Source of the DNA: an uncultured bacterium | GTDB lineage: Bacteria; Patescibacteriota; JABMPQ01; CAVVCK01 | Length of the DNA: 49,880 nucleotides | NCBI GenBank assembly: GCA_963746775.1 | Contig: CAVVCK010000002.1 | Location: 497,656-547,535 of the forward strand | Direction: 5' to 3' | Shown: positions 1 to 49,880 of the stretch, in pieces | How positions within the stretch are numbered: the stretch's first letter is position 1 | Layout of the letters: each line of letters opens with the position of its first letter | Notes under the pieces: model-generated | Databases searched by the model: none | What the model was told of the DNA's origin: nothing | Seen by the model: only the letters and a program-made list of their open reading frames with translations | Position numbers and translations under genes: made by a program

Positions 1-902
1 GAAGTAATCGCTCGCTTCAATCCTCCTTCAATAATAAATACTCCACCATCCGGACCCTGCACCGCCGTACCATCGCTATATTTCATAGGTGTTGTAGTAC
101 TATAAGCATCTATTTCATTTTTACTAACTTCTACTACCAAATCTTTATTAAAACCATTTTCTTCAAAAACCTTGCCAGACCAGAAAGGCTTTTTCTTTCC
201 ATTTTGAATATAATAAATTCCCACTGAACCATTCTCGCGAATAAGTGTTCCGCTGGGATGATTGGTTACAAACCAATTGTTCCATGTTTTCCAGAAAAGA
301 AAATTACCGCCATTGCCATCGTCATTTTTTGTCGCCCCAGCATTAGCTCCGGCATAGGGTGTATAATTATAGAGTCCGGCTGTAGCTTTAGTAGCCGGCG
401 TCACCTCTACCTGATCACCCGTGGTTCTGGTCTGCCCTTGCTGCCAGCCATAATTTCCAGAATAATCATAATATTTTCTAAATTGCTTGGCCGCATAATT
501 AACTTGATTGTAAACTCCCAAATATTCGCTATAGTCATTGCCATTATAAATGCCATAACCCATTAATTTATCTAATTGGTTTTGGGATAAATTCTGACAA
601 GTTATAGCGCTTTGTTCTTTCTGGGCTGTGGCTACTAATAGCTTCTGACTAACATTATATGTTTTAGCTGCTTCATAAAAAACTGTAGCTACACTTTTTT
701 GAGTACCGTTAGCATCAACACTTAAGTTAGCTAACCCACTTCCTTTGGAATTTAGGAACTCTTGAATATAGCCAGAAGACATAGAGCTCGAATCTAAATA
801 TTCGTCATCGGATAAAATATTGTTGGGATTATAGATTGCAGCATAAGATAGAAAAGGTAGAGCTATGAATATTATTGATAGAAATATTATTTTTTTGTGC
901 AT
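1..902 (-). CDS. secreted hypothetical protein (N-terminus complete, C-terminus cut by the window edge)
   Basis: My translation of the minus strand from the ATG at 902 gives MHKKIIFLSIIFIALPFLSYA (signal-like), and I checked the frame open down to about position 540 (AIYNPNNILSDDEYL...LLVATAQKEQSAIT...LMGYGIYNG). It is absent from the ORF track because it has no stop inside the window. Confidence 0.6.
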   Translation of the reverse strand, partial: MHKKIIFLSIIFIALPFLSYAAIYNPNNILSDDEYLDSSSMSSGYIQEFLNSKGSGLANLSVDANGTQKSVATVFYEAAKTYNVSQKLLVATAQKEQSAITCQNLSQNQLDKLMGYGIYNGNDYSEYLGVYNQVNYAAKQFRKYYDYSGNYGWQQGQTRTTGDQVEVTPATKATAGLYNYTPYAGANAGATKNDDGNGGNFLFWKTWNNWFVTNHPSGTLIRENGSVGIYYIQNGKKKPFWSGKVFEENGFNKDLVVEVSKNEIDAYSTTTPMKYSDGTAVQGPDGGVFIIEGGLKRAIT

Positions 903-1065
903 ATTTATTTTATAAATTATTCATATTGAAATTAGCTATTTAGAAAATAGAAACTGGTAATAGAAATTTGATAATAGAAAATAGTATTCATTTAATTTCA
1001 ATTTTCTACTTTCCATTACTAATTTCCGATTTCTATACAGCTATTTTCTTTAAAATTTAAAATAA

Positions 1066-1902
1066 TTATCTGACTTTCAAATAATCCCTCAACGCTTTTT
1101 TCCAACTTCTCATTTTGGGAAGCTTAGTATTAATCAACCCAGAACAATGTGGTCTCTTGGCTTTAGTAGGAAATTCTTCCGAAGTGCAGGAATTAACTTT
1201 TATTTCAACTCCTGCTTGTCTAAAAATCTCTAGTGCAAATTTATACCAAGTAGTCTCATCCTCATTAGTTACATGATATATACCAAATTCTTCCCCATTT
1301 TCTATAATTTCCTTAGTTCTTTTGATTAAATCTAGGGTGTAAGTAGGTTTACCATGTTGATCATTGATTACTTTGAGTTCATCCATTTTTTTGGCTAAAT
1401 TAAGCATAGTATCTACAAAATTCTTACCATTTTTACCATAAAGCCAAGCTGTTCTTAAGATATAATATTTTTCACAATTCTCTTTAATGTTTTTCTCAGC
1501 TACAGCTTTTGCTTCTCCATAATAATTCACCGGATTAATTTCACTAAAATCTTCTTCATAACCTTCTTTTCTTTCTCCATTGAAAATATAGTCAGTACTA
1601 TAGTGAACTAATATAGAATCAATTTCCTTACAAGCTTTGGCCAAATTTTTTAAAGCATCACCATTCACAGACATACACAGTTTCCTATTATCTTCACAGC
1701 CATCAACATCTGTATAGGCTGCTGCGTTAATAATAATTTCTGGCTTCAGTCCTGTAATTTTTTTAGAAACTTGATCCTCTTTAGTAATATCAATTTCGGT
1801 TTGATCCCAAGCAGTGACTTCATAATTATTGTCATTCTCAAAAGCACTGACCAAGTCTTGGCCTAACATGCCTTTTCCGCCAACTATCAATATTTTACTC
1901 AT
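1066..1902 (-). CDS. rfbD: dTDP-4-dehydrorhamnose reductase (RmlD family)
   Basis: 278 aa. It has an N-terminal Rossmann motif VGGKGMLG, then YTDVDGCE, STDYIFNG and YGEAK (Y-x3-K), and the typical RmlD length. Confidence 0.85.
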   Translation of the reverse strand: MSKILIVGGKGMLGQDLVSAFENDNNYEVTAWDQTEIDITKEDQVSKKITGLKPEIIINAAAYTDVDGCEDNRKLCMSVNGDALKNLAKACKEIDSILVHYSTDYIFNGERKEGYEEDFSEINPVNYYGEAKAVAEKNIKENCEKYYILRTAWLYGKNGKNFVDTMLNLAKKMDELKVINDQHGKPTYTLDLIKRTKEIIENGEEFGIYHVTNEDETTWYKFALEIFRQAGVEIKVNSCTSEEFPTKAKRPHCSGLINTKLPKMRSWKKALRDYLKVR

Positions 1903-2327
1903 TTTAATAATTTAATTGCTTTTTTAAATATATTCTTAGAAGTATCAAAAGTTAAATTTTCCAAAACCTCTTTTTCTGTATAAGAACCTTTTATTTCTGC
2001 CTCTTCTTGTGGTTTAAATATGTTCTTATTTGTTTCAATTAAATAAACTTGTTGTTTCGACATTTTACCAGAACGTTCTTCTTTACTTTTATCATATACA
2101 AATTCGTCAATAATATCAGTCTTTTTTAAATTGTAATCTTTTGGGGTAAGACCAGTCTCTTCTTTTATTTCTCTCATTATAGCATCATCTAGTGACTTAT
2201 CATTTTCTTCCACTCCTCCTCCCGGAAAAGAAATAACTCCTCTTTTACTTTTAACTAAAATATATTTTATAGAATTTTCTTTTTTTACATAAATTATTCC
2301 TCTAACACCATTGATATATTCTTCCAT
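1899..2327 (-). CDS. Nudix hydrolase
   Basis: Nudix box GGGVEENDKSLDDAIMREIKEETGL. The gene overlaps the rfbD start by 4 nt. Confidence 0.8.
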   Translation of the reverse strand: MEEYINGVRGIIYVKKENSIKYILVKSKRGVISFPGGGVEENDKSLDDAIMREIKEETGLTPKDYNLKKTDIIDEFVYDKSKEERSGKMSKQQVYLIETNKNIFKPQEEAEIKGSYTEKEVLENLTFDTSKNIFKKAIKLLK

Positions 2328-2344
2328 TTATTTAAACTTTATTG

Positions 2345-2890
2345 CTATTTTAAATATTTTTCAAAATATTTCCTAGCAATTGCCATCGCCGCCAAAGTCA
2401 TCCCATCTTGAATTTTATTATTATCAATCATCTTATAAGCTTTTTTAATAGGAACTTCTTCTACTTCTATAAATTCAGTTGCTTCTAATTTTTGCTTTGT
2501 TTCCTCCAAATCAGATGCTACAAAAACAGTACATATTTCCTTGCATAATCCATTCATGGGAGCATAGGTGCCAATTTTTTGAAAATTCTTGGCTTTAAAT
2601 CCTGTTTCTTCTTCTAATTCTTTACGAGCCGCAGTCAAAACACCATCTCCTTTTTCTACAGCGCCAGCTGGCAGTTCATAATAAAATCCATCAACTGGGT
2701 ATCTATATTGTCTTATAAATAAAATTTTATTATTTTTCGTAATTGGCACTACAAAAACTGAATTATGTGTATTTACAATATAATATTTCCCTTGTTTTTT
2801 ATTAGGCAGCTCAAATTTATTCTCACTTATATAATACCACGGACATTCAAAAGCTTTCTTTGAGCTTATTGTTTTCCATTTCTTAAGCAT
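2345..2890 (-). CDS. Nudix hydrolase (ADP-sugar pyrophosphatase-like)
   Basis: Nudix box GAVEKGDGVLTAARKELEEETGF; 181 aa. Confidence 0.8.
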   Translation of the reverse strand: MLKKWKTISSKKAFECPWYYISENKFELPNKKQGKYYIVNTHNSVFVVPITKNNKILFIRQYRYPVDGFYYELPAGAVEKGDGVLTAARKELEEETGFKAKNFQKIGTYAPMNGLCKEICTVFVASDLEETKQKLEATEFIEVEEVPIKKAYKMIDNNKIQDGMTLAAMAIARKYFEKYLK

Positions 2891-3296
2891 TTAATTTTTC
2901 CTTAATTCTCTCAGCTACTTCTTCCGCCTCACCTTCTTTATATTTTTTTGATCCCCAGTGTTTTAATCCATCATCTGATTTTCTGGGAATAATATGAAAA
3001 TGAACATGAGGAACAACTTGCCCAGCTGCTTTGCCATTATTAGTAGTAAAATTAAATCCTTCAGCACCAATACTCTCCATTAAAACCTTACCTATTTTTT
3101 TACTTATAACAATTAATTCTGATAATATTTCATCAGGAGTAGAAGCAGCATCATCGAAATGCTCTTTTGGTACAATTAAAGTATGGCCATGATTCACTGG
3201 ATTAATATCCAAAAAAGCTAAAAACTTTTTGTCTTCGTAAATTTTAGTACAAGGAACTTCTCCTTTTATAATTTTGCAAAAAATACAATTATTCAT
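2883..3296 (-). CDS. HIT-family nucleotide hydrolase/transferase
   Basis: Histidine triad HVHFHIIP, plus CIFCKI and NHGHTLIVPK; 137 aa. Confidence 0.9.
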   Translation of the reverse strand: MNNCIFCKIIKGEVPCTKIYEDKKFLAFLDINPVNHGHTLIVPKEHFDDAASTPDEILSELIVISKKIGKVLMESIGAEGFNFTTNNGKAAGQVVPHVHFHIIPRKSDDGLKHWGSKKYKEGEAEEVAERIKEKLNA

Positions 3297-3368
3297 AGGG
3301 TTTAGAAATTAGTACGTAGCCAGTAGTTTTTACTACTCCCTACGCACTACTAACTAATCACTTATTTA

Positions 3369-3782
3369 TTATACTAATCCTTTCTCCTTCACTACCTTCT
3401 TATACTCTTCATAATCCTCAATATAATCTGATCTATTAGGATTATAGTTAGTAGAAGATATAGCAATTAATAGGGCATCAGAACTAAAATCTTCAAAATG
3501 ATGCCAAACGTAATTGCCTACATAAATAGCTGACTCTGGAGCCTTCATAGGAATTTTCTCTAAACCCTCGCCTCTATCGACTACTGCCACACAAGAACCT
3601 TTAGCTAATATAAAAAATTCTTCTTCTTTCAAATGACAATGTGAACCAGTCTCGCCCTTAGGCTCAGATACAAAATAAACACGCTTTACTTCAAAATCTA
3701 TATAATCTTTTAACTCCACCGGAGACATTATAAAATTCTCTGCTTCTATTTTTTTTATTTTGTGTTCTTTGAATTTAAGCAT
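3369..3782 (-). CDS. cupin, WxcM/FdtA-like sugar 3,4-ketoisomerase
   Basis: 137 aa with the pattern KRVYFV...GSHCH...FFILAKGSC...YVWHHF...YNPNRSDYIEDY, typical of FdtA-like dTDP-keto-sugar isomerases. It sits between rfbD and rfbB. Confidence 0.6.
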   Translation of the reverse strand: MLKFKEHKIKKIEAENFIMSPVELKDYIDFEVKRVYFVSEPKGETGSHCHLKEEEFFILAKGSCVAVVDRGEGLEKIPMKAPESAIYVGNYVWHHFEDFSSDALLIAISSTNYNPNRSDYIEDYEEYKKVVKEKGLV

Positions 3783-3793
3783 GATTTTATTAT

Positions 3794-4348
3794 TTACCCA
3801 AAAAGCAACATTGCCGCCTCATATTTAGGCTTAATTATTTTTTTAGAATTTTCAAATTGTAATTGTTTCCATTTTCGCTCTAACTTTTGTCTCACAGAAT
3901 CCTTTGCTTCACCTCGATCTAAATTCTCAATAAACGCAACCTGAAAAATTCCTGCTATATCATCAAAATTACTCATAGCGTCTGCCTCAACAACAATTTG
4001 TTCTTCTATGGTTTCCCTCTTGTCTTGCCTTGATCCTCTGTGATTTAGAATACATTTTTTTACTAGTTCTATTTTCTCAGTAGGATATTTTAATTCTTTT
4101 AATTTTTCTTCAGCAACTTTTGCACCTGTAATATGATGATTTCCTCGATCATCAACTATTGAACCAATATCATGCAGCCAGGCAGCAATCAAAATTACTT
4201 CCTTATCTCCACCTAGCTCGTCTGCTAATTTTCCGGCATAAGCAACTGTAGGAATAAAATGAAATTTGAAAGGTCCATAACCATATTTATTGGTTGATTC
4301 TCTACATTCTTTTTCAACAAACTTTTTTATTTCTTGAATTATATCCAT
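3794..4348 (-). CDS. HD-domain phosphohydrolase
   Basis: AAWLHDIG HD motif. I chose the internal ATG at 4348 (MDIIQEIKK...) because the tracked start at 4420 overlaps the rfbB 3' end with a low-complexity extension. Confidence 0.7.
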   Translation of the reverse strand: MDIIQEIKKFVEKECRESTNKYGYGPFKFHFIPTVAYAGKLADELGGDKEVILIAAWLHDIGSIVDDRGNHHITGAKVAEEKLKELKYPTEKIELVKKCILNHRGSRQDKRETIEEQIVVEADAMSNFDDIAGIFQVAFIENLDRGEAKDSVRQKLERKWKQLQFENSKKIIKPKYEAAMLLFG

Positions 4349-4379
4349 AATAAGATCTTTATGTATGAATGTTAAGAAC

Positions 4380-5438
4380 CTATTTCTTAGAAGACTCCTT
4401 AGGCTTCTCAGACTTATCAATCCCTTCCTGCCATTTATTCATTTCATCTTTCTTCCTGGCATTTAATTTTTCCACCCATTCAGTATTGGCTTGATACCAT
4501 TCAACTGTCTCTGTTAGCCCTTGTTCAAATTTCTCTCTGGGATAATCTGGCTTCCAACCTAATTCTCTAATTTTAGTAGCATCTATAGCATATTTTCTAT
4601 CATGTCCCGGCCTATCTGTTACATATTCTATCATATCCTCACCTTTTCCTAAAATCTTCAAAATCATTTTAGTTAATTCCATATTGTTCCTCTCATTATC
4701 AACACCAATATTATAAACCTCGCCAGGAGTTCCTTCGTGCAACAATAAATCCAGAGCCTTGCTATGATCAAGCGCATGAATCCAATCACGAACATTTAAG
4801 CCATCACCATAGACAGGCACTTTTTCTCCGGCCATCAATTTGAAAATGAAAAAAGGAATAATCTTTTCCGGAAATTGATAAGGACCATAATTATTAGAAC
4901 AATGAGTTACAATTACTGGCACTTTATGAGTTACTCGATAAGCGTTACACATTAAGTCTCCGCCAGCTTTAGCCGCTGCATAGGGCATATTAGGCATAAT
5001 AGGCCAATTCTCATCAAATTTCCTCTCATCATCCAAATCCAAATCTCCAAATACTTCATCAGTGGAAACATTTATCATTTTCTCAATATTGTTATAGCGA
5101 GCAGCATCAAGCAGCATCTGTACTCCAAGAGTATTAGTTAAAACAAAATCTTTACAACCACCATGAATGGAACGATCGACATGAGTCTCCGCTGCAAAAC
5201 TAATCATATGGGTAATGCCATGTTCTTTGATGGTTTTATTTAACATTTCCAAATCAGTAATATCGCCTTTTACAAATGTATAATTTGGTTTGTCTTCAAT
5301 ATCTTTTAAATTATCTAAATTACCCGCATAAGTTAATTTATCGTAATTAACTATTTTATAGTCTGGATATTTATTCACCATCATTCTAATAAAATTTGAG
5401 CCAATAAAGCCCGCCCCTCCACATACTAATAATTTCAT
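4380..5438 (-). CDS. rfbB: dTDP-glucose 4,6-dehydratase
   Basis: GGAGFIGSNF, AAETHVDRS, STDEVFG, YAAAKAGGD and CSNNYGPYQFPEK; 352 aa. Confidence 0.9.
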   Translation of the reverse strand: MKLLVCGGAGFIGSNFIRMMVNKYPDYKIVNYDKLTYAGNLDNLKDIEDKPNYTFVKGDITDLEMLNKTIKEHGITHMISFAAETHVDRSIHGGCKDFVLTNTLGVQMLLDAARYNNIEKMINVSTDEVFGDLDLDDERKFDENWPIMPNMPYAAAKAGGDLMCNAYRVTHKVPVIVTHCSNNYGPYQFPEKIIPFFIFKLMAGEKVPVYGDGLNVRDWIHALDHSKALDLLLHEGTPGEVYNIGVDNERNNMELTKMILKILGKGEDMIEYVTDRPGHDRKYAIDATKIRELGWKPDYPREKFEQGLTETVEWYQANTEWVEKLNARKKDEMNKWQEGIDKSEKPKESSKK

Positions 5439-5634
5439 TTATTTTTCTTATTTAATTTTTAATTGTAAATATATTTTAGTAGCATTTTATATTATTTTCA
5501 ACCCTAAAATGTAAAAATCTCCTCTTGCCAAACTCATATTTTATGCTATCCTTTCCTTATATTAATAACTACGGTCATCTGGTTATAATCTCGTTAAAGA
5601 TATCTACTGGATAACCGCTTATAACAGCAAAAAA

Positions 5635-5901
5635 ATGCTAGACAAAAAGAAAAAAGATAAGATTATCGCTAAGTTTAAAACTCATAAAAGCGATACTGGC
5701 TCTCCAGAAGTACAAATTGCCATCTTATCTCATGAAGTAACCGAATTAATTGACCATTTAAAGACTCATCGCAAAGATAATTCCTCAAGACGTGGACTTT
5801 TAGGTAAAATAGCCCTTCGAAGAAAGCTTTTAAGCTATTTAAAGAAAGAAGACGAGAAAAGATACGAAGATTTAATTAAAAAACTTAAATTAAAGAAATA
5901 A
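5635..5901 (+). CDS. rpsO: 30S ribosomal protein S15
   Basis: 88 aa with [12 protein letters not shown]...L..HLK.H.KD..SRRGLL, the classical S15 sequence. It lies upstream of pnp, as in many bacteria. Confidence 0.95.
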
Positions 5902-5927
5902 AGGCTATCTTTAGCCTTTTTCTTTTT
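5902..5927 (+). terminator. intrinsic terminator after rpsO
   Basis: The stem aggcta/tagcct has a 4-nt loop and is followed by tttttcttttt. Confidence 0.6.
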
Positions 5928-5933
5928 AAATAT

Positions 5934-6437
5934 ATGAACAATAAACACAAAGATCAAAAAATAGGAGTATTTGTTGATGTACAAAATCTATACTACTCTG
6001 CTCGCGCCCTTTACCACAAAAAGGTTGATTTTGGTAAAATATTAAAAGAAGTTACTGGCGATAGGAAGCTAATCAGAGCCATTGCTTATGTAATAAAGAC
6101 AGATGTAGTAAAAAAAGAAAGTAATTTTTTCGAGGCTCTAGAGAATAGAGGTTATGAAGTAAAATCTAAAGATTTACAAACTTTTTATGGTGGAGCTAAA
6201 AAGGGAGATTGGGACATCGGTATTGCTATGGATACTATAGAAATAGCTTCCAAAGTAGATGTAATAGTTCTAATTTCTGGAGATGGAGATTATGTAGAAC
6301 TGTTACAACATTTAAAGAGAGCTGAAAGTTGTAAAGTTGAGGTAGCTGCTTTTCGTAAAAGCTCTTCCAAAAGATTAGTAGAAGAAGCTGATGAATTTAC
6401 AGATTTAGGTAAAGATAGTAGGTTTTTGATAAAATAA
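5934..6437 (+). CDS. NYN / LabA-like (DUF88) nuclease-fold protein
   Basis: IGVFVDVQNLYYSAR...DWDIGIAMD...VIVLISGDGDYVELL matches the NYN/LabA pattern. Confidence 0.7.
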   Translation: MNNKHKDQKIGVFVDVQNLYYSARALYHKKVDFGKILKEVTGDRKLIRAIAYVIKTDVVKKESNFFEALENRGYEVKSKDLQTFYGGAKKGDWDIGIAMDTIEIASKVDVIVLISGDGDYVELLQHLKRAESCKVEVAAFRKSSSKRLVEEADEFTDLGKDSRFLIK

Positions 6438-6438
6438 C

Positions 6439-6472
6439 TCAAAAGGTATTTTTATTTCGCCTTTTGATTTTA
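6439..6472 (+). terminator. intrinsic terminator after the NYN gene
   Basis: tcaaaagg ... ccttttga stem followed by a T-rich run. Confidence 0.5.
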
Positions 6473-6549
6473 TATATATTAATTAAACAGAACTTTTTAC
6501 AGACTATAGAATATTAGAAAGGATAGGATTTTTTAAGGATTAGCGAATT

Positions 6550-6612
6550 GAAATGAAACGAAATTCGCGCTCGTGGGGTTATAAGGCGCGAAATTCCACT
6601 CCGTTCCATTTC
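6550..6612 (+). promoter_or_regulatory. long stacked hairpin in the pnp 5' leader
   Basis: The inner stem aaattcgcgc (6561-6570) / gcgcgaaatt (6586-6595) is a perfect 10 bp. It stacks on an outer stem 6550-6560 / 6602-6612 (11 positions, 1 mismatch). The hairpin lies 112 nt upstream of the pnp ATG. Confidence 0.5.
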
Positions 6613-6723
6613 GCTCCTACAAAGCTCATAGAGCTATTCCAATATCATATTCTCCCTAATATTCTTTACAGAATCTGTATTAAGTTCGGAAAGACCTTGT
6701 GCCAAACACAGGGTAAAAAATGT

Positions 6724-8817
6724 ATGACAGATTCTAAAATCTCTACATTTGAAGAAGAAGTAGGAGGGAGAAAATTAATCATCGAAACAGGAAAACTAGC
6801 CAATCAAGCCAGTGGTTCAGTTACTGTTCGATATGGCGATACTATGGTATTAGCCACTATTACTATGTCAGAAGGTGTTCGAGACGACATAGATTATTTC
6901 CCCTTAATGGTTGATTATCAGGAAAAACTTTACGCTACTGGTAAAATCAAAGGCTCTAGATTCATGAAAAGAGAAGGAAGACCTTCTGATGAGGCAGTCT
7001 TAACTGGCAGAGTAATTGACCGCTCAATTAGACCCCTATTTCCACAACACATCATAAATGATATTCAAGTCGTTTGTGAGGTATTGTCTGTTGATGAAGA
7101 AAATGATTCAGCCATTCTCTCAATTATTGCCGCCTCAGCAGCTATGGCTATCTCCGACGTACCCGTACAAGAAATAATTAGTGCTTTTCGGGTTGGTAAG
7201 GTTGCTGGAAAATTTATTTTAAATCCAACTTTTGAAGAACGCAAAATTAGTGATTTAGATTTAATTCTATCAATTACTGAAAATGATAAATTAATAATGA
7301 TAGAAGGCCAATCGAAAGAAGTATCTGAAGAAGATGTGATTGAAGCTATAAAATTAGCTAAAGAAAGTTCTAAGAAAGTAATTGATTTAATCAAAAAAGC
7401 GCAAAAAGAAATAGGCAAAGAAAAGAAAGATATGCCAAAGCCTGAAATAAAAGAAGAACTTATTGAAGCAGTTAAAGAAATAGCTGAGAAGAAAGTGGAA
7501 GAAATATTATTTATGGCTGGAAAGCAAAAAAGGAAAAAAGAAATTTATAAACTAAAAGATAATATAGCCAGCGAATTAGTAGAAAAATTCGGCGAAGAAG
7601 AAAAAGCCAACATTAAAACTGCTTTCGTTAAAATTTTAGACAATTTAGTAAACAGTAAAATTTTAGATGGAAATATTCGTATTGGTGATAGAGCCATTGA
7701 TGAAATTAGACCACTATCAGCAGAAATAGATATACTTCCCAGAACTCACGGATCAGGATTATTCCAACGAGGAGAGACTCAGGTATTAACTGCCACTACT
7801 CTAGGTGGACCAAGCATGGAACAGATTATAGATGATATGGGAGAAGAATATAAGAAAAGATATATGCATCATTATAATTTTCCTCCTTATAGCGTTGGCG
7901 AAGTACAGCCCCTAAGAGGTCCTTCTCGACGCGATATCGGACATGGCGCTTTGGCTGAGAAAGCTCTAGAAGCAGTATTGCCTCCTAAAGAAGAATTTCC
8001 CTATACTATTAGACTTGTCTCAGAAGTTATGAGTTCTAACGGCTCATCTTCAATGGCTTCTGTCTGTGGCTCTTCTCTATCATTAATGGCAGCCGGTGTT
8101 CCTATTAAAAATGCTTGTGCTGGTATTGCTATGGGATTGATTGCTAATGATAAGGGTGATTATAAAATACTAACTGACCTTCAAGATTTAGAAGATATTG
8201 ATGGCGGTATGGATTTTAAAATTGCAGGTAGTAAAGATGGTATTACTGCTATCCAGATGGATACCAAAACCTTAGGCTTAACGGATGAAATGGTAAAAGA
8301 AACCCTAACCAAAGGTAAAAAAGCCAGACTTCAAATATTAGATGTTATGAATAAAGTCATTGATAAACCTCGTGCCGATCTATCTAAATATGCTCCTAGA
8401 ATTATTGCTTTCAAGATTGATCCAGAAAAAATTGGCGATGTTATCGGACCACAGGGTAAGATTATTAATGAAATCATTGATGCCACTGGCGTGGAAATAG
8501 ACATAGAAGACGATGGCATGGTTAATATTACCTCTACTGATCCTGTCAAAGCAGAAGAAGCTAAAAATTGGATTCACAATCTCGTTCGTGAAGCTAAGGT
8601 TGGCGAAATATTTGATGGCAAAGTAACCCGTAAAATAAATTTCGGCATATTTGTTGAAATACTTCCCGGCAAAGAAGGCTTAGTACATATTTCCAACCTT
8701 AAAGCTAATGGGATCTATGACGTTGAGAAAAGCTTTCATATAGGTGATAAAATTAAAGTAAAAGTTACAGAAATTGATGATCAGGGCAGAACTAATTTAG
8801 GATTATTTAAGAAATAA
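6724..8817 (+). CDS. pnp: polyribonucleotide nucleotidyltransferase (PNPase)
   Basis: Two RNase PH domains, then KH (IGPQGKIINEI) and S1 (GEIFDGKVTRKINFGIFVE) domains. I chose the start at the internal ATG 6724 (MTDSKISTFEEEVGGRKL); the tracked 57-aa extension covers the leader hairpin. Confidence 0.95.
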   Translation: MTDSKISTFEEEVGGRKLIIETGKLANQASGSVTVRYGDTMVLATITMSEGVRDDIDYFPLMVDYQEKLYATGKIKGSRFMKREGRPSDEAVLTGRVIDRSIRPLFPQHIINDIQVVCEVLSVDEENDSAILSIIAASAAMAISDVPVQEIISAFRVGKVAGKFILNPTFEERKISDLDLILSITENDKLIMIEGQSKEVSEEDVIEAIKLAKESSKKVIDLIKKAQKEIGKEKKDMPKPEIKEELIEAVKEIAEKKVEEILFMAGKQKRKKEIYKLKDNIASELVEKFGEEEKANIKTAFVKILDNLVNSKILDGNIRIGDRAIDEIRPLSAEIDILPRTHGSGLFQRGETQVLTATTLGGPSMEQIIDDMGEEYKKRYMHHYNFPPYSVGEVQPLRGPSRRDIGHGALAEKALEAVLPPKEEFPYTIRLVSEVMSSNGSSSMASVCGSSLSLMAAGVPIKNACAGIAMGLIANDKGDYKILTDLQDLEDIDGGMDFKIAGSKDGITAIQMDTKTLGLTDEMVKETLTKGKKARLQILDVMNKVIDKPRADLSKYAPRIIAFKIDPEKIGDVIGPQGKIINEIIDATGVEIDIEDDGMVNITSTDPVKAEEAKNWIHNLVREAKVGEIFDGKVTRKINFGIFVEILPGKEGLVHISNLKANGIYDVEKSFHIGDKIKVKVTEIDDQGRTNLGLFKK

Positions 8818-8841
8818 AAAAAATAAAATAGATATACCGTT

Positions 8842-8910
8842 GAAATACAATTGAAATACATTGTGGTTTACATGTACCTAAAATAGCCACAATGTATTTC
8901 TACGTATTTC
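8842..8910 (+). terminator. long hairpin after pnp
   Basis: gaaatacattgtgg (8853-8866) pairs perfectly with ccacaatgtatttc (8887-8900), extended by gaaatac/gtatttc. A T-rich tract follows. Confidence 0.5.
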
Positions 8911-9004
8911 TATAAATTTCTACTGTATTTCTTGTAATTTTAACACTTTAGTTTGTTTTTATAATAAACCTCAGAAATGTATAAAAATACAATCTAAATC
9001 ATCT

Positions 9005-9868
9005 ATGTCCAAAGACAAATTCACAGCTCACTGGTTTTCTCATTCTTCCATAAAAGACTTTCTAGATTGTCCGCGTGCTTATTATTTAAAAAATGTTTAT
9101 AAGAATCCAAAAACTAATCGTAAAATCCAGCTTGTCTCTCCTCCTATGGCCTTAGGTCTTGCAGTTCATGAAGTTTTAGAATCCTTATCTCTTTTAAATA
9201 AAGACACTCGCTTCGAAAAACCCTTACATGAGAAGTTTGATCAAGCTTGGAGTAAAGTAAGTGGCAAAAGAGGTGGCTTCCTAGATGAAAATGTTGAGTA
9301 TAGATACAAAAAACGTGGCCAAGAAATGCTCAGCAGAGTATATAAAAATCCAGGACCCCTTAAAAATTTAGCTGTCAAAATAAAACAAGACTTGCCATAC
9401 TATTGGCTATCAGAAGAAAAAGAAATAATTTTGTGTGGCAAATTAGACTGGTTAGAATATCTAAAAGAAACTGACAGTGTCCATATTATTGATTTTAAAA
9501 CAGGTAAAAGTACTGAAGATGATGACTCACTCCAACTTCCTATCTATTTATTACTTGCTACTAATTGCCAACCAAGAAAAGTTAATAGAGCCAGTTATTG
9601 GTATTTAGATAGAGATAACAAACCTATAGAAGTTAAATTACCTAATTTAGAAGAAGCAGAAAAGAAAATTTTAAAAATTACTGAGAAAATAAAGCTCGCC
9701 CGTCAATTAGAAAAATTTAAATGCCCCAAAAATGGGTGCTACGCTTGCAAACCTTATGAAAAAATAATAAGCGGTGAAGCTGAACTAGTTGGAGCTGATT
9801 TATATAATAGAGATGTTTATATTTTAAAGGAGAAGAAAGAAAATAGTAAAGAAAGTGTGATTTTGTAG
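9005..9868 (+). CDS. PD-(D/E)XK nuclease, Cas4/RecB-like with Cys cluster
   Basis: An N-terminal Cys (DCPRAYYL), IIDFKTGK (D..K core), QLPIYLL (QxxxY) and a C-terminal CPKNGCYAC cluster give the Cas4/AddB-type 4-Cys arrangement. Confidence 0.65.
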   Translation: MSKDKFTAHWFSHSSIKDFLDCPRAYYLKNVYKNPKTNRKIQLVSPPMALGLAVHEVLESLSLLNKDTRFEKPLHEKFDQAWSKVSGKRGGFLDENVEYRYKKRGQEMLSRVYKNPGPLKNLAVKIKQDLPYYWLSEEKEIILCGKLDWLEYLKETDSVHIIDFKTGKSTEDDDSLQLPIYLLLATNCQPRKVNRASYWYLDRDNKPIEVKLPNLEEAEKKILKITEKIKLARQLEKFKCPKNGCYACKPYEKIISGEAELVGADLYNRDVYILKEKKENSKESVIL

Positions 9869-9892
9869 AAATTTGTTAAAAATTAAATACTC

Positions 9893-9939
9893 AAGGCTCA
9901 ACCTTTTTTAAGATTTAAGATTGAGCCTTTTGCTTTTTT
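9893..9939 (+). terminator. intrinsic terminator
   Basis: aaggctcaa / ttgagcctt stem followed by ttgctttttt. Confidence 0.55.
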
Positions 9940-10002
9940 ATCTACCCGTTTTTTAAGGAGAATTCTATTACCCTCGTGTTATATTGTTATCTTGATTCAT
10001 TT

Positions 10003-10072
10003 CTGCTATATTAAGCATATATTATACGAATAATTTATTCGTATAATTAATATAAATTAGTATATTAGCATC
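10003..10072 (+). repeat. member of the TACGAAT/ATTAGCATCG repeat family (variant copy)
   Basis: Contains ttatacgaat-aattt-attcgtataa and the family end agtatattagcatc, 8 nt before the PBP ATG. In this copy the left end is a direct rather than an inverted copy. Confidence 0.5.
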
Positions 10073-10080
10073 TAAAAAAT

Positions 10081-12993
10081 ATGAAGAAATTTGATCTATC
10101 TTATAATGATATCAAAAAAGGTCCTAAAAAGTCTGATTTTAGTCAAAATAGTACCTCGCCTAAGAGTAAGTCTAAAAATAATAAATCTAAACCAGCCAAT
10201 AACCAGCCCAAAAACACCAGAAATCAATCTTTTGGTAAAAAAATAAAATCTATCCTAAAAAGCAAGAAATTTAAAAGAACTGTTTTAAAAATTGCCTTAG
10301 TTTGTTTTGGTTTGTTTTTAATAGGTATAGTAGGAGTCTTTGCTTATTTTTCTAAAGATCTGCCTAGTCCCGATAAGATTAATGACAGAAATGTAGCTGA
10401 ATCCACTAAAATATATGATCGTACTGGCGATACTCTTCTCTATGAAATTCACGGGGAAGCTAAAAGAACCCTGGTATCTCTTGATCAAGTGTCAGATTAT
10501 GTAGAAAAAGCTACTATTTCAGCAGAAGACAAAGATTTTTATAGACATTTTGGTTTTGACCCTAAGGGCATATTAAGATCACTTTTTCTAAATGCTAAGG
10601 GAGATAATAAAGTCGGTGGCTCTACTATCACCCAGCAATTTGTTAAAAATTCTATTTTAACTTCGGAAAAAACTTATACCAGAAAAATAAAAGAACTTAT
10701 CTTAGCAGTCGAGATAGAAATAAAATTTTCCAAAAACGAGATTCTGCAAATGTATATGAATGAAATTCCTTATGGTTCAAATGCTTATGGTGTAGAAGCT
10801 GCTTCTGAAACTTTTTTTGAAAAAAAGGCTCAGGATTTAACTCTAGCCCAAGCTGCTATGCTTGCTTCTCTACCGCAAAGACCAACATATTATTCACCCT
10901 ATGGAAATCATATGGATGAATTAAAAACTAGACAAGAATGGGTACTAGACCGTATGGCTGAAGATGGTTATATAACTCAAGACGAAGCAGATCAAGCTAA
11001 AGGAGAAAAGATAGTTTTCGCCGAAGAAAAAGAAGGTATTATTGCTCCTCATTTTGTAATGTATGTCAAAGACCAATTAGCAGAAAAATACGGAGATAAA
11101 TTAATTCAAGAAGGAGGATTAAAAGTATATACTACTCTTGATTATGATATGCAGCTAAAGGCAGAAAAAGCTGTCACTGAAGGGGTAGAGAGAAATTATG
11201 CCTATGGTGCCAGTAATGCTGCTTTAGTTGCCATAGATCCAAAAACAGGTCAGATATTAGCCATGCAAGGATCTAAAGATTACTTTGACAAAGAGCATGA
11301 TGGCAATGTTAATGTAGCTATAAGAGATAGGCAACCAGGATCTTCTTTTAAACCATATGCCTATGCCAAAGCTTTCGAAAAAGGTTATACACCAGACACT
11401 GTTTTATTTGATCTTGAAACAGATTTTGGCAATAATTATAAACCAAAAAACTATAGCCTTAATCAAAATGGTCCAGTTACTATGAAAAAAGCTCTCGCCG
11501 GTTCACTTAATATCCCAGCTGTAAAAACCCTATACTTAGCAGGAATTGAAGATACTATGGACCTAGCCAAAAGAATGGGAATCAATACCCTAACTGATCC
11601 AAGTCGATATGGTTTATCGCTAGTATTAGGAGGAGGAGAAGTAAAATTATTAGAGCATGTAGCCGCTTTCTCAGTATTTGCTAACGATGGCCTAAAACAA
11701 GAAAAAACCGCTATTCTAAAAATCATTGACCATAATGGCAAAACCATAGAAAATAATGAACAGAGAGAGGGAGAACAAGTTATAGATCAACAAATTGCTA
11801 AACAAATATCTGGTATATTATCTGATAATAATGAACGATCTTATATTTTTGGAACTCACAATGATTTAGTTTTATCCCGTACAGCTGCTGCAAAAACAGG
11901 CACTACTCAAGAGTATAGAGATGCCTGGACCGTTGGTTATACTCCAAATTTAGCAGCTGGAATATGGGTAGGAAACAATGATAATACTCCCATGCAGCAA
12001 GGTGCAGGTGGAATAAAATTAGCCACACCAATTTGGAACAACTTTATGGAAAATGCTCTGCAAGGTATGGCTGTAGAAAATTTTCAAGCACCAGAAAAAG
12101 TAGAAACTAAAAAAGCTATCTTAAATGGCAAAACTGCCGAAGAAACAAAAGTAACAGTTTGTCTGCCCTCTGGCAAATTAGCTACAGACAGATGCCCAGA
12201 TGATTTGAAAGAAGAAAGATCATACCGTAAGGTTCACTCAATACTATATTATGTAGATAAAAATAATCCCCAAGGACCAATCCCTTCAAATCCAGCATCT
12301 GATCCTCAATTTGAAAAATGGGAAGGACCAGTTCGAGCTTGGGCTGAAGGACAAGGATACAAAAACGAAGAACCTCCAACAGAATATGATGACATGCATG
12401 ATGTAAAAAATGAACCTTCTATAGAAATTACTTCCCCGCTTGATAAAGAAGTAATTACCGAAAGTCCCGATACAATCTCAGTCACTACCTCAGCACCATT
12501 AGGAATTAAAAAAGTTGAATTCTATTTAGATAGTACCTTAATCGGAGCTGATTTAACCGGACCATATCAACAAAGCTTTAATGCTACCCAGTATGAAAAT
12601 GGTAATCATGTTATAACTGCTCGAGTATATGATATTGTCGGTAATCGTAAAGAAAGTAAGGTTAATATTGTAATTGCTATTAGTAAACCACCAACTATTA
12701 CTTTATTATCACCTTCAAATGGTATATCATTGACAAAATCTAGCTTCCCTCAAACTATTTCAGCTCAAGCATCTGCTTCTAATGGAATTAATAATATTAA
12801 ATTTTACGCAACCAATATTGGTACAGACAGTGATGGTTTGATTGAAAGAATAGAGCCAGATACTACCAGCCAAACCAATTTTTCTACTGCCTGGGCATAT
12901 CCTGGACCTGGAACATATACAATTTATGCTGTAGTTTTAGATAATGACAACAAGTCTGCTTATACTCAAAAAGTTACTGTGGTAATTGAATAA
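10081..12993 (+). CDS. class A penicillin-binding protein (glycosyltransferase GT51 + transpeptidase) with C-terminal Ig-like domains
   Basis: GT51 motifs EDKDFYRHFG, GGSTITQQ and RKIKE. Transpeptidase motifs SSFKP, SLN and KTGT. It has an N-terminal Lys/Ser/Asn-rich tail plus a TM segment, and two C-terminal beta-rich repeats. Confidence 0.9.
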   Translation: MKKFDLSYNDIKKGPKKSDFSQNSTSPKSKSKNNKSKPANNQPKNTRNQSFGKKIKSILKSKKFKRTVLKIALVCFGLFLIGIVGVFAYFSKDLPSPDKINDRNVAESTKIYDRTGDTLLYEIHGEAKRTLVSLDQVSDYVEKATISAEDKDFYRHFGFDPKGILRSLFLNAKGDNKVGGSTITQQFVKNSILTSEKTYTRKIKELILAVEIEIKFSKNEILQMYMNEIPYGSNAYGVEAASETFFEKKAQDLTLAQAAMLASLPQRPTYYSPYGNHMDELKTRQEWVLDRMAEDGYITQDEADQAKGEKIVFAEEKEGIIAPHFVMYVKDQLAEKYGDKLIQEGGLKVYTTLDYDMQLKAEKAVTEGVERNYAYGASNAALVAIDPKTGQILAMQGSKDYFDKEHDGNVNVAIRDRQPGSSFKPYAYAKAFEKGYTPDTVLFDLETDFGNNYKPKNYSLNQNGPVTMKKALAGSLNIPAVKTLYLAGIEDTMDLAKRMGINTLTDPSRYGLSLVLGGGEVKLLEHVAAFSVFANDGLKQEKTAILKIIDHNGKTIENNEQREGEQVIDQQIAKQISGILSDNNERSYIFGTHNDLVLSRTAAAKTGTTQEYRDAWTVGYTPNLAAGIWVGNNDNTPMQQGAGGIKLATPIWNNFMENALQGMAVENFQAPEKVETKKAILNGKTAEETKVTVCLPSGKLATDRCPDDLKEERSYRKVHSILYYVDKNNPQGPIPSNPASDPQFEKWEGPVRAWAEGQGYKNEEPPTEYDDMHDVKNEPSIEITSPLDKEVITESPDTISVTTSAPLGIKKVEFYLDSTLIGADLTGPYQQSFNATQYENGNHVITARVYDIVGNRKESKVNIVIAISKPPTITLLSPSNGISLTKSSFPQTISAQASASNGINNIKFYATNIGTDSDGLIERIEPDTTSQTNFSTAWAYPGPGTYTIYAVVLDNDNKSAYTQKVTVVIE

Positions 12994-13010
12994 TATCTAT
13001 AGATTAATAA

Positions 13011-13051
13011 AAAAAGCCAATTCATTTCTTCCTGAACGAATTGGCTTTTTT
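13011..13051. terminator. bidirectional intrinsic terminator
   Basis: aaaaagccaattc / gaattggcttttt 13-bp stem with an A-run on one side and a T-run on the other, between convergent genes. Confidence 0.7.
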
Positions 13052-13103
13052 ATATTTATAATATAAATTCAATATTTTTACTCAAAGTTATTCATACTCT
13101 TAA

Positions 13104-13916
13104 TTAGAATAGTCTGTTTTTTCCTACAATTAAATCCAAATATTTAGGATAAATTTTGAATTTTAAAGAAGATCTTTTAATTTTTCGACCATCAATATTT
13201 ACTTCTATCTTATTTTCAGTTTCAAGACTTAATTTCCTCGTTTGTAAAAAACTTGACTTTGTTTGATTATTAACCACACTCTCACAAATAAGTATATCAA
13301 GCAAGCCATCTCTAGGATTTACATTCCCCTTAATATTACCTTCTTTGATTTTTTTCATATCATCAGCTGTGGGCATATTTATAATAGAATATTCTTCTGC
13401 CTGAGCCTGTACTTTGTATCCTTCTAAAAAATCAAAATCAATCAGAGGAGGTTCTTTTTTTAGTATTTTTTTAAAAACAGAACTGATATTATTTTCTGGA
13501 AATGCTTTAATTGTAACTGAAGTTAAAAAGTAATAATCATCTACTTTCCCTAAATCAACACGGGCAATTTTTCTTGATGAAATCTCCTGGCAACATTCAT
13601 CTAAATCATTTGGCATACCTAAACTTTCAGCAATTTTTGAATATCTCAAAGGAATCATTCCAAAAGCAATTTTTCTTCCTGAATGTGCAATCATATCAAT
13701 AGATTGAGCGGCTACCTTATCATCACCTATAGCTACAATATTAGTACACCTCTTATCTTGCAAAGCTTCTCTGATTATTTCTTCAATTGGCCGTAGAAGA
13801 CTTATTTGTGCTCTTTCATCACCAATACCAAGATTAGCTAATTTAATGCTTATTTGTTCTAATTTTTTAGAAAACTTTGATTTTTTAGCAAAATTATCAC
13901 AAATGTAAAAATACAT
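13104..13916 (-). CDS. diacylglycerol/lipid kinase-fold (DAGK_cat/YegS-like) protein
   Basis: 270 aa. IVAIGDDKVAAQSIDMI occupies the position of the GGDGT loop, and the overall pattern resembles divergent lipid or NAD kinases. The call is weak. Confidence 0.4.
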   Translation of the reverse strand: MYFYICDNFAKKSKFSKKLEQISIKLANLGIGDERAQISLLRPIEEIIREALQDKRCTNIVAIGDDKVAAQSIDMIAHSGRKIAFGMIPLRYSKIAESLGMPNDLDECCQEISSRKIARVDLGKVDDYYFLTSVTIKAFPENNISSVFKKILKKEPPLIDFDFLEGYKVQAQAEEYSIINMPTADDMKKIKEGNIKGNVNPRDGLLDILICESVVNNQTKSSFLQTRKLSLETENKIEVNIDGRKIKRSSLKFKIYPKYLDLIVGKNRLF

Positions 13917-13965
13917 GTTGATTAATCAAAATTATAACAACAAGCTAATTTTTTATTAATACTTT

Positions 13966-14385
13966 CTATTGTTCCCTTTCCGGAATATCTTCTTCTTTCT
14001 GTTCTTTGTTCACTGGAACTTCTTTTTCTTTGCCTTGGTCCATAGATGATTGACCAGAGAAATGTGCTCCTTCTACTATAGATAAAATTTTAGCGTTAAT
14101 ATCACCTTCAACTTCACCATTTTCTTTAATTTCTAGTTTTTCAGCCTTAATATTTCCTTCAACTCTGCCTGCTACAATAATAATATTTCCATTTAATTCA
14201 CCTTTAACTTCTGCTTCACTACCTACATCTATATTTTTCTCTGTAGTAACCTTACCATTTACTTTACCATTAATAGAAATACTTCCTTCACTAGAAAAAT
14301 CTCCCTCTAAACTTACAGAATCACCAATTACAGTTTCTATATCTTCTTCATTATAATTTTCTTCATCATTTGGATCTTTAAACAT
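13966..14385 (-). CDS. bactofilin
   Basis: Repetitive beta-helix pattern G.V.G.I....V.V...A.V.G.L plus acidic tails (DUF583-like). Confidence 0.8.
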   Translation of the reverse strand: MFKDPNDEENYNEEDIETVIGDSVSLEGDFSSEGSISINGKVNGKVTTEKNIDVGSEAEVKGELNGNIIIVAGRVEGNIKAEKLEIKENGEVEGDINAKILSIVEGAHFSGQSSMDQGKEKEVPVNKEQKEEDIPEREQ

Positions 14386-14466
14386 TTTTTTTGCTTAATT
14401 TATATAATATTAAAAATCGTTATACTTATTATTATTTTATTATAATTTCGAAAAAAGTAAATGTTA

Positions 14467-14949
14467 TTATTTTTCTCCAACGCTAGAGTTATCTTGAGCT
14501 TTTTTCATAACTTCCATTTCTTCTTCTGTCAAATTATGGCTAGATTTTCCAAAAATAATAGGCTTCGCATAGATTCTTGTACCAGATCTACTATGTAGCG
14601 AAGAAATAACTATACCATTATCTTTTAAATCAAGCAAGGCTATAGAAAAACTCTGATCCCCTCCAGTATCTCCAAAAGGATTGTAGCGTATAATCGCTTC
14701 TTTACTAATACTGCGAGTAGCAATATTTTTTATTTCCTGGCTAGATTTATATAATTTATAAATATCTCTCTCAATCTGATTATTTTTTTCAAATACTTCT
14801 TTCAAGAAATGCTCTACTCCCATTTCTTTAACTTGTTTGGTAATTTTCTTTTTATCTTTCAAATATGACCAAAAAATAAAAGAAAGTATTCCCAACCAGA
14901 TTAATATTAGAATGTTTAAAATTAAAAGTAGATTAGAACTAATTATCAT
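14467..14949 (-). CDS. DUF4446-like membrane-anchored protein
   Basis: N-terminal TM segment, then RYNPFGDTGGDQSFSIALLD..NG.VISSLHSRSGTRIYAKPI, which I recognise as the DUF4446 core. Confidence 0.55.
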   Translation of the reverse strand: MIISSNLLLILNILILIWLGILSFIFWSYLKDKKKITKQVKEMGVEHFLKEVFEKNNQIERDIYKLYKSSQEIKNIATRSISKEAIIRYNPFGDTGGDQSFSIALLDLKDNGIVISSLHSRSGTRIYAKPIIFGKSSHNLTEEEMEVMKKAQDNSSVGEK

Positions 14950-15144
14950 TATATTTATTATTCACAGCTGTGATTAACACAATTTCGTGTTTTTTTTATT
15001 TATTATAATACCATCCCTGAAATTTGTCCGCCTCTCTGCCTCCATTAGCGGATGCACCGTTAGAGGCGCATATCAGAAGATTCGCCGTTTAAGGCGAATA
15101 ATTTGTTTGGAAATTGTAATTTGGTAATTTGCAATTTTATATAA

Positions 15145-15835
15145 TGGGTCCGGGAGGAATCGAACCTCCGACCAATCGGTTATGCTTCCTGCTACGATTT
15201 TCATCGCCTCTTTCGAGTTTGTAGGCTGGACTGTCTCTTATCTAATATAATATATTAGATCTTGCCGTACAGTCTCTACACCTTTCTTGTTATTACAAGA
15301 TTTGGCTCGGGATTGTCATATTTTGATTTTTATCAAAATTTAGATTTCCCCGAATTTGACAAGTTTTACTTATTAATATTTTAATAAGTAGCCCTTTGAC
15401 AGATTAACATATTTAAGTAAAATAAAGTTATGAAACAATTGACTAACTGTAAAATTTGCAAAGAAAAATTACACGGCAAACAAAAAAAATATTGTTCTAT
15501 TGCCTGTAAAAATAAAGCATTGCAAAGTTATTCAGCTCAAAAAAAACGTGGTTTAAAGAGAAAGCTTGATTTAATAAAGGCACGAGGCGGTTGCTGTTCA
15601 GTTTGTAGTTACAAAAAGAATTTAGCCGCACTTACCTTTCATCATATTAATTCAAATAAAAAATTTAAATTAGATATAAGATCTCTTTCAAACCGTACTT
15701 TAAATACTATTCTTGATGAAGTTAAGAAATGTATTTTAGTTTGTCATAATTGTCATGCTGAGATGCATAACCCTCACTTAAATTTAGCTAATTTGTTTAA
15801 CGAGCCGACTGCTCTAACCGCTGAGCTACGGACCC
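15145..15835 (-). tRNA. tRNA with anticodon CAU (Met or Ile2), interrupted in the anticodon loop by a group I intron
   Basis: The 5' exon 15835-15803 reads GGGUCCGUAGCUCAGCGGUUAGAGCAGUCGGCU. The 3' exon 15184-15145 reads CAUAACCGAUUGGUCGGAGGUUCGAUUCCUCCCGGACCCA. Acceptor, D, anticodon and T stems all pair, and the joined loop is CUCAUAA. CCA is not encoded. Confidence 0.85.
15185..15802 (-). mobile_element. group I intron (IC3-like, tRNA anticodon-loop type)
   Basis: Conserved core strands are GUCAAAUUCGGGGAAAUCUAAAU, GACAAUCCCGAGCCAAA, GAAAGGUGUAGAGACUGUACGGCAAG and AAGAGACAGUCCAGCC. Pairable helices: P2, P3 CUUGUC/GGCAAG, P7 GACUG/CAGUC, P8, and two GAAA-capped P9 hairpins. A U precedes the 5' splice site and the last intron base is G. 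Confidence 0.8.
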
Positions 15836-15843
15836 ATAAGTAG
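15430..15843 (+). CDS. HNH homing-type endonuclease, encoded antisense to the intron
   Basis: CSVC...FHHIN...N...LVCHNCHAEMH is the zinc-finger HNH motif; 137 aa. The last 14 codons (NEPTALTAELRTHK) read antisense through the tRNA 5' exon. Confidence 0.8.
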   Translation: MKQLTNCKICKEKLHGKQKKYCSIACKNKALQSYSAQKKRGLKRKLDLIKARGGCCSVCSYKKNLAALTFHHINSNKKFKLDIRSLSNRTLNTILDEVKKCILVCHNCHAEMHNPHLNLANLFNEPTALTAELRTHK

Positions 15844-15863
15844 AAGTTCAAAAATTTGAGCCT

Positions 15864-16769
15864 CTACGTATGAGTTAATTCTCTGTATACTAACGTCCAC
15901 AAAGTAGATTTAAATGTATTTAGAATTGCACCAATAAATATAAATAACACACCGATTATCAATATACCCAAAATTATTAACAAAATACCACCAATTATAC
16001 CTGCCCCGAAGTGAATAATTGTTCCTATTAATATTAATGGAATACCAAATAATAAACCCAAAAATAACAAAGTAATTAATATTATAGCAGAAATAGCTGC
16101 ATTAATGGCAAACAAAATAATTGAAATTAAAATTGAAACTAATAAATTATCTTTAAAAATATTAAAACCAATTTTAATAGCTGGTATTAATTTCTCTTTG
16201 TTAATAACTATAATACGCGAAGCATAATTTGAAGTAAAGCTTATTATAATTACTAAAGGTATAAAGATAACAATAGCTAAAAGCGCTAATATAAATCCTC
16301 TAAAAGACATATTAAGAATAAAAAGCATTACAACAGGCAAGCCTAATATAGCTAATCCTATTATAATCAATAAGGCAGATAATATTTGTAATACTAATAT
16401 TTTCCAAAAATACCTTAAGCTTGATTTAAAAGCTTTAGAAAAATTAGACTCCCCTGTTTCTTCAATTTCATTTACTCCAACAATTATAGCACCTTGTGAA
16501 GTGGTTTTTAAAAAAACCATTACTAGCAACACGGCTATAACAATAAAAGTAACAATCCCAACTATGGCTATATTTTCAAAAACTAATCCTTCGCCTTTCT
16601 TGATAATATTAAAACTTTGATTATTATCTATCTTATTATAAAAGCTGCTAAAATTACCATTAAAACTGCTGCTTAAGGAAGACCCTCCCAAAAACAAACC
16701 AAAAAACCATAAAAATTTGTATTTCCCTGTTATATGCCAAGCTCTTTTTATTAACTTCCAATAATCCAT
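15864..16769 (-). CDS. polytopic membrane protein, unknown function
   Basis: 301 aa with about 6 long hydrophobic segments rich in I/L/G. No recognisable motif. Confidence 0.55.
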   Translation of the reverse strand: MDYWKLIKRAWHITGKYKFLWFFGLFLGGSSLSSSFNGNFSSFYNKIDNNQSFNIIKKGEGLVFENIAIVGIVTFIVIAVLLVMVFLKTTSQGAIIVGVNEIEETGESNFSKAFKSSLRYFWKILVLQILSALLIIIGLAILGLPVVMLFILNMSFRGFILALLAIVIFIPLVIIISFTSNYASRIIVINKEKLIPAIKIGFNIFKDNLLVSILISIILFAINAAISAIILITLLFLGLLFGIPLILIGTIIHFGAGIIGGILLIILGILIIGVLFIFIGAILNTFKSTLWTLVYRELTHT

Positions 16770-18629
16770 TTATTTATCATCTTTAATTTCTTTTTCTTTT
16801 TTTTCAACTTTTTTACCATCCATTAATTCTTCAAATTCATCTCTTTCAATTGTTTCTTTATCTATTAACCTCTTATATATTTTATTTAATTTATCTTTAT
16901 TCTCCAACACAATTTTCTCTGCTTTAGTTTGACCTTGAACAATAAATTTCTTTACTTCTTTATCTATTTGAGCAGCCACTTCCTCGCTATAATCTCTTTG
17001 TTCTGATATATCTCTACCTAAGAAAACTAGTTCGTCTTTTTGTCCAAAAGTCATAGGACCCAAAACATCTGACATTCCATACTGCATTACTAATCTTCTA
17101 GCTAATTTCGTGGCCTCACTCAAATCATTAGTAGCCCCAGTAGTTATATCACCAAATATAATCTTTTCTGTCACATACCCGCCCATCATTACAGCCAAAT
17201 CATCTAAAAATTCCGCCTTAGAATGAAAATGTCTATCTTGATCGGGTAATTTCAGAGTGTATCCAGCTGCCCTGCCTCTAGCTATTATGGAAATTTTATG
17301 AACAGGATCAGTATTAGGTAATAAATGTGCTATTAGAGCATGTCCTGCTTCATGATAAGCTGTAATATCTTTTTCATTTTTAGACATAACTGCACTTTTT
17401 CTCTCTGGCCCTAACATTACTTTTTCTATAGAATCAAGTATATAACGTAATATTATTTTTTTCTTTCCTAATTTAGCTGTAAGTATTGCTCCTTCGTTTA
17501 ATAAATTTTTTAAATCTGCACCAGAAAAACCAGGAGTCCTCTGAGCTACTATTTTTAAATCAACATCAGCTGCCATTGGTTTTCCTTTAGCGTGTATTTT
17601 TAAAATCTCTATTCTATCTTTTATGTCTGGTAAACCTAGAGTTACTTGACGATCAAAACGACCAGGACGCAGTAGCGCCGGATCTAGTACATCCGGTCTA
17701 TTAGTAGCGGCAATTACTATCACATTTGTATCTTGTTCAAATCCATCCATTTCAGTTAAGATTTGATTTAGGGTTTGCTCTCTTTCATCATGACTACCTC
17801 CAAGGCCTGCTCCTCTTTGTCTGCCTACAGCATCAATCTCATCAACAAAAACGATACAAGGTGAATTCTTTTTAGCTTTATCAAATAAACTACGTACGCG
17901 AGAAGCACCAACACCAACAAACATTTCCACAAATTCTGAACCAGAAATATGAAAAAATGGAACACCAGCTTCACCTGATACTGCTCTAGCTAACAATGTC
18001 TTACCTGTTCCCGGAGGTCCCATTAATAAAACTCCCTTAGGAATTTCTGCACCCAAATCTTTAAACTTTTTAGGATTTTTTAGAAAATCTACTACTTCCC
18101 ATAATTCTTCTTTGACTTCTTCTGATCCAGCTACATCTTTGAAAACTGTCTTCTTTTTATTTTTACTTTCTTCAGCTTTCTTGGCACTACTTTGTCCAAA
18201 CATCATGGCTCGATTGTTTCCTTTTTGTAGAGATCTTGTCATAAAATATATAAAGACAGCAATAAAAGCAAAAGGAATTAAAAATGGTAAAACATTAGCA
18301 GCAAATAAAGCTAAGCCTGATTTTTCAACTATTTGAATATTTACTTGGTTTAATTTTTCCTGATCTACCCCATAATTTTTTAAGGTTTCAGTTAGAGAAG
18401 ATTCTACCTCTTTACGTGCTACTAAATCTGCTCCATCTTTTGGTTTAATTGTTAGTTTATTTTCCTCAACACTTATTTTTTCAATTTCATTATTATTAAT
18501 TTTATTAGCCACATCTGATAATGATATTTCTTCAGGTTGAGTCAGGGGAACTTGCCACATAGCAAATATACTCGCAATAACGAGGAATATAATAAAAGCA
18601 ATGGCAATATTCTTAGCTAGGTTTTTCAT
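16770..18629 (-). CDS. ftsH: ATP-dependent zinc metalloprotease FtsH
   Basis: Walker [14 protein letters not shown], the second region of homology, and the HEAGHAL zinc site. Two N-terminal TM segments. Confidence 0.95.
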
Positions 18630-20032
18630 TAAATTTTAAATAATTTTATTTCTAAAATGTCCTTAGAATTTTTATTAGCTTGAAATCTTCTATCGCCTCT
18701 ATACTCTCCAATCCAGGCAATTTCATCTTTATTATTAACAATTAGCGGAACTAGGTCTCTTTTATCTAAATCAATTTTCTTATTTATAAAAAAATCCTTA
18801 ATTTTTTGGCTACCCCCTAGACCTTGAGGATAAAATCTATCTCCTTTTCTTCTCGTTCTTATAAATAATTTTCTCCCTGTTTTACTCAAGTCGATATAAC
18901 ACCTATTTTTACTTATTCGACCACATCTGTCAACCTGCCTTGTTCTAAATTTTATATTAAATTTAGAAATTTCCGTCTCTCCATTTACTTTTAAACCTAT
19001 TTTTTTAAATACAGCTAACTGATTTTTTTTTCTTATTACTATCTTATCATAAATTTTTATAATTTCTATATCTTTAAGATATTTTTTTGATCCGCTCTTT
19101 GAATTCTGCAATAATATTAAAATTTCTTTAATAATTGGCAATGAAACTTCTTTGCAAAACTTTTCATTCAAAATATATTTTAATAATCTACGCTTTAGCG
19201 CTGGGTGCAGATTATTAAATTTTTTTAAATTAATTTTATATTCTTCTTTATCTTTTTTAACTAATTTTTTATATAGATCTTTAGTTAAATCTGAAATCAA
19301 ATCATTATCATCCTTAATTATATTAGAATTTTCAAATAAAATATTTTTTATATTCAAATTATAGTTTTTTTCTAAGCAAGGAATTAATTGGTGCCTTATT
19401 TTATTACGCCTAAATTTTATATCTTTATTCGTTTTATCTTCTCTGTACTCTATCTTATTTTTCTTCAAATAAGCTAATATTTCACTTTTATCAATATTTA
19501 AAAGCGGACGAATAATCTTATTATTTTCAATCTTCATCCCCGATAAACCCGATAATCCTGATCCTCTTAAAAAATGCATTAAAATAGTTTCTGCTTGATC
19601 ATCCTTATTATGAGCCACAACAATTCTATTAGCTTTTTCTAATTTTAAAATTTTATTAAAAAATTCATATCTAATTTCTCTAAAATATTCTTCTAGGTTT
19701 TTTGCGCAGGAACTCAATTCTCGGTACCGAGAATTGAGTTCCGACACGTCTTTTTTATAGCTTTCTGGTTTAATGTTTTTACAGTATAATTTGGTTCTAT
19801 ATTTTTTTGCTAAATTTCTTACGAATTGTTCGTCCAATAAAGAATCTTGTTCTCGAAAATTATAATTAACATGAGCTAAAATAATTTTTATACCCAATTT
19901 TTTTCTCAAAGAATACAAAATATTAAAAAGACAAACTGAGTCAGGCCCGCCAGAAATACCCAAAATAATTTTATTACCTTTTTTAATTAAATTATTTTCT
20001 TTAATTGTTTTTAGAACTTTTTCTTTTAACAT
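18629..20032 (-). CDS. tilS: tRNA(Ile)-lysidine synthase
   Basis: PP-loop GISGGPDS; 467 aa. It lies directly upstream of ftsH with a 1-nt overlap, the conserved tilS-ftsH neighbourhood. Confidence 0.85.
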   Translation of the reverse strand: MLKEKVLKTIKENNLIKKGNKIILGISGGPDSVCLFNILYSLRKKLGIKIILAHVNYNFREQDSLLDEQFVRNLAKKYRTKLYCKNIKPESYKKDVSELNSRYRELSSCAKNLEEYFREIRYEFFNKILKLEKANRIVVAHNKDDQAETILMHFLRGSGLSGLSGMKIENNKIIRPLLNIDKSEILAYLKKNKIEYREDKTNKDIKFRRNKIRHQLIPCLEKNYNLNIKNILFENSNIIKDDNDLISDLTKDLYKKLVKKDKEEYKINLKKFNNLHPALKRRLLKYILNEKFCKEVSLPIIKEILILLQNSKSGSKKYLKDIEIIKIYDKIVIRKKNQLAVFKKIGLKVNGETEISKFNIKFRTRQVDRCGRISKNRCYIDLSKTGRKLFIRTRRKGDRFYPQGLGGSQKIKDFFINKKIDLDKRDLVPLIVNNKDEIAWIGEYRGDRRFQANKNSKDILEIKLFKI

Positions 20033-20080
20033 AATAATTTTATCCCAAATTTTATATCTAACAACTATTTATAGTATTAT

Positions 20081-20107
20081 AAAAGCCCTTATTTTAAAAG
20101 GGCTTTT
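20081..20107. terminator. bidirectional hairpin terminator
   Basis: aaaagccctt / aagggctttt 10-bp stem with a 7-nt loop and A/T runs on both sides. Confidence 0.55.
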
Positions 20108-20194
20108 ATACTTTCTACTGCTTACCTTCTGGAAAGATAATCAATAGAAATGAGGGAAAAAAGAACAATCATTTTTTTAAGAAGGAGCTTATAA

Positions 20195-20365
20195 CCCAGC
20201 CCCCCTGGCGTGGATACGTGAGATTCTGGTGTTTCCCCGGGAGGAAGAAACATCATGAACCGAGGCACACATATACCACGCCAGGGGGGAGTGCTGGAGG
20301 AAAGAGGAGGAGAGGAAGAGAACGGGTACTCGCCTATGCAGGGAGGGGTTTTGCATAGAGAGTAC
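20195..20365. ncRNA. GC-rich structured element of unknown class
   Basis: CCAGC-CCCCCUGGCGUGG ... CCACGCCAGGGGGG-AGU-GCUGG forms a long stem that encloses UGUUUC-CC-GGGA-GG-AA-GAAACA. A purine-rich tract follows, then a second hairpin GUACUC..CUAUGCA/UGCAUAG..GAGUAC. Hand-counted GC is 30/60 and 36/60 on two lines against a far more AT-rich background. Confidence 0.4.
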
Positions 20366-20498
20366 TACGATAAAAAAACTTGTGAGTTTTGAATACTAAA
20401 TTAACACTCAAAACACAAAGGTCTTTATAATAAAAATGATCTAATGTATTAATCTGAGGACAAAAACTATATTCTGCCCTCTAAATCAATCAATTAAA

Positions 20499-21779
20499 TT
20501 ACTTTTTCTTCTCTTTTTTTACCTTTTTTACAGGCATTTTATCTTTTTTCTCAGCTTTCTTTTTTGACTTATCTGCTTTTTTATCCTTTTTCTCTTCTTT
20601 AACTGCTTTTTCATCATTAGCCTTTTCACTTAAAGCTTTAATAGATAAACCTAAGCGATGCTCTTCTGGCTCAATAGATAATATTTTGAACTCTCTTTTA
20701 TCACCCAGTTTAACTTCTTGTTTATCTTCACTTTTATCTTTGCTAGAAAACTCAGAAACATGCAAAAGCCCATGAATATCTTTATCTAATTGTATAAAAG
20801 CGCCAAAAGGTTCTATTTTAACTACTTCGCCTTTGACAACTTGTCCAACTTTATAGCTTTTTATAGCTTCTTGCCATGGGTCTTCCTTCAATTTTTTAAT
20901 ACTTAAGGTAATTTTGTTGTTATCTATGCCAATTATTTCAGCTTTAATGTTTTCACCTACTTTTACTATATTTCCCGGGTTATCTACACGTTTCCAAGAC
21001 AATTCAGAAATATGGATTAATCCTTCAAACTCATCTTCCATATTAGGTAATTTAAATTTTACAAAAGCACCAAAATCAACTACAGCCGTAATAACACCAT
21101 CTACAATATCGCCTACTTTAAGCTTATTCAACTTTTGCTTTTGTTTATCTAAAACTGCTTGTTTTTCTGAAACTATTACCTTTTTCTCCTTAACATCAGC
21201 TGTAATAATATTTACTTTCATTTTCTTACCAACAAAATCTTGTAATAAAGATAGTATTTGATGCTGATCGCCGCCTTCAACTTTTGGATAATGTTCCGGA
21301 GTTAACTGAGAAACTGGCATAAAGGCTGAAATTCCATATATTTTAGTTAAAAGACCGCCTTTATTAGCTCCTTGAACCTTTACATAAACACTTTCTCTTT
21401 TGTCTTTCTTCTCTATTAGCTCATCCCATATTTCCTTTTTGGTTGCTTTTCTAAAGGTAAGTTCAATGTCTCCTTCTTCATTATGCAACTCTAAAATAGT
21501 AGCTTCTATTTCATCGCCTACTTTTAAATCTGAATACGTATCCATTGTTTCCCATAGTTCTTCGCCTCTAATAACACCTATTCCATAAATACCTAAATCA
21601 ACCCGAATCTCATTTTTTGAAGATTCAATTACTTTTCCTTTGATTTTATTACCAATTTTAGGAATATCTTGAGTAGCAATAAAAGAAGCGAAAGATTTTA
21701 GTTCTTTTTCTTTTTCATCTTCTTCCTCTTTTACTTTTTCAGAAACTAGTTCATCAAGACTAGAATTTTTATTAGACAT
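20499..21779 (-). CDS. rpsA: 30S ribosomal protein S1 (four S1 domains, Lys-rich tail)
   Basis: Repeated S1/OB motifs (G..V.G.V..I...G.FV.L....G..H.SE) and a good AAGGAG SD 10 nt upstream. Confidence 0.85.
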   Translation of the reverse strand: MSNKNSSLDELVSEKVKEEEDEKEKELKSFASFIATQDIPKIGNKIKGKVIESSKNEIRVDLGIYGIGVIRGEELWETMDTYSDLKVGDEIEATILELHNEEGDIELTFRKATKKEIWDELIEKKDKRESVYVKVQGANKGGLLTKIYGISAFMPVSQLTPEHYPKVEGGDQHQILSLLQDFVGKKMKVNIITADVKEKKVIVSEKQAVLDKQKQKLNKLKVGDIVDGVITAVVDFGAFVKFKLPNMEDEFEGLIHISELSWKRVDNPGNIVKVGENIKAEIIGIDNNKITLSIKKLKEDPWQEAIKSYKVGQVVKGEVVKIEPFGAFIQLDKDIHGLLHVSEFSSKDKSEDKQEVKLGDKREFKILSIEPEEHRLGLSIKALSEKANDEKAVKEEKKDKKADKSKKKAEKKDKMPVKKVKKEKKK

Positions 21780-22089
21780 TAAAAAAAATCTCCTTTCTTA
21801 TGTTTTTTAGTACAAAGAAATTCTTGAAAAAAGAATCTTGTACCTTGAATTAATATAATATTAATTTATTTATAAAAATTTGCAAGAGAAAAAAAATCAC
21901 AAGAACATAAAAATCCGCCTCTATCGGCAGATCCGCTGTCAGAGGCGAACAAAATAACATAAAAACAAACTTTTTTATCTATTTGTTTTTAAGTTTTAAT
22001 GCTTTAATGTTTTAATAATAAAGTTTTTCTCTTGATGAAGTCATAATCCAGTGTTAAGATAAACATATAAATTAATAAGAAATTACAAA

Positions 22090-22728
22090 ATGCATATTAG
22101 TTGGCATGGCCAATCTTGTTTTAAAATACAAGGAAAAGATGTTATTCTAATTACTGATCCACCTAATAAAAAAGTAGGTGTAAATTCTCCTAAAACTAAA
22201 GCTGATATTGTCACTATCAGTCATAATCATCTTTCTCATAATAATGTTAATGGTATCAAAGAAAAACCTACCATAATTGATACCCCCGGAGAATTTAATG
22301 TTAAAGGAGTAAATATATACGGAATTTCCAGCTTCCATGATAATAAAGAAGGTGCAGAATTAGGCCTTAATAATATTTTTGTATTTGAAATAGATAAAAT
22401 AAAAATATGCCATTTAGGAGACTTGGGCCATATGCTATCTGATGAACAAATTGAAATAATTGATGGGATAGATATCTTAATGATTCCTGTGGGTGAAACA
22501 AATTTAATCAGCATAAAAGAAGTCATGGAAATAATTAATACCATTGAACCTAAAATAATTATTCCTATGCATTATCAGGTAAAAGGTTTAGAAAATAAGC
22601 TTTCTCCTTTATCTAAATTTACTGAAGAAATGAGCTTAAAATCTAAAAAAGCCATTCCAAAATTAGTTATAAAATATAAAGATTTACCTACGACCGAAAC
22701 AGAAGTGGTTATTTTAGAAAAAAGATAG
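22090..22728 (+). CDS. metallo-beta-lactamase-fold hydrolase (UPF0173-like)
   Basis: MHISWHGQSCFKI...TISHNHLSH...LGDLGH...PMHY; 212 aa. Confidence 0.7.
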   Translation: MHISWHGQSCFKIQGKDVILITDPPNKKVGVNSPKTKADIVTISHNHLSHNNVNGIKEKPTIIDTPGEFNVKGVNIYGISSFHDNKEGAELGLNNIFVFEIDKIKICHLGDLGHMLSDEQIEIIDGIDILMIPVGETNLISIKEVMEIINTIEPKIIIPMHYQVKGLENKLSPLSKFTEEMSLKSKKAIPKLVIKYKDLPTTETEVVILEKR

Positions 22729-22742
22729 TCGATGTTAATATT

Positions 22743-22843
22743 TCGATGCTAATATACTAATATATACGAATTATACGAATAAATTATTAGTATTATTAGC
22801 ATTAATTCGTATATTAGAATCGGGATAGGTATATTAGTATCGA
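22743..22843 (+). repeat. MITE-like element with 15-bp terminal inverted repeats
   Basis: The left end tcgatgctaatatac and right end gtatattagtatcga agree at 14 of 15 positions as reverse complements. The interior is built from tacgaat / attagta words. Confidence 0.6.
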
Positions 22844-22845
22844 AC

Positions 22846-23163
22846 ATGAATAATTTAGTTAAAAATCTAAGGAATCAACCTTTAAAAACAAGGAAGAAAA
22901 TAATGTGGGTTTGTGTTTCTGCTTGTGCTTTATTTGTTTTTCTCTTTTGGCTATTTTTAATACCACACGAATCAACTAATAAAAATACTTCTTCTCTAAA
23001 TTTTAAAGATATAAAAAAAGGAGTGAGTGAAAGAATCGATAAATCTGGGTTAAAGAATATCACTGGCGAAATAAAAAAGGCGACTGAGAATATAAGTAAG
23101 CCAGATATAGAAGATGAAATTAAAGAAAACAAAGTTCCTAGATTGCCTTTAGAGATAGAATAA
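22846..23163 (+). CDS. small single-pass membrane protein
   Basis: 105 aa with a TM segment IMWVCVSACALFVFLFWLFLI. No homology recognised. Confidence 0.4.
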   Translation: MNNLVKNLRNQPLKTRKKIMWVCVSACALFVFLFWLFLIPHESTNKNTSSLNFKDIKKGVSERIDKSGLKNITGEIKKATENISKPDIEDEIKENKVPRLPLEIE

Positions 23164-23276
23164 GTGAACTGGTCATTAGACATCAGTAATTTATATAATA
23201 AATTTAGATTTCTAATTACAAATATCTAATGACTAATATTATTGTTATTTTTTTAATTTATTAAACTATTAAATAA

Positions 23277-25706
23277 ATGGAATTAGGCTATATAAAACCA
23301 AGAAAAATTGTCGATGAGATGAAAGAATCTTATTTAGATTATGCTATGAGCGTAATTGTTTCCCGTGCCCTGCCTGATGTTCGTGATGGATTGAAACCAG
23401 TTCACAGAAAAATACTTTATGCTATGTGGGATGTCGGTTTGAAAAGCAGCGCTAAATATAGAAAATCAGCTACTGTGGTTGGTGAGGTACTGGGTAAATA
23501 CCATCCTCATGGTGATATTGCTGTTTATGACTCTTTGGTTCGTATGGCCCAAGATTTCTCTATGCGCTATACCTTGATTGACGGACAAGGTAATTTTGGT
23601 TCTATGGACGGCGATAGTGCCGCTGCTATGCGTTATACCGAATGTAAAATGGATAAAATTGCTGAAGAAATGATGCTTGATATTGATAAAGAAACAGTTA
23701 ATTTTACAGATAATTATGATCAAACGCATAAAGAACCAACCGTCCTACCAGCCAAGCTTCCTAATACACTTTTAAACGGCACTATGGGTATTGCTGTCGG
23801 TATGGCTACTAATATTCCTCCTCACAATTTAGGTGAGTTAATTGATGGCATTACCTATTTAATTGATAATCCTAAGGCAGTAGTTGAAGATTTAATGCAA
23901 TTTGTTAAAGGACCAGACTTTCCGACTGGCGGTATTATTTTTGACAAAGAAGCTATCACTTCCGCCTATACTACTGGTAAAGGCCCAATTTTAATGAGAT
24001 CAAAAGCCGATATAGTTGAGAGAAAAGAAGGACAATTTAATATTGTTGTTACAGAAATTCCTTACCAAGTGAATAAATCTACTTTGATTGAAAAAATTGC
24101 TCAATTAGTAACAGATAAAAAAATAGATGGCATTCGAGATGTTCGTGATGAATCCGATAAAGATGGAGTAAGAATTGTAATTGAGCTTAGAAAAGATGCC
24201 TTTCCCAAAAAAGTTTTAAACAGACTTTATAATTTAACACAGCTCCAAGACAAATTTTATGTAAATATGCTGGCTTTAGTTGATGGTATACAGCCTCGAG
24301 TGTTAAATTTGAAGCAAATTTTGGAATATTATATAGAACACAGACAAAACATTGTAGTTAGAAGAACTAAATATGATTTAAAGAAAGCCAAGGAAAGAGA
24401 ACATATTTTAGAAGGTTTAAGTAAAGCCCTAGATCATATAGATGAAGTAATAGCTATTATTAAAAAATCCAAATCAAGAGATGATGCTAGAAATAATTTA
24501 ATCAAGAAATTTAAATTTACTAAAATTCAAGCAGAAGCTATTTTAGATATGAGACTAGCTCAATTAGCTGCCCTGGAGAGAAAAAAAATAGAAGATGAAT
24601 TAAAAGCTATTAAACAATTAATCAAGGAGTTAGAAGCTATTCTGCAAAGCAAACAAAGAATTCTAAATATTATCAAAGATGAATTGGCTGATTTAAAAGA
24701 AAGATTTGCTGATGAGCGAAGAACAAAGGTTATACCTGGCAAAGCAGATGAATTTGTTCCAGAAGATTTAATTGCTAAGGAAGATGTCATAATAACTCTA
24801 ACCAGAGGTGGCTATATCAAGTCTCTCCCTCCTTCAACTTACAAATCACAAGGTAGAGGCGGTAAAGGAATTATCGGCATGGCTACCAAAGAAGAAGATG
24901 TGGTAGAAAATTTCTTTATGGCTAGCACACACAGTGATATTTTATTCTTTACTGATTCTGGCCGAGTATTTCAGTTAAAAGCATACGAGGTACCTCAATC
25001 AGGAAGAACTGCAAAAGGTAATTCAATTGTCAATTTCCTACAATTATCACCTAATGAAAAAGTAACCGCTCTGATTGCCCTAGATAATCACAATGCAAAA
25101 TATTTAGTTATGGCTACAGAGAATGGTTTAATCAAGAAAGTAAAAACTGAAGATTTTGCCAAAGTAAGAAGATCAGGTTTAATAGCGATAAAACTTAAGA
25201 AAGATGATACACTTGATTGGGTTAAACCAACTTCTGGTAAAGATGAACTTATGATAGTAACAAAATTGGGCCAATCGATAAAATTTGATGAAACAAAAGT
25301 TAGACCTATGGGCAGAACGTCTATGGGAGTAAGAAGTATTAGATTAAAAAATGACGATAAAATAGTTGGTATGGATGTTATAGATCAAGAATTAAAAAAC
25401 AAAAAACCAACCCTTATGATTATTACTGAAAATGGCTATGGTAAAAAAACCGATTTAAAATATTATAAGAAACAAGGCCGAGGAGGTTCTGGTATTAAAA
25501 CGGCTAAAGTAACTACTAAGAATGGTGATATTGTTAGAGCCCAAGTAGTAACTGAAGACGATAAAGAGATTATAGTAGTTTCCGGCAAAGGCCAAGTTAT
25601 TAGAATGTCACTAAAAGGAATTCCTAATCTAGGCCGAGCAACCCAAGGGGTAAGAGTTATGAGATTAAAAACTGGCGATAAAGTAGCTAGTATTGCGTGT
25701 ATCTAG
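23277..25706 (+). CDS. gyrA: DNA gyrase subunit A
   Basis: [29 protein letters not shown], the active-site region AAMRYTE, and the C-terminal beta-pinwheel; 809 aa. Confidence 0.97.
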
Positions 25707-25921
25707 TTTCAGCTTTTATTTATAAAAAGCTTGAAATTTTATAAACAACAGCTATAATTCCTAATTCCTAAAGATTAATAAAATATTAAATATTTATATT
25801 ATTTAATATTTTATTAGAAATTGGTTATTGAAAATTGGTAATTTTGGAGTAAAATCTAATCCATAAAATAATAAATACCTAAGGATAAACTTTTATTAAA
25901 TAAACATTTAAACATACCAAC

Positions 25922-26164
25922 ATGCCTATCCCCAAAAGAAGAACAACTAGCTCCTCAAGAGGACAGCGAAGAAGCCATGATGCTTTGAAAAAAATTAGCC
26001 TAACTACTTGCCCCAAATGCAAAGAAGTTATCCTACCTCATAGAGTTTGTGAAAAATGCGGTACATATAGAGGTAAACAAGTACTTGAAATAAAGAGTAA
26101 AGAAGATAAAAAGAGTAAAAGTAAAGATAATAGAAAGAGGGAGTCAGAGAAAAAACAAAAATAG
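25922..26164 (+). CDS. rpmF: 50S ribosomal protein L32 with Lys-rich C-terminal extension
   Basis: MPIPKRRTTSSSRGQRRSHDAL...CPKC...HRVCEKCG. Confidence 0.9.
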   Translation: MPIPKRRTTSSSRGQRRSHDALKKISLTTCPKCKEVILPHRVCEKCGTYRGKQVLEIKSKEDKKSKSKDNRKRESEKKQK

Positions 26165-26305
26165 TTTGTCATTAGACATTTAATCATTTAAAATTCATTG
26201 GAAATTAGGTATTAGATATTTGAAATTTTGAAACGTTTTGTAAAAGATCAAATTTTAAACTTTTTAAGCTATTATAAATATCTCTAATTATTTAATATTA
26301 CCAAC

Positions 26306-26725
26306 ATGTCCAATCGCCATCTTCTACGTACTGTCGCCATGCAAACTCTTTACGAGTGGGATTTTTACAAACGAGACAACAAAAGAATTGATGAGTTCAT
26401 AAAACAAAATATGCAGGAATTTACTAAGAGCCAGGATGGTGCAGATTTTGTTAAAGAGGAGATAGAAGGTGTTTTAAAAGAAGTGAAAAATATTGATCAG
26501 GTAATAACCAAAGCAGCTCCAGATTGGCCATTGGAGCAAATAGCCATGGTTGATAGAAATATTTTAAGACTTGGAGTTTATGAATTATTATTTGCTGAGG
26601 ATATTCCGCCAAAAGTAGCTATTAATGAAGCTATTGAACTTGGTAAATCTTTTGGAGGTAAATCTTCTGGTAAATTTATTAATGGTGTATTAGGTGGTAT
26701 ATTTAAAAATATGCCTCAGAAATAG
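26306..26725 (+). CDS. nusB: transcription antitermination factor NusB
   Basis: 139 aa with [13 protein letters not shown]...[14 protein letters not shown]...[15 protein letters not shown]. Confidence 0.9.
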
Positions 26726-26855
26726 CCAAAGACTATAAATTACTTATCCGCATTATCCGCCAAATCTGCTTAATCCGTTATCACTACAAATAATGTATAA
26801 TGCGGATATAGTAGATTATGTGAAGAAAAAAAATAATGCACTAACATAATAATAT

Positions 26856-27569
26856 ATGAAAAGTGAAGAAGATTTTGCCAAATTAGAAGAAAAAATAGGT
26901 GTTAAATTTAAAAATTTAGACCTATTAAAACAAGCCTACGTGCATCGTTCTTATTTAAACGAACACCGAGATTTTTATCTAAAGCATAATGAAAGATTAG
27001 AATTTCTGGGTGATGCAGTTATGGAATTGGTGGTTACTGAATTTTTATATAAAAACTATCCTAATCCAGAAGGAGAATTAACTAACTGGCGTGCTGCCCT
27101 AGTAAATACCCAAATGATTTCCAAACAAGCACAAAGGCTAGGTTTTAATGATTATTTGCTTCTTAGTCGAGGGGAATCCAAAGATATGGGCAAGGCTCGT
27201 GAAATAATTTTAGCTAATTCTTTTGAAGCTACTATTGGCGCAATTTATCTTGATCAAGGATATGATAAAGCCAATGAATTTATTTCTAATAATTTGATCG
27301 GAGAGCTGCCTGATATAATTAAAGAAGAACTATATCTAGATCCTAAAAGCAAGCTTCAAGAAGCAGCCCAAGATAAATTAAATATTACACCTACTTACAA
27401 AGTGGAAAAAGAATGGGGACCAGATCATGCTAGACAATTTATTATTGGCGTATATCTAGATAATAATAAAGTGGGAGAAGGAGAAGGATCAAGTAAACAT
27501 GAGGCGCAAATAGCTGCAGCTAAAGATGGATTAGAGAAAGATAAATGGGAGAAGGTTTTTGAAAAATAG
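26856..27569 (+). CDS. rnc: ribonuclease III
   Basis: RNase III signature NERLEFLGDAV plus a C-terminal dsRBD (GPDHARQF...G.GSSK.EAQ..AA). Confidence 0.95.
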   Translation: MKSEEDFAKLEEKIGVKFKNLDLLKQAYVHRSYLNEHRDFYLKHNERLEFLGDAVMELVVTEFLYKNYPNPEGELTNWRAALVNTQMISKQAQRLGFNDYLLLSRGESKDMGKAREIILANSFEATIGAIYLDQGYDKANEFISNNLIGELPDIIKEELYLDPKSKLQEAAQDKLNITPTYKVEKEWGPDHARQFIIGVYLDNNKVGEGEGSSKHEAQIAAAKDGLEKDKWEKVFEK

Positions 27570-27626
27570 AGTTTTAAAATTATAGAAATATAAAAATAAA
27601 ATAATATAAAAATAGAGCTAGTTTAT

Positions 27627-27662
27627 AAAAAAACCGATACCCTATAGGGTATCGGTTTTTTT
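27627..27662. terminator. bidirectional intrinsic terminator
   Basis: The palindrome ccgataccctatagggtatcgg (27634-27655) is flanked by an A-run and a T-run, between the convergent rnc gene and the orphan operon. Confidence 0.75.
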
Positions 27663-27685
27663 ATTTTTATATTTAACCTTTTTAT

Positions 27686-28207
27686 TTATTCTTGCTCTTG
27701 TAATACCCTTGCTATAGTATCAGTTACTTCATCTACACTTCCAGTAGCATTAATTCTTAGTCCTGTTTCCATCCCTGAACGTTCAGCCATTACTCGGCGT
27801 GCTTCTTCGTTTGTAATATTTCCAGATTCAAGTAAAGCTGAAATTATTCTATCTCTTAACCCGCTGTCATTAATTTGCAAAGTAATAGGAAATTCATTTC
27901 TTCCTTCATCATTATCTGCTTTTTCTCCATATTCATCCATGGCAGTATTAATTTCTGCCTGAGTGGCACTGGCACATCCTCCCATTGCTATACATGATAA
28001 AGCTATTGCTAAACTTCTTTTACTACTTTCCATAGTACCTTTTAATATTTCTGCTACACCTTTTCCAACTTTCTCACCATACTCACTCAATTTTCTAAGA
28101 AATTGCCCTGCTTCTCTATCTGCTCTTCCTGTTAATTCATTAGCATATCTTTCTACTTCAGCTTCACCTGCTTCTGCTTCTAAATTTGGTTGTCGTTCCG
28201 TATTCAT
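27686..28207 (-). CDS. hypothetical protein with internal lipoprotein-like signal
   Basis: 173 aa. An acidic 58-aa N-terminus is followed by MESSKRSLAIALSCIAMGGCASA (hydrophobic segment plus a lipobox-like GGC). The alternative start at 28033 would give a classical lipoprotein. Confidence 0.5.
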   Translation of the reverse strand: MNTERQPNLEAEAGEAEVERYANELTGRADREAGQFLRKLSEYGEKVGKGVAEILKGTMESSKRSLAIALSCIAMGGCASATQAEINTAMDEYGEKADNDEGRNEFPITLQINDSGLRDRIISALLESGNITNEEARRVMAERSGMETGLRINATGSVDEVTDTIARVLQEQE

Positions 28208-28241
28208 ATTTTTAATTTAATTATTAATTAAAATACTTACT

Positions 28242-28373
28242 CTATTTATCTTTATTCTTTTCCTTCATTTTTTCAAAAATTTTCCTTAATATTCCTATTT
28301 TCTTTTCAAATACAGCATAAACTTTATCCATTTGCTTCTTTTTTTCTTCTGTCGAAGAATTTTGATCTGGCAT
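28242..28373 (-). CDS. 43-aa Lys/Glu-rich micro-ORF
   Basis: My translation is MPDQNSSTEEKKKQMDKVYAVFEKKIGILRKIFEKMKEKNKDK. It fills the gap between two operon genes, and that is the only support. Confidence 0.25.
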   Translation of the reverse strand: MPDQNSSTEEKKKQMDKVYAVFEKKIGILRKIFEKMKEKNKDK

Positions 28374-28394
28374 TTTTTTATTTATTAATTATTA

Positions 28395-28742
28395 TTATTT
28401 AGAATTTGCTAATTTTTTTAATAGGTCCCTTATTTCATTAAAATTCTCGTCAAGTACCCTGCCTATATCCTTTGCTTCTGATTCTATTTCTAAAACAGTA
28501 GTTTCATTAAATATTTTTAATGCTTCATCATAATTACCATTATCAACTGCATCTCTAAATTTAGCTAAAACTGCGTCTTTTTCTGATTGTGTATGTAAAG
28601 TTTTAACTATAAATCCAGGTAATCTATCAATTAACATTCTTAATTCACCTTTCCATGTTTCTATGTCACTTTCACTAGGTTCAAAATCCTCTTCTTTTCG
28701 AAATCTTGCTTGTATTTCATCAGCCCATGGTAATATATCCAC
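28395..28742 (-). CDS. hypothetical acidic helical protein
   Basis: 115 aa with no TM or signal. It ends 8 nt from the stop of the upstream 846-aa ORF. Confidence 0.5.
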   Translation of the reverse strand: MDILPWADEIQARFRKEEDFEPSESDIETWKGELRMLIDRLPGFIVKTLHTQSEKDAVLAKFRDAVDNGNYDEALKIFNETTVLEIESEAKDIGRVLDENFNEIRDLLKKLANSK

Positions 28743-28750
28743 TGTCTTAT

Positions 28751-31291
28751 TTAAGCTTTTTTTTTTGGATTAGATTCACTAGGTTCTTTACTACCTTCTT
28801 TTAATTTATCAAGTATTTCATTTATTTTATCTCTTGCCTCCCCATTGTCTGTCTTATTCGCAACAGTCGTTTTAATATTATCAATATTTCTTGCCCTTCC
28901 ATTTCGTAGTCCCTTTATTATTCCATCTTGAGCTGCATTTGTTAAAGATGTTTCTTTTAATAATTTTTCTAAGTTTTTAATTAACTTATCCCTTTCAGAT
29001 TCTGGTTCATTTTCAACAACATCGCCTGTACCTTCTTCTTCAGCACTATCAGATGCTGCTTCGGAAGGTGTTTCTGTATTTTCCACTGCCTCACTATTTT
29101 CTCCACTTTCAGAAATTGCACTGGATTCCAAAAGTTTAATTTGATCAATTATTTTATCTCTTTCTTCTTCGATTATATTTCTATCAATTTTTCCTTTATT
29201 TTTGTCAATATGTTTATTAACTTCTTGATTAATAAACCGCATCACTCTATCATATTTTCTTGTATCAAGCATGCCCTTAATTTTTTTCAAACTTTTGTCA
29301 CTTAATCCCAAATTTTTCTTTTTTTCTTCTAAAGCAGCTTTTACACTCTCTATTGTTGATTCTTCTTTAGAGGCTTCGCTGTTACCCTCAATAGTTTTAT
29401 TAGGTTCTGATTCATTTTTAGATTCTTCCCCTTCTGCAGATTCTTTTACATTACCATCAACTTCACCATTAGTTCCTCTTTCTTCTTCACTTTCTTTTAG
29501 TATTCTTATCCATACAGCATAAATTATTTGATCTTTATTTTCATCTGCAATCCAATCTTCACCTTTTTTATGTATTAAGTCACCATCTTTATTTCTGATA
29601 TCATTAGTATGCTTCGAAATTGTAAAACTATACTCCCCGCCATCATTAATTCTTCCTTCTCTTAAATTCTTATCATATTTATTTATAACATATACTACTT
29701 CCTTGCCATTGATTTCCTCACCTGGTTTATAAATAAATCCTTTGTCTGTTTTTATAAATGTACCTTTTAATATCTCATCACGTTTTTCACGTCTTTCATT
29801 TTCTACTGGTTCTCTATTACCTCTAGTATCTTCATCTTTATCATTTTCATTATTTCTCTTAGTATCAGCCGGCGCATCTTTTCTAAGTTCTGTTTTTTTC
29901 TTTGGTTCTGAACTTTTTTTAGGACTTTCTTTGCTATTTAGAGCATCAGCAAATTCATGCATTATGTCTCTTTCTTCCTTTCTTTTTATATATTCTTTTG
30001 CACCTAAAGCATCAGCTAATTCTTCAAATATTTTATTAGGATTTTTATCATAAACACTCATATCAGTTTTTTCTTCAGGTTTCTTTGAAGGTTTGACAAA
30101 ATGTTCTTCTCCTACTAAATTTTTTAGTTGTTCTTCATATTCATTTTCTTTTGCTTCCCCACTCTTTAATAAATCGTCTTCCTTGCCCATCAAGATATCT
30201 ATTTTATCAATTATAGTACCTAGGCTTATCTCTGCTTCATCATTATCATTTCTATCAATTTCGTCTTCTATAATTTTTTTAGCCTTACCTCCATCTTTAT
30301 TAATAACAGCTGTTATTAATTCATTAGTCAAACCTTTATTTAAATGACCTACACCAACTGATTTTTTTATACTATTTTTTAATTGTATTATTTTATCCTT
30401 ATTTTCTTCACCAAACGCAGATACCAATAATTCAATGTCTTTTCCTAAATCTTTCCGTTCTTCCTCATCTATTTCAGCTTCAGCAGCAGCACCACCACTA
30501 TCCGGCATTGGCTTATTTGGACCACCGTCTGTTGGTAAATTATCCCCAGTTGGTTGATCTTCTCTTTTTCTCTGCCTATCAATTCTAACACTTGAATTTA
30601 ATAATTCACCCAAAAGCTTTATGGTTTTATCTAGTTCTTTTTCCACTTTTACTATATCATCAACTTTCCAAAGTTTATCCCTTTCTCTCATAAAATCTGT
30701 TCTGCCAAAAGTATTCCAAAAGAATGCTTTGGCTGGACCTTTTTTTGCTTGCATTATTTTTCTTAATCTATGTTTTTTTTCTAAATCTACTCCTTCTTGC
30801 TCATCTTGATTAGCTAAAGCCTCCCATTTTCCTTTGTTAATACCAAAAGCATCACCTAATTTCCACCAGGCTCGTTTAAATAAACCACTTTTTAATTCAA
30901 AGTGTTTTCTGGCAGTTTTATCTTTATTTATTTCATCCTCATTAAGAGCTTCTTTTACTTTATTTAATCCATAATTTCTGTCTATTTCTTCTAATTCTGA
31001 TTTTAAAGTTGTTTCTTGATTAACTTTTTCTTGTTTTTTATTTTTTACTTCCTCAACCGCAGCTAACATTTTATCAATATTACCTCCTCCATTTTTAAAG
31101 GATTCCACCATACTATTTATATCACCACCATTTTGCTCTAAAACAACACCAAGAGATGGCTCTTTTTGCACTAAATCATTCCAGAAAGAAGTGATACCTT
31201 TAGCTAGTTTCTTTTCTTTTGATTCTTCTGGATTTCTTTCATTTTCTGGTGTTGAATCAATATCGTGATTATTAGTTGATGTTTCGGACAT
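28751..31291 (-). CDS. large highly charged hypothetical protein
   Basis: 846 aa, K/E/D/N-rich, no TM or signal. The central non-repetitive segment is GTFIKTDKGFIYKPGEEINGKEVVYVINKYD...IIYAVWIRIL. A helical module is repeated: AVINKDGGKAKKIIEDEI / TVANKTDNGEARDKINEIL. Confidence 0.6.
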   Translation of the reverse strand: MSETSTNNHDIDSTPENERNPEESKEKKLAKGITSFWNDLVQKEPSLGVVLEQNGGDINSMVESFKNGGGNIDKMLAAVEEVKNKKQEKVNQETTLKSELEEIDRNYGLNKVKEALNEDEINKDKTARKHFELKSGLFKRAWWKLGDAFGINKGKWEALANQDEQEGVDLEKKHRLRKIMQAKKGPAKAFFWNTFGRTDFMRERDKLWKVDDIVKVEKELDKTIKLLGELLNSSVRIDRQRKREDQPTGDNLPTDGGPNKPMPDSGGAAAEAEIDEEERKDLGKDIELLVSAFGEENKDKIIQLKNSIKKSVGVGHLNKGLTNELITAVINKDGGKAKKIIEDEIDRNDNDEAEISLGTIIDKIDILMGKEDDLLKSGEAKENEYEEQLKNLVGEEHFVKPSKKPEEKTDMSVYDKNPNKIFEELADALGAKEYIKRKEERDIMHEFADALNSKESPKKSSEPKKKTELRKDAPADTKRNNENDKDEDTRGNREPVENERREKRDEILKGTFIKTDKGFIYKPGEEINGKEVVYVINKYDKNLREGRINDGGEYSFTISKHTNDIRNKDGDLIHKKGEDWIADENKDQIIYAVWIRILKESEEERGTNGEVDGNVKESAEGEESKNESEPNKTIEGNSEASKEESTIESVKAALEEKKKNLGLSDKSLKKIKGMLDTRKYDRVMRFINQEVNKHIDKNKGKIDRNIIEEERDKIIDQIKLLESSAISESGENSEAVENTETPSEAASDSAEEEGTGDVVENEPESERDKLIKNLEKLLKETSLTNAAQDGIIKGLRNGRARNIDNIKTTVANKTDNGEARDKINEILDKLKEGSKEPSESNPKKKA

Positions 31292-31312
31292 TTTTTTTAA
31301 ATTAACATTTTA

Positions 31313-31615
31313 TTAATTATCTAGGGATTTTTTAATTTTCAACTCCTTTTTTTTATTCTCTAAATATTTTTTAATTTCCTCTAATCTTTTTAAAGTATCC
31401 AACCCAACTCTTTGAAATCTTTGAATAGCATTCTCATCTTCTGTAGCTATTTTTTCTAAAGCCCTCTTTAATAATATAACCGTTATTTCATTTTTTAAAT
31501 CCTCAGAAAATTTCCCAAAATTATTTCGTAAAAAATTTTCCAGACTAACTTCATCACCATTTTTTAATAATTTATCAAAATCATTATAAAGTTTTTTATT
31601 TTGATCACTCATCAT
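31313..31615 (-). CDS. hypothetical helical protein
   Basis: 100 aa, charged, no motif recognised; same strand and operon. Confidence 0.45.
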   Translation of the reverse strand: MMSDQNKKLYNDFDKLLKNGDEVSLENFLRNNFGKFSEDLKNEITVILLKRALEKIATEDENAIQRFQRVGLDTLKRLEEIKKYLENKKKELKIKKSLDN

Positions 31616-31823
31616 ATTATTTAGTATTAGTTTATTATATCATATTATGCAATATGTGTCAATTTTACTCTATATTAGCAATTATACCTTTATACTGTAA
31701 GCTTATTAAGCTAATATATTATAAAATATTTAAGTTAATTATAGCACAATTTATCATTTAATCCCAAATATCCTCATAAAATAGAACAATAAATTTTTAT
31801 TTAATTCTCCTTTTTTAAAATAA

Positions 31824-32090
31824 TTAAGCTTTACTCATCGTATTCCATTCGTCATTATCAAATGTAAATATGCTTTTATCACTTAAATCTTGTGAAGGTG
31901 TACTATTTAAAACACTATCAAGGTTATTATCTGTTTCATTAGATTTTTGCAATAATTTCTTTAAACCATTATCCTTTTCAGAATATTTTTCTTTTTCAAA
32001 CATATCATTATCAAATTCTTCAATTATTTCATTTTGTTTTTTTTCTTCTTCAAATTCATCTTCAAATAAATTAATACTTTTGTTTTTCAT
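31824..32090 (-). CDS. hypothetical acidic protein
   Basis: 88 aa, E/D/N-rich. It is the first ORF of the minus-strand cluster. Confidence 0.35.
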   Translation of the reverse strand: MKNKSINLFEDEFEEEKKQNEIIEEFDNDMFEKEKYSEKDNGLKKLLQKSNETDNNLDSVLNSTPSQDLSDKSIFTFDNDEWNTMSKA

Positions 32091-32097
32091 TTTTTTT

Positions 32098-32170
32098 AGA
32101 TGCTAATTGCTAGATTCTACGAATTAATATTTATTAGTATAATTCGTATTCATTCGTATATTAGTATCGA
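32098..32170 (+). repeat. degenerate member of the MITE-like family
   Basis: agatgctaat...tacgaatt...attagtataattcgta...cgtatattagtatcga. The ends are partly decayed. Confidence 0.5.
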
Positions 32171-32173
32171 GTA

Positions 32174-33559
32174 TTATCTATGAATAATAACTGGCGTACC
32201 AATATCAGCCCATTCATACAATATTTTTGCTTCTGGGGTATACATATTTACACAACCATGACTCATAGGATGACCAAAATTATGATGCCAATAAGTACCA
32301 TGAATAGTATAGTCTCCATAAAAAGGTAAAACATACGGCACCCCAGGCAAATTATAACCAGGTCCGGACATAGTAGTAGCTCTTATTTTACTTTGTACAT
32401 AGAATGTACCAGTAGGTGTTGGTAAAGTTAAACCTGAGGAAATTAAATATTCATCTATTTTATGACCATTTTCAAAATACTTTAAAGTTTGATTAGATAG
32501 TGTTACTTCAATATATTTTGGATAATCATATTTAGGAGTTTCATAGGCTATTCTTCCTGGAGCAGTGGTAATTTCTACCACACTACCATGATCTAAATCA
32601 CCAGCAGCCACATCTACTCCACCACGAAATTCTTCAGTATAAGCCATAAAATCAGTCAATAAAGCTTCTCCAGTATATTTAAAAGCTCTCACCTGAGGTC
32701 CCCCATTTTGTCCTGTACCAGTTACAATTTCTGCCTTTTTATCACCATTGATATCGGCCATAGAAATATTAGTACCACCCTTAAATTCATCTGGGTAAGC
32801 TTTGAATTCACCTAAAACTTCGCCTTTAAAATTATAAGTTTTAACCCAAGCTTGGCCAAAATAATGTTGAGAAACAGCTATTTCATCTCTCTTATCGTTA
32901 TCAATATCACCAGCAGCCACATCCACCCCCCCCTTAAAATCAGAAGGGAAAGGAGAAAAATTCATAATAGTTCTACCATCTAATTCAAAAACTTTTACTT
33001 CTGGTCCACCACCATAGCCTGCTCCTGTTATAATTTCATCAACTCCATCGTGATCAATATCCCCGGCAGCGACTCTTACTCCACCCTCAAAGTTTTTATC
33101 ATAGGCTAAAAATTCTGCTAAAATAGTTTTCTCATTATTAATTTTATATACCTTGACCCAAGCTTGCCCTCTAAGGAATTGACCCACAATAAGTTCATCT
33201 TTTCCATCACCATCAACATCACCACTAGCGACATCTACTCCGCCAGTAAATTCCTGAGAAAAAGAAAAAACACTCCAGACTTCTTGGCCCAATTTATTGA
33301 ATATTTTTACATGAGGACCTCCTCCTAGTCCAGCACCAACTGCAATATCACCATAACCATCTCCATTAAAATCTCCGCGAGCAACCCTGGCTCCACCCCT
33401 GAAACCTTCATTATAAGCCATAAAATTTAGATCTTCGTGGAAATTTTGAGAATTAAAGACTTTAACTTGGGGAGCATGATTATCTTGCGCTAATACAAAA
33501 TTACAAGATAATCCTATCCCTACTAAGCAAAACAAGGCTAATAATAGCGCTTTTTTCAT
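32174..33559 (-). CDS. secreted FG-GAP repeat protein fused to a YkuD L,D-transpeptidase domain
   Basis: Signal peptide MKKALLLALFCLVGIGLSCNFVLA. About 6 repeats of GGGP.VK.F.....F.AY...F.GG..VA.GD.D.DG.DEI. The C-terminus has HGT...SHGCVNM, the YkuD catalytic His/Cys. Confidence 0.85.
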   Translation of the reverse strand: MKKALLLALFCLVGIGLSCNFVLAQDNHAPQVKVFNSQNFHEDLNFMAYNEGFRGGARVARGDFNGDGYGDIAVGAGLGGGPHVKIFNKLGQEVWSVFSFSQEFTGGVDVASGDVDGDGKDELIVGQFLRGQAWVKVYKINNEKTILAEFLAYDKNFEGGVRVAAGDIDHDGVDEIITGAGYGGGPEVKVFELDGRTIMNFSPFPSDFKGGVDVAAGDIDNDKRDEIAVSQHYFGQAWVKTYNFKGEVLGEFKAYPDEFKGGTNISMADINGDKKAEIVTGTGQNGGPQVRAFKYTGEALLTDFMAYTEEFRGGVDVAAGDLDHGSVVEITTAPGRIAYETPKYDYPKYIEVTLSNQTLKYFENGHKIDEYLISSGLTLPTPTGTFYVQSKIRATTMSGPGYNLPGVPYVLPFYGDYTIHGTYWHHNFGHPMSHGCVNMYTPEAKILYEWADIGTPVIIHR

Positions 33560-33851
33560 ATATTTAGTTTTAATTTTGTTTTTATTTTATACCCTATACG
33601 GGTTTTTATTTTAAAAATAATATAAATGTTGCAAATTAAGGATAAACTAATAAATAATTTATAAATACTTTTTTATTTCATTTTAATTATATCACATTTT
33701 TAACTTAAAATAAAGACTTACTTAGAAAGATTATTCACAGTTGATCCTTTTTATGGCTTATCTATTGCATTTCAAGATTTAATATTTATTATTAATAAAC
33801 TTTTAGCTTATTCTATACTCAATAAACCATAAAATAAATTAACGTTTACTA

Positions 33852-33880
33852 TTGACAATTATTTTTAAATATGCTATGCT
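33852..33880 (+). promoter_or_regulatory. candidate sigma70-type promoter for the glycosyltransferase
   Basis: TTGACA (33852-33857), a 17-nt spacer, then TATGCT (33875-33880), flanked by two AACGTT palindromes. Confidence 0.4.
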
Positions 33881-33939
33881 TTAACGTTAAAAATGATTAT
33901 GAAATAATTAATTAAAAAGTCAATACTTTAAATAAATTT

Positions 33940-34476
33940 ATGAAAATAGCCATACTGGGATCTAAAGGGATTCCGGCACAATCTGGTGGAATAGAGCGAC
34001 ATGTTGAAGACTTGTCTGTAAGACTAGCTTCTCTTGGACATGAAGTATTTGTCTATTCTAGAAAACGCTATACTAAATACAATAAGAAACAATATAAAGG
34101 AGTAAATCTAATATACCTACCTTCTCTCTCTACTAAGAATTTAGATGCTATAACTCATACTTTTTTAGCAACTATACATTGCTTGTTTAAAAAATATGAT
34201 GTTATTCATTACCATGGTGTTGGTCCTTCAACTCTAGCCTTTATTCCAAGATTACTGAAAAGAAAAGCTAAAATTGTTTCAACTTTCCACTGCCAAGATA
34301 AGTATCATCAAAAATGGGGCAGGATAGCTCGCGCTTATTTAAACTTTGGAGAATATGCTTCTTGTAAATTTCCCCACAAGACCATAGTAATATCTAAAAC
34401 ATTAAAAGAATATTGTAAAAAGAAATTTGATAGAGAAGCTGAATATATTCCTAATGGAATTGAATTTCAGAAGTAA
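33940..34476 (+). CDS. GT4 glycosyltransferase, N-terminal Rossmann half
   Basis: MKIAILGSKGIPAQSGGIERHVEDLS...HYHGVGPS...IPNGIEF. The ORF ends right after the interdomain IPNG motif. Confidence 0.8.
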   Translation: MKIAILGSKGIPAQSGGIERHVEDLSVRLASLGHEVFVYSRKRYTKYNKKQYKGVNLIYLPSLSTKNLDAITHTFLATIHCLFKKYDVIHYHGVGPSTLAFIPRLLKRKAKIVSTFHCQDKYHQKWGRIARAYLNFGEYASCKFPHKTIVISKTLKEYCKKKFDREAEYIPNGIEFQK

Positions 34477-34479
34477 ACA

Positions 34480-34558
34480 CGATGCTAATATACGAATTGA
34501 TGCGAATTATACTAATAATTCATTTGTATAATTAGTATGCATTAGTATATTAGCATCG
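34480..34558 (+). mobile_element. 79-bp MITE-like element with perfect 14-bp terminal inverted repeats
   Basis: cgatgctaatatac (34480-34493) and gtatattagcatcg (34545-34558) are exact reverse complements. The interior has the gaattat-acta-ataattc palindrome and family words. Confidence 0.7.
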
Positions 34559-34570
34559 CAAATTAAATAT

Positions 34571-35209
34571 ATGACAAATCTAAAACAATTTGGTTTAGAG
34601 AAAGATAAATATATAATGACTTGTGCAAGACTTGTAAAACACAAAGGCATTCATTATTTAATAGAAGCTTTTAATTTCTTAAAAGAAGAACAAAGAAACA
34701 ATCCCAAGGTTAAAGAATTGAAATTAGCAATAGTAGGTGATTCTTCTTTTACTGATGATTATGTCAAATATATTAAAAGCCTAGCTCAAAATAACAAAAA
34801 TATCATATTTACTGGCTTTCAAAGTGGAAAAGCGCTAGAAGAATTATATAAAAATTCATATGTCTATGTTCATCCTTCAGAAGCAGAGGGTTTGTCTATC
34901 GCTATTCTCGAAGCTATGAGTTACGGCAAAACAGTTTTAGTGTCTAATATTCCAGAAAATATCGAAGCTTTTGCCGGCAGAGGCTATATGTTTGTAAATA
35001 AAGATGTAGAAGACTTGAAATATAAATTAAAACTGTTATTAGCTAATTCGGAATTAGTTAAAAAGACTGGTAAGAAAGCTTATAAATATGTAAAAGAAAA
35101 TTACAATTGGCAAAATATAACCAAAGATACAGTTAATGTTTATAATGATATTTTGACTATACCAAATTTTAAAATTATTCCGGAGCTTAGTATTAACAAC
35201 AAGTGTTAG
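34571..35209 (+). CDS. GT4 glycosyltransferase, C-terminal Rossmann half
   Basis: CARLVKHKGIHYLIEAF...GF......LY.....YVHPSEAEGLSIAILEAMSYGK is the GT4 donor-binding domain with the E-x7-E motif. Confidence 0.85.
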   Translation: MTNLKQFGLEKDKYIMTCARLVKHKGIHYLIEAFNFLKEEQRNNPKVKELKLAIVGDSSFTDDYVKYIKSLAQNNKNIIFTGFQSGKALEELYKNSYVYVHPSEAEGLSIAILEAMSYGKTVLVSNIPENIEAFAGRGYMFVNKDVEDLKYKLKLLLANSELVKKTGKKAYKYVKENYNWQNITKDTVNVYNDILTIPNFKIIPELSINNKC

Positions 35210-35360
35210 ATTGGAGGTATTAGGAATTATATTAATTACCTAATACCTTATATCTAACACCTTGAATTTAAATAAAAATTATCTTTTGAAAAGTAGGTGT
35301 AAATTTTAAACTTATTTTCCAGGGGGTAAGGCTTTCAAAAATTAAAGTCAGATTCCCGAG

Positions 35361-35394
35361 AACGGGCATTCCGCAAACTATGGAAGCCCGTTTT
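35361..35394 (+). terminator. strong orphan intrinsic terminator
   Basis: AACGGGC(A)UUCC / GGAAGCCCGUU stem with a 9-nt loop, followed by UUUUGAAUUU. No annotated plus-strand gene ends just upstream. Confidence 0.55.
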
Positions 35395-35558
35395 GAATTT
35401 AATAAAAGACATTAGTAATTAGAAAATAGAAATTAGTAAAAATAAATTTTATCTACCAATTACAAATCTCTAATTTCAAATTACATTTATTTTCTTGCAA
35501 TCGTACCTTAAATATAATATCATCTAATTAATACAAAATTTTTACAGACAACATAAAT

Positions 35559-35634
35559 GCGGGTGTCGTATAATGGTTTATTATGTTAGCCTTCCAAGCT
35601 GAAGATGAGGGTTCGATTCCCTTCACCCGCTCCA
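35559..35634 (+). tRNA. tRNA-Gly (anticodon UCC), CCA encoded
   Basis: Acceptor GCGGGUG/CACCCGC, anticodon arm UUAGC-CUUCCAA-GCUGA, T arm GAGGG-UUCGAUU-CCCUU, and a terminal UCCA. Confidence 0.9.
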
Positions 35635-35670
35635 AAGATATAACAAAATTTTTTATAATTTTATCTTCAC

Positions 35671-35994
35671 ATGTCAAAAAAGAAAAAGAAAACTAAAGAA
35701 CAAAAGAAGAAAGCTATTATAAATCGACAGAAATATCTATCAGTTATAAAGAAACCGGAGACAGCTATTGAAACAAGACAAGTGGAGATAGTTAAAGAAA
35801 CTTCTAAATCTATTCAAAAAATAGAGGTTCCTAAAGAAAATAATGAAAATAAGTTTGTTATTTCTAATATAAAAAGATCTGTTGCCTATACTATTGTATT
35901 TGTATTAATCATTTTTGTATTATATTTTATGGAATCACAAATACATTTCTTTAGTGGTGTTTTTAGTAATCTTGTCTCTGCCTTGACTAAGTAA
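35671..35994 (+). CDS. hypothetical protein, Lys-rich N-terminus and C-terminal TM
   Basis: 107 aa with a TM segment VAYTIVFVLIIFVLYFM. Confidence 0.4.
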   Translation: MSKKKKKTKEQKKKAIINRQKYLSVIKKPETAIETRQVEIVKETSKSIQKIEVPKENNENKFVISNIKRSVAYTIVFVLIIFVLYFMESQIHFFSGVFSNLVSALTK

Positions 35995-36139
35995 ATTCAA
36001 TTTAATAGAATCTATATTCTAGATTGAAGCTAAATAGCTTCAATTTTTAATTACATTTCTTAGATATTAAGTTACGTAAGATAGAATAGAATAGAATATA
36101 TTATTCTTCTCTATTTAAACAATTAAACTTATAAATATA

Positions 36140-36466
36140 ATGATAAAAACATTCTTAATAATTTTATTAGTAACATCAATAATAGCAGCCATAGCTTATT
36201 ATTTTAAATTAAATAAAATAAATAAGAATAAATCTAGAGTTCATAAAAAAATGCAGGAAAGAAAAGAAATGACCATGGAGAGAATCTTAAAATTATTTGA
36301 AAATAAAGAAAGAATTACCAATCAAGAAGTGCAGTCGATATTATTAATTGAGGAATTGGAAACTAACGAATACTTAATAAGACTAGAAAATGATGGGAAA
36401 ATTAAAAAAATGGGTGAGAATAATAACATATATTATATTAGAGTTGAAGAAGAAAAGAAGAAATAA
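36140..36466 (+). CDS. hypothetical membrane-anchored winged-helix-like protein
   Basis: N-terminal TM segment IKTFLIILLVTSIIAAIAYYF, then ITNQEVQSILLIEELETNEYLIRLENDGKIKK (wHTH-like). Confidence 0.45.
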   Translation: MIKTFLIILLVTSIIAAIAYYFKLNKINKNKSRVHKKMQERKEMTMERILKLFENKERITNQEVQSILLIEELETNEYLIRLENDGKIKKMGENNNIYYIRVEEEKKK

Positions 36467-36477
36467 CGTATAGATAT

Positions 36478-36505
36478 TAAAAGACCTTCTAAATAAGGTC
36501 TTTTT
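36478..36505 (+). terminator. intrinsic terminator
   Basis: aaaagacctt / aaggtctttt stem followed by a T5 run. Confidence 0.7.
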
Positions 36506-36569
36506 TAGAAATAGATATTTTCAATCTTTAAATTAGCTAAACAATACTTTAATCAAATATATTGGTATA

Positions 36570-36598
36570 TTGACATATCTTCTTTTTATGCTATAATA
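36570..36598 (+). promoter_or_regulatory. perfect consensus sigma70 promoter with no downstream ORF
   Basis: TTGACA (36570-36575), a 17-nt spacer, then TATAAT (36593-36598). Confidence 0.5.
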
Positions 36599-36819
36599 AT
36601 ATAATTATCTTGTTTAGCATAAAGAGCTCGTTTCCAAATGCTATACGGCTGGGCATTCTAAAGGGAGCTGATTATTTCAATCTACCTCTACTCCCTTAAA
36701 ACACCTCAATTTAAATTATTTTGTATATTAATAATTACGACTAATACTTAAAACTTCCACACAAGATTTATATTAAAATAAATCTTTTTTATTGTTATGT
36801 TGTTTTCTTGATTTACCCC

Positions 36820-36850
36820 TGTGGATAAACCCCTGCATTTCTGTGGATAA
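36820..36850 (-). promoter_or_regulatory. two perfect DnaA boxes (TTATCCACA)
   Basis: tgtggataa occurs at 36820-36828 and 36842-36850, the reverse complement of TTATCCACA. The two copies are direct repeats 22 bp apart. Confidence 0.6.
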
Positions 36851-36876
36851 AAGGTGCGTAAAAGTAGGATAATTGT

Positions 36877-37218
36877 TTAGTTTACCGTTTTAATCTTTTT
36901 TATAAATCCTTGTTTAGGCTGTAATATGCTAAAATTTAAAAATGTTCCACGTGGAACATTTTTAAATGAAATAATTTGAAACCCATACTTATCTATTTCT
37001 TCTTTGGGCCAAAATTTAATATCTTTTATTTTTAAAACATATTTAACTTTCTTTTCTATAATTCTTCCAGTATATTTTCTAGTTTCCGGATCCCATTCTT
37101 TTAAAACTAAAATGTCTCCTTCTCTACATTTAAAATCAGCCAGCCTTAATTCGAAATTCTTTTCTTTGTCTAATATTTTTTCAAAATATTCAGGCCACAC
37201 TTTCTTTTCTATTTCCAT
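36877..37218 (-). CDS. DUF3850 / ASCH-like PUA-fold protein
   Basis: KVWPEYFEKILDKEKNFELRLADFKCREGDILVLKEWD...YTGR matches the DUF3850 pattern. The last ~25 codons run through parS site 1. Confidence 0.7.
   Translation of the reverse strand: MEIEKKVWPEYFEKILDKEKNFELRLADFKCREGDILVLKEWDPETRKYTGRIIEKKVKYVLKIKDIKFWPKEEIDKYGFQIISFKNVPRGTFLNFSILQPKQGFIKKIKTVN
36943..36958. promoter_or_regulatory. parS-type site 1
   Basis: TGTTCCACGTGGAACA embedded in a 34-bp perfect palindrome (36934-36967). Confidence 0.75.
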
Positions 37219-37250
37219 TATTTTGGCTTAATATATACTAATCAAGGAAA

Positions 37251-37266
37251 TGTTCCACGTGGAACA
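37251..37266. promoter_or_regulatory. parS-type site 2
   Basis: TGTTCCACGTGGAACA with left flank AGGAAA; intergenic. Confidence 0.75.
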
Positions 37267-37291
37267 TTAAGAATATTTTCAATTTTTTATT

Positions 37292-37615
37292 TTAGTCCTT
37301 TTCTGGTTTAATTTCTGTACTAAAAACTTGTGCGTTTCCTTTTTCGGTTTTTAATTCTATATTTTTCTTCCAATGGAATATTTCTTCTCCCTTTGTTTTA
37401 GCCCAGGCAATCATTTTATAGTTTTCTGTTATTAATTCATAAAGCACTTTTTTATTAAGTAAATTTGCTTTTTGTTGCATTAGATCTCTGGCCTTACTAT
37501 AAAGAGTAGTAGTTTCATTATCTCTCCTTTGTTCATTTATATTTATTACAACAGTAACAAATTCAATATCTCTTTCAAAATATAAAAGCAATGCTTTGCT
37601 TCCGTAGCACAACAT
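37292..37615 (-). CDS. hypothetical protein (possibly the 3' part of a nonsense-interrupted gene)
   Basis: 107 aa. The same frame stays protein-like upstream of the ATG and is broken by a single TAA at 37688-37690. Confidence 0.4.
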   Translation of the reverse strand: MLCYGSKALLLYFERDIEFVTVVININEQRRDNETTTLYSKARDLMQQKANLLNKKVLYELITENYKMIAWAKTKGEEIFHWKKNIELKTEKGNAQVFSTEIKPEKD

Positions 37616-37874
37616 TAAAACATCCTCATTTTCATTACCTTCATGTATTTCAGGATTATAACGATCTTTTAAAACACCTTGTAGTATTTAAATTTTTTCT
37701 TCTTGAGTAGGCACGGAGATTAAAACTTGTTCTTCTTGAGACTCATCTGCCACCTTTTCAGTCTCTTGCTTATTATTGTATAATAATACTTCTGTCGTTC
37801 TTATAATATTATTAATTGTGTTAATAAAAAATACTTTTTTGATTTAATGACTTATTTTAGCCAAAATCTCAAAA

Positions 37875-37890
37875 TGTTCCACGTGGAACA
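37875..37890. promoter_or_regulatory. parS-type site 3
   Basis: TGTTCCACGTGGAACA; intergenic, 8 nt from the Smr gene stop. Confidence 0.75.
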
Positions 37891-37897
37891 TTCACAT

Positions 37898-38221
37898 TTA
37901 ATCTCTTTTTTCTAATATGGCAATAGTTGCTCCAAGCATTTCAGATGGATTGCGGGAATCACGAAAATCCCTTACAAGCTCATGATTACTTAAAAATTTG
38001 TGTACCATTTCTCTTAATTTACCACTACCACGTCCATGAATAATACGTATAGTCTCTGTTCTTTGCATAAATTCTTGATTTATAAATCTATCGCAAGCAT
38101 CAATTGCTTCGCTTGGTTTTAAATTATGTAAATCGCAAAAAGGTGTTTGTGAATCCATTTCGGCGAGAGAAAACAAATGTTCCCTTTCGCCAAAAGACCT
38201 TTTTTCTCCGCAAGATGTCAT
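37898..38221 (-). CDS. Smr domain protein
   Basis: DLHNLKPSEAIDACDRFI......IRIIHGRGSGKLREMVHKFL..H..V is the Smr (MutS2 C-terminal) signature. Confidence 0.8.
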   Translation of the reverse strand: MTSCGEKRSFGEREHLFSLAEMDSQTPFCDLHNLKPSEAIDACDRFINQEFMQRTETIRIIHGRGSGKLREMVHKFLSNHELVRDFRDSRNPSEMLGATIAILEKRD

Positions 38222-38264
38222 AGTTATTTTGTTAATTAATTTATTTTAAGACAAATACAGGAAA

Positions 38265-38280
38265 TGTTCCACGTGGAACA
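38265..38280. promoter_or_regulatory. parS-type site 4
   Basis: TGTTCCACGTGGAACA with left flank AGGAAA; intergenic. Confidence 0.75.
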
Positions 38281-38440
38281 CATACGAAATTTTAATTTTT
38301 ACAACAATTATTTTTATAATAAACAATTATGTTTTTCTAAAAATTTATCTCTATTATTTAGAATTTCGTACGTGTTGGAACATTTGTAGAATTCAAAATT
38401 TTGAACCCCTATAAATTTGCATTAATAACAAATAAAAAGC

Positions 38441-39928
38441 TTAGTTTGATAGTTTAGTACTAGAATAAAACAATCCTAAAATTAACCAAAAGCACAAAGC
38501 TCCTTGTTGTATATCCCACAAATAATGATCAAAAAGCATAATAATAAAAAAACTAAACAGTATAGATGTCAAAGATATAACTAAAATTTGATTAATATAA
38601 TAATTTCCCTTTTGTTTAAAATTGAAATATCTAATTTGGCTTAACATATTGATAATAAAAATTATAAACGTTATAAATCCTAATAGTCCATGTTCGCTTA
38701 GGATAAGCAAATAAACATTATGAACTGGCTGTAATTGCCACCATTCTGCTCCTTCATCTAAGTATTGTTTAGAATAATTTACAAAAAGTCCAGGACCTAC
38801 ACCTAGCAATAAATGATTTTTTATTATTGTGCTAGCCAAATGATTATAAAGCTCTCGGCCCGACAAGGAATAACTATCCTCTGGGTTTGAATCTATGCCA
38901 CGAGAAGTAATTTGTGGCCAAAAAATAGCTGCAGTTATTCCAATAAGCAGAATTAAAACTATGATTATATTAATTTTAGAAAAATTCTTTTTAAATTGAT
39001 TGATTAACAATGTTCTAAATCCTGAGGATAAAAATAGTATGGATAAAATTATAAATAACATCGATACAAGGCCAGCTAGCCAGCCAGATCTCGAAAAGGT
39101 TAAAAGCAAACCAAGAATCAGTGTGTATAAAATTAGGAGAAAAAATGGCAACTTTATAAAATATTTTACCTTATTTAAAACAAAAGGTAGGAAATGTTCC
39201 ACGTGGAACATTTTATCAATTTTGGAGTAAGATAAACTCTTACTCGAGACACTTTCCCTATTTAAAACAATAAATATTATACAAAAAGTAAAAATAATAG
39301 ATATGAATAGAAAACAGGCTAAGACATTAGAATGAGGAAAAGTGCCATAAGCACGAATCATTTTTTCTCCAAAGACATCTATTTTAGAAATATTTTGCAA
39401 AGCAGGTGACAAATCAACTTCTCCGAATATTTTTAAATTAAAAGAGCCTTGTTTTAAATATTGTAAAATTCCCAAAACAGCTTGCAAAAATCCAGCGGCA
39501 ATAAAGGCGAGTAGGGTATAAGTAATTTTTTTTGCTGTCTTAATATTACAAATTACGTAAAAAAATAATACGCCATATTCAATCAATTTAGTCAAATTAT
39601 AAAGTGATAACTTGACAAATTGCGAATTTATGGCAGAGATTAAAGAAATTAAGATAAACAGTGAAAATATTATTAATAATGTCTTAGTTGTTTTACTACT
39701 ATCCTTTCCATTCCTTTTTTTTAGGGTAAATAAAAATCTTAAAATCCAAAATAAAACTAAAAGTCCTAACAAAATATCAGTTAAATATAGGGCGGCACTA
39801 TTCCATTCTATAAAATGGTCGTCTATTCTTGAGACTGTAGTTTCAAAGACATGGCGTTTTTCTAGGGGAATAGAAAAAATGAATAGATAGAATATAAATA
39901 ACTCAATTTTTTTGATTAAATTTAACAC
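38441..39928 (-). CDS. O-antigen ligase-like (Wzy_C) polytopic membrane protein
   Basis: About 12 TM segments with SRSGWLAGLV and HNVYLLILSEHGLLGF motifs. parS site 5 lies in frame inside it (KMFHVEHF). Confidence 0.75.
   Translation of the reverse strand: MLNLIKKIELFIFYLFIFSIPLEKRHVFETTVSRIDDHFIEWNSAALYLTDILLGLLVLFWILRFLFTLKKRNGKDSSKTTKTLLIIFSLFILISLISAINSQFVKLSLYNLTKLIEYGVLFFYVICNIKTAKKITYTLLAFIAAGFLQAVLGILQYLKQGSFNLKIFGEVDLSPALQNISKIDVFGEKMIRAYGTFPHSNVLACFLFISIIFTFCIIFIVLNRESVSSKSLSYSKIDKMFHVEHFLPFVLNKVKYFIKLPFFLLILYTLILGLLLTFSRSGWLAGLVSMLFIILSILFLSSGFRTLLINQFKKNFSKINIIIVLILLIGITAAIFWPQITSRGIDSNPEDSYSLSGRELYNHLASTIIKNHLLLGVGPGLFVNYSKQYLDEGAEWWQLQPVHNVYLLILSEHGLLGFITFIIFIINMLSQIRYFNFKQKGNYYINQILVISLTSILFSFFIIMLFDHYLWDIQQGALCFWLILGLFYSSTKLSN
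39195..39210. promoter_or_regulatory. parS-type site 5 (intragenic)
   Basis: TGTTCCACGTGGAACA with left flank AGGAAA. Confidence 0.7.
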
Positions 39929-39958
39929 AGATATGATTTGTTATCTTGTTTTAATCTT

Positions 39959-40942
39959 CTATATCTCACTGATAATATCAAAACCCTTAAAACTACCAGT
40001 GATAGATAAGCCTATTATTTTACCTTGGCAGATATTTTTATCTTTAATCTTTTTAGCTACTTCATTCATAGTTGCACCGGATCCAACGGCATCATCAATT
40101 AATAAAATGTTACTATAAGTATTATTCTCTTCTACAACAATAGTCTTCTGAGCATTCTCAATCCTGTCTTTAAGCTTACCTAGTGTCTTTTGGGGAATTG
40201 TTATTTCTGTTTTTACTTTAGTTAGGGTAATTCTTTTAGTATTTAATTTTAATCCCTGCTCCAATTCTTTCATGAATTGTATCTCTCTTTTAATCGTAGG
40301 AGGAATAAAACCCACTCCTTCAATTTTATATTTTTTTATAATTTTTTTAACCTTAGGTTGAATTTCTTCAATTAATTCTTTAATTATTTTTTTATTCTGA
40401 GTCTGTTTGGCATATAGCAGAAGTTGGCCTAATTTAGTTTTACCAAATCTTTCTATGCTATAAAAATCAAGGTAATAAAGATAACTTAAATAAACTTTAG
40501 AAAAAGTATCTTTTATTTTTCTCTTTCCATCAATAAGCCCATTCTTTCTAAAAGTATCGTATTTTTTTAAAGTTTTAATATATTCTTGAGCAGTTTTTTG
40601 GATAGGTTGCCCATTTTTTTGGCACCAATAAATAAATCCATTTACACCTTCTTTTCTCTCGCCAGTAGGAGTGATAATTAAATATCTTTCATTAATTATT
40701 TTTTTAATATCATCATTTAAATCTATCTTTTCTTTTTTTAGTGTACTTTTTTCTTTTAATGAATAAAAAACCTTAGGCGGTTTTCCCAATTTAATAATCT
40801 CCCCTTTTTCTAAAAGTTTTCCTAAATGATGTTTAAATAAAGCCTGTCTTGAAATAGCTAAATAGCCTACTAACTCTTTGGCTGTAGATTGCCCCTTTTT
40901 CTCTAAATAATTAATAATTTTTTGGCTAGTATCTGTTTTCAT
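39959..40942 (-). CDS. winged-helix DNA-binding domain fused to a type I phosphoribosyltransferase (ComF-like) domain
   Basis: N-terminus: IINYLEKKGQSTAKELVGYLAISRQALFKHHLGKLLEKGEI (wHTH). C-terminus: ILLIDDAVGSGATMNE (PRPP-binding loop). Confidence 0.7.
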   Translation of the reverse strand: MKTDTSQKIINYLEKKGQSTAKELVGYLAISRQALFKHHLGKLLEKGEIIKLGKPPKVFYSLKEKSTLKKEKIDLNDDIKKIINERYLIITPTGERKEGVNGFIYWCQKNGQPIQKTAQEYIKTLKKYDTFRKNGLIDGKRKIKDTFSKVYLSYLYYLDFYSIERFGKTKLGQLLLYAKQTQNKKIIKELIEEIQPKVKKIIKKYKIEGVGFIPPTIKREIQFMKELEQGLKLNTKRITLTKVKTEITIPQKTLGKLKDRIENAQKTIVVEENNTYSNILLIDDAVGSGATMNEVAKKIKDKNICQGKIIGLSITGSFKGFDIISEI

Positions 40943-40948
40943 GCTTTA

Positions 40949-40985
40949 ATTATAGCATAGTTGACTGTTTACTGTCAACTGTCAA
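40949..40985 (-). promoter_or_regulatory. near-consensus promoter with duplicated -35 and overlapping palindrome, apparently leaderless
   Basis: The minus strand reads TTGACAgTTGACAgtaaacagtcaactatgcTATAATtaaagcATG. The -10 ends 6 nt before the start codon, and a TTGAC...GTCAA inverted repeat lies in the spacer. Confidence 0.55.
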
Positions 40986-41149
40986 CTAGTGTAATTTTAG
41001 TAAAGTTTTTTAATTTAAAAGGACCATTTTTCAGTAGTCCTTTTAAATTTCCTTATAATTTCAAAATTATTTAAAACCATAAGGAAGAATGAGACAAGAA
41101 TGATTTTAGTAATATCTTGTCTCAATAAAAAAGAATGAGCAGAAAATTT

Positions 41150-41626
41150 TTATTGGCAGAGAGCAACTCGGCTACCATCTCCCCAACTGTAAGGGCTGTC
41201 TGAGCAGCCTTTGGTATTTCCCTCCCAATCGCATACCCTAGTGCACCTCAGACCTATAGATTGGCATAAATCATCAAATGTGTTGCCAGTGCCAGGAACA
41301 TTAACCCTGGTGTAATTGGGGGCACATTTGGCTTGTAGTTCGTTTTCTCGATCTGCATTCCTAGTATTTTCGAATCCATACCAGCCTGGACTAGCTTTGC
41401 TGCAAATACTTGAATCGCAACATTCTGACACACTTTCGCAAGTTTGTCTGTTACTCCATTCTCCGCCTCCAGCTCTAGAACACGCTGGCTGAAAACCAGA
41501 AGCACAACAACAGTAATGACGAACTGATTTGTTCCTCTCGTTTCCGTATGCTGTCAATATTATTCCTATCACAATAACTGCGATAACTCCTAGAACAACA
41601 ACAATGAAAGATCTTGCGCGCATCAT
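41150..41626 (-). CDS. membrane-anchored cysteine-rich extracytoplasmic protein
   Basis: I chose the start at MMRARSF because GGAGGA lies 4-5 nt upstream. One TM segment (FIVVVLGVIAVIVIGIILTA) is followed by about 115 residues with about 19 Cys, including CCC and CC. GC is clearly above that of the neighbours. Confidence 0.6.
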   Translation of the reverse strand: MMRARSFIVVVLGVIAVIVIGIILTAYGNERNKSVRHYCCCASGFQPACSRAGGGEWSNRQTCESVSECCDSSICSKASPGWYGFENTRNADRENELQAKCAPNYTRVNVPGTGNTFDDLCQSIGLRCTRVCDWEGNTKGCSDSPYSWGDGSRVALCQ

Positions 41627-41694
41627 CTTTTCCTCCATGAAGGGTTTTGTGGTATAAACAAATTTTATAATAATATTTTTTAAAAGCAATCTAA

Positions 41695-41728
41695 TTTAAA
41701 AAGGACTGTATTAACTACAGCCTTTTTT
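41695..41728 (-). terminator. hairpin terminator after the FG-GAP/phosphoesterase gene
   Basis: aaggactgta / tacagcctt stem with flanking A and T runs. Confidence 0.5.
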
Positions 41729-41755
41729 AAATTTTTATAATTTTATATTTTTATC

Positions 41756-43603
41756 CTAATGACACCAGCCACTACCTTTATCACTAAAATCAAATCCATT
41801 TATAGGAATATATTCCCATTCGAAACTTCTAGAGTAAAGCTTAAAACTTATTATGCCTTGAGAATCATTGTATCTTATAAGACTGTTATCTTTTATATCC
41901 GTAAAATCATATAAATTATCAGTACCGCCAGTGCCTACGACAAATTCTAAAATGCCTTTTGATAAATCTAAATTGCCTTGAGGGTCTTGAGGCCTAAATC
42001 TTTCATAATCATGATCATGGCCATTAACCACTATTTCAGCGTTATGATCATATAGTGCCTGCCATAAATCTTTAACTTGTTCGTTATCATCATGTGGACC
42101 GGAACTAAAAAGAGGATGATGAAAATAGGCTAGGGAGCAACTGCCAGCTTTAGTTTCTAAATCATTTTGAAGCCATTTTTCTTGTTCTGATCCTGCTTCA
42201 CAGCCGCCAATTTCAGAACAATTGCTATTGAGGGCTACTATATGCCAAGAACCAAGATCATAACTATAGTATCCTTTGTCAGGATCACCAGCAGCTTGAC
42301 CAAAATATTTGAAATATCCAGAAGCATTTGGCGTATAGTATTCATGGTTGCCAGCAGTAGGTTTAGTTCTATCCTTATGCCTTCCCCAAGTAGGATCATA
42401 ACAGTCTTGAAATTGTTCATCTGTGCCTTGTAAGTAAGCATCATCTCCAGCAGTAAAAATTGTACCAGGAAGCTTATCTAATAATTTAGCAGTGGCTTCA
42501 TCTCCATCCACCCCGCACTTAGCAATATCACCAGCTCCAGATAAAGTATAATAAGGAATATCTTTTTTTAAATTAAATAAACCAGCGACATCTGTTCCGC
42601 CTCTAAATTTATTATCATAAGCAAAAAAAGTGGTATCTATTTTGGTGCCATCGCCTTCATATAACTCTACTTGCGGACCACCGCCAGGGCCTGCACCAAC
42701 TATAATTTCATCTTGATCATCTTCATCTATATCGGAGGCGCTAACAAAAGCACCAACGGAAAAATTTCCAAATGCTCTAAAACTAGCCTTATTTTCAATT
42801 GTATTACCAATATGGAAAACTTTTATTTCAGCAGCATCTTCTTTCTTGGAAACCACAATATCTTTTCTGAATCCATCGCCATTAAGATCGCCAGCGGAAA
42901 CATCAAGTCCGCCATGGTAGCTTTCTTCAAAAGCAAAAAATTGTTTTAAAAAAGTTCCATCAGCTTCATAAATTTTAACTTGCGGGCCACAGCCTTCACC
43001 TGCTGCCACAATTACTTCATCACCGCCGTCATTATCTATATCGCTCATAGCAACCGAGGCTCCGCAAGTAGCTTCACCAAAAGCATTCCATTCTCCTAAG
43101 ACAGTTTTTTCATTATTATATTTATAAACTTTTACCCAAGCCTGCCCTTCCGCTGATTGAGACATAGCTATTTCATCTTTACCATCTCCTTCCACATCAC
43201 CTGAAGCAACGTTGATGCCAGTCCTAGTATCAGGACGAAAAGGCCATATTTCTATTCCTCTCTGTGTCCCATCTTTTTCAAATACTCTTACCTGAGGTCC
43301 ACCGCCCACACGAGGTGCAGTGATTATTTCATCTAAACCATCAGCATCTATATCGCCAGAAGCGATAAATACACCTTGCCTGGAATCTTCACCATAAGCG
43401 AAAAGTTTATTGGGATCGGTTTCAACATTTCCATTTTCATCAAAAGCTCTAATGTGAGGGCTGCCACCTGGTCCTGCTCCGGTGATTATGGAAAAGGTTA
43501 GATCCTGGCGACTAAGAAGATCGGGATTATAATCTGCAGCATTGGTGAATAGAGGAATTCCAGGAAGAAAAAATAAAATAAACAATAAATATTTTATTTT
43601 CAT
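41756..43603 (-). CDS. secreted FG-GAP repeat protein fused to a calcineurin-like metallophosphoesterase
   Basis: Signal peptide MKIKYLLFILFFLPGIPLFTNA, then about 5 FG-GAP repeats (GGGPQVRVFE...GD.DGDG.DEI). The C-terminus has AGDIAKCG, GDDAY, GNHEY and GHDHDYER. Confidence 0.85.
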   Translation of the reverse strand: MKIKYLLFILFFLPGIPLFTNAADYNPDLLSRQDLTFSIITGAGPGGSPHIRAFDENGNVETDPNKLFAYGEDSRQGVFIASGDIDADGLDEIITAPRVGGGPQVRVFEKDGTQRGIEIWPFRPDTRTGINVASGDVEGDGKDEIAMSQSAEGQAWVKVYKYNNEKTVLGEWNAFGEATCGASVAMSDIDNDGGDEVIVAAGEGCGPQVKIYEADGTFLKQFFAFEESYHGGLDVSAGDLNGDGFRKDIVVSKKEDAAEIKVFHIGNTIENKASFRAFGNFSVGAFVSASDIDEDDQDEIIVGAGPGGGPQVELYEGDGTKIDTTFFAYDNKFRGGTDVAGLFNLKKDIPYYTLSGAGDIAKCGVDGDEATAKLLDKLPGTIFTAGDDAYLQGTDEQFQDCYDPTWGRHKDRTKPTAGNHEYYTPNASGYFKYFGQAAGDPDKGYYSYDLGSWHIVALNSNCSEIGGCEAGSEQEKWLQNDLETKAGSCSLAYFHHPLFSSGPHDDNEQVKDLWQALYDHNAEIVVNGHDHDYERFRPQDPQGNLDLSKGILEFVVGTGGTDNLYDFTDIKDNSLIRYNDSQGIISFKLYSRSFEWEYIPINGFDFSDKGSGWCH

Positions 43604-43667
43604 AGGTGTTTTTTTATTTATATTTGTTTTTATTATATATGAAAAAGAGAATAATTTGAAATGAGAG

Positions 43668-43694
43668 ACTCTTTAGTTGGAAATACTAAAGAGT
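43668..43694 (-). terminator. hairpin overlapping the stop codon of the 166-aa ORF
   Basis: actctttagt / actaaagagt perfect 10-bp stem. Confidence 0.45.
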
Positions 43695-44186
43695 TGAGGG
43701 AAGGGGATTTCTTAGGAGTTCAGCTGTGATCGGGTCGGGAAAATATATGACTAGAGATGGAACATCTATTAGTGGTGCGAGGTCTTTTTCTGATTGTTTT
43801 ATTATTTTTAGGTGTATTTTCCCATTTTCAAGCCAAACATACGTTTTCTCTCCAATATAACGCCTTTTAGCTTTAAACCATATCGGATTGACTTTTACAT
43901 CGGAAGGAGAAGATCTCCATATTTTTTTTAGATACCGTTGAACTCTAGCACAGTTAATATGGATGCTTAGGACTTTACAAAGATTTTTTCCTATTTCTGT
44001 AAATAGCAAAATACGGGCCAAACAAACCCAGCAATCATGGTTAACATGCTCTTCAAATCTAGAAGAACCTTTTCCATTGATGAAATGGACCACATCACTA
44101 GCCCTGAAACCATGTATACAGCGTAGACCAAGAGGATAAGAAAAATTACAAATCAGCCAGTCTGAAGATTCTTTATCATAAAGCAT
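43686..44186 (-). CDS. hypothetical Cys/His-containing protein
   Basis: 166 aa with an AGAGGGA SD 5 nt upstream. H..H.CW.C cluster. No family recognised. Confidence 0.5.
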   Translation of the reverse strand: MLYDKESSDWLICNFSYPLGLRCIHGFRASDVVHFINGKGSSRFEEHVNHDCWVCLARILLFTEIGKNLCKVLSIHINCARVQRYLKKIWRSSPSDVKVNPIWFKAKRRYIGEKTYVWLENGKIHLKIIKQSEKDLAPLIDVPSLVIYFPDPITAELLRNPLPSTL

Positions 44187-44372
44187 TTTATCCCTCTTTC
44201 TTATGTTAAGGTTCGAATGAACCTGCCGAAGTTGACACTAAACCTTATCTTAAAAATATAATTTTGGCAATATTTAAGTTTATACACATTTACTCATTGA
44301 TTAATGAATATAAAGATAATATTTTTGAATATCAAGCTAATTTCGGCTTGATGACAGAGGAAGGATGAAAAA

Positions 44373-45389
44373 ATGGAAATGAAGCTGTTTTCGGGGCGAG
44401 CTAACCAGTCACTGACTGATAAAATATGCACAGAACTAGGTCGGATTACGGGAGAAAAAATACTGAGAAGCCAAGTAAAGGTAGAACGCTTCGCTGATGG
44501 TGAAATTGATGTTCAATATTTAGAGAATCTTCGTCGTTGCCATGTGGTAATTGTTCAGCCGACTTGTCCACCAAGTTCGGAGACGTTAATGGAACTTTGT
44601 CTTTTAATTGATGCAGCTAAGCGTGCCTCTGCGGAAGAAATTACTGCAGTAGTTCCTTATTTTGGTTTTGCGAGGCAAGATCGTAAAGAAAAGCCTCGTA
44701 AACCAGTGTCAGCGAAGGTTGTTTGTGATCATATAAAAAGTGCTGGAGCGAAGAGGATCGTTGCTATTGATCTCCACACACCAACTATTATGGGTTTATT
44801 CGATGGACCATTTGACGATGTTTGGTTTGTTGGCAGTTTACTTTCTCATTTCGATGGCTCTCGTAATTGGGGTGAGGTTACTCTTACTTCGCCCGATGTT
44901 GGTGGGGTGGCCCGTTGTGATACTGCAGCGGCCAAAATAAGTCCGGATATGGCTGTTGGTTTTATCAGAAAGTCTAGGCCGGACGCTAATATAGCTCTAG
45001 TAAAAAATGTTGTTGCTGATGTAGAAGGTCGTGATGTCATTTTTTTGGATGATATGGCTGATACTTTAGGGACTTTAGTTAATGCAACTAAAGCAGTAAA
45101 AGAGCTTGGAGCGCGTAAGGTTTTTGCTGCTGCCACACACGCTCTCTTAAGTTTTAACAAGAAGGAGGGCAAAGAAGCAGTTCGGCTTCTCATGGAATCC
45201 GATATAGAAGAACTAGTAGTTTCTGACACAATTCCTATTCCGCCAGAAAAACTTGTCCCAAAAATCAAAGTTGTGTCAGCAGCACCAGTTCTTGCTCGCA
45301 TAATTGAACGGATCCATCGAGGAGGATCTGTTTCTAGTCTTTCAGACGAGTCCTTTGCTTGGGTAAAAAGTGACTGTCACTGTCGATAA
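44373..45389 (+). CDS. prs: ribose-phosphate pyrophosphokinase
   Basis: RFADGEI, VVPYFGFARQDRK, AIDLH and FLDDMADTLGT (PRPP loop). GAGGAAGGA SD upstream. Confidence 0.9.
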   Translation: MEMKLFSGRANQSLTDKICTELGRITGEKILRSQVKVERFADGEIDVQYLENLRRCHVVIVQPTCPPSSETLMELCLLIDAAKRASAEEITAVVPYFGFARQDRKEKPRKPVSAKVVCDHIKSAGAKRIVAIDLHTPTIMGLFDGPFDDVWFVGSLLSHFDGSRNWGEVTLTSPDVGGVARCDTAAAKISPDMAVGFIRKSRPDANIALVKNVVADVEGRDVIFLDDMADTLGTLVNATKAVKELGARKVFAAATHALLSFNKKEGKEAVRLLMESDIEELVVSDTIPIPPEKLVPKIKVVSAAPVLARIIERIHRGGSVSSLSDESFAWVKSDCHCR

Positions 45390-45587
45390 AATGCACTTTC
45401 CACTATCAGGAGCTCTTTAAGAGCTCAATCCAATTATAAAAACTTTATAAATAAAAATAACCAGTGAATATACTGGTTATTTTAGTCGGAGAAAAGTTGA
45501 CATTTTTAAAAAATATCTTATTATTTATCTAGTTTGTGGGGAGTGAACCTTACTGTGCGGTGCTAGTTAGAGGAGGAAGAGGAAGGC

Positions 45588-45701
45588 ATGAGTTCAGATT
45601 GTGTGGAGAGGGATGCGGATGGATTTGAGTTGACAATTCGTTCGCTAGGGCCATTAGATGGTCTACAGTGGAGGGATGGGCTGAGTTTACCCGGGTTATG
45701 A
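45588..45701 (+). CDS. 37-aa micro-ORF with strong SD
   Basis: AGGAGGAAGAGGAAGG lies immediately upstream of the ATG. My translation is MSSDCVERDADGFELTIRSLGPLDGLQWRDGLSLPGL. Confidence 0.3.
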   Translation: MSSDCVERDADGFELTIRSLGPLDGLQWRDGLSLPGL

Positions 45702-45790
45702 AGGGTAGACTAAATAGCGAAGAAGAAATGGGTATTATTGATCTCATTCGAGAGGTTAGCGGAAGAAAACCCACAGACAAGGAGATTTAG
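45698..45790 (+). CDS. 30-aa micro-ORF coupled by an ATGA overlap
   Basis: MKGRLNSEEEMGIIDLIREVSGRKPTDKEI. Its start overlaps the stop of the preceding micro-ORF, and a plus-strand terminator follows. Confidence 0.3.
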   Translation: MKGRLNSEEEMGIIDLIREVSGRKPTDKEI

Positions 45791-45832
45791 TACATTAAAG
45801 CACATCAAATAACAGCGAGTCCTTCGCTGCTG

Positions 45833-45872
45833 GAGTTCCTGCATTTATGCCTACCTGCGGGAACTCTTTTTT
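45833..45872 (+). terminator. intrinsic terminator
   Basis: gagttcctgc / gcgggaactc 10-bp stem (one G.U pair) followed by T6. Confidence 0.65.
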
Positions 45873-46056
45873 CATTTATGACTATTTTATTTCTTCAAAA
45901 AATATATTTGTAAACTTAGAAATTATATATGGTGGGAATTACTAGAAGAAGTTAGAACTTGTTTGAAAGAGAATAATGGTTTTAATTCGTATGCTTTTTC
46001 TTGAGTATTTATTTATGCAGCAACAAACTAAGTTTATTCTTAAGTAATAATATCAC

Positions 46057-46099
46057 AAAACCAAAGCAGCCTTTGCATAATTAAGGCTGCTTTGGTTTT
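46057..46099. terminator. bidirectional terminator, 16-bp perfect stem
   Basis: aaaaccaaagcagcct / aggctgctttggtttt. Confidence 0.7.
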
Positions 46100-46134
46100 A
46101 CACTATCCAGGAAAAGATAGTGCATTTTGGATCG

Positions 46135-46908
46135 CTATATTCTTAATATACTTGCTGCTACCTCAACACGACCAGCAAGCTCCAATATGTCTGGAGCTTG
46201 TACTTGATCGTGTGCTGTAGAGAAAGCATATATCTGATATACCTGTCGCAATATTAGTGCTACAGGAACCCAGTTAGCAATAAAGTTATAATCCTCCTCT
46301 GTTGCTCCATAACGACGATAATACAATGAGCGGATCTCAGGTAGAAAATAGATCTGTCGAAAATCTCCAGTTGGTATCACGGCTTGTGCGCACTTCAACC
46401 ATTGGATATCCTCGAGAGACCAGTCTTCCCCTATCTGAGCAATGTCAATGGTAGGAACACCACTCCGAGTAACTTGCATAATTTTTTCATATGCAAGTAC
46501 TGCTGATTGAGGAAATCCCAGAATAAAGCCGGTCAGAAGATCTGACTTGCCCTTGGTCCTTTTATACTGCCAAGCACCAGCAGCATTTTCTTGAACCGAA
46601 AGACTATCATCCCAGCCCGCTTTTTCAGCAAACTCCCGTTCCAGCCGTACTCTCTCATGAACCGCGGAGGGCACCATAAGCAGATCCCCCTCGAAAACTG
46701 TGGAGATACCCGCTTTTTCCAGAATCAGCTGAGCTTCTTGTTTCGACTGCTCCGAGACCCCCTCTAAAAGTAGTGCCGGTTTTACACCCAGAATGATTCC
46801 CAGCCATTCTCCAGGTTGTCTTCCTGGATTTTCCAGACATTCCATTATAGCACTAAACGTTTTTCCAATTCTTTCTCTTGCCAAGTGCCTCTTGATTTTC
46901 CCGAACAT
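46135..46908 (-). CDS. hypothetical protein
   Basis: 257 aa, about 45% GC, GAGAGGGGTGAG SD, and an upstream TTGACA-18-TATATT promoter on the minus strand. No family recognised. Confidence 0.55.
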   Translation of the reverse strand: MFGKIKRHLARERIGKTFSAIMECLENPGRQPGEWLGIILGVKPALLLEGVSEQSKQEAQLILEKAGISTVFEGDLLMVPSAVHERVRLEREFAEKAGWDDSLSVQENAAGAWQYKRTKGKSDLLTGFILGFPQSAVLAYEKIMQVTRSGVPTIDIAQIGEDWSLEDIQWLKCAQAVIPTGDFRQIYFLPEIRSLYYRRYGATEEDYNFIANWVPVALILRQVYQIYAFSTAHDQVQAPDILELAGRVEVAASILRI

Positions 46909-47098
46909 ATCTCACCCCTCTCTTGTCTCCATTTAACAAGCCGCTAAATATACATCATTTTTATATAAAATGTCAAGCCAATAAAAAGAAACCTATTAAT
47001 TTAGGCTTCTTTTTATTCCACAGAATACAAGTTAGTTATATTCTCTGGGGATTTAGAGACTCATGTGGTTTTGAAAATAACCAGGGAGGGTAGGAGTT

Positions 47099-47872
47099 CT
47101 AGTCGTCCTCGTCATAGGGATCGACATCAGGGTTTATTTCGAAAAACGTTGTCTCCTCATCCTTATGACAAGCAAGGCAGGTCTCTATATGCGCATCGCA
47201 TATAACCTCTATATCACCTGGAAGACGATAATCCTCAAGAAAGCAGAAGTCCTCACAAGTCATGGACTGGGGGTCACTTCGTAGCTTTTGGAAAAGACGC
47301 TCACAGGCTTCGTCACAATCCAGCTTATCGTCTTCACTTTCCTCTTCTTCAAATCCCGGACCATCCTCGCCACCCAGAAACATTTGAAGATTAAGCTTGC
47401 GCTCCCGAGGTGTCTCCTTGGACAAGGCTTCGTGGAATCTGGCCACGTACTCGACAAACATGATGCCCAGCTGATAGTAGACTCCGGGCGGGAACTCTCC
47501 GATTGCAGCCATTTCCTCGAAATCGTGCACATCCCACTCTACACCAAATTGATCAATAATTATTTCCTCAATGTTTCTCCATGCCCACTTACAACCCTCT
47601 TCGCTCACGTCTTGAACTGAGAGTCCGGTCGACTCTTGGAGATCGTCATCACATACCAATAACAGAGCATGATCGAGAGCAATGAAGTAGCGCTTCCCTG
47701 CTCCCAGGAATAGCTTATCCTCTGGATCATCAACAGGTAAACCCCTCCCAAATAACAAAGGAAGTAGTTCCTGACCAACTGCAAAGAGCTGCTCCTGATG
47801 CTCCTCTTTCCGAGATAGCACCAGTTCTAGTCTACCTCTACATGAGTCCCACAAGGTACGAAAGCTTTTCAA
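47099..47872 (-). CDS. acidic hypothetical protein with C-terminal zf-HC2-like (anti-sigma type) Cys/His motif
   Basis: 257 aa with a TTG start 4 nt after GGAGG. The C-terminus CEDFCFLEDYRLPGDIEVICDAHIETCLAC fits C...L..Y.....H...C..C. Confidence 0.55.
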   Translation of the reverse strand: MKSFRTLWDSCRGRLELVLSRKEEHQEQLFAVGQELLPLLFGRGLPVDDPEDKLFLGAGKRYFIALDHALLLVCDDDLQESTGLSVQDVSEEGCKWAWRNIEEIIIDQFGVEWDVHDFEEMAAIGEFPPGVYYQLGIMFVEYVARFHEALSKETPRERKLNLQMFLGGEDGPGFEEEESEDDKLDCDEACERLFQKLRSDPQSMTCEDFCFLEDYRLPGDIEVICDAHIETCLACHKDEETTFFEINPDVDPYDEDD

Positions 47873-48194
47873 GGTTCCTCCTCGCTCGCAATTTAGTTAA
47901 TTTTTTCTACGAGCCCACCCGAGAATATGAATTTTAATATTCTCGGGTGGATAACGGAGAAACCTAGAACTTGCTCAACTGCATATTTAGACAGATTTAT
48001 ATAAATTTGTCAATAACAATAAACCCGATCTTTTGTCATTTGATACAAGATATCATTAGGATATTATAGTTATAGAGAACAATAAAACTTGATCGTGTCA
48101 CATGCTACCACCATAAATATTGTAACAATTGTATGAAAATGTATTTTTTGTTATGATTAATGTAAATATATAAATAGTAAATAATTCTAAAACA

Positions 48195-49748
48195 ATGAAA
48201 ACAACCTGGCCTTACGTTTCAATCGCAAGACGTCTAAAGTCACTTATCACAATCAGTTGTGTTCTGGCTTTAATTTTTAGTTGTGTCGCCAGTTTCTTTA
48301 CTGTGCAAGAAGTAGCGGCGGCGGATTGGTCGACTGAAAAAGTCGACAGCATTGGAGATGTTGGTCAATATTCTTCGATAGCAATTGATTCTTCAGGAAA
48401 CCCACATATTAGTTACTATGATTACACAAATGATGATTTAAAATACGCTTACAAATCAGACAATACCTGGCATACAGAAACAGTAGTGGATAGTATAGGA
48501 TATTCTAGTTCTTCCACTTCTATTACTCTTGACTCTTCCAATAATCCCCATATTAGTTATTACTACCATACAACGAGTAGCCTTAAATACGCTTATAAAT
48601 CAAGTGGTACCTGGCATGTGGAAACAGTGGATAGCGCAGGAGATGTTGGATCATATGCCTCTCTTGCCCTTGACTCTTCCAACAACCCCCGTATTAGTTA
48701 TTATGATAGTACTAACGATAATCTCAAATATGCCTACAAATCAAGTGGTATTTGGCATACGGAAACAGTTGGTAGTATAGGGTATACTAGTTATTCCACC
48801 TCTCTTGCCCTCGATTCTTCTAATAATCCCCATATTAGTTATTATTATGATATAAATGATGATCTTAGATACACCTATAAATCAGGCGGTACCTGGCATA
48901 CGGAAACAGTAGATAGCGCAGGATATGTTGGATGGCATGCCTCCCTTACTCTCGATCCCTCTAATAGGCCTCATATTAGTTATTATGATTATACAAACAC
49001 TAACCTAAAATACGCTTATAAATCAAGCGGTACCTGGCACACAGAAATGGCAGGTAGTACGGGACCTGTTGGTTTCCAAACTTCTCTTTCTCTTGATTCC
49101 TCTAATAATCCCCATATTGGTTATTATAATGATGCAGGTTTTGATCTTAAATACACTCATAAATCAAGCGGTACCTGGCATGCGGAAACAGTGGATAGCG
49201 CGGGAGATGTTGGCAAATATACTTCTCTTGCCTTAGATTCCTCCGATAATCCCCATATTAGCTATTATGATAATACAAATGACGATCTTAAATACGCTAC
49301 AAAAGAAAATGATTCCTCTGACGATTCCAGTGATGACTCTTCTGACGATTCCTCTGACAATTCCTCCGACGATTCCTCTCAAGACGGCGACACTTCCCCT
49401 GATGGCGGCGTCTACGATGAACGTACAGACTCTGAAGGCAACGGCGTTCTAGTGGACTTGAATCCTAAAATCCTAACTACCTCCGGCCCTGGCGAGCCAG
49501 CTCGGCTGCAAGCTTATTCCAAAGGAAATACTGATGGCTCTAATTCTCTTCTGGATAATGATATTACCGGCCTTTTTCCTGATTCTTACACCGGTGGCGC
49601 CGGAATAGTTCCTATTGATTACAATAATAATACTGTCCTCGATCAATTCCTCATCTTTGCTATTAATAATGGCGGTCCTCAAGCCAGAGTGATGGGATTA
49701 AAAGCAGATGGGTTCTCTATCTTCCTTGGGGCAACAATTTGTCTTTGA
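48195..49748 (+). CDS. surface protein: seven ~47-aa propeller-type repeats, Ser/Asp linker, FG-GAP-like C-terminus (3' end disrupted)
   Basis: N-terminal anchor LITISCVLALIFSCVASFF. Seven copies of WHTETVDS.GDVG.Y.SLALDSSNNPHISYYD.TNDDLKYAYKSSGT, then DSSDDSSDDSSDDSSDNSSDDSS, then GGPQARVMGLKADG. Confidence 0.75.
   Translation: MKTTWPYVSIARRLKSLITISCVLALIFSCVASFFTVQEVAAADWSTEKVDSIGDVGQYSSIAIDSSGNPHISYYDYTNDDLKYAYKSDNTWHTETVVDSIGYSSSSTSITLDSSNNPHISYYYHTTSSLKYAYKSSGTWHVETVDSAGDVGSYASLALDSSNNPRISYYDSTNDNLKYAYKSSGIWHTETVGSIGYTSYSTSLALDSSNNPHISYYYDINDDLRYTYKSGGTWHTETVDSAGYVGWHASLTLDPSNRPHISYYDYTNTNLKYAYKSSGTWHTEMAGSTGPVGFQTSLSLDSSNNPHIGYYNDAGFDLKYTHKSSGTWHAETVDSAGDVGKYTSLALDSSDNPHISYYDNTNDDLKYATKENDSSDDSSDDSSDDSSDNSSDDSSQDGDTSPDGGVYDERTDSEGNGVLVDLNPKILTTSGPGEPARLQAYSKGNTDGSNSLLDNDITGLFPDSYTGGAGIVPIDYNNNTVLDQFLIFAINNGGPQARVMGLKADGFSIFLGATICL
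48327..49310 (+). repeat. 7 x ~141-bp tandem coding repeats
   Basis: 984 nt covering seven protein repeats. The DNA-level similarity is visible by eye, for example aataatccccatattagttattat recurring. Confidence 0.8.
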
Positions 49749-49880
49749 CTCATCTATCCGAGACGGACTATCGCCACCTCCGGTGACTTTGATAATGACG
49801 GCTACAAGGATGACGCTGCTTTGCTGTACCCAGGGCACATTAGATGATAAAAATGAAAAAATGAAGTGTACACACAACAT

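Follow-up and report, generated by a model that had tools for sequence, protein, structure and literature searches.

The window, a 49.9-kb stretch of DNA from a Doudnabacteria-like member of the Patescibacteria (CPR), carries on its minus strand a tRNA(CAU) gene (15835–15145) that is divided between U33 and C34 by a 618-nt group I intron. An earlier note on this DNA had described the gene as split in this way, and the description stands: the joined halves form a 73-nt cloverleaf with the anticodon loop CUCAUAA, and ARAGORN in intron mode reports tRNA(cat) with a 618-nt intron at the locus. The loop of the first intron helix, P1, is about 370 nt long (L1) and is the antisense of a gene for an HNH homing endonuclease (Table 1). 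Both exons are intact and show no differences from the closest relative, L352, and they are identical in a relative whose HNH gene differs from that of the window at dS 0.18.

Split genes of this kind are easily overlooked or misread by standard tools. ARAGORN in default mode does not find the split tRNA at the locus, and its default scan of the whole window reveals no further CAU tRNA. Only 50 kb of the genome has been seen, and a second intact tRNA-Ile2 gene elsewhere is not excluded. When ARAGORN in intron mode is applied to related loci, the boundary is often misplaced and the tRNA is wrongly labelled as Leu, Ser, Thr or Phe. The boundaries of all loci were therefore reset by hand on the conserved pattern GGCU/...G/CAUAAC.

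Table 1. Features of the split tRNA locus, with their positions in the window
Feature	Position	Strand	Basis or remark
5' exon of the tRNA(CAU) gene, best read as tRNA-Ile2; tRNA positions 1-33, last base U33	15803..15835	-	ARAGORN intron mode and sequence
3' exon, C34 to discriminator A73; CCA not encoded	15145..15184	-	ARAGORN intron mode and sequence
Group I intron, 618 nt; first base C15802, terminal (omega) G15185	15185..15802	-	Rfam and ARAGORN
Internal guide sequence GGGCU	15390..15394	-	Pairs with exon G30-U33 and intron C1 (15806-15802) as P1
P1 extension, 5' strand (intron nt 7-16)	15787..15796	-	Pairs with 15399-15408
P1 extension, 3' strand; closes the ORF-bearing loop	15399..15408	-	The plus strand here supplies the HNH promoter with its -35 box and spacer
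Ribozyme core	15188..15390	-	Rfam match and covariation
P2	15390-15367	-
P3	15363/15261	-
P4	15354-15306	-
P5		-
P6	15300-15285	-
P7 pseudoknot	15274/15229	-
P8	15260-15240	-
P9.0/P9	15225-15188	-
Two GAAA hairpins in the P9 region	15217-15208 and 15207-15194	-
Internal CAUAAC, copy of the first six 3'-exon bases	15427..15432	-	CAU complements the HNH start codon
HNH homing-endonuclease gene, 137 aa; N-terminal Cys4 zinc ribbon and HNH domain	15430..15843	+	Antisense to the intron
Sigma-70-like promoter TTGACA-16 nt-TAAAAT	15396..15423	+	11/12 matches; best promoter-like site in the region
tilS, intact-looking	18629-20032

The intron and its ribozyme core

Structural evidence supports a group I intron of the IC3-like type, for which self-splicing is inferred. 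The Rfam model Intron_gpI (RF00028) matches 15204–15410 of the minus strand over the full model length with 62.6 bits (E = 3e-15), above the gathering score of 50, when a 1.2-kb region is searched with laxer filters. All 20 related loci tested also pass, with 52.9 to 85 bits. A scan of the whole window at the gathering threshold missed the intron and reported only a tRNA-Gly. Because the score exceeds the cut-off, this miss is attributed to the speed filters acting on a sequence of 32% GC.

The helices named in the earlier note, P2, P3, P7, P8 and two GAAA-capped P9 hairpins, were all found. In an alignment of 67 sequences, 96.5% of cells are paired, compared with 32–44% when the partners are slid, and compensatory changes occur in 39 of the 55 core pairs. 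These include the P7 pseudoknot, which alternates between A-U and G-C (35 vs 31 sequences). Pair counts were made on an edited RNAalifold structure with P7 added as a pseudoknot; a pairing of the GGGC guide with the P7 3' strand and a J6/7 hairpin, both proposed by RNAalifold, were removed as spurious. A single one of the 55 pairs is broken (non-standard) in the window copy, the family mean being 2.2, and the deviations of its P5 and P8 from the consensus are compensated. Its L2 loop is AAUA, whereas about 95% of relatives have a GNRA-type L2 with G at that loop position, and this could weaken a tertiary contact. A compact core with P2, the absence of P5abc, a P9.0/P9 region with GNRA hairpins and core strands in common with the tRNA introns of Azoarcus and Anabaena are features of IC3. 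The IC3-type core claimed earlier is borne out, without a formal subgroup classifier, by this helix set and by the agreement of the strands with the IC3 seeds of Williams 2020.

The splice sites are also conserved. U precedes the intron and G ends it at 73 of 74 related loci, and the guide GGGC is invariant in all 67 relatives compared. In the window, the U.G wobble proposed earlier for the 5' splice site is seen as U33 (15803) paired with G15393, both in the sequence and in the hairpin fold, and the terminal G is present at 15185. P1 is short, with 5 bp of which two are G.U, and P10 has at most 1–2 bp. The extension of P1 that closes the long loop covaries across the family, cognate strands pairing with −16.3 kcal/mol and non-cognate strands with −9.7 kcal/mol.

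The antisense HNH gene and its promoter

The HNH gene runs opposite to the tRNA, and its last 13 codons and stop codon are read from the strand complementary to the tRNA 5' exon and to 8 nt beyond. This agrees with the earlier claim of an antisense HNH ORF that fills L1 and reads through the 5' exon. The protein matches PHROG HNH families with E = 1e-17 to 1e-14. At least 217 homologues keep the invariant C/H/N residues, namely the CxxC pairs of a Cys4 motif and an HH...N...H set comprising H71/H72, N88, N107, H109 and H113. HNH models of Pfam and NCBIfam remained below threshold in searches with the protein, a sequence search of the PDB brought up no solved structure with a significant match, and a Foldseek search against the PDB returned HNH nucleases as top matches but without significance (best E = 0.15). 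The dN/dS values of the HNH gene, 0.13 and 0.25, show purifying selection on the protein. The AlphaFold2 model has a pLDDT of 82, with residues 125–137 disordered. Reading through into the exon is a lineage trait; 30 of the 72 relatives have a stop codon that ends precisely at the splice site. A functional role for the exon-encoded C-terminal tail was considered and set aside, the tail being absent in most relatives and predicted to be disordered.

The earlier note had placed a TTGACA-16-TAAAAT promoter, 6 nt before the ATG, inside the catalytic core. Its sequence and spacing are as described; however, it sits in the P1 extension and L1, not in the catalytic core. The −10 box is conserved in several phyla: 57 of 58 loci have TAnAAT at positions −12 to −7 relative to the first base of the start codon, and T−12, A−11 and T−7 are kept in 57–58 of 58 relatives at fixed spacing to the ATG. 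Because the −10 box ends 6 nt from the ATG, transcription is predicted to start at the A of the start codon (15430), and the HNH mRNA is probably leaderless, a prediction made from sequence. A leaderless mRNA would need no Shine-Dalgarno match in any host that the element enters. The internal CAUAAC at the start of the gene matches exon 2 over at least 6 nt in 52 of 55 relatives. The coding sequence is flanked by both halves of the target, GGCU and CAUAACYG.

Distribution and relation to known systems

The locus is a member of a large, multi-phylum family and not a one-off. At E ≤ 1e-10 the HNH protein matches about 1,966 clusters (50% identity), and species-level genomes hold 229 relatives of the endonuclease. 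Of the 80 loci inspected, 74, belonging to more than 70 species, have the antisense-in-intron layout in the same place and orientation; they are from Patescibacteria, Chloroflexota, Bdellovibrionales, Armatimonadota and Latescibacteria. Complete genomes with the element include OZ246404.1, OY782391.1 and OY970173.1. Endonuclease-less introns at the same insertion site are common; the core of one is 90–92% identical to that of an endonuclease-bearing relative, and the two are told apart by a clean insertion or deletion within L1, about 397 nt long. A search for intron-less alleles found more than 120 with the same site, including alleles in Saccharibacteria, Gracilibacteria and Anaerolineae. 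Free-standing HNH homologues occur beside a tRNA-Ile2 gene with an Azoarcus-type intron after U36 in gammaproteobacterial genomes (L070 and L076), next to a variant but intact tRNA-Ile2 (L072), without a tRNA nearby (L058 and L060) and in phage tRNA arrays. A DNA search against phage genomes gave nothing relevant. Because endonuclease-less introns, intron-less alleles and free-standing endonuclease genes all exist, the element is concluded to be mobile.

Group I introns of CPR tRNA genes are already on record (Lui 2021, PMC8172020), which corrects the earlier remark that no description of them as a feature of CPR-like genomes was known. Introns of CAU tRNAs at exactly U33/C34 are listed as fMet.2Ug, Met.2Ug and Ile2.2Ug (Williams 2020, bioRxiv 10.1101/2020.01.27.920355). 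Met.2Ug and Ile2.2Ug have their insertion site in common with the window intron, and Sba135.Met.2Ug closely resembles it in the core; the intron class is therefore already catalogued. However, its representatives there are short and ORF-less, and no endonuclease family, orientation or promoter is given. A literature search found no description of an antisense, promoter-bearing HNH cassette and, as far as such searches reach, this family is the first among bacterial group I introns to carry its endonuclease gene in antisense.

The intron of the Synechocystis PCC 6803 tRNA-fMet(CAU) gene (fMet.2Ug) is also IC3-type, lies at the same U33/C34 site in a CU/CAUAA context, is about 650 nt long and, like the window element, carries a homing-endonuclease gene targeting the anticodon region. 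The gene for this enzyme, I-Ssp6803I, is presumably sense-oriented. The host in that system is an initiator tRNA, the enzyme has 150 aa and belongs to the PD-(D/E)XK type instead of the zinc-ribbon/HNH type, and no conserved internal leaderless promoter is described. I-Ssp6803I is the sole endonuclease known from a bacterial tRNA intron, beside which an HNH enzyme can now be placed. The tRNA-Ile(CAU) intron of Azoarcus sp. BH72 (Ile2.5Ug) shares the isoacceptor and the IC3 architecture, and its core strands AAAUUCGG.GAAA, GCCAAG, GGUGUAGAGACU and AGUCCAG are near-identical to those of the window. However, it is inserted after U36 instead of U33, is about 205 nt long and has no ORF.

Antisense endonuclease genes are known from nuclear rDNA introns (Dir.S956-2/I-DirII and L2066; PMC3679873, PMC9548176), where a His-Cys box gene occupies the opposite strand of a peripheral helix (P1, P2, P6, P8 or P9) and is expressed independently of the host transcript, as is inferred for the gene in the window. 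Those introns are eukaryotic, lie in rRNA genes and use Pol II-like signals and spliceosomal introns, whereas the window element is bacterial, lies in a tRNA gene, and encodes an HNH protein behind a sigma-70 −10 box, with a predicted leaderless start. Because only the antisense layout is common to both, the nuclear introns are analogues and the window intron is not a member of their group. Endonuclease-gene invasion and collaborative homing in phages (I-TevII in T4 sunY, cyanophage psbA, mobE/I-TevIII; PMC3984707) resemble the present family in that the ORF flanks mimic the exon junction and free-standing relatives occur beside ORF-less introns at the same target gene. The phage cases concern protein-coding genes and sense orientation, whereas in the window family one flank is a real exon and the free-standing, endonuclease-less, endonuclease-bearing and deletion-derivative stages are all found in cellular genomes. 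HNH enzymes are also encoded by phage group I introns (I-HmuI, I-BasI, I-TevIII, I-TwoI and I-PfoP3I), several of them nicking, but all of these lie in phage protein-coding genes in sense orientation.

Proposed mechanism and alternative explanations

The locus is interpreted, with a probability of roughly 0.8, as a mobile element, composite and still live, that resides in the tRNA-Ile2(CAU) gene. Its anatomy, the conservation of its RNA structure and promoter, the purifying selection on its protein and its presence/absence polymorphism are direct observations, whereas splicing, the transcription start, cleavage specificity and homing are inferred. P1, with the U33.G wobble, would arise in the pre-tRNA when GGCU of the exon and C1 of the intron pair with GGGCU about 410 nt downstream, and the long loop would be closed by the 9-bp P1 extension. 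Guanosine would attack after U33, and docking of the terminal G (15185) would lead to exon ligation. C34, the first base of the 3' exon, would become convertible to lysidine by TilS only after splicing. Support for a need for this tRNA comes from the ATA codons of the genes counted, the intact tilS, the lack of another CAU tRNA in the window and the unchanged exons of L352. The HNH gene would be transcribed in the opposite direction from the sigma-70-type promoter inside the intron, and the enzyme would most likely nick or cut intron-less tRNA-Ile2 genes (GGCUCAUAACC) at or near GGCU^CAUAACC. Repair from an intron-bearing copy would then spread the intron along with its endonuclease gene (homing). 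However, there are no expression, splicing or cleavage data, and a loop of about 370 nt with convergent transcription could hamper folding; both points weigh against a live element.

It is possible, although rather doubtful, that the intron is functional while the HNH gene is a separate passenger, a free-standing cassette targeting tRNA genes that has lodged in L1 and moves by collaborative (trans) homing, perhaps with an autorepressor or maturase role. The free-standing homologues described above and the frequency of endonuclease-less introns point in this direction, and the target halves on both sides of the coding sequence fit the picture of endonuclease-gene invasion (PMC3984707). In contrast, the constant position and orientation of the gene inside the intron at 74 of 80 inspected loci favours a composite element. 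Because ordinary homing moves both parts once the gene is inside the intron, such a passenger concerns origin and extra roles and is compatible with the live composite element. A related interpretation, offered tentatively and at clearly less than even odds, is that the HNH gene is a self-contained multi-phylum cassette, made up of a −10 box, an ATG without a leader and a coding region with one half of the target GGCU^CAUAACYG at either end. Such a cassette would be a specialist for tRNA genes, above all tRNA-Ile2, caught at every stage from free-standing endonuclease to composite mobile intron: in phage tRNA arrays, beside tRNA-Ile2 with an ORF-less intron, antisense in L1 and lost by deletion. 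If this is the case, an invasion at a target-like exon-1/intron junction would have left CAUAACYG at the transcription start as its footprint, or else this sequence would be an operator for autorepression. Because all intermediates survive in public genomes, hypotheses of endonuclease invasion and collaborative homing can be tested on natural sequences.

The identity of the host tRNA bears directly on this mechanism. Sequence evidence supports tRNA-Ile2, a substrate of the lysidine synthetase TilS, as the best reading, although lysidine at C34 and charging with isoleucine have not been seen. An elongator tRNA-Met as the host is improbable. It is suggested by the label Sba135.Met.2Ug on the most similar endonuclease-less intron (Williams 2020) and by the small margin of the window copy, which has an identity of 0.767 to E. 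coli ileX and 0.730 to metT. However, the 5' end is GGG... with G3-C70 in 74 of 74 loci. A G3-C70 pair (or A3/U70) discriminates tRNA-Ile(CAU) from Met and fMet tRNAs, which have C3-G70, and is treated as excluding both (Silva 2006, PMC1635315). Explicit comparison places 70 of 73 family members nearer ileX than metT, with a mean identity of 0.77 and 0.67, respectively, and CPR genomes hold a separate C3-G70 class resembling metT. The split tRNA also has C29-G41, presumably the pair required for IleRS identity, and a G27.U43 wobble that it presumably shares with E. coli ileX. Initiator features are absent, since the tRNA has G1-C72 and C11-G24 in place of a C1xA72 mismatch and A11-U24; neighbouring initiator tRNAs are clearly unlike it, and distinct initiator and elongator-Met classes exist in the same lineages. 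The earlier assignment to tRNA-Ile2 is thus upheld by G3-C70, by the closeness to ileX and by these separate classes. A BLAST search of the spliced tRNA against E. coli was useless for typing because similarity in the T arm drives the best match, to tRNA-Arg(ACG), and the comparison with ileX and metT was used instead. As the label Met.2Ug in Williams 2020 indicates, tRNAscan-SE may type such tRNAs as elongator Met.

The antisense layout might instead be mainly regulatory, the HNH transcript or its transcription acting as an antisense RNA or a roadblock that tunes tRNA-Ile2 maturation and AUA decoding. Such a role appears very unlikely, even though the HNH mRNA would be fully complementary to L1 and the whole 5' exon, its promoter is strictly conserved and ATA codons are frequent (90 of 2093, about 4%, in seven genes counted, namely six neighbours and the HNH ORF itself). 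Protein-level selection with catalytic residues kept and the ORF stop at the splice site in many relatives speak against it, and endonuclease-less and intron-less alleles indicate that hosts manage without the cassette. Least credible is a decaying relic that splices poorly, a pseudogene with AUA decoded by another tRNA-Ile2 copy. In its favour are the L2 without a GNRA loop, the weakness of P1 and P10, the failure of default Rfam filters to detect the intron and the view limited to 50 kb. Against it, the exons are flawless even beside a diverged HNH gene, the core has fewer broken pairs than the family mean with P5 and P8 compensated, no other CAU tRNA lies in the window, and relatives have a tRNA of this class at the corresponding place downstream of ftsH.

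A live composite element of this kind has consequences for annotation. If standard annotation misses the split gene as default ARAGORN and the whole-window Rfam scan did, carriers would appear to be without tRNA-Ile2, the essential decoder of AUA, and assessments of tRNA sets and completeness in CPR and Chloroflexota genomes would be distorted. The −10 box together with the putative leaderless start would also be a simple way to express a protein from within a non-coding RNA gene in many phyla. The endonuclease is small, with about 120 aa, and might serve as a tool; the target inferred for it is an anticodon-loop sequence that is highly conserved and spans some 11 bp or more.

The tilS gene lies about 3 kb from the tRNA. 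It is directly upstream of ftsH, and the tRNA is found just downstream of ftsH also in related genomes. A functional link was therefore set aside, and the nearness of tilS probably reflects the placement of the tRNA. In one related locus, L264, an intron-less tRNA occupies the same place downstream of ftsH.

The split tRNA(CAU) gene and its ribozyme

The earlier note proposed that a minus-strand tRNA(CAU) gene is interrupted by a group I intron. The observation is real and was rightly interpreted. The two halves join to form a complete cloverleaf (Table), and ARAGORN calls a tRNA(cat) with a 618-nt intron in intron mode and nothing in default mode. When the intron region is searched by itself, the Rfam group I intron model matches over its full length (62.6 bits, E = 3e-15), above the gathering score of 50. 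A routine Rfam scan of the whole window at the gathering threshold did not pick up the intron. Because the score exceeds the cut-off, this miss is attributed to speed filters acting on a 32% GC sequence. A shared C leaves two possible junctions, U33/C34 and C34/A35. Since only U33/C34 places a U before the 5' splice site and a G (G15185) at the end of the intron, as group I rules demand, this junction is assigned. Pairing of the guide sequence with the exon yields the U33.G wobble that had been anticipated.

Table. Features of the split tRNA locus (window coordinates)
Feature	Position	Strand	Remarks
tRNA 5' exon	15835-15803	minus	joined with 3' exon: 73-nt cloverleaf, anticodon loop CUCAUAA
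tRNA 3' exon	15184-15145	minus	
Rfam group I match	15204-15410	minus	full model length
Guide sequence GGGCU	15394-15390	minus	pairs with exon G30-U33 and first intron base
P1 extension	15796-15787 with 15408-15399	minus	window copy
L2 loop	15378-15381	minus	AAUA
Internal CAUAAC	15427-15432	minus	window copy; CAU is the complement of the HNH start codon
HNH promoter	15396-15423	plus	TTGACA-16-TAAAAT, top promoter-like site of the region
HNH ORF	15430-15843	plus	137 aa; PHROG HNH-endonuclease families, E = 1e-17
tilS	18629-20032	minus	looks intact

An alignment of 67 cores, each running from 18 nt ahead of the guide sequence to 8 nt inside exon 2, was folded by RNAalifold, which found P2, P3, P4, P5, P6, P8 and the P9 region. 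Its pairing of the guide sequence with the 3' strand of P7 is a mispairing; it was removed, and P7 was entered as a pseudoknot. In the corrected structure, standard pairs fill 96.5% of cells, compared with 32-44% when partners are slid by 1-3 columns, and 39 of 55 pairs change on both sides. Covariation is seen in every helix but the invariant P4, and P7 is A-U in 35 sequences and G-C in 31. As judged from this sequence comparison, the ribozyme core is under structural selection. The window copy has one non-standard pair in 55 (family mean 2.2), and its deviations from the consensus in P5 and P8 are both compensated. The only clear uncompensated departure is the L2 loop, which is GNRA in about 95% of relatives; it is the one worrying feature of this ribozyme. 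The first ~16 intron bases pair with the ~16 bases preceding the guide sequence. Cognate strands fold more stably (-16.3 ± 3.5 kcal/mol) than non-cognate ones (-9.7 ± 2.8 kcal/mol), and hence a covarying P1 extension closes the long loop.

The uninterrupted CAU tRNAs close to the split gene are initiators (CGCGGGG...). Elongator-Met-like CAU tRNAs of CPR genomes start with GGC or GCC and carry C3-G70. All split genes start with GGG and carry G3-C70, a pair that separates tRNA-Ile(CAU) from both Met types (Silva et al. 2006, PMC1635315). Split tRNAs are nearer to E. coli ileX than to metT in 70 of 73 cases (mean identity 0.77 versus 0.67), and the C3-G70 class leans the opposite way, toward metT. 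ATA codons are in use (90 of 2093 in seven genes, namely six neighbours and the HNH ORF itself), and the tilS gene is present. The resemblance to tRNA-Ile2(CAU) that had been proposed is thus supported, and the host gene is best read as tRNA-Ile2. Caution comes from the name 'Met.2Ug' given to the most similar ORF-less intron (Williams 2020, bioRxiv 10.1101/2020.01.27.920355). TilS modifies C34, with which the 3' exon begins, and lysidine can therefore form only after splicing. The gene lacks an encoded CCA, in contrast to most relatives in Saccharibacteria.

The antisense HNH gene and its promoter

The ORF opposite the P1 loop (L1) does belong with HNH endonucleases, as its PHROG match indicates. 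The residues HH...N...H are the set expected for an HNH nuclease; in an alignment of 23 relatives they are invariant, as are two CxxC pairs and an N-terminal Cys4 ribbon. The AlphaFold2 model (mean pLDDT 82) is confident apart from residues 125-137, which the tRNA exon encodes. The top Foldseek ranks are HNH nicking enzymes and T4 endonuclease VII, none of them significant. Two close relatives were used for dN/dS: L352, which shares the bactofilin/DUF4446 side of the gene neighbourhood, and L353, which shares both sides (DUF4446, DUF7544, ftsH). Because the values are low (0.25 and 0.13, respectively), the protein is maintained. Some relatives (P0121-P0126 and others) reach 250-360 aa and align with the query in 2-4 distinct segments; in these, the entire zinc-ribbon/HNH unit appears to be repeated in tandem within a single polypeptide.

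The C-terminal IEPTALTTEL common to most of the 23 proteins is the translated complement of the tRNA 5' half. Reading of the ORF through the 5' exon holds for the window copy, as described earlier, but is shared by only 26 of 72 loci, the window included; in 30 the last base of the stop codon is the A opposite U33, and in the rest the ORF is broken or stops a few codons earlier. Because its end varies in this way, the read-through is incidental.

The promoter assigned to the HNH gene is upheld as the best promoter-like site of the region, with its -10 box ending 6 nt upstream of the ATG. In 58 loci aligned on this ATG and covering 57 nt upstream, T at -12, A at -11 and T at -7 occur in 57, 58 and 57 loci, respectively, forming TAnAAT. 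Within these 57 nt, no other element is equally conserved save the guide-sequence complement and GTT at -3 to -1. TAnAAT occupies the canonical sigma-70 -10 box coordinates relative to a transcription start. Because of this distance, transcription is predicted to start at the A of the ATG and the mRNA to be leaderless, an inference made without transcription data. If true, a leaderless start would account for expression of the cassette across phyla whose ribosome-binding signals differ widely. One stretch of DNA serves both as -35 box plus spacer and as the 3' strand of the P1 extension.

Distribution and origin of the cassette

The clustered protein database holds at least 217 relatives at 55-92% identity, and about 1,966 clusters (50% identity) match at E <= 1e-10. 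A scan with one genome per species yielded 229 loci encoding a relative; in 74 of the 80 best, a split tRNA(CAU) lies opposite the HNH gene. Introns of these 74 loci are 594-661 nt long, save one of 1307 nt, and always lie between ...GGCU and CAUAAC..., ending in G. A group I match lies on the other strand just upstream of the HNH start in 20 of 20 loci tested (Rfam, gathering threshold, 52.9-85 bits). Hosts include Saccharibacteria, Peregrinibacteria/Peribacteria, Gracilibacteria, Doudnabacteria and others in Patescibacteria, and, outside it, many Anaerolineae/Chloroflexota, Bdellovibrionales, Armatimonadota and one Latescibacteria genome. The 1307-nt intron (L007:527-1908, an Anaerolineae MAG) scores weakly with Rfam (29 bits). 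Its ribozyme core is separated from the HNH start by ~600 additional nt, possibly through a nested insertion or decay.

At this same site, and in this tRNA class, Saccharibacteria, Anaerolineae, Parcubacteria, Peribacteria, Bacillota and one deltaproteobacterium have introns of 196-301 nt that lack the endonuclease gene. One of them, L098, is 90-92% identical in its core to the endonuclease-bearing L006, and the difference is a clean ~397-nt indel in L1. In another, L104, the P1 extension is reduced to its 5' strand, which suggests a deletion derivative. The suggested search for intron-less alleles found at least 120 with the identical GGCUCAUAACC site in the same lineages, and in L264 the position downstream of ftsH is taken by an intron-less tRNA whose acceptor stem is the same.

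Free-standing homologues also exist. In two Gammaproteobacteria MAGs (L070:1040-1960 and L076:1040-1960), a homologue of 51-56% identity is found ~80 nt upstream of a tRNA-Ile2 gene, in divergent orientation; the tRNA gene has an Azoarcus-type group I intron after U36 (CAU/AA; Rfam 61 and 102 bits). This layout looks like collaborative homing. In a Chloroflexi MAG (L072:1150-2020), the homologue lies just downstream of an uninterrupted tRNA-Ile2-like gene, in convergent orientation. The anticodon stem-loop of this tRNA is GCACU-CUCAUAA-AGUGU, against ..CGGCU-CAUAACCG.. in relatives, and it may be a target-site variant resisting the enzyme. Two more homologues (L058, L060) have no tRNA nearby. 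Viral relatives show 34-56% identity; those on IMG/VR contigs L336-L339 and L344 (40-56%) are embedded in phage tRNA arrays and encoded opposite to the tRNAs. This suggests that tRNA loci are the speciality of the wider family. Free-standing, endonuclease-less, endonuclease-bearing and deletion forms, all the evolutionary intermediates, still coexist.

On the tRNA-sense strand, the HNH coding sequence is bounded by exon-1 GGCU and an internal CAUAACYG. In 52 of 55 loci the latter copies the opening 6-9 nt of exon 2; endonuclease-less relatives do not have it. These flanks, when joined, make the uninterrupted target. Such target-like flanks parallel the I-TevII/sunY observation that underlies the hypothesis of endonuclease-gene invasion, and cases of collaborative homing (Hausner et al. 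2014, PMC3984707). The internal copy may be an invasion footprint, an operator or mere start-site context.

Known systems and the surrounding locus

The intron class is already known. The cyanobacterial fMet intron has the same position (U33/C34), and the Azoarcus intron has the same tRNA with another site, after U36. Williams (2020) lists 21 settings, Met.2Ug and Ile2.2Ug among them, with high frequencies in metagenomic assemblies of unnamed phyla. The supposition that tRNA group I introns are undescribed in CPR does not hold, as Lui et al. 2021 (PMC8172020) mention them in passing. The compilation of Haugen et al. 2007 contains one tRNA-intron endonuclease, I-Ssp6803I, of the PD-(D/E)XK type, and has intron-encoded HNH enzymes exclusively in phage protein genes. 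The words antisense, orientation and promoter are absent from a 2014 review of bacterial group I introns, and documented antisense endonuclease genes are confined to nuclear rDNA introns (PMC3679873, PMC9548176). No description of this HNH family or its arrangement was found in the literature searched, though coverage is incomplete. What sets this variant apart is that the HNH cassette in L1 is antisense and carries its own promoter, that it has spread over several phyla and that all intermediates coexist.

The window FtsH shares 68% identity with its counterpart in a Patescibacteria MAG and 61-63% with those of Doudnabacteria, and a Doudnabacteria contig (L046/L260) carries a split tRNA with the same intron shortly downstream of ftsH. 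In the window, tilS, ftsH, the gene for a DUF7544 membrane protein and the split tRNA-Ile2 follow in this order, all on the minus strand (15145-20032). The tRNA may be co-transcribed with these genes, since its nearest promoter-like site (15983-15955) is internal to the DUF7544 gene. A GC-rich 7-bp hairpin (15080-15099, ATTCGCC-GTTTAA-GGCGAAT) lies 45 nt past the tRNA 3' end. It has a T-run on the plus strand only and could be a terminator for the upstream plus-strand ORF region rather than for the tRNA.

A second endonuclease-less group I intron (236-247 nt) interrupts tRNA-Phe(GAA) genes (L071:1942-2261, L275:6957-7267). In L071, a Moranbacteria MAG, it scores 57.4 bits with Rfam, ~35 nt upstream of a split tRNA-Ile2 in the same tRNA cluster; L275 rests on ARAGORN alone. 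Initiator tRNA-fMet genes carry introns at the same U33/C34 site in L083, L085, L086, L089, L105, L109, L113, L116, L117, L119, L125 and L134, with a 3' exon CAUAACCCGAAGG... and long P1 regions. Their hosts are Saprospiraceae/Lewinella, Rhodothermales, Desulfococcaceae and Uhrbacteria, and the classical cyanobacterial fMet intron class therefore appears far wider in distribution.

Follow-up and report, generated by a model that had tools for sequence, protein, structure and literature searches.

Does a short patch of DNA that departs in base composition and translation signals from its surroundings derive from elsewhere, and if so, from where? The question is raised by a 4.3-kb block at positions 43650-47950 of the window, i.e., of the whole 49,880-nt stretch analysed here, the end of which is also the end of contig C2 in the 1.13-Mb genome (31% GC) of an uncultured member of the Patescibacteriota. 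The block harbors a second prs gene, a gene of an uncharacterised family, two near-orphan ORFs and a two-cistron micro-operon, and was regarded in a preliminary description, made from the letters alone, as a candidate foreign island or an assembly chimera. The reading that we favour, and hold to be rather probable, is a piecemeal horizontal acquisition, probably drawn largely from other Patescibacteria and partly ameliorated. Import from other bacteria, the most likely origin of these genes, is an ordinary kind of event and, in the available text of a recent survey, horizontally acquired islands exchanged mostly between Patescibacteria have already been described (Gios et al., 2025, mSystems, PMC12455944).

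Base composition of the block and its flanks

The announced switch in base composition is real, with a GC content of 0.410 in 43650-47950 vs. 0.305 in 1-40500, and the three GC counts made by hand on 60-nt lines (24/60, 27/60, and 10/60) were exact on recount. However, the rise is wider than claimed: in 1-kb windows, values of 0.33-0.46 are found throughout between about 40.5 kb and the end of the window, flanking genes of native type accounting for part of it. In tetranucleotide usage, the 4-kb windows starting at 43650, 44000, and 45000 lie at percentiles 98.0, 98.8, and 98.5 of distance from the genome (1116 genome windows of 4 kb each), which places the block in the 98th-99th percentile. 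Other patches of the same genome that were checked are also GC-rich.

The genes of the block are unequally atypical at third codon positions. Compared with a genome mean GC3 of 0.22 (sd 0.066), the four larger ORFs display values of 0.27 (the 166-aa ORF), 0.29 (prs), and 0.37 and 0.48 (the pair of 257-aa ORFs). Only the last two, at 2.3 and 3.9 sd over the host mean, are clear synonymous-site outliers; prs and the 166-aa ORF stay within about one sd of it and are nearly host-like, their GC surplus residing mostly at codon positions 1 and 2 and thus reflecting protein composition. This spread, from 0.27 to 0.48, suggests different arrival times or sources of the genes, together with partial amelioration. 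Spacers within the block have a GC content of 0.28-0.34, corresponding to the 70th-89th percentile among 476 host spacers, and therefore fall within the host range. It can also be hypothesized that the block consists of long-resident, lineage-specific accessory genes, either native or anciently acquired, in which GC content and Shine-Dalgarno (SD) sites are held by selection, e.g., for initiation on structured, GC-richer mRNAs. This explanation, possible although we would not expect it, fits the host-range spacers and the near-host GC3 of prs and of the 166-aa ORF, which count against a recent import; the GC3 of the two 257-aa ORFs speaks against it.

Borders, flanking genes, and assembly

With regard to its borders, the block has the composition of a classical genomic island but neither its mobility gene nor its mode of insertion. 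None of the ORFs of 41150-49748 matches an integrase, transposase or other mobility gene in Pfam, PHROG, NCBIfam, or PADLOC; the only tRNA gene of the window is located at 35559-35634, away from the borders; and no direct repeat above chance is found at these, the best being an AT-rich pair of 15 nt with 87% identity. The absence of integrase, tRNA border, and direct repeats noted in the preliminary description is thus borne out by family searches and by tRNA and repeat scans, and it has to be counted against acquisition.

On both sides, the block is flanked by genes of native type. The left one (41756-43603, minus strand, GC 0.384, GC3 0.214, without SD) encodes a protein combining an FG-GAP repeat and a metallophosphatase, with more than 20 paralogous matches in contigs C1 and C2. 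The right one (48195-49748, plus strand, GC 0.407, GC3 0.315) encodes a BNR-like repeat protein. Its C-terminal module of ~100 aa has counterparts in more than 10 genes of the genome (53-73% identity), and its N-terminal part is also repeated at 41% identity, these repeats again lying in C1 and C2. Both neighbours are thus surface-protein genes of which the genome contains many paralogues. This makes a chimeric join unlikely, and two misjoins within 4.3 kb would be needed to produce one.

Nevertheless, an assembly artefact, be it a chimeric join or a strain variant collapsed near the end of C2, deserves consideration because the block is only 1.9 kb away from that end. Moreover, 48202-49826 (C2:545857-547481) is repeated as C3:1-1624 at 99.7% identity, with two substitutions and three small indels, and no second match to the final 54 nt of C2 exists in the assembly, which is therefore ambiguous immediately beyond the right border of the block. 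Against an artefact stand not only the paralogues of both flanking genes and the host-like spacers but also the quality of the genome (three contigs, C1, C2, and C3), for which completeness is rated at 99.55% and contamination at 1.77%, and the content of a public sequencing run (X1), the only one found to contain any part of the stretch. Its four short contigs, none of which crosses a junction, are 100% identical to pieces of the native part (40000-40040 and 40451-40643) as well as of the block (46551-46937 and 47127-47313). It is possible that X1 represents the source sample. The suggestion of a chimera is therefore not supported, and we consider an artefact very unlikely.

Genes of the block and their possible sources

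The prs gene (44373-45389, plus strand, SD GAGGAAGGA, GC 0.43, GC3 0.286) encodes a ribose-phosphate pyrophosphokinase of class-I type with the domains PF13793 (3.7e-42), PF14572 (6.9e-20), and PF00156 in Pfam, and scores of 328 bits for NF002320 (cut-off 297) and 291 for TIGR01251 (cut-off 113) in NCBIfam. It resembles the class I enzymes of known structure (3dah, 7xmu, 1dkr), and it aligns over its full length with 3dah and 7xmu, with conservation of YFGFARQDRK, DLH, RP-ANIA, and DDMADTLGT; KSRPDANIA aligns with KRRPKANVA, and DDMADTLGT with DDMVDTAGT. The stretches ARQDRK, KSRPDANIA, and DDMADTLGT are presumably the flexible (catalytic) and PRPP-binding loops. The gene is intact, and its class-I-type protein is predicted to convert ribose-5-phosphate and ATP into PRPP and AMP. 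Unlike the class I enzymes named above, it is a second genome copy, contains short insertions close to residues 26-31 and 261-266, and has a C-terminal tail (ESFAWVKSDCHCR) common only to a small subclade. With such a second copy, the capacity to make PRPP for use in nucleotide salvage would increase, and the block would thereby illustrate how gene import adds metabolic capacity to a streamlined, probably host-dependent bacterium.

The two prs genes of the genome are not close relatives. The native copy (C2:411877-412758) shares 31-33% identity with that of the block and clusters with its counterparts in two genomes of the same order (G010 and G005, SH-aLRT 98), while the block copy belongs to another clade, separate from the native prs and the same-order copies, which argues against long residence. 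Its best match is the protein P0002 at 76% identity (P0173 belongs to the same cluster), all further matches being at or below 49%; the best identity is 42% among 400 other genomes of the phylum and 44% among species genomes. The F-x-W motif of the tail is found in six sequences (the block prs, P0002, P0173, P0003, P0004, and G255) and is missing from the two other clade members (P0027 and P0008) and from the six named mainstream sequences examined. The only placed genome in this subclade is G255, which belongs to the same phylum, is GC-rich, and uses SD sites. In it, the gene of this type is the sole prs found, adjoins rpmE-prfA at a locus with a GC content of 0.52, and is preceded by a strong SD. 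The donor of the block prs would probably have been a bacterium from within the phylum with a higher GC content and with SD-led genes. The nearest placed relative, G255, is only 41-42% identical, which was also counted against acquisition.

Regarding the other larger ORFs, relatives were sought in 300 genomes of the phylum (301 with the genome itself), none of which belongs to the same family or genus. The gene at 46135-46908 (minus strand, SD AGAGGGGTGAG, GC 0.45, GC3 0.37) encodes a 257-aa protein of an uncharacterised family comprising 50 representatives at E<=1e-3, its own sequence counted. Two links to the CPR can be found in this family, namely a representative named Candidatus Doudnabacteria and a copy in the same-order genome G001, the only one of the 300 other genomes to contain it. 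There, the gene lies between rny and a ymdB-like gene and has a host-level GC content, which would suit long residence. The protein is predicted with high confidence (AF2 pLDDT 93) and its model has no fold match in the PDB; this family thus offers a confident predicted fold without a solved or annotated relative.

For two of the four larger proteins, almost no relatives turned up in any of the searches, a further point against long residence. The acidic 257-aa orphan encoded at 47099-47872 (minus strand, TTG start, SD GAGGAGGAA, GC 0.478, GC3 0.48; AF2 pLDDT 39.7) retrieves only itself from the 301 phylum genomes and from a word search of 5.8 billion proteins, and has no atlas match. For the 166-aa protein (43686-44186, minus strand, SD AGAGGGA, GC 0.365), the same word search yields one homologue with 56% identity; among the 300 other phylum genomes there is no credible match (one is marginal), and no family is found in Pfam, PHROG, NCBIfam, or PADLOC. 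The micro-operon comprises a 37-aa ORF (45588-45701, plus strand) behind AGGAGGAAGAGGAAGG and a 30-aa ORF (45698-45790, plus strand) read from the sequence, neither with a Pfam family. The TGA stop of the former overlaps the ATG of the latter in an ATGA at 45698-45701, and the second cistron is apparently translationally coupled to the first.

Most units of the block have a near-consensus sigma-70-type promoter, a terminator hairpin, or both, and would be largely separate expression units. Promoter-like sequences matching at 11 of 12 positions are found ahead of the micro-operon (TTGACA-16-TATTAT, 45497-45524, plus strand) and for the 46135-46908 gene (TTGACA-18-TATATT, 46947-46976, minus strand). 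The long hairpins reported previously are real. The one at 46057-46099, between convergent units, has perfect 17-nt arms bordered by an A-tract and, on the opposite side, by a T-tract, and is likely a bidirectional terminator. The one at 47915-47950 precedes the 47099-47872 gene in the reading direction of that gene, and a single mismatch interrupts the pairing of its 17-nt arms. A third hairpin (46980-47017), with 16-nt arms and A and T runs at its sides, lies past the stop of the same gene.

Orphan genes that have promoters and terminators of their own are a typical feature of phage moron-like cargo, and phage prs families exist, the block prs matching phrog_619 in PHROG with an E value of 1e-39. 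Hence it can be asked whether the block is what remains of a decayed prophage, or of another mobile element, with prs as an auxiliary metabolic gene. We consider this highly improbable: the block has no structural, integrase, or replication gene, its three proteins without assigned function have no match among 50,697 phage records, and no viral contig was found to encode a relative of the block prs, which passes the cellular NF002320 cut-off and whose clade includes a cellular housekeeping copy, that of G255. The lack of phage or viral matches was counted against acquisition as well.

Piecemeal acquisition would make of the block a small mosaic of acquired accessory genes, inserted where the genome is variable, between native genes for surface proteins, most units bringing their own promoter, terminator, or both. 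As far as the available text of the survey goes, it resembles the islands and single-gene transfers of Patescibacteria in being an atypical accessory patch in a streamlined CPR genome, with a likely within-phylum donor and a nucleotide-metabolism gene among the cargo; it differs in its small size (4.3 kb), in the absence of mobility and restriction-modification genes, and in its mosaic of unequal GC3 (Gios et al., 2025, PMC12455944). No discussion of an SD contrast between block and host was found in that text.

Shine-Dalgarno sites in the block and in the genome

A purine-rich SD precedes each of the four larger ORFs of the block, and every SD string quoted in the preliminary description is present, including the GGAGG-type site before the TTG start. 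When the tetramers GGAG, GAGG, and AGGA are scored upstream of the ORFs and the same scan at a control offset is used as background, no enrichment is seen genome-wide (69/999 ORFs vs. 71/997), even when all in-frame starts up to the 40th are admitted (15.4% vs. 15.2%). The four block ORFs form the only run of at least three consecutive SD-led ORFs in the genome. This run, the second prs of a different clade, and the rarity of the other ORFs uphold the idea of foreign genes; what does not stand is a classical island of uniformly foreign composition, given the missing mobility gene, tRNA, and repeats and the near-host GC3 of two ORFs.

Only one class of genes is enriched in SD motifs, namely GC3-rich ORFs (17/116 vs. 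7/116 at the control offset; 52/883 vs. 64/883 for the remaining ORFs), an observation that also agrees with long residence under selection. The 3' end of the host 16S rRNA retains the CCUCC anti-SD (CACCTCCTT), so imported SD sites can work; under piecemeal acquisition, each larger ORF would have brought its own SD, usable through this anti-SD. Whether the host has two modes of initiation, some 880 ordinary AT-rich genes being SD-less and a GC-richer, probably imported minority being SD-dependent, with the anti-SD retained because of that minority and the block as its clearest cluster, is a tentative proposal that we regard as doubtful. Within a single genome, SD-led and SD-less genes nonetheless offer a clean contrast for asking how CPR ribosomes pick start codons. 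In the available part of a survey of Parcubacteria, an anti-SD motif was detected in only 48% of them (Tsurumaki et al., 2022, RNA, PMC9297842); from what that part covers, the host, without SD enrichment, agrees with a group that can often dispense with SD pairing, and differs in that its genome keeps the anti-SD and that its SD motifs concentrate on compositionally atypical genes. An outlying member can be found left of the block, where a cysteine-rich protein with an N-terminal hydrophobic helix and no Pfam family is encoded (41150-41626, minus strand); as previously claimed, this gene shares both properties, with a GC content of 0.449 and a GGAGGA that precedes the ATG at 41626 by about 6 nt.

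Composition of the block and integrity of the assembly

The GC-richer block at 43650-47950 (positions without a contig prefix are those of the window) is a real but ordinary feature: a short stretch of imported or accessory genes that has no integrase. The window forms the final 49.9 kb of the 547.5-kb contig C2, and the source genome is assembled in three contigs (C1, C2 and C3, with GC 0.319, 0.308 and 0.322) totaling 1.126 Mb, with a completeness of 99.55% and a contamination of 1.77%. The nearest comparison genomes were 15 of the same order, and the genomes sampled across the phylum span 0.5-2.1 Mb; this size range and a Candidatus Doudnabacteria homologue of one protein of the block both fit a place in Patescibacteria.

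The preliminary description, which read the block as a foreign island or an assembly chimera, gave three hand counts of GC on 60-nt lines, all of which are reproduced exactly. The switch in composition that it reported holds, with GC 0.410 at 43650-47950 against 0.305 at 1-40500, but GC is raised over a wider stretch, which starts near 40.5 kb and reaches the end of the contig. A tetranucleotide comparison, suggested at the same time, also places the block among the outliers: ranked by distance among 1116 windows, its 4-kb windows reach percentiles of 98.0-98.8, a rank matched by several other atypical patches of this genome. Third codon position GC (GC3) is 0.27 in the 166-aa ORF (43686-44186), 0.286 in prs (44373-45389) and 0.372 and 0.481 in the two 257-aa ORFs (46135-46908 and 47099-47872, respectively), the genome mean being 0.221 (sd 0.066, n = 999 ORFs).

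The flanking genes differ in kind from those of the block. On the left, the FG-GAP/metallophosphatase gene at 41756-43603 (minus strand) has a GC of 0.384, a GC3 of 0.214 and no Shine-Dalgarno (SD) site; on the right, the BNR-like gene at 48195-49748 has a GC3 of 0.315 and likewise no SD. C1 and C2 contain numerous paralogues of each. The left gene encodes a 615-aa secreted-looking protein that combines FG-GAP repeats with a calcineurin-like metallophosphoesterase domain, the FG-GAP part having more than 20 paralogous matches within the genome. This native-type gene stands between the block and a Cys-rich gene (41150-41626, minus strand; 158 aa with a hydrophobic N-terminal helix), for which a family search returned none; as previously claimed, the latter shares both traits of the block, with a GC of 0.449 and its own SD. 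Farther left, a gene of native composition (39959-40942, minus strand) encodes a 327-aa protein whose C-terminal half gives weak Pfam matches to PRTase-CE/Pribosyltran and whose N-terminus is judged by eye to be winged-helix-like. It is a possible candidate for a PRPP user lying a few kb from the extra prs.

On present evidence, the block is unlikely to be an assembly chimera. Against a false join stand both flanking genes, as members of gene families of this same genome, and the spacers of the block: with a GC of 0.28-0.34, they rank between the 70th and 89th percentiles among 476 host spacers (mean 0.245). Moreover, the only public sequencing run with any of the window, a soil metagenome (share 0.06) covering small parts of it, yielded four short contigs that are 100% identical, one pair from the native part and one pair from the block, none of them across a junction. 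This run may be the sample of origin. Caution is nevertheless required immediately to the right of the block, where the assembly is ambiguous: C2:545857-547481 (48202-49826 in the window) is 99.7% identical to C3:1-1624, with two substitutions and three small indels, one of these indels causing a frameshift in the BNR-like gene as it stands in C2. This 1.6-kb near-identical repeat links the end of C2 with the start of C3 and reflects either an overlap left unmerged or a gene present in two copies. The terminal 54 nt of C2 have no match elsewhere in the assembly.

Other GC-rich genes (0.49-0.55) are dispersed through this 31% GC genome. Among them are two singletons, for a radical SAM protein (C1:687-1940) and a Ser/Thr protein kinase (C1:206962-208449), a 420-aa ORF without assignment but with an SD (C1:514808-516070), and genes for two MopE/LamG-type proteins at C2:110-113 kb (C2:110523-113467; GC 0.53-0.55). 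The GC-richest patch of the genome, C1:58-67 kb, was considered as an rRNA operon and rejected, having no Rfam match, and the 16S rRNA gene lies at C1:495277-496786. At C2:377-380 kb, SD-led ORFs of 167 and 257 aa have island-like sizes but are unrelated to the ORFs of the block.

Shine-Dalgarno sites and the anti-Shine-Dalgarno sequence

SD use was surveyed on longest ORFs chosen greedily (80 aa or more), which are not a curated annotation, by searching for GGAG, GAGG or AGGA within 20 nt upstream of the start, with the offset from -60 to -41 as a control. Taken together, the genes of this genome exhibit no SD enrichment (69/999 against 71/997 at the control offset), nor do they when the choice of start is widened to the first 40 in frame (15.4% against 15.2%). 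Enrichment is limited to GC3-rich ORFs: the motif precedes 17 of the 116 ORFs with GC3 above 0.27 (control 7/116) and 52 of the 883 at or below this value (control 64/883). The contrast drawn in the preliminary description between the block and the rest of the genome is upheld, and every SD string it quoted is found in the sequence. Nowhere else in the genome do three or more consecutive ORFs carry an SD, as the four of the block do.

The anti-SD is intact, because the 16S rRNA ends in GGATCACCTCCTTTC, in which CCTCC is kept. Among Parcubacteria, a published study found the anti-SD motif in only 48% (Tsurumaki et al., 2022, PMC9297842). Worth following up is the restriction of SD sites to genes of atypical composition in a genome with a retained anti-SD.

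The second prs and the origin of the block

The prs of the block (44373-45389) matches Pfam PF13793, PF14572 and PF00156 and scores 328 bits against NCBIfam NF002320 (cut-off 297), while its loops are conserved in an alignment with 3dah and 7xmu. Judged from sequence, its predicted product is a full-length class-I-type ribose-phosphate pyrophosphokinase. It is the second copy of the genome, sharing 31-33% identity with the native 303-aa enzyme (C2:411877-412758). In quick maximum-likelihood trees, with SH-aLRT as the sole support measure, the two copies fall apart: the native one clusters with two same-order genomes, G010 and G005 (support 98), and the island one with the database proteins P0002 and P0173 (77% identity; support 99), then with P0003 and P0004 (96) and, next outward, with the same-phylum genome G255 and P0027 (97). 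Among 5.8 billion proteins, P0002 is the closest match (76% identity), with P0173 in the same cluster, after which the best identity is 49%. The best value is 42% among 400 other genomes of the phylum, 128 of which have a match. Among the matches listed, which are dominated by generic prs, it is 44% in the species-genome collection (585/600 candidate stretches confirmed) and 45% in metagenome contigs (577/599 confirmed). No relatives were found among viral contigs.

A C-terminal F-x-W tail (e.g., ESFAWVK, EAFRWVK or HSFDWAK) is common to the island enzyme, P0002, P0173, P0003, P0004 and the G255 protein, and is absent from P0027, P0008 and the six named mainstream bacterial Prs examined; it marks one Prs subclade. 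In G255 (locus L184, G255:C9:223956-227924), the F-x-W-type gene is the sole prs found, lies downstream of rpmE and prfA, has a GC of 0.585 and a GC3 of 0.71, and is preceded by AGGAGGAGGGTGA.

The reading with the best support is that genes were acquired horizontally, piece by piece, within a variable region of surface genes, and have since been partly ameliorated. Composition, SD use and the second prs support the imported or accessory part of the former island claim, although the patch has no integrase. The source of at least prs was probably a bacterium of the same phylum with higher GC and SD use, and a similar within-phylum source is hinted at for the 46135-46908 gene because of the CPR links of its family. 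The chief alternative is that the genes are long resident and that selection maintains their GC-rich coding sequence and SD sites; in its favor, the GC3 of prs and of the 166-aa ORF is close to that of the host, and the spacers of the block are host-like. Acquisition, the preferred reading, is consistent with published work on Patescibacteria (PMC12455944), which describes hundreds of islands and transferred genes, for the most part exchanged inside the phylum.

Other genes and signals of the block

The 46135-46908 protein belongs to a family with 50 representatives at E ≤ 1e-3 (itself counted) and seven at E ≤ 1e-10, whose conserved motifs include GVKPA, EPELA..GWD and GF.LGFP.SAI. Ten proteins were looked up and nine of them belong to this family; three of the nine are source-named, two as plain "hypothetical protein" and one as Candidatus Doudnabacteria. 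The family profile has a match in one of 300 other genomes of the phylum, that of the same-order genome G001, where a 211-aa form (L011:9745-10380) with host-level GC has rny on one side and a ymdB-like phosphoesterase gene on the other. The protein itself matches no Pfam or NCBIfam family, a Pfam scan of 37 members gave only three isolated weak matches, and profile searches against PDB sequences and NCBIfam gave none. Its AlphaFold2 model has a pLDDT of 93.1 and a pTM of 0.88, for which Foldseek and VIA-align found nothing convincing among PDB folds (top Z 5.7, for 2guk, a protein of unknown function). A family without annotation yet with a confidently predicted fold would be worth following up.

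The two 257-aa proteins were considered as paralogues, which was rejected (BLASTP E 0.25). The 47099-47872 protein has no relatives in 300 other genomes of the phylum or among the word-indexed 5.8 billion proteins, and its single-sequence AlphaFold2 model (pLDDT 39.7) is too poor for use. The 166-aa protein has a single relative, at 56% identity. Neither of these two has a usable match in the protein atlas, and neither they nor the 46135-46908 protein match Pfam at E ≤ 10. Searches gave no support to two suspected resemblances, which were dropped: the 166-aa protein as HNH-endonuclease-like, and the C-terminal H-x3-C-x2-C motif of the 47099-47872 product as a zf-HC2 anti-sigma finger. Family scans and phage records revealed no mobility, defence or phage genes in the block, in agreement with the lack of an integrase noted earlier.

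The interval from prs to the convergent 257-aa gene holds a micro-operon (45588-45790). An 11/12 promoter match (45497-45524) and a 16-nt purine-rich SD lie upstream of its 37-aa ORF, whose TGA overlaps the ATG of a 30-aa ORF (ATGA, 45698-45701); a family search returned none for either ORF. A second 11/12 promoter match (46976-46947, minus strand) lies upstream of the 46135-46908 gene. No RNA family was detected by Rfam at 43500-48300 (E ≤ 1). The units of the block are trailed by hairpins with flanking A and T runs; both hairpins reported previously exist, their arms being 17 nt long against the 16 and 14 first given.
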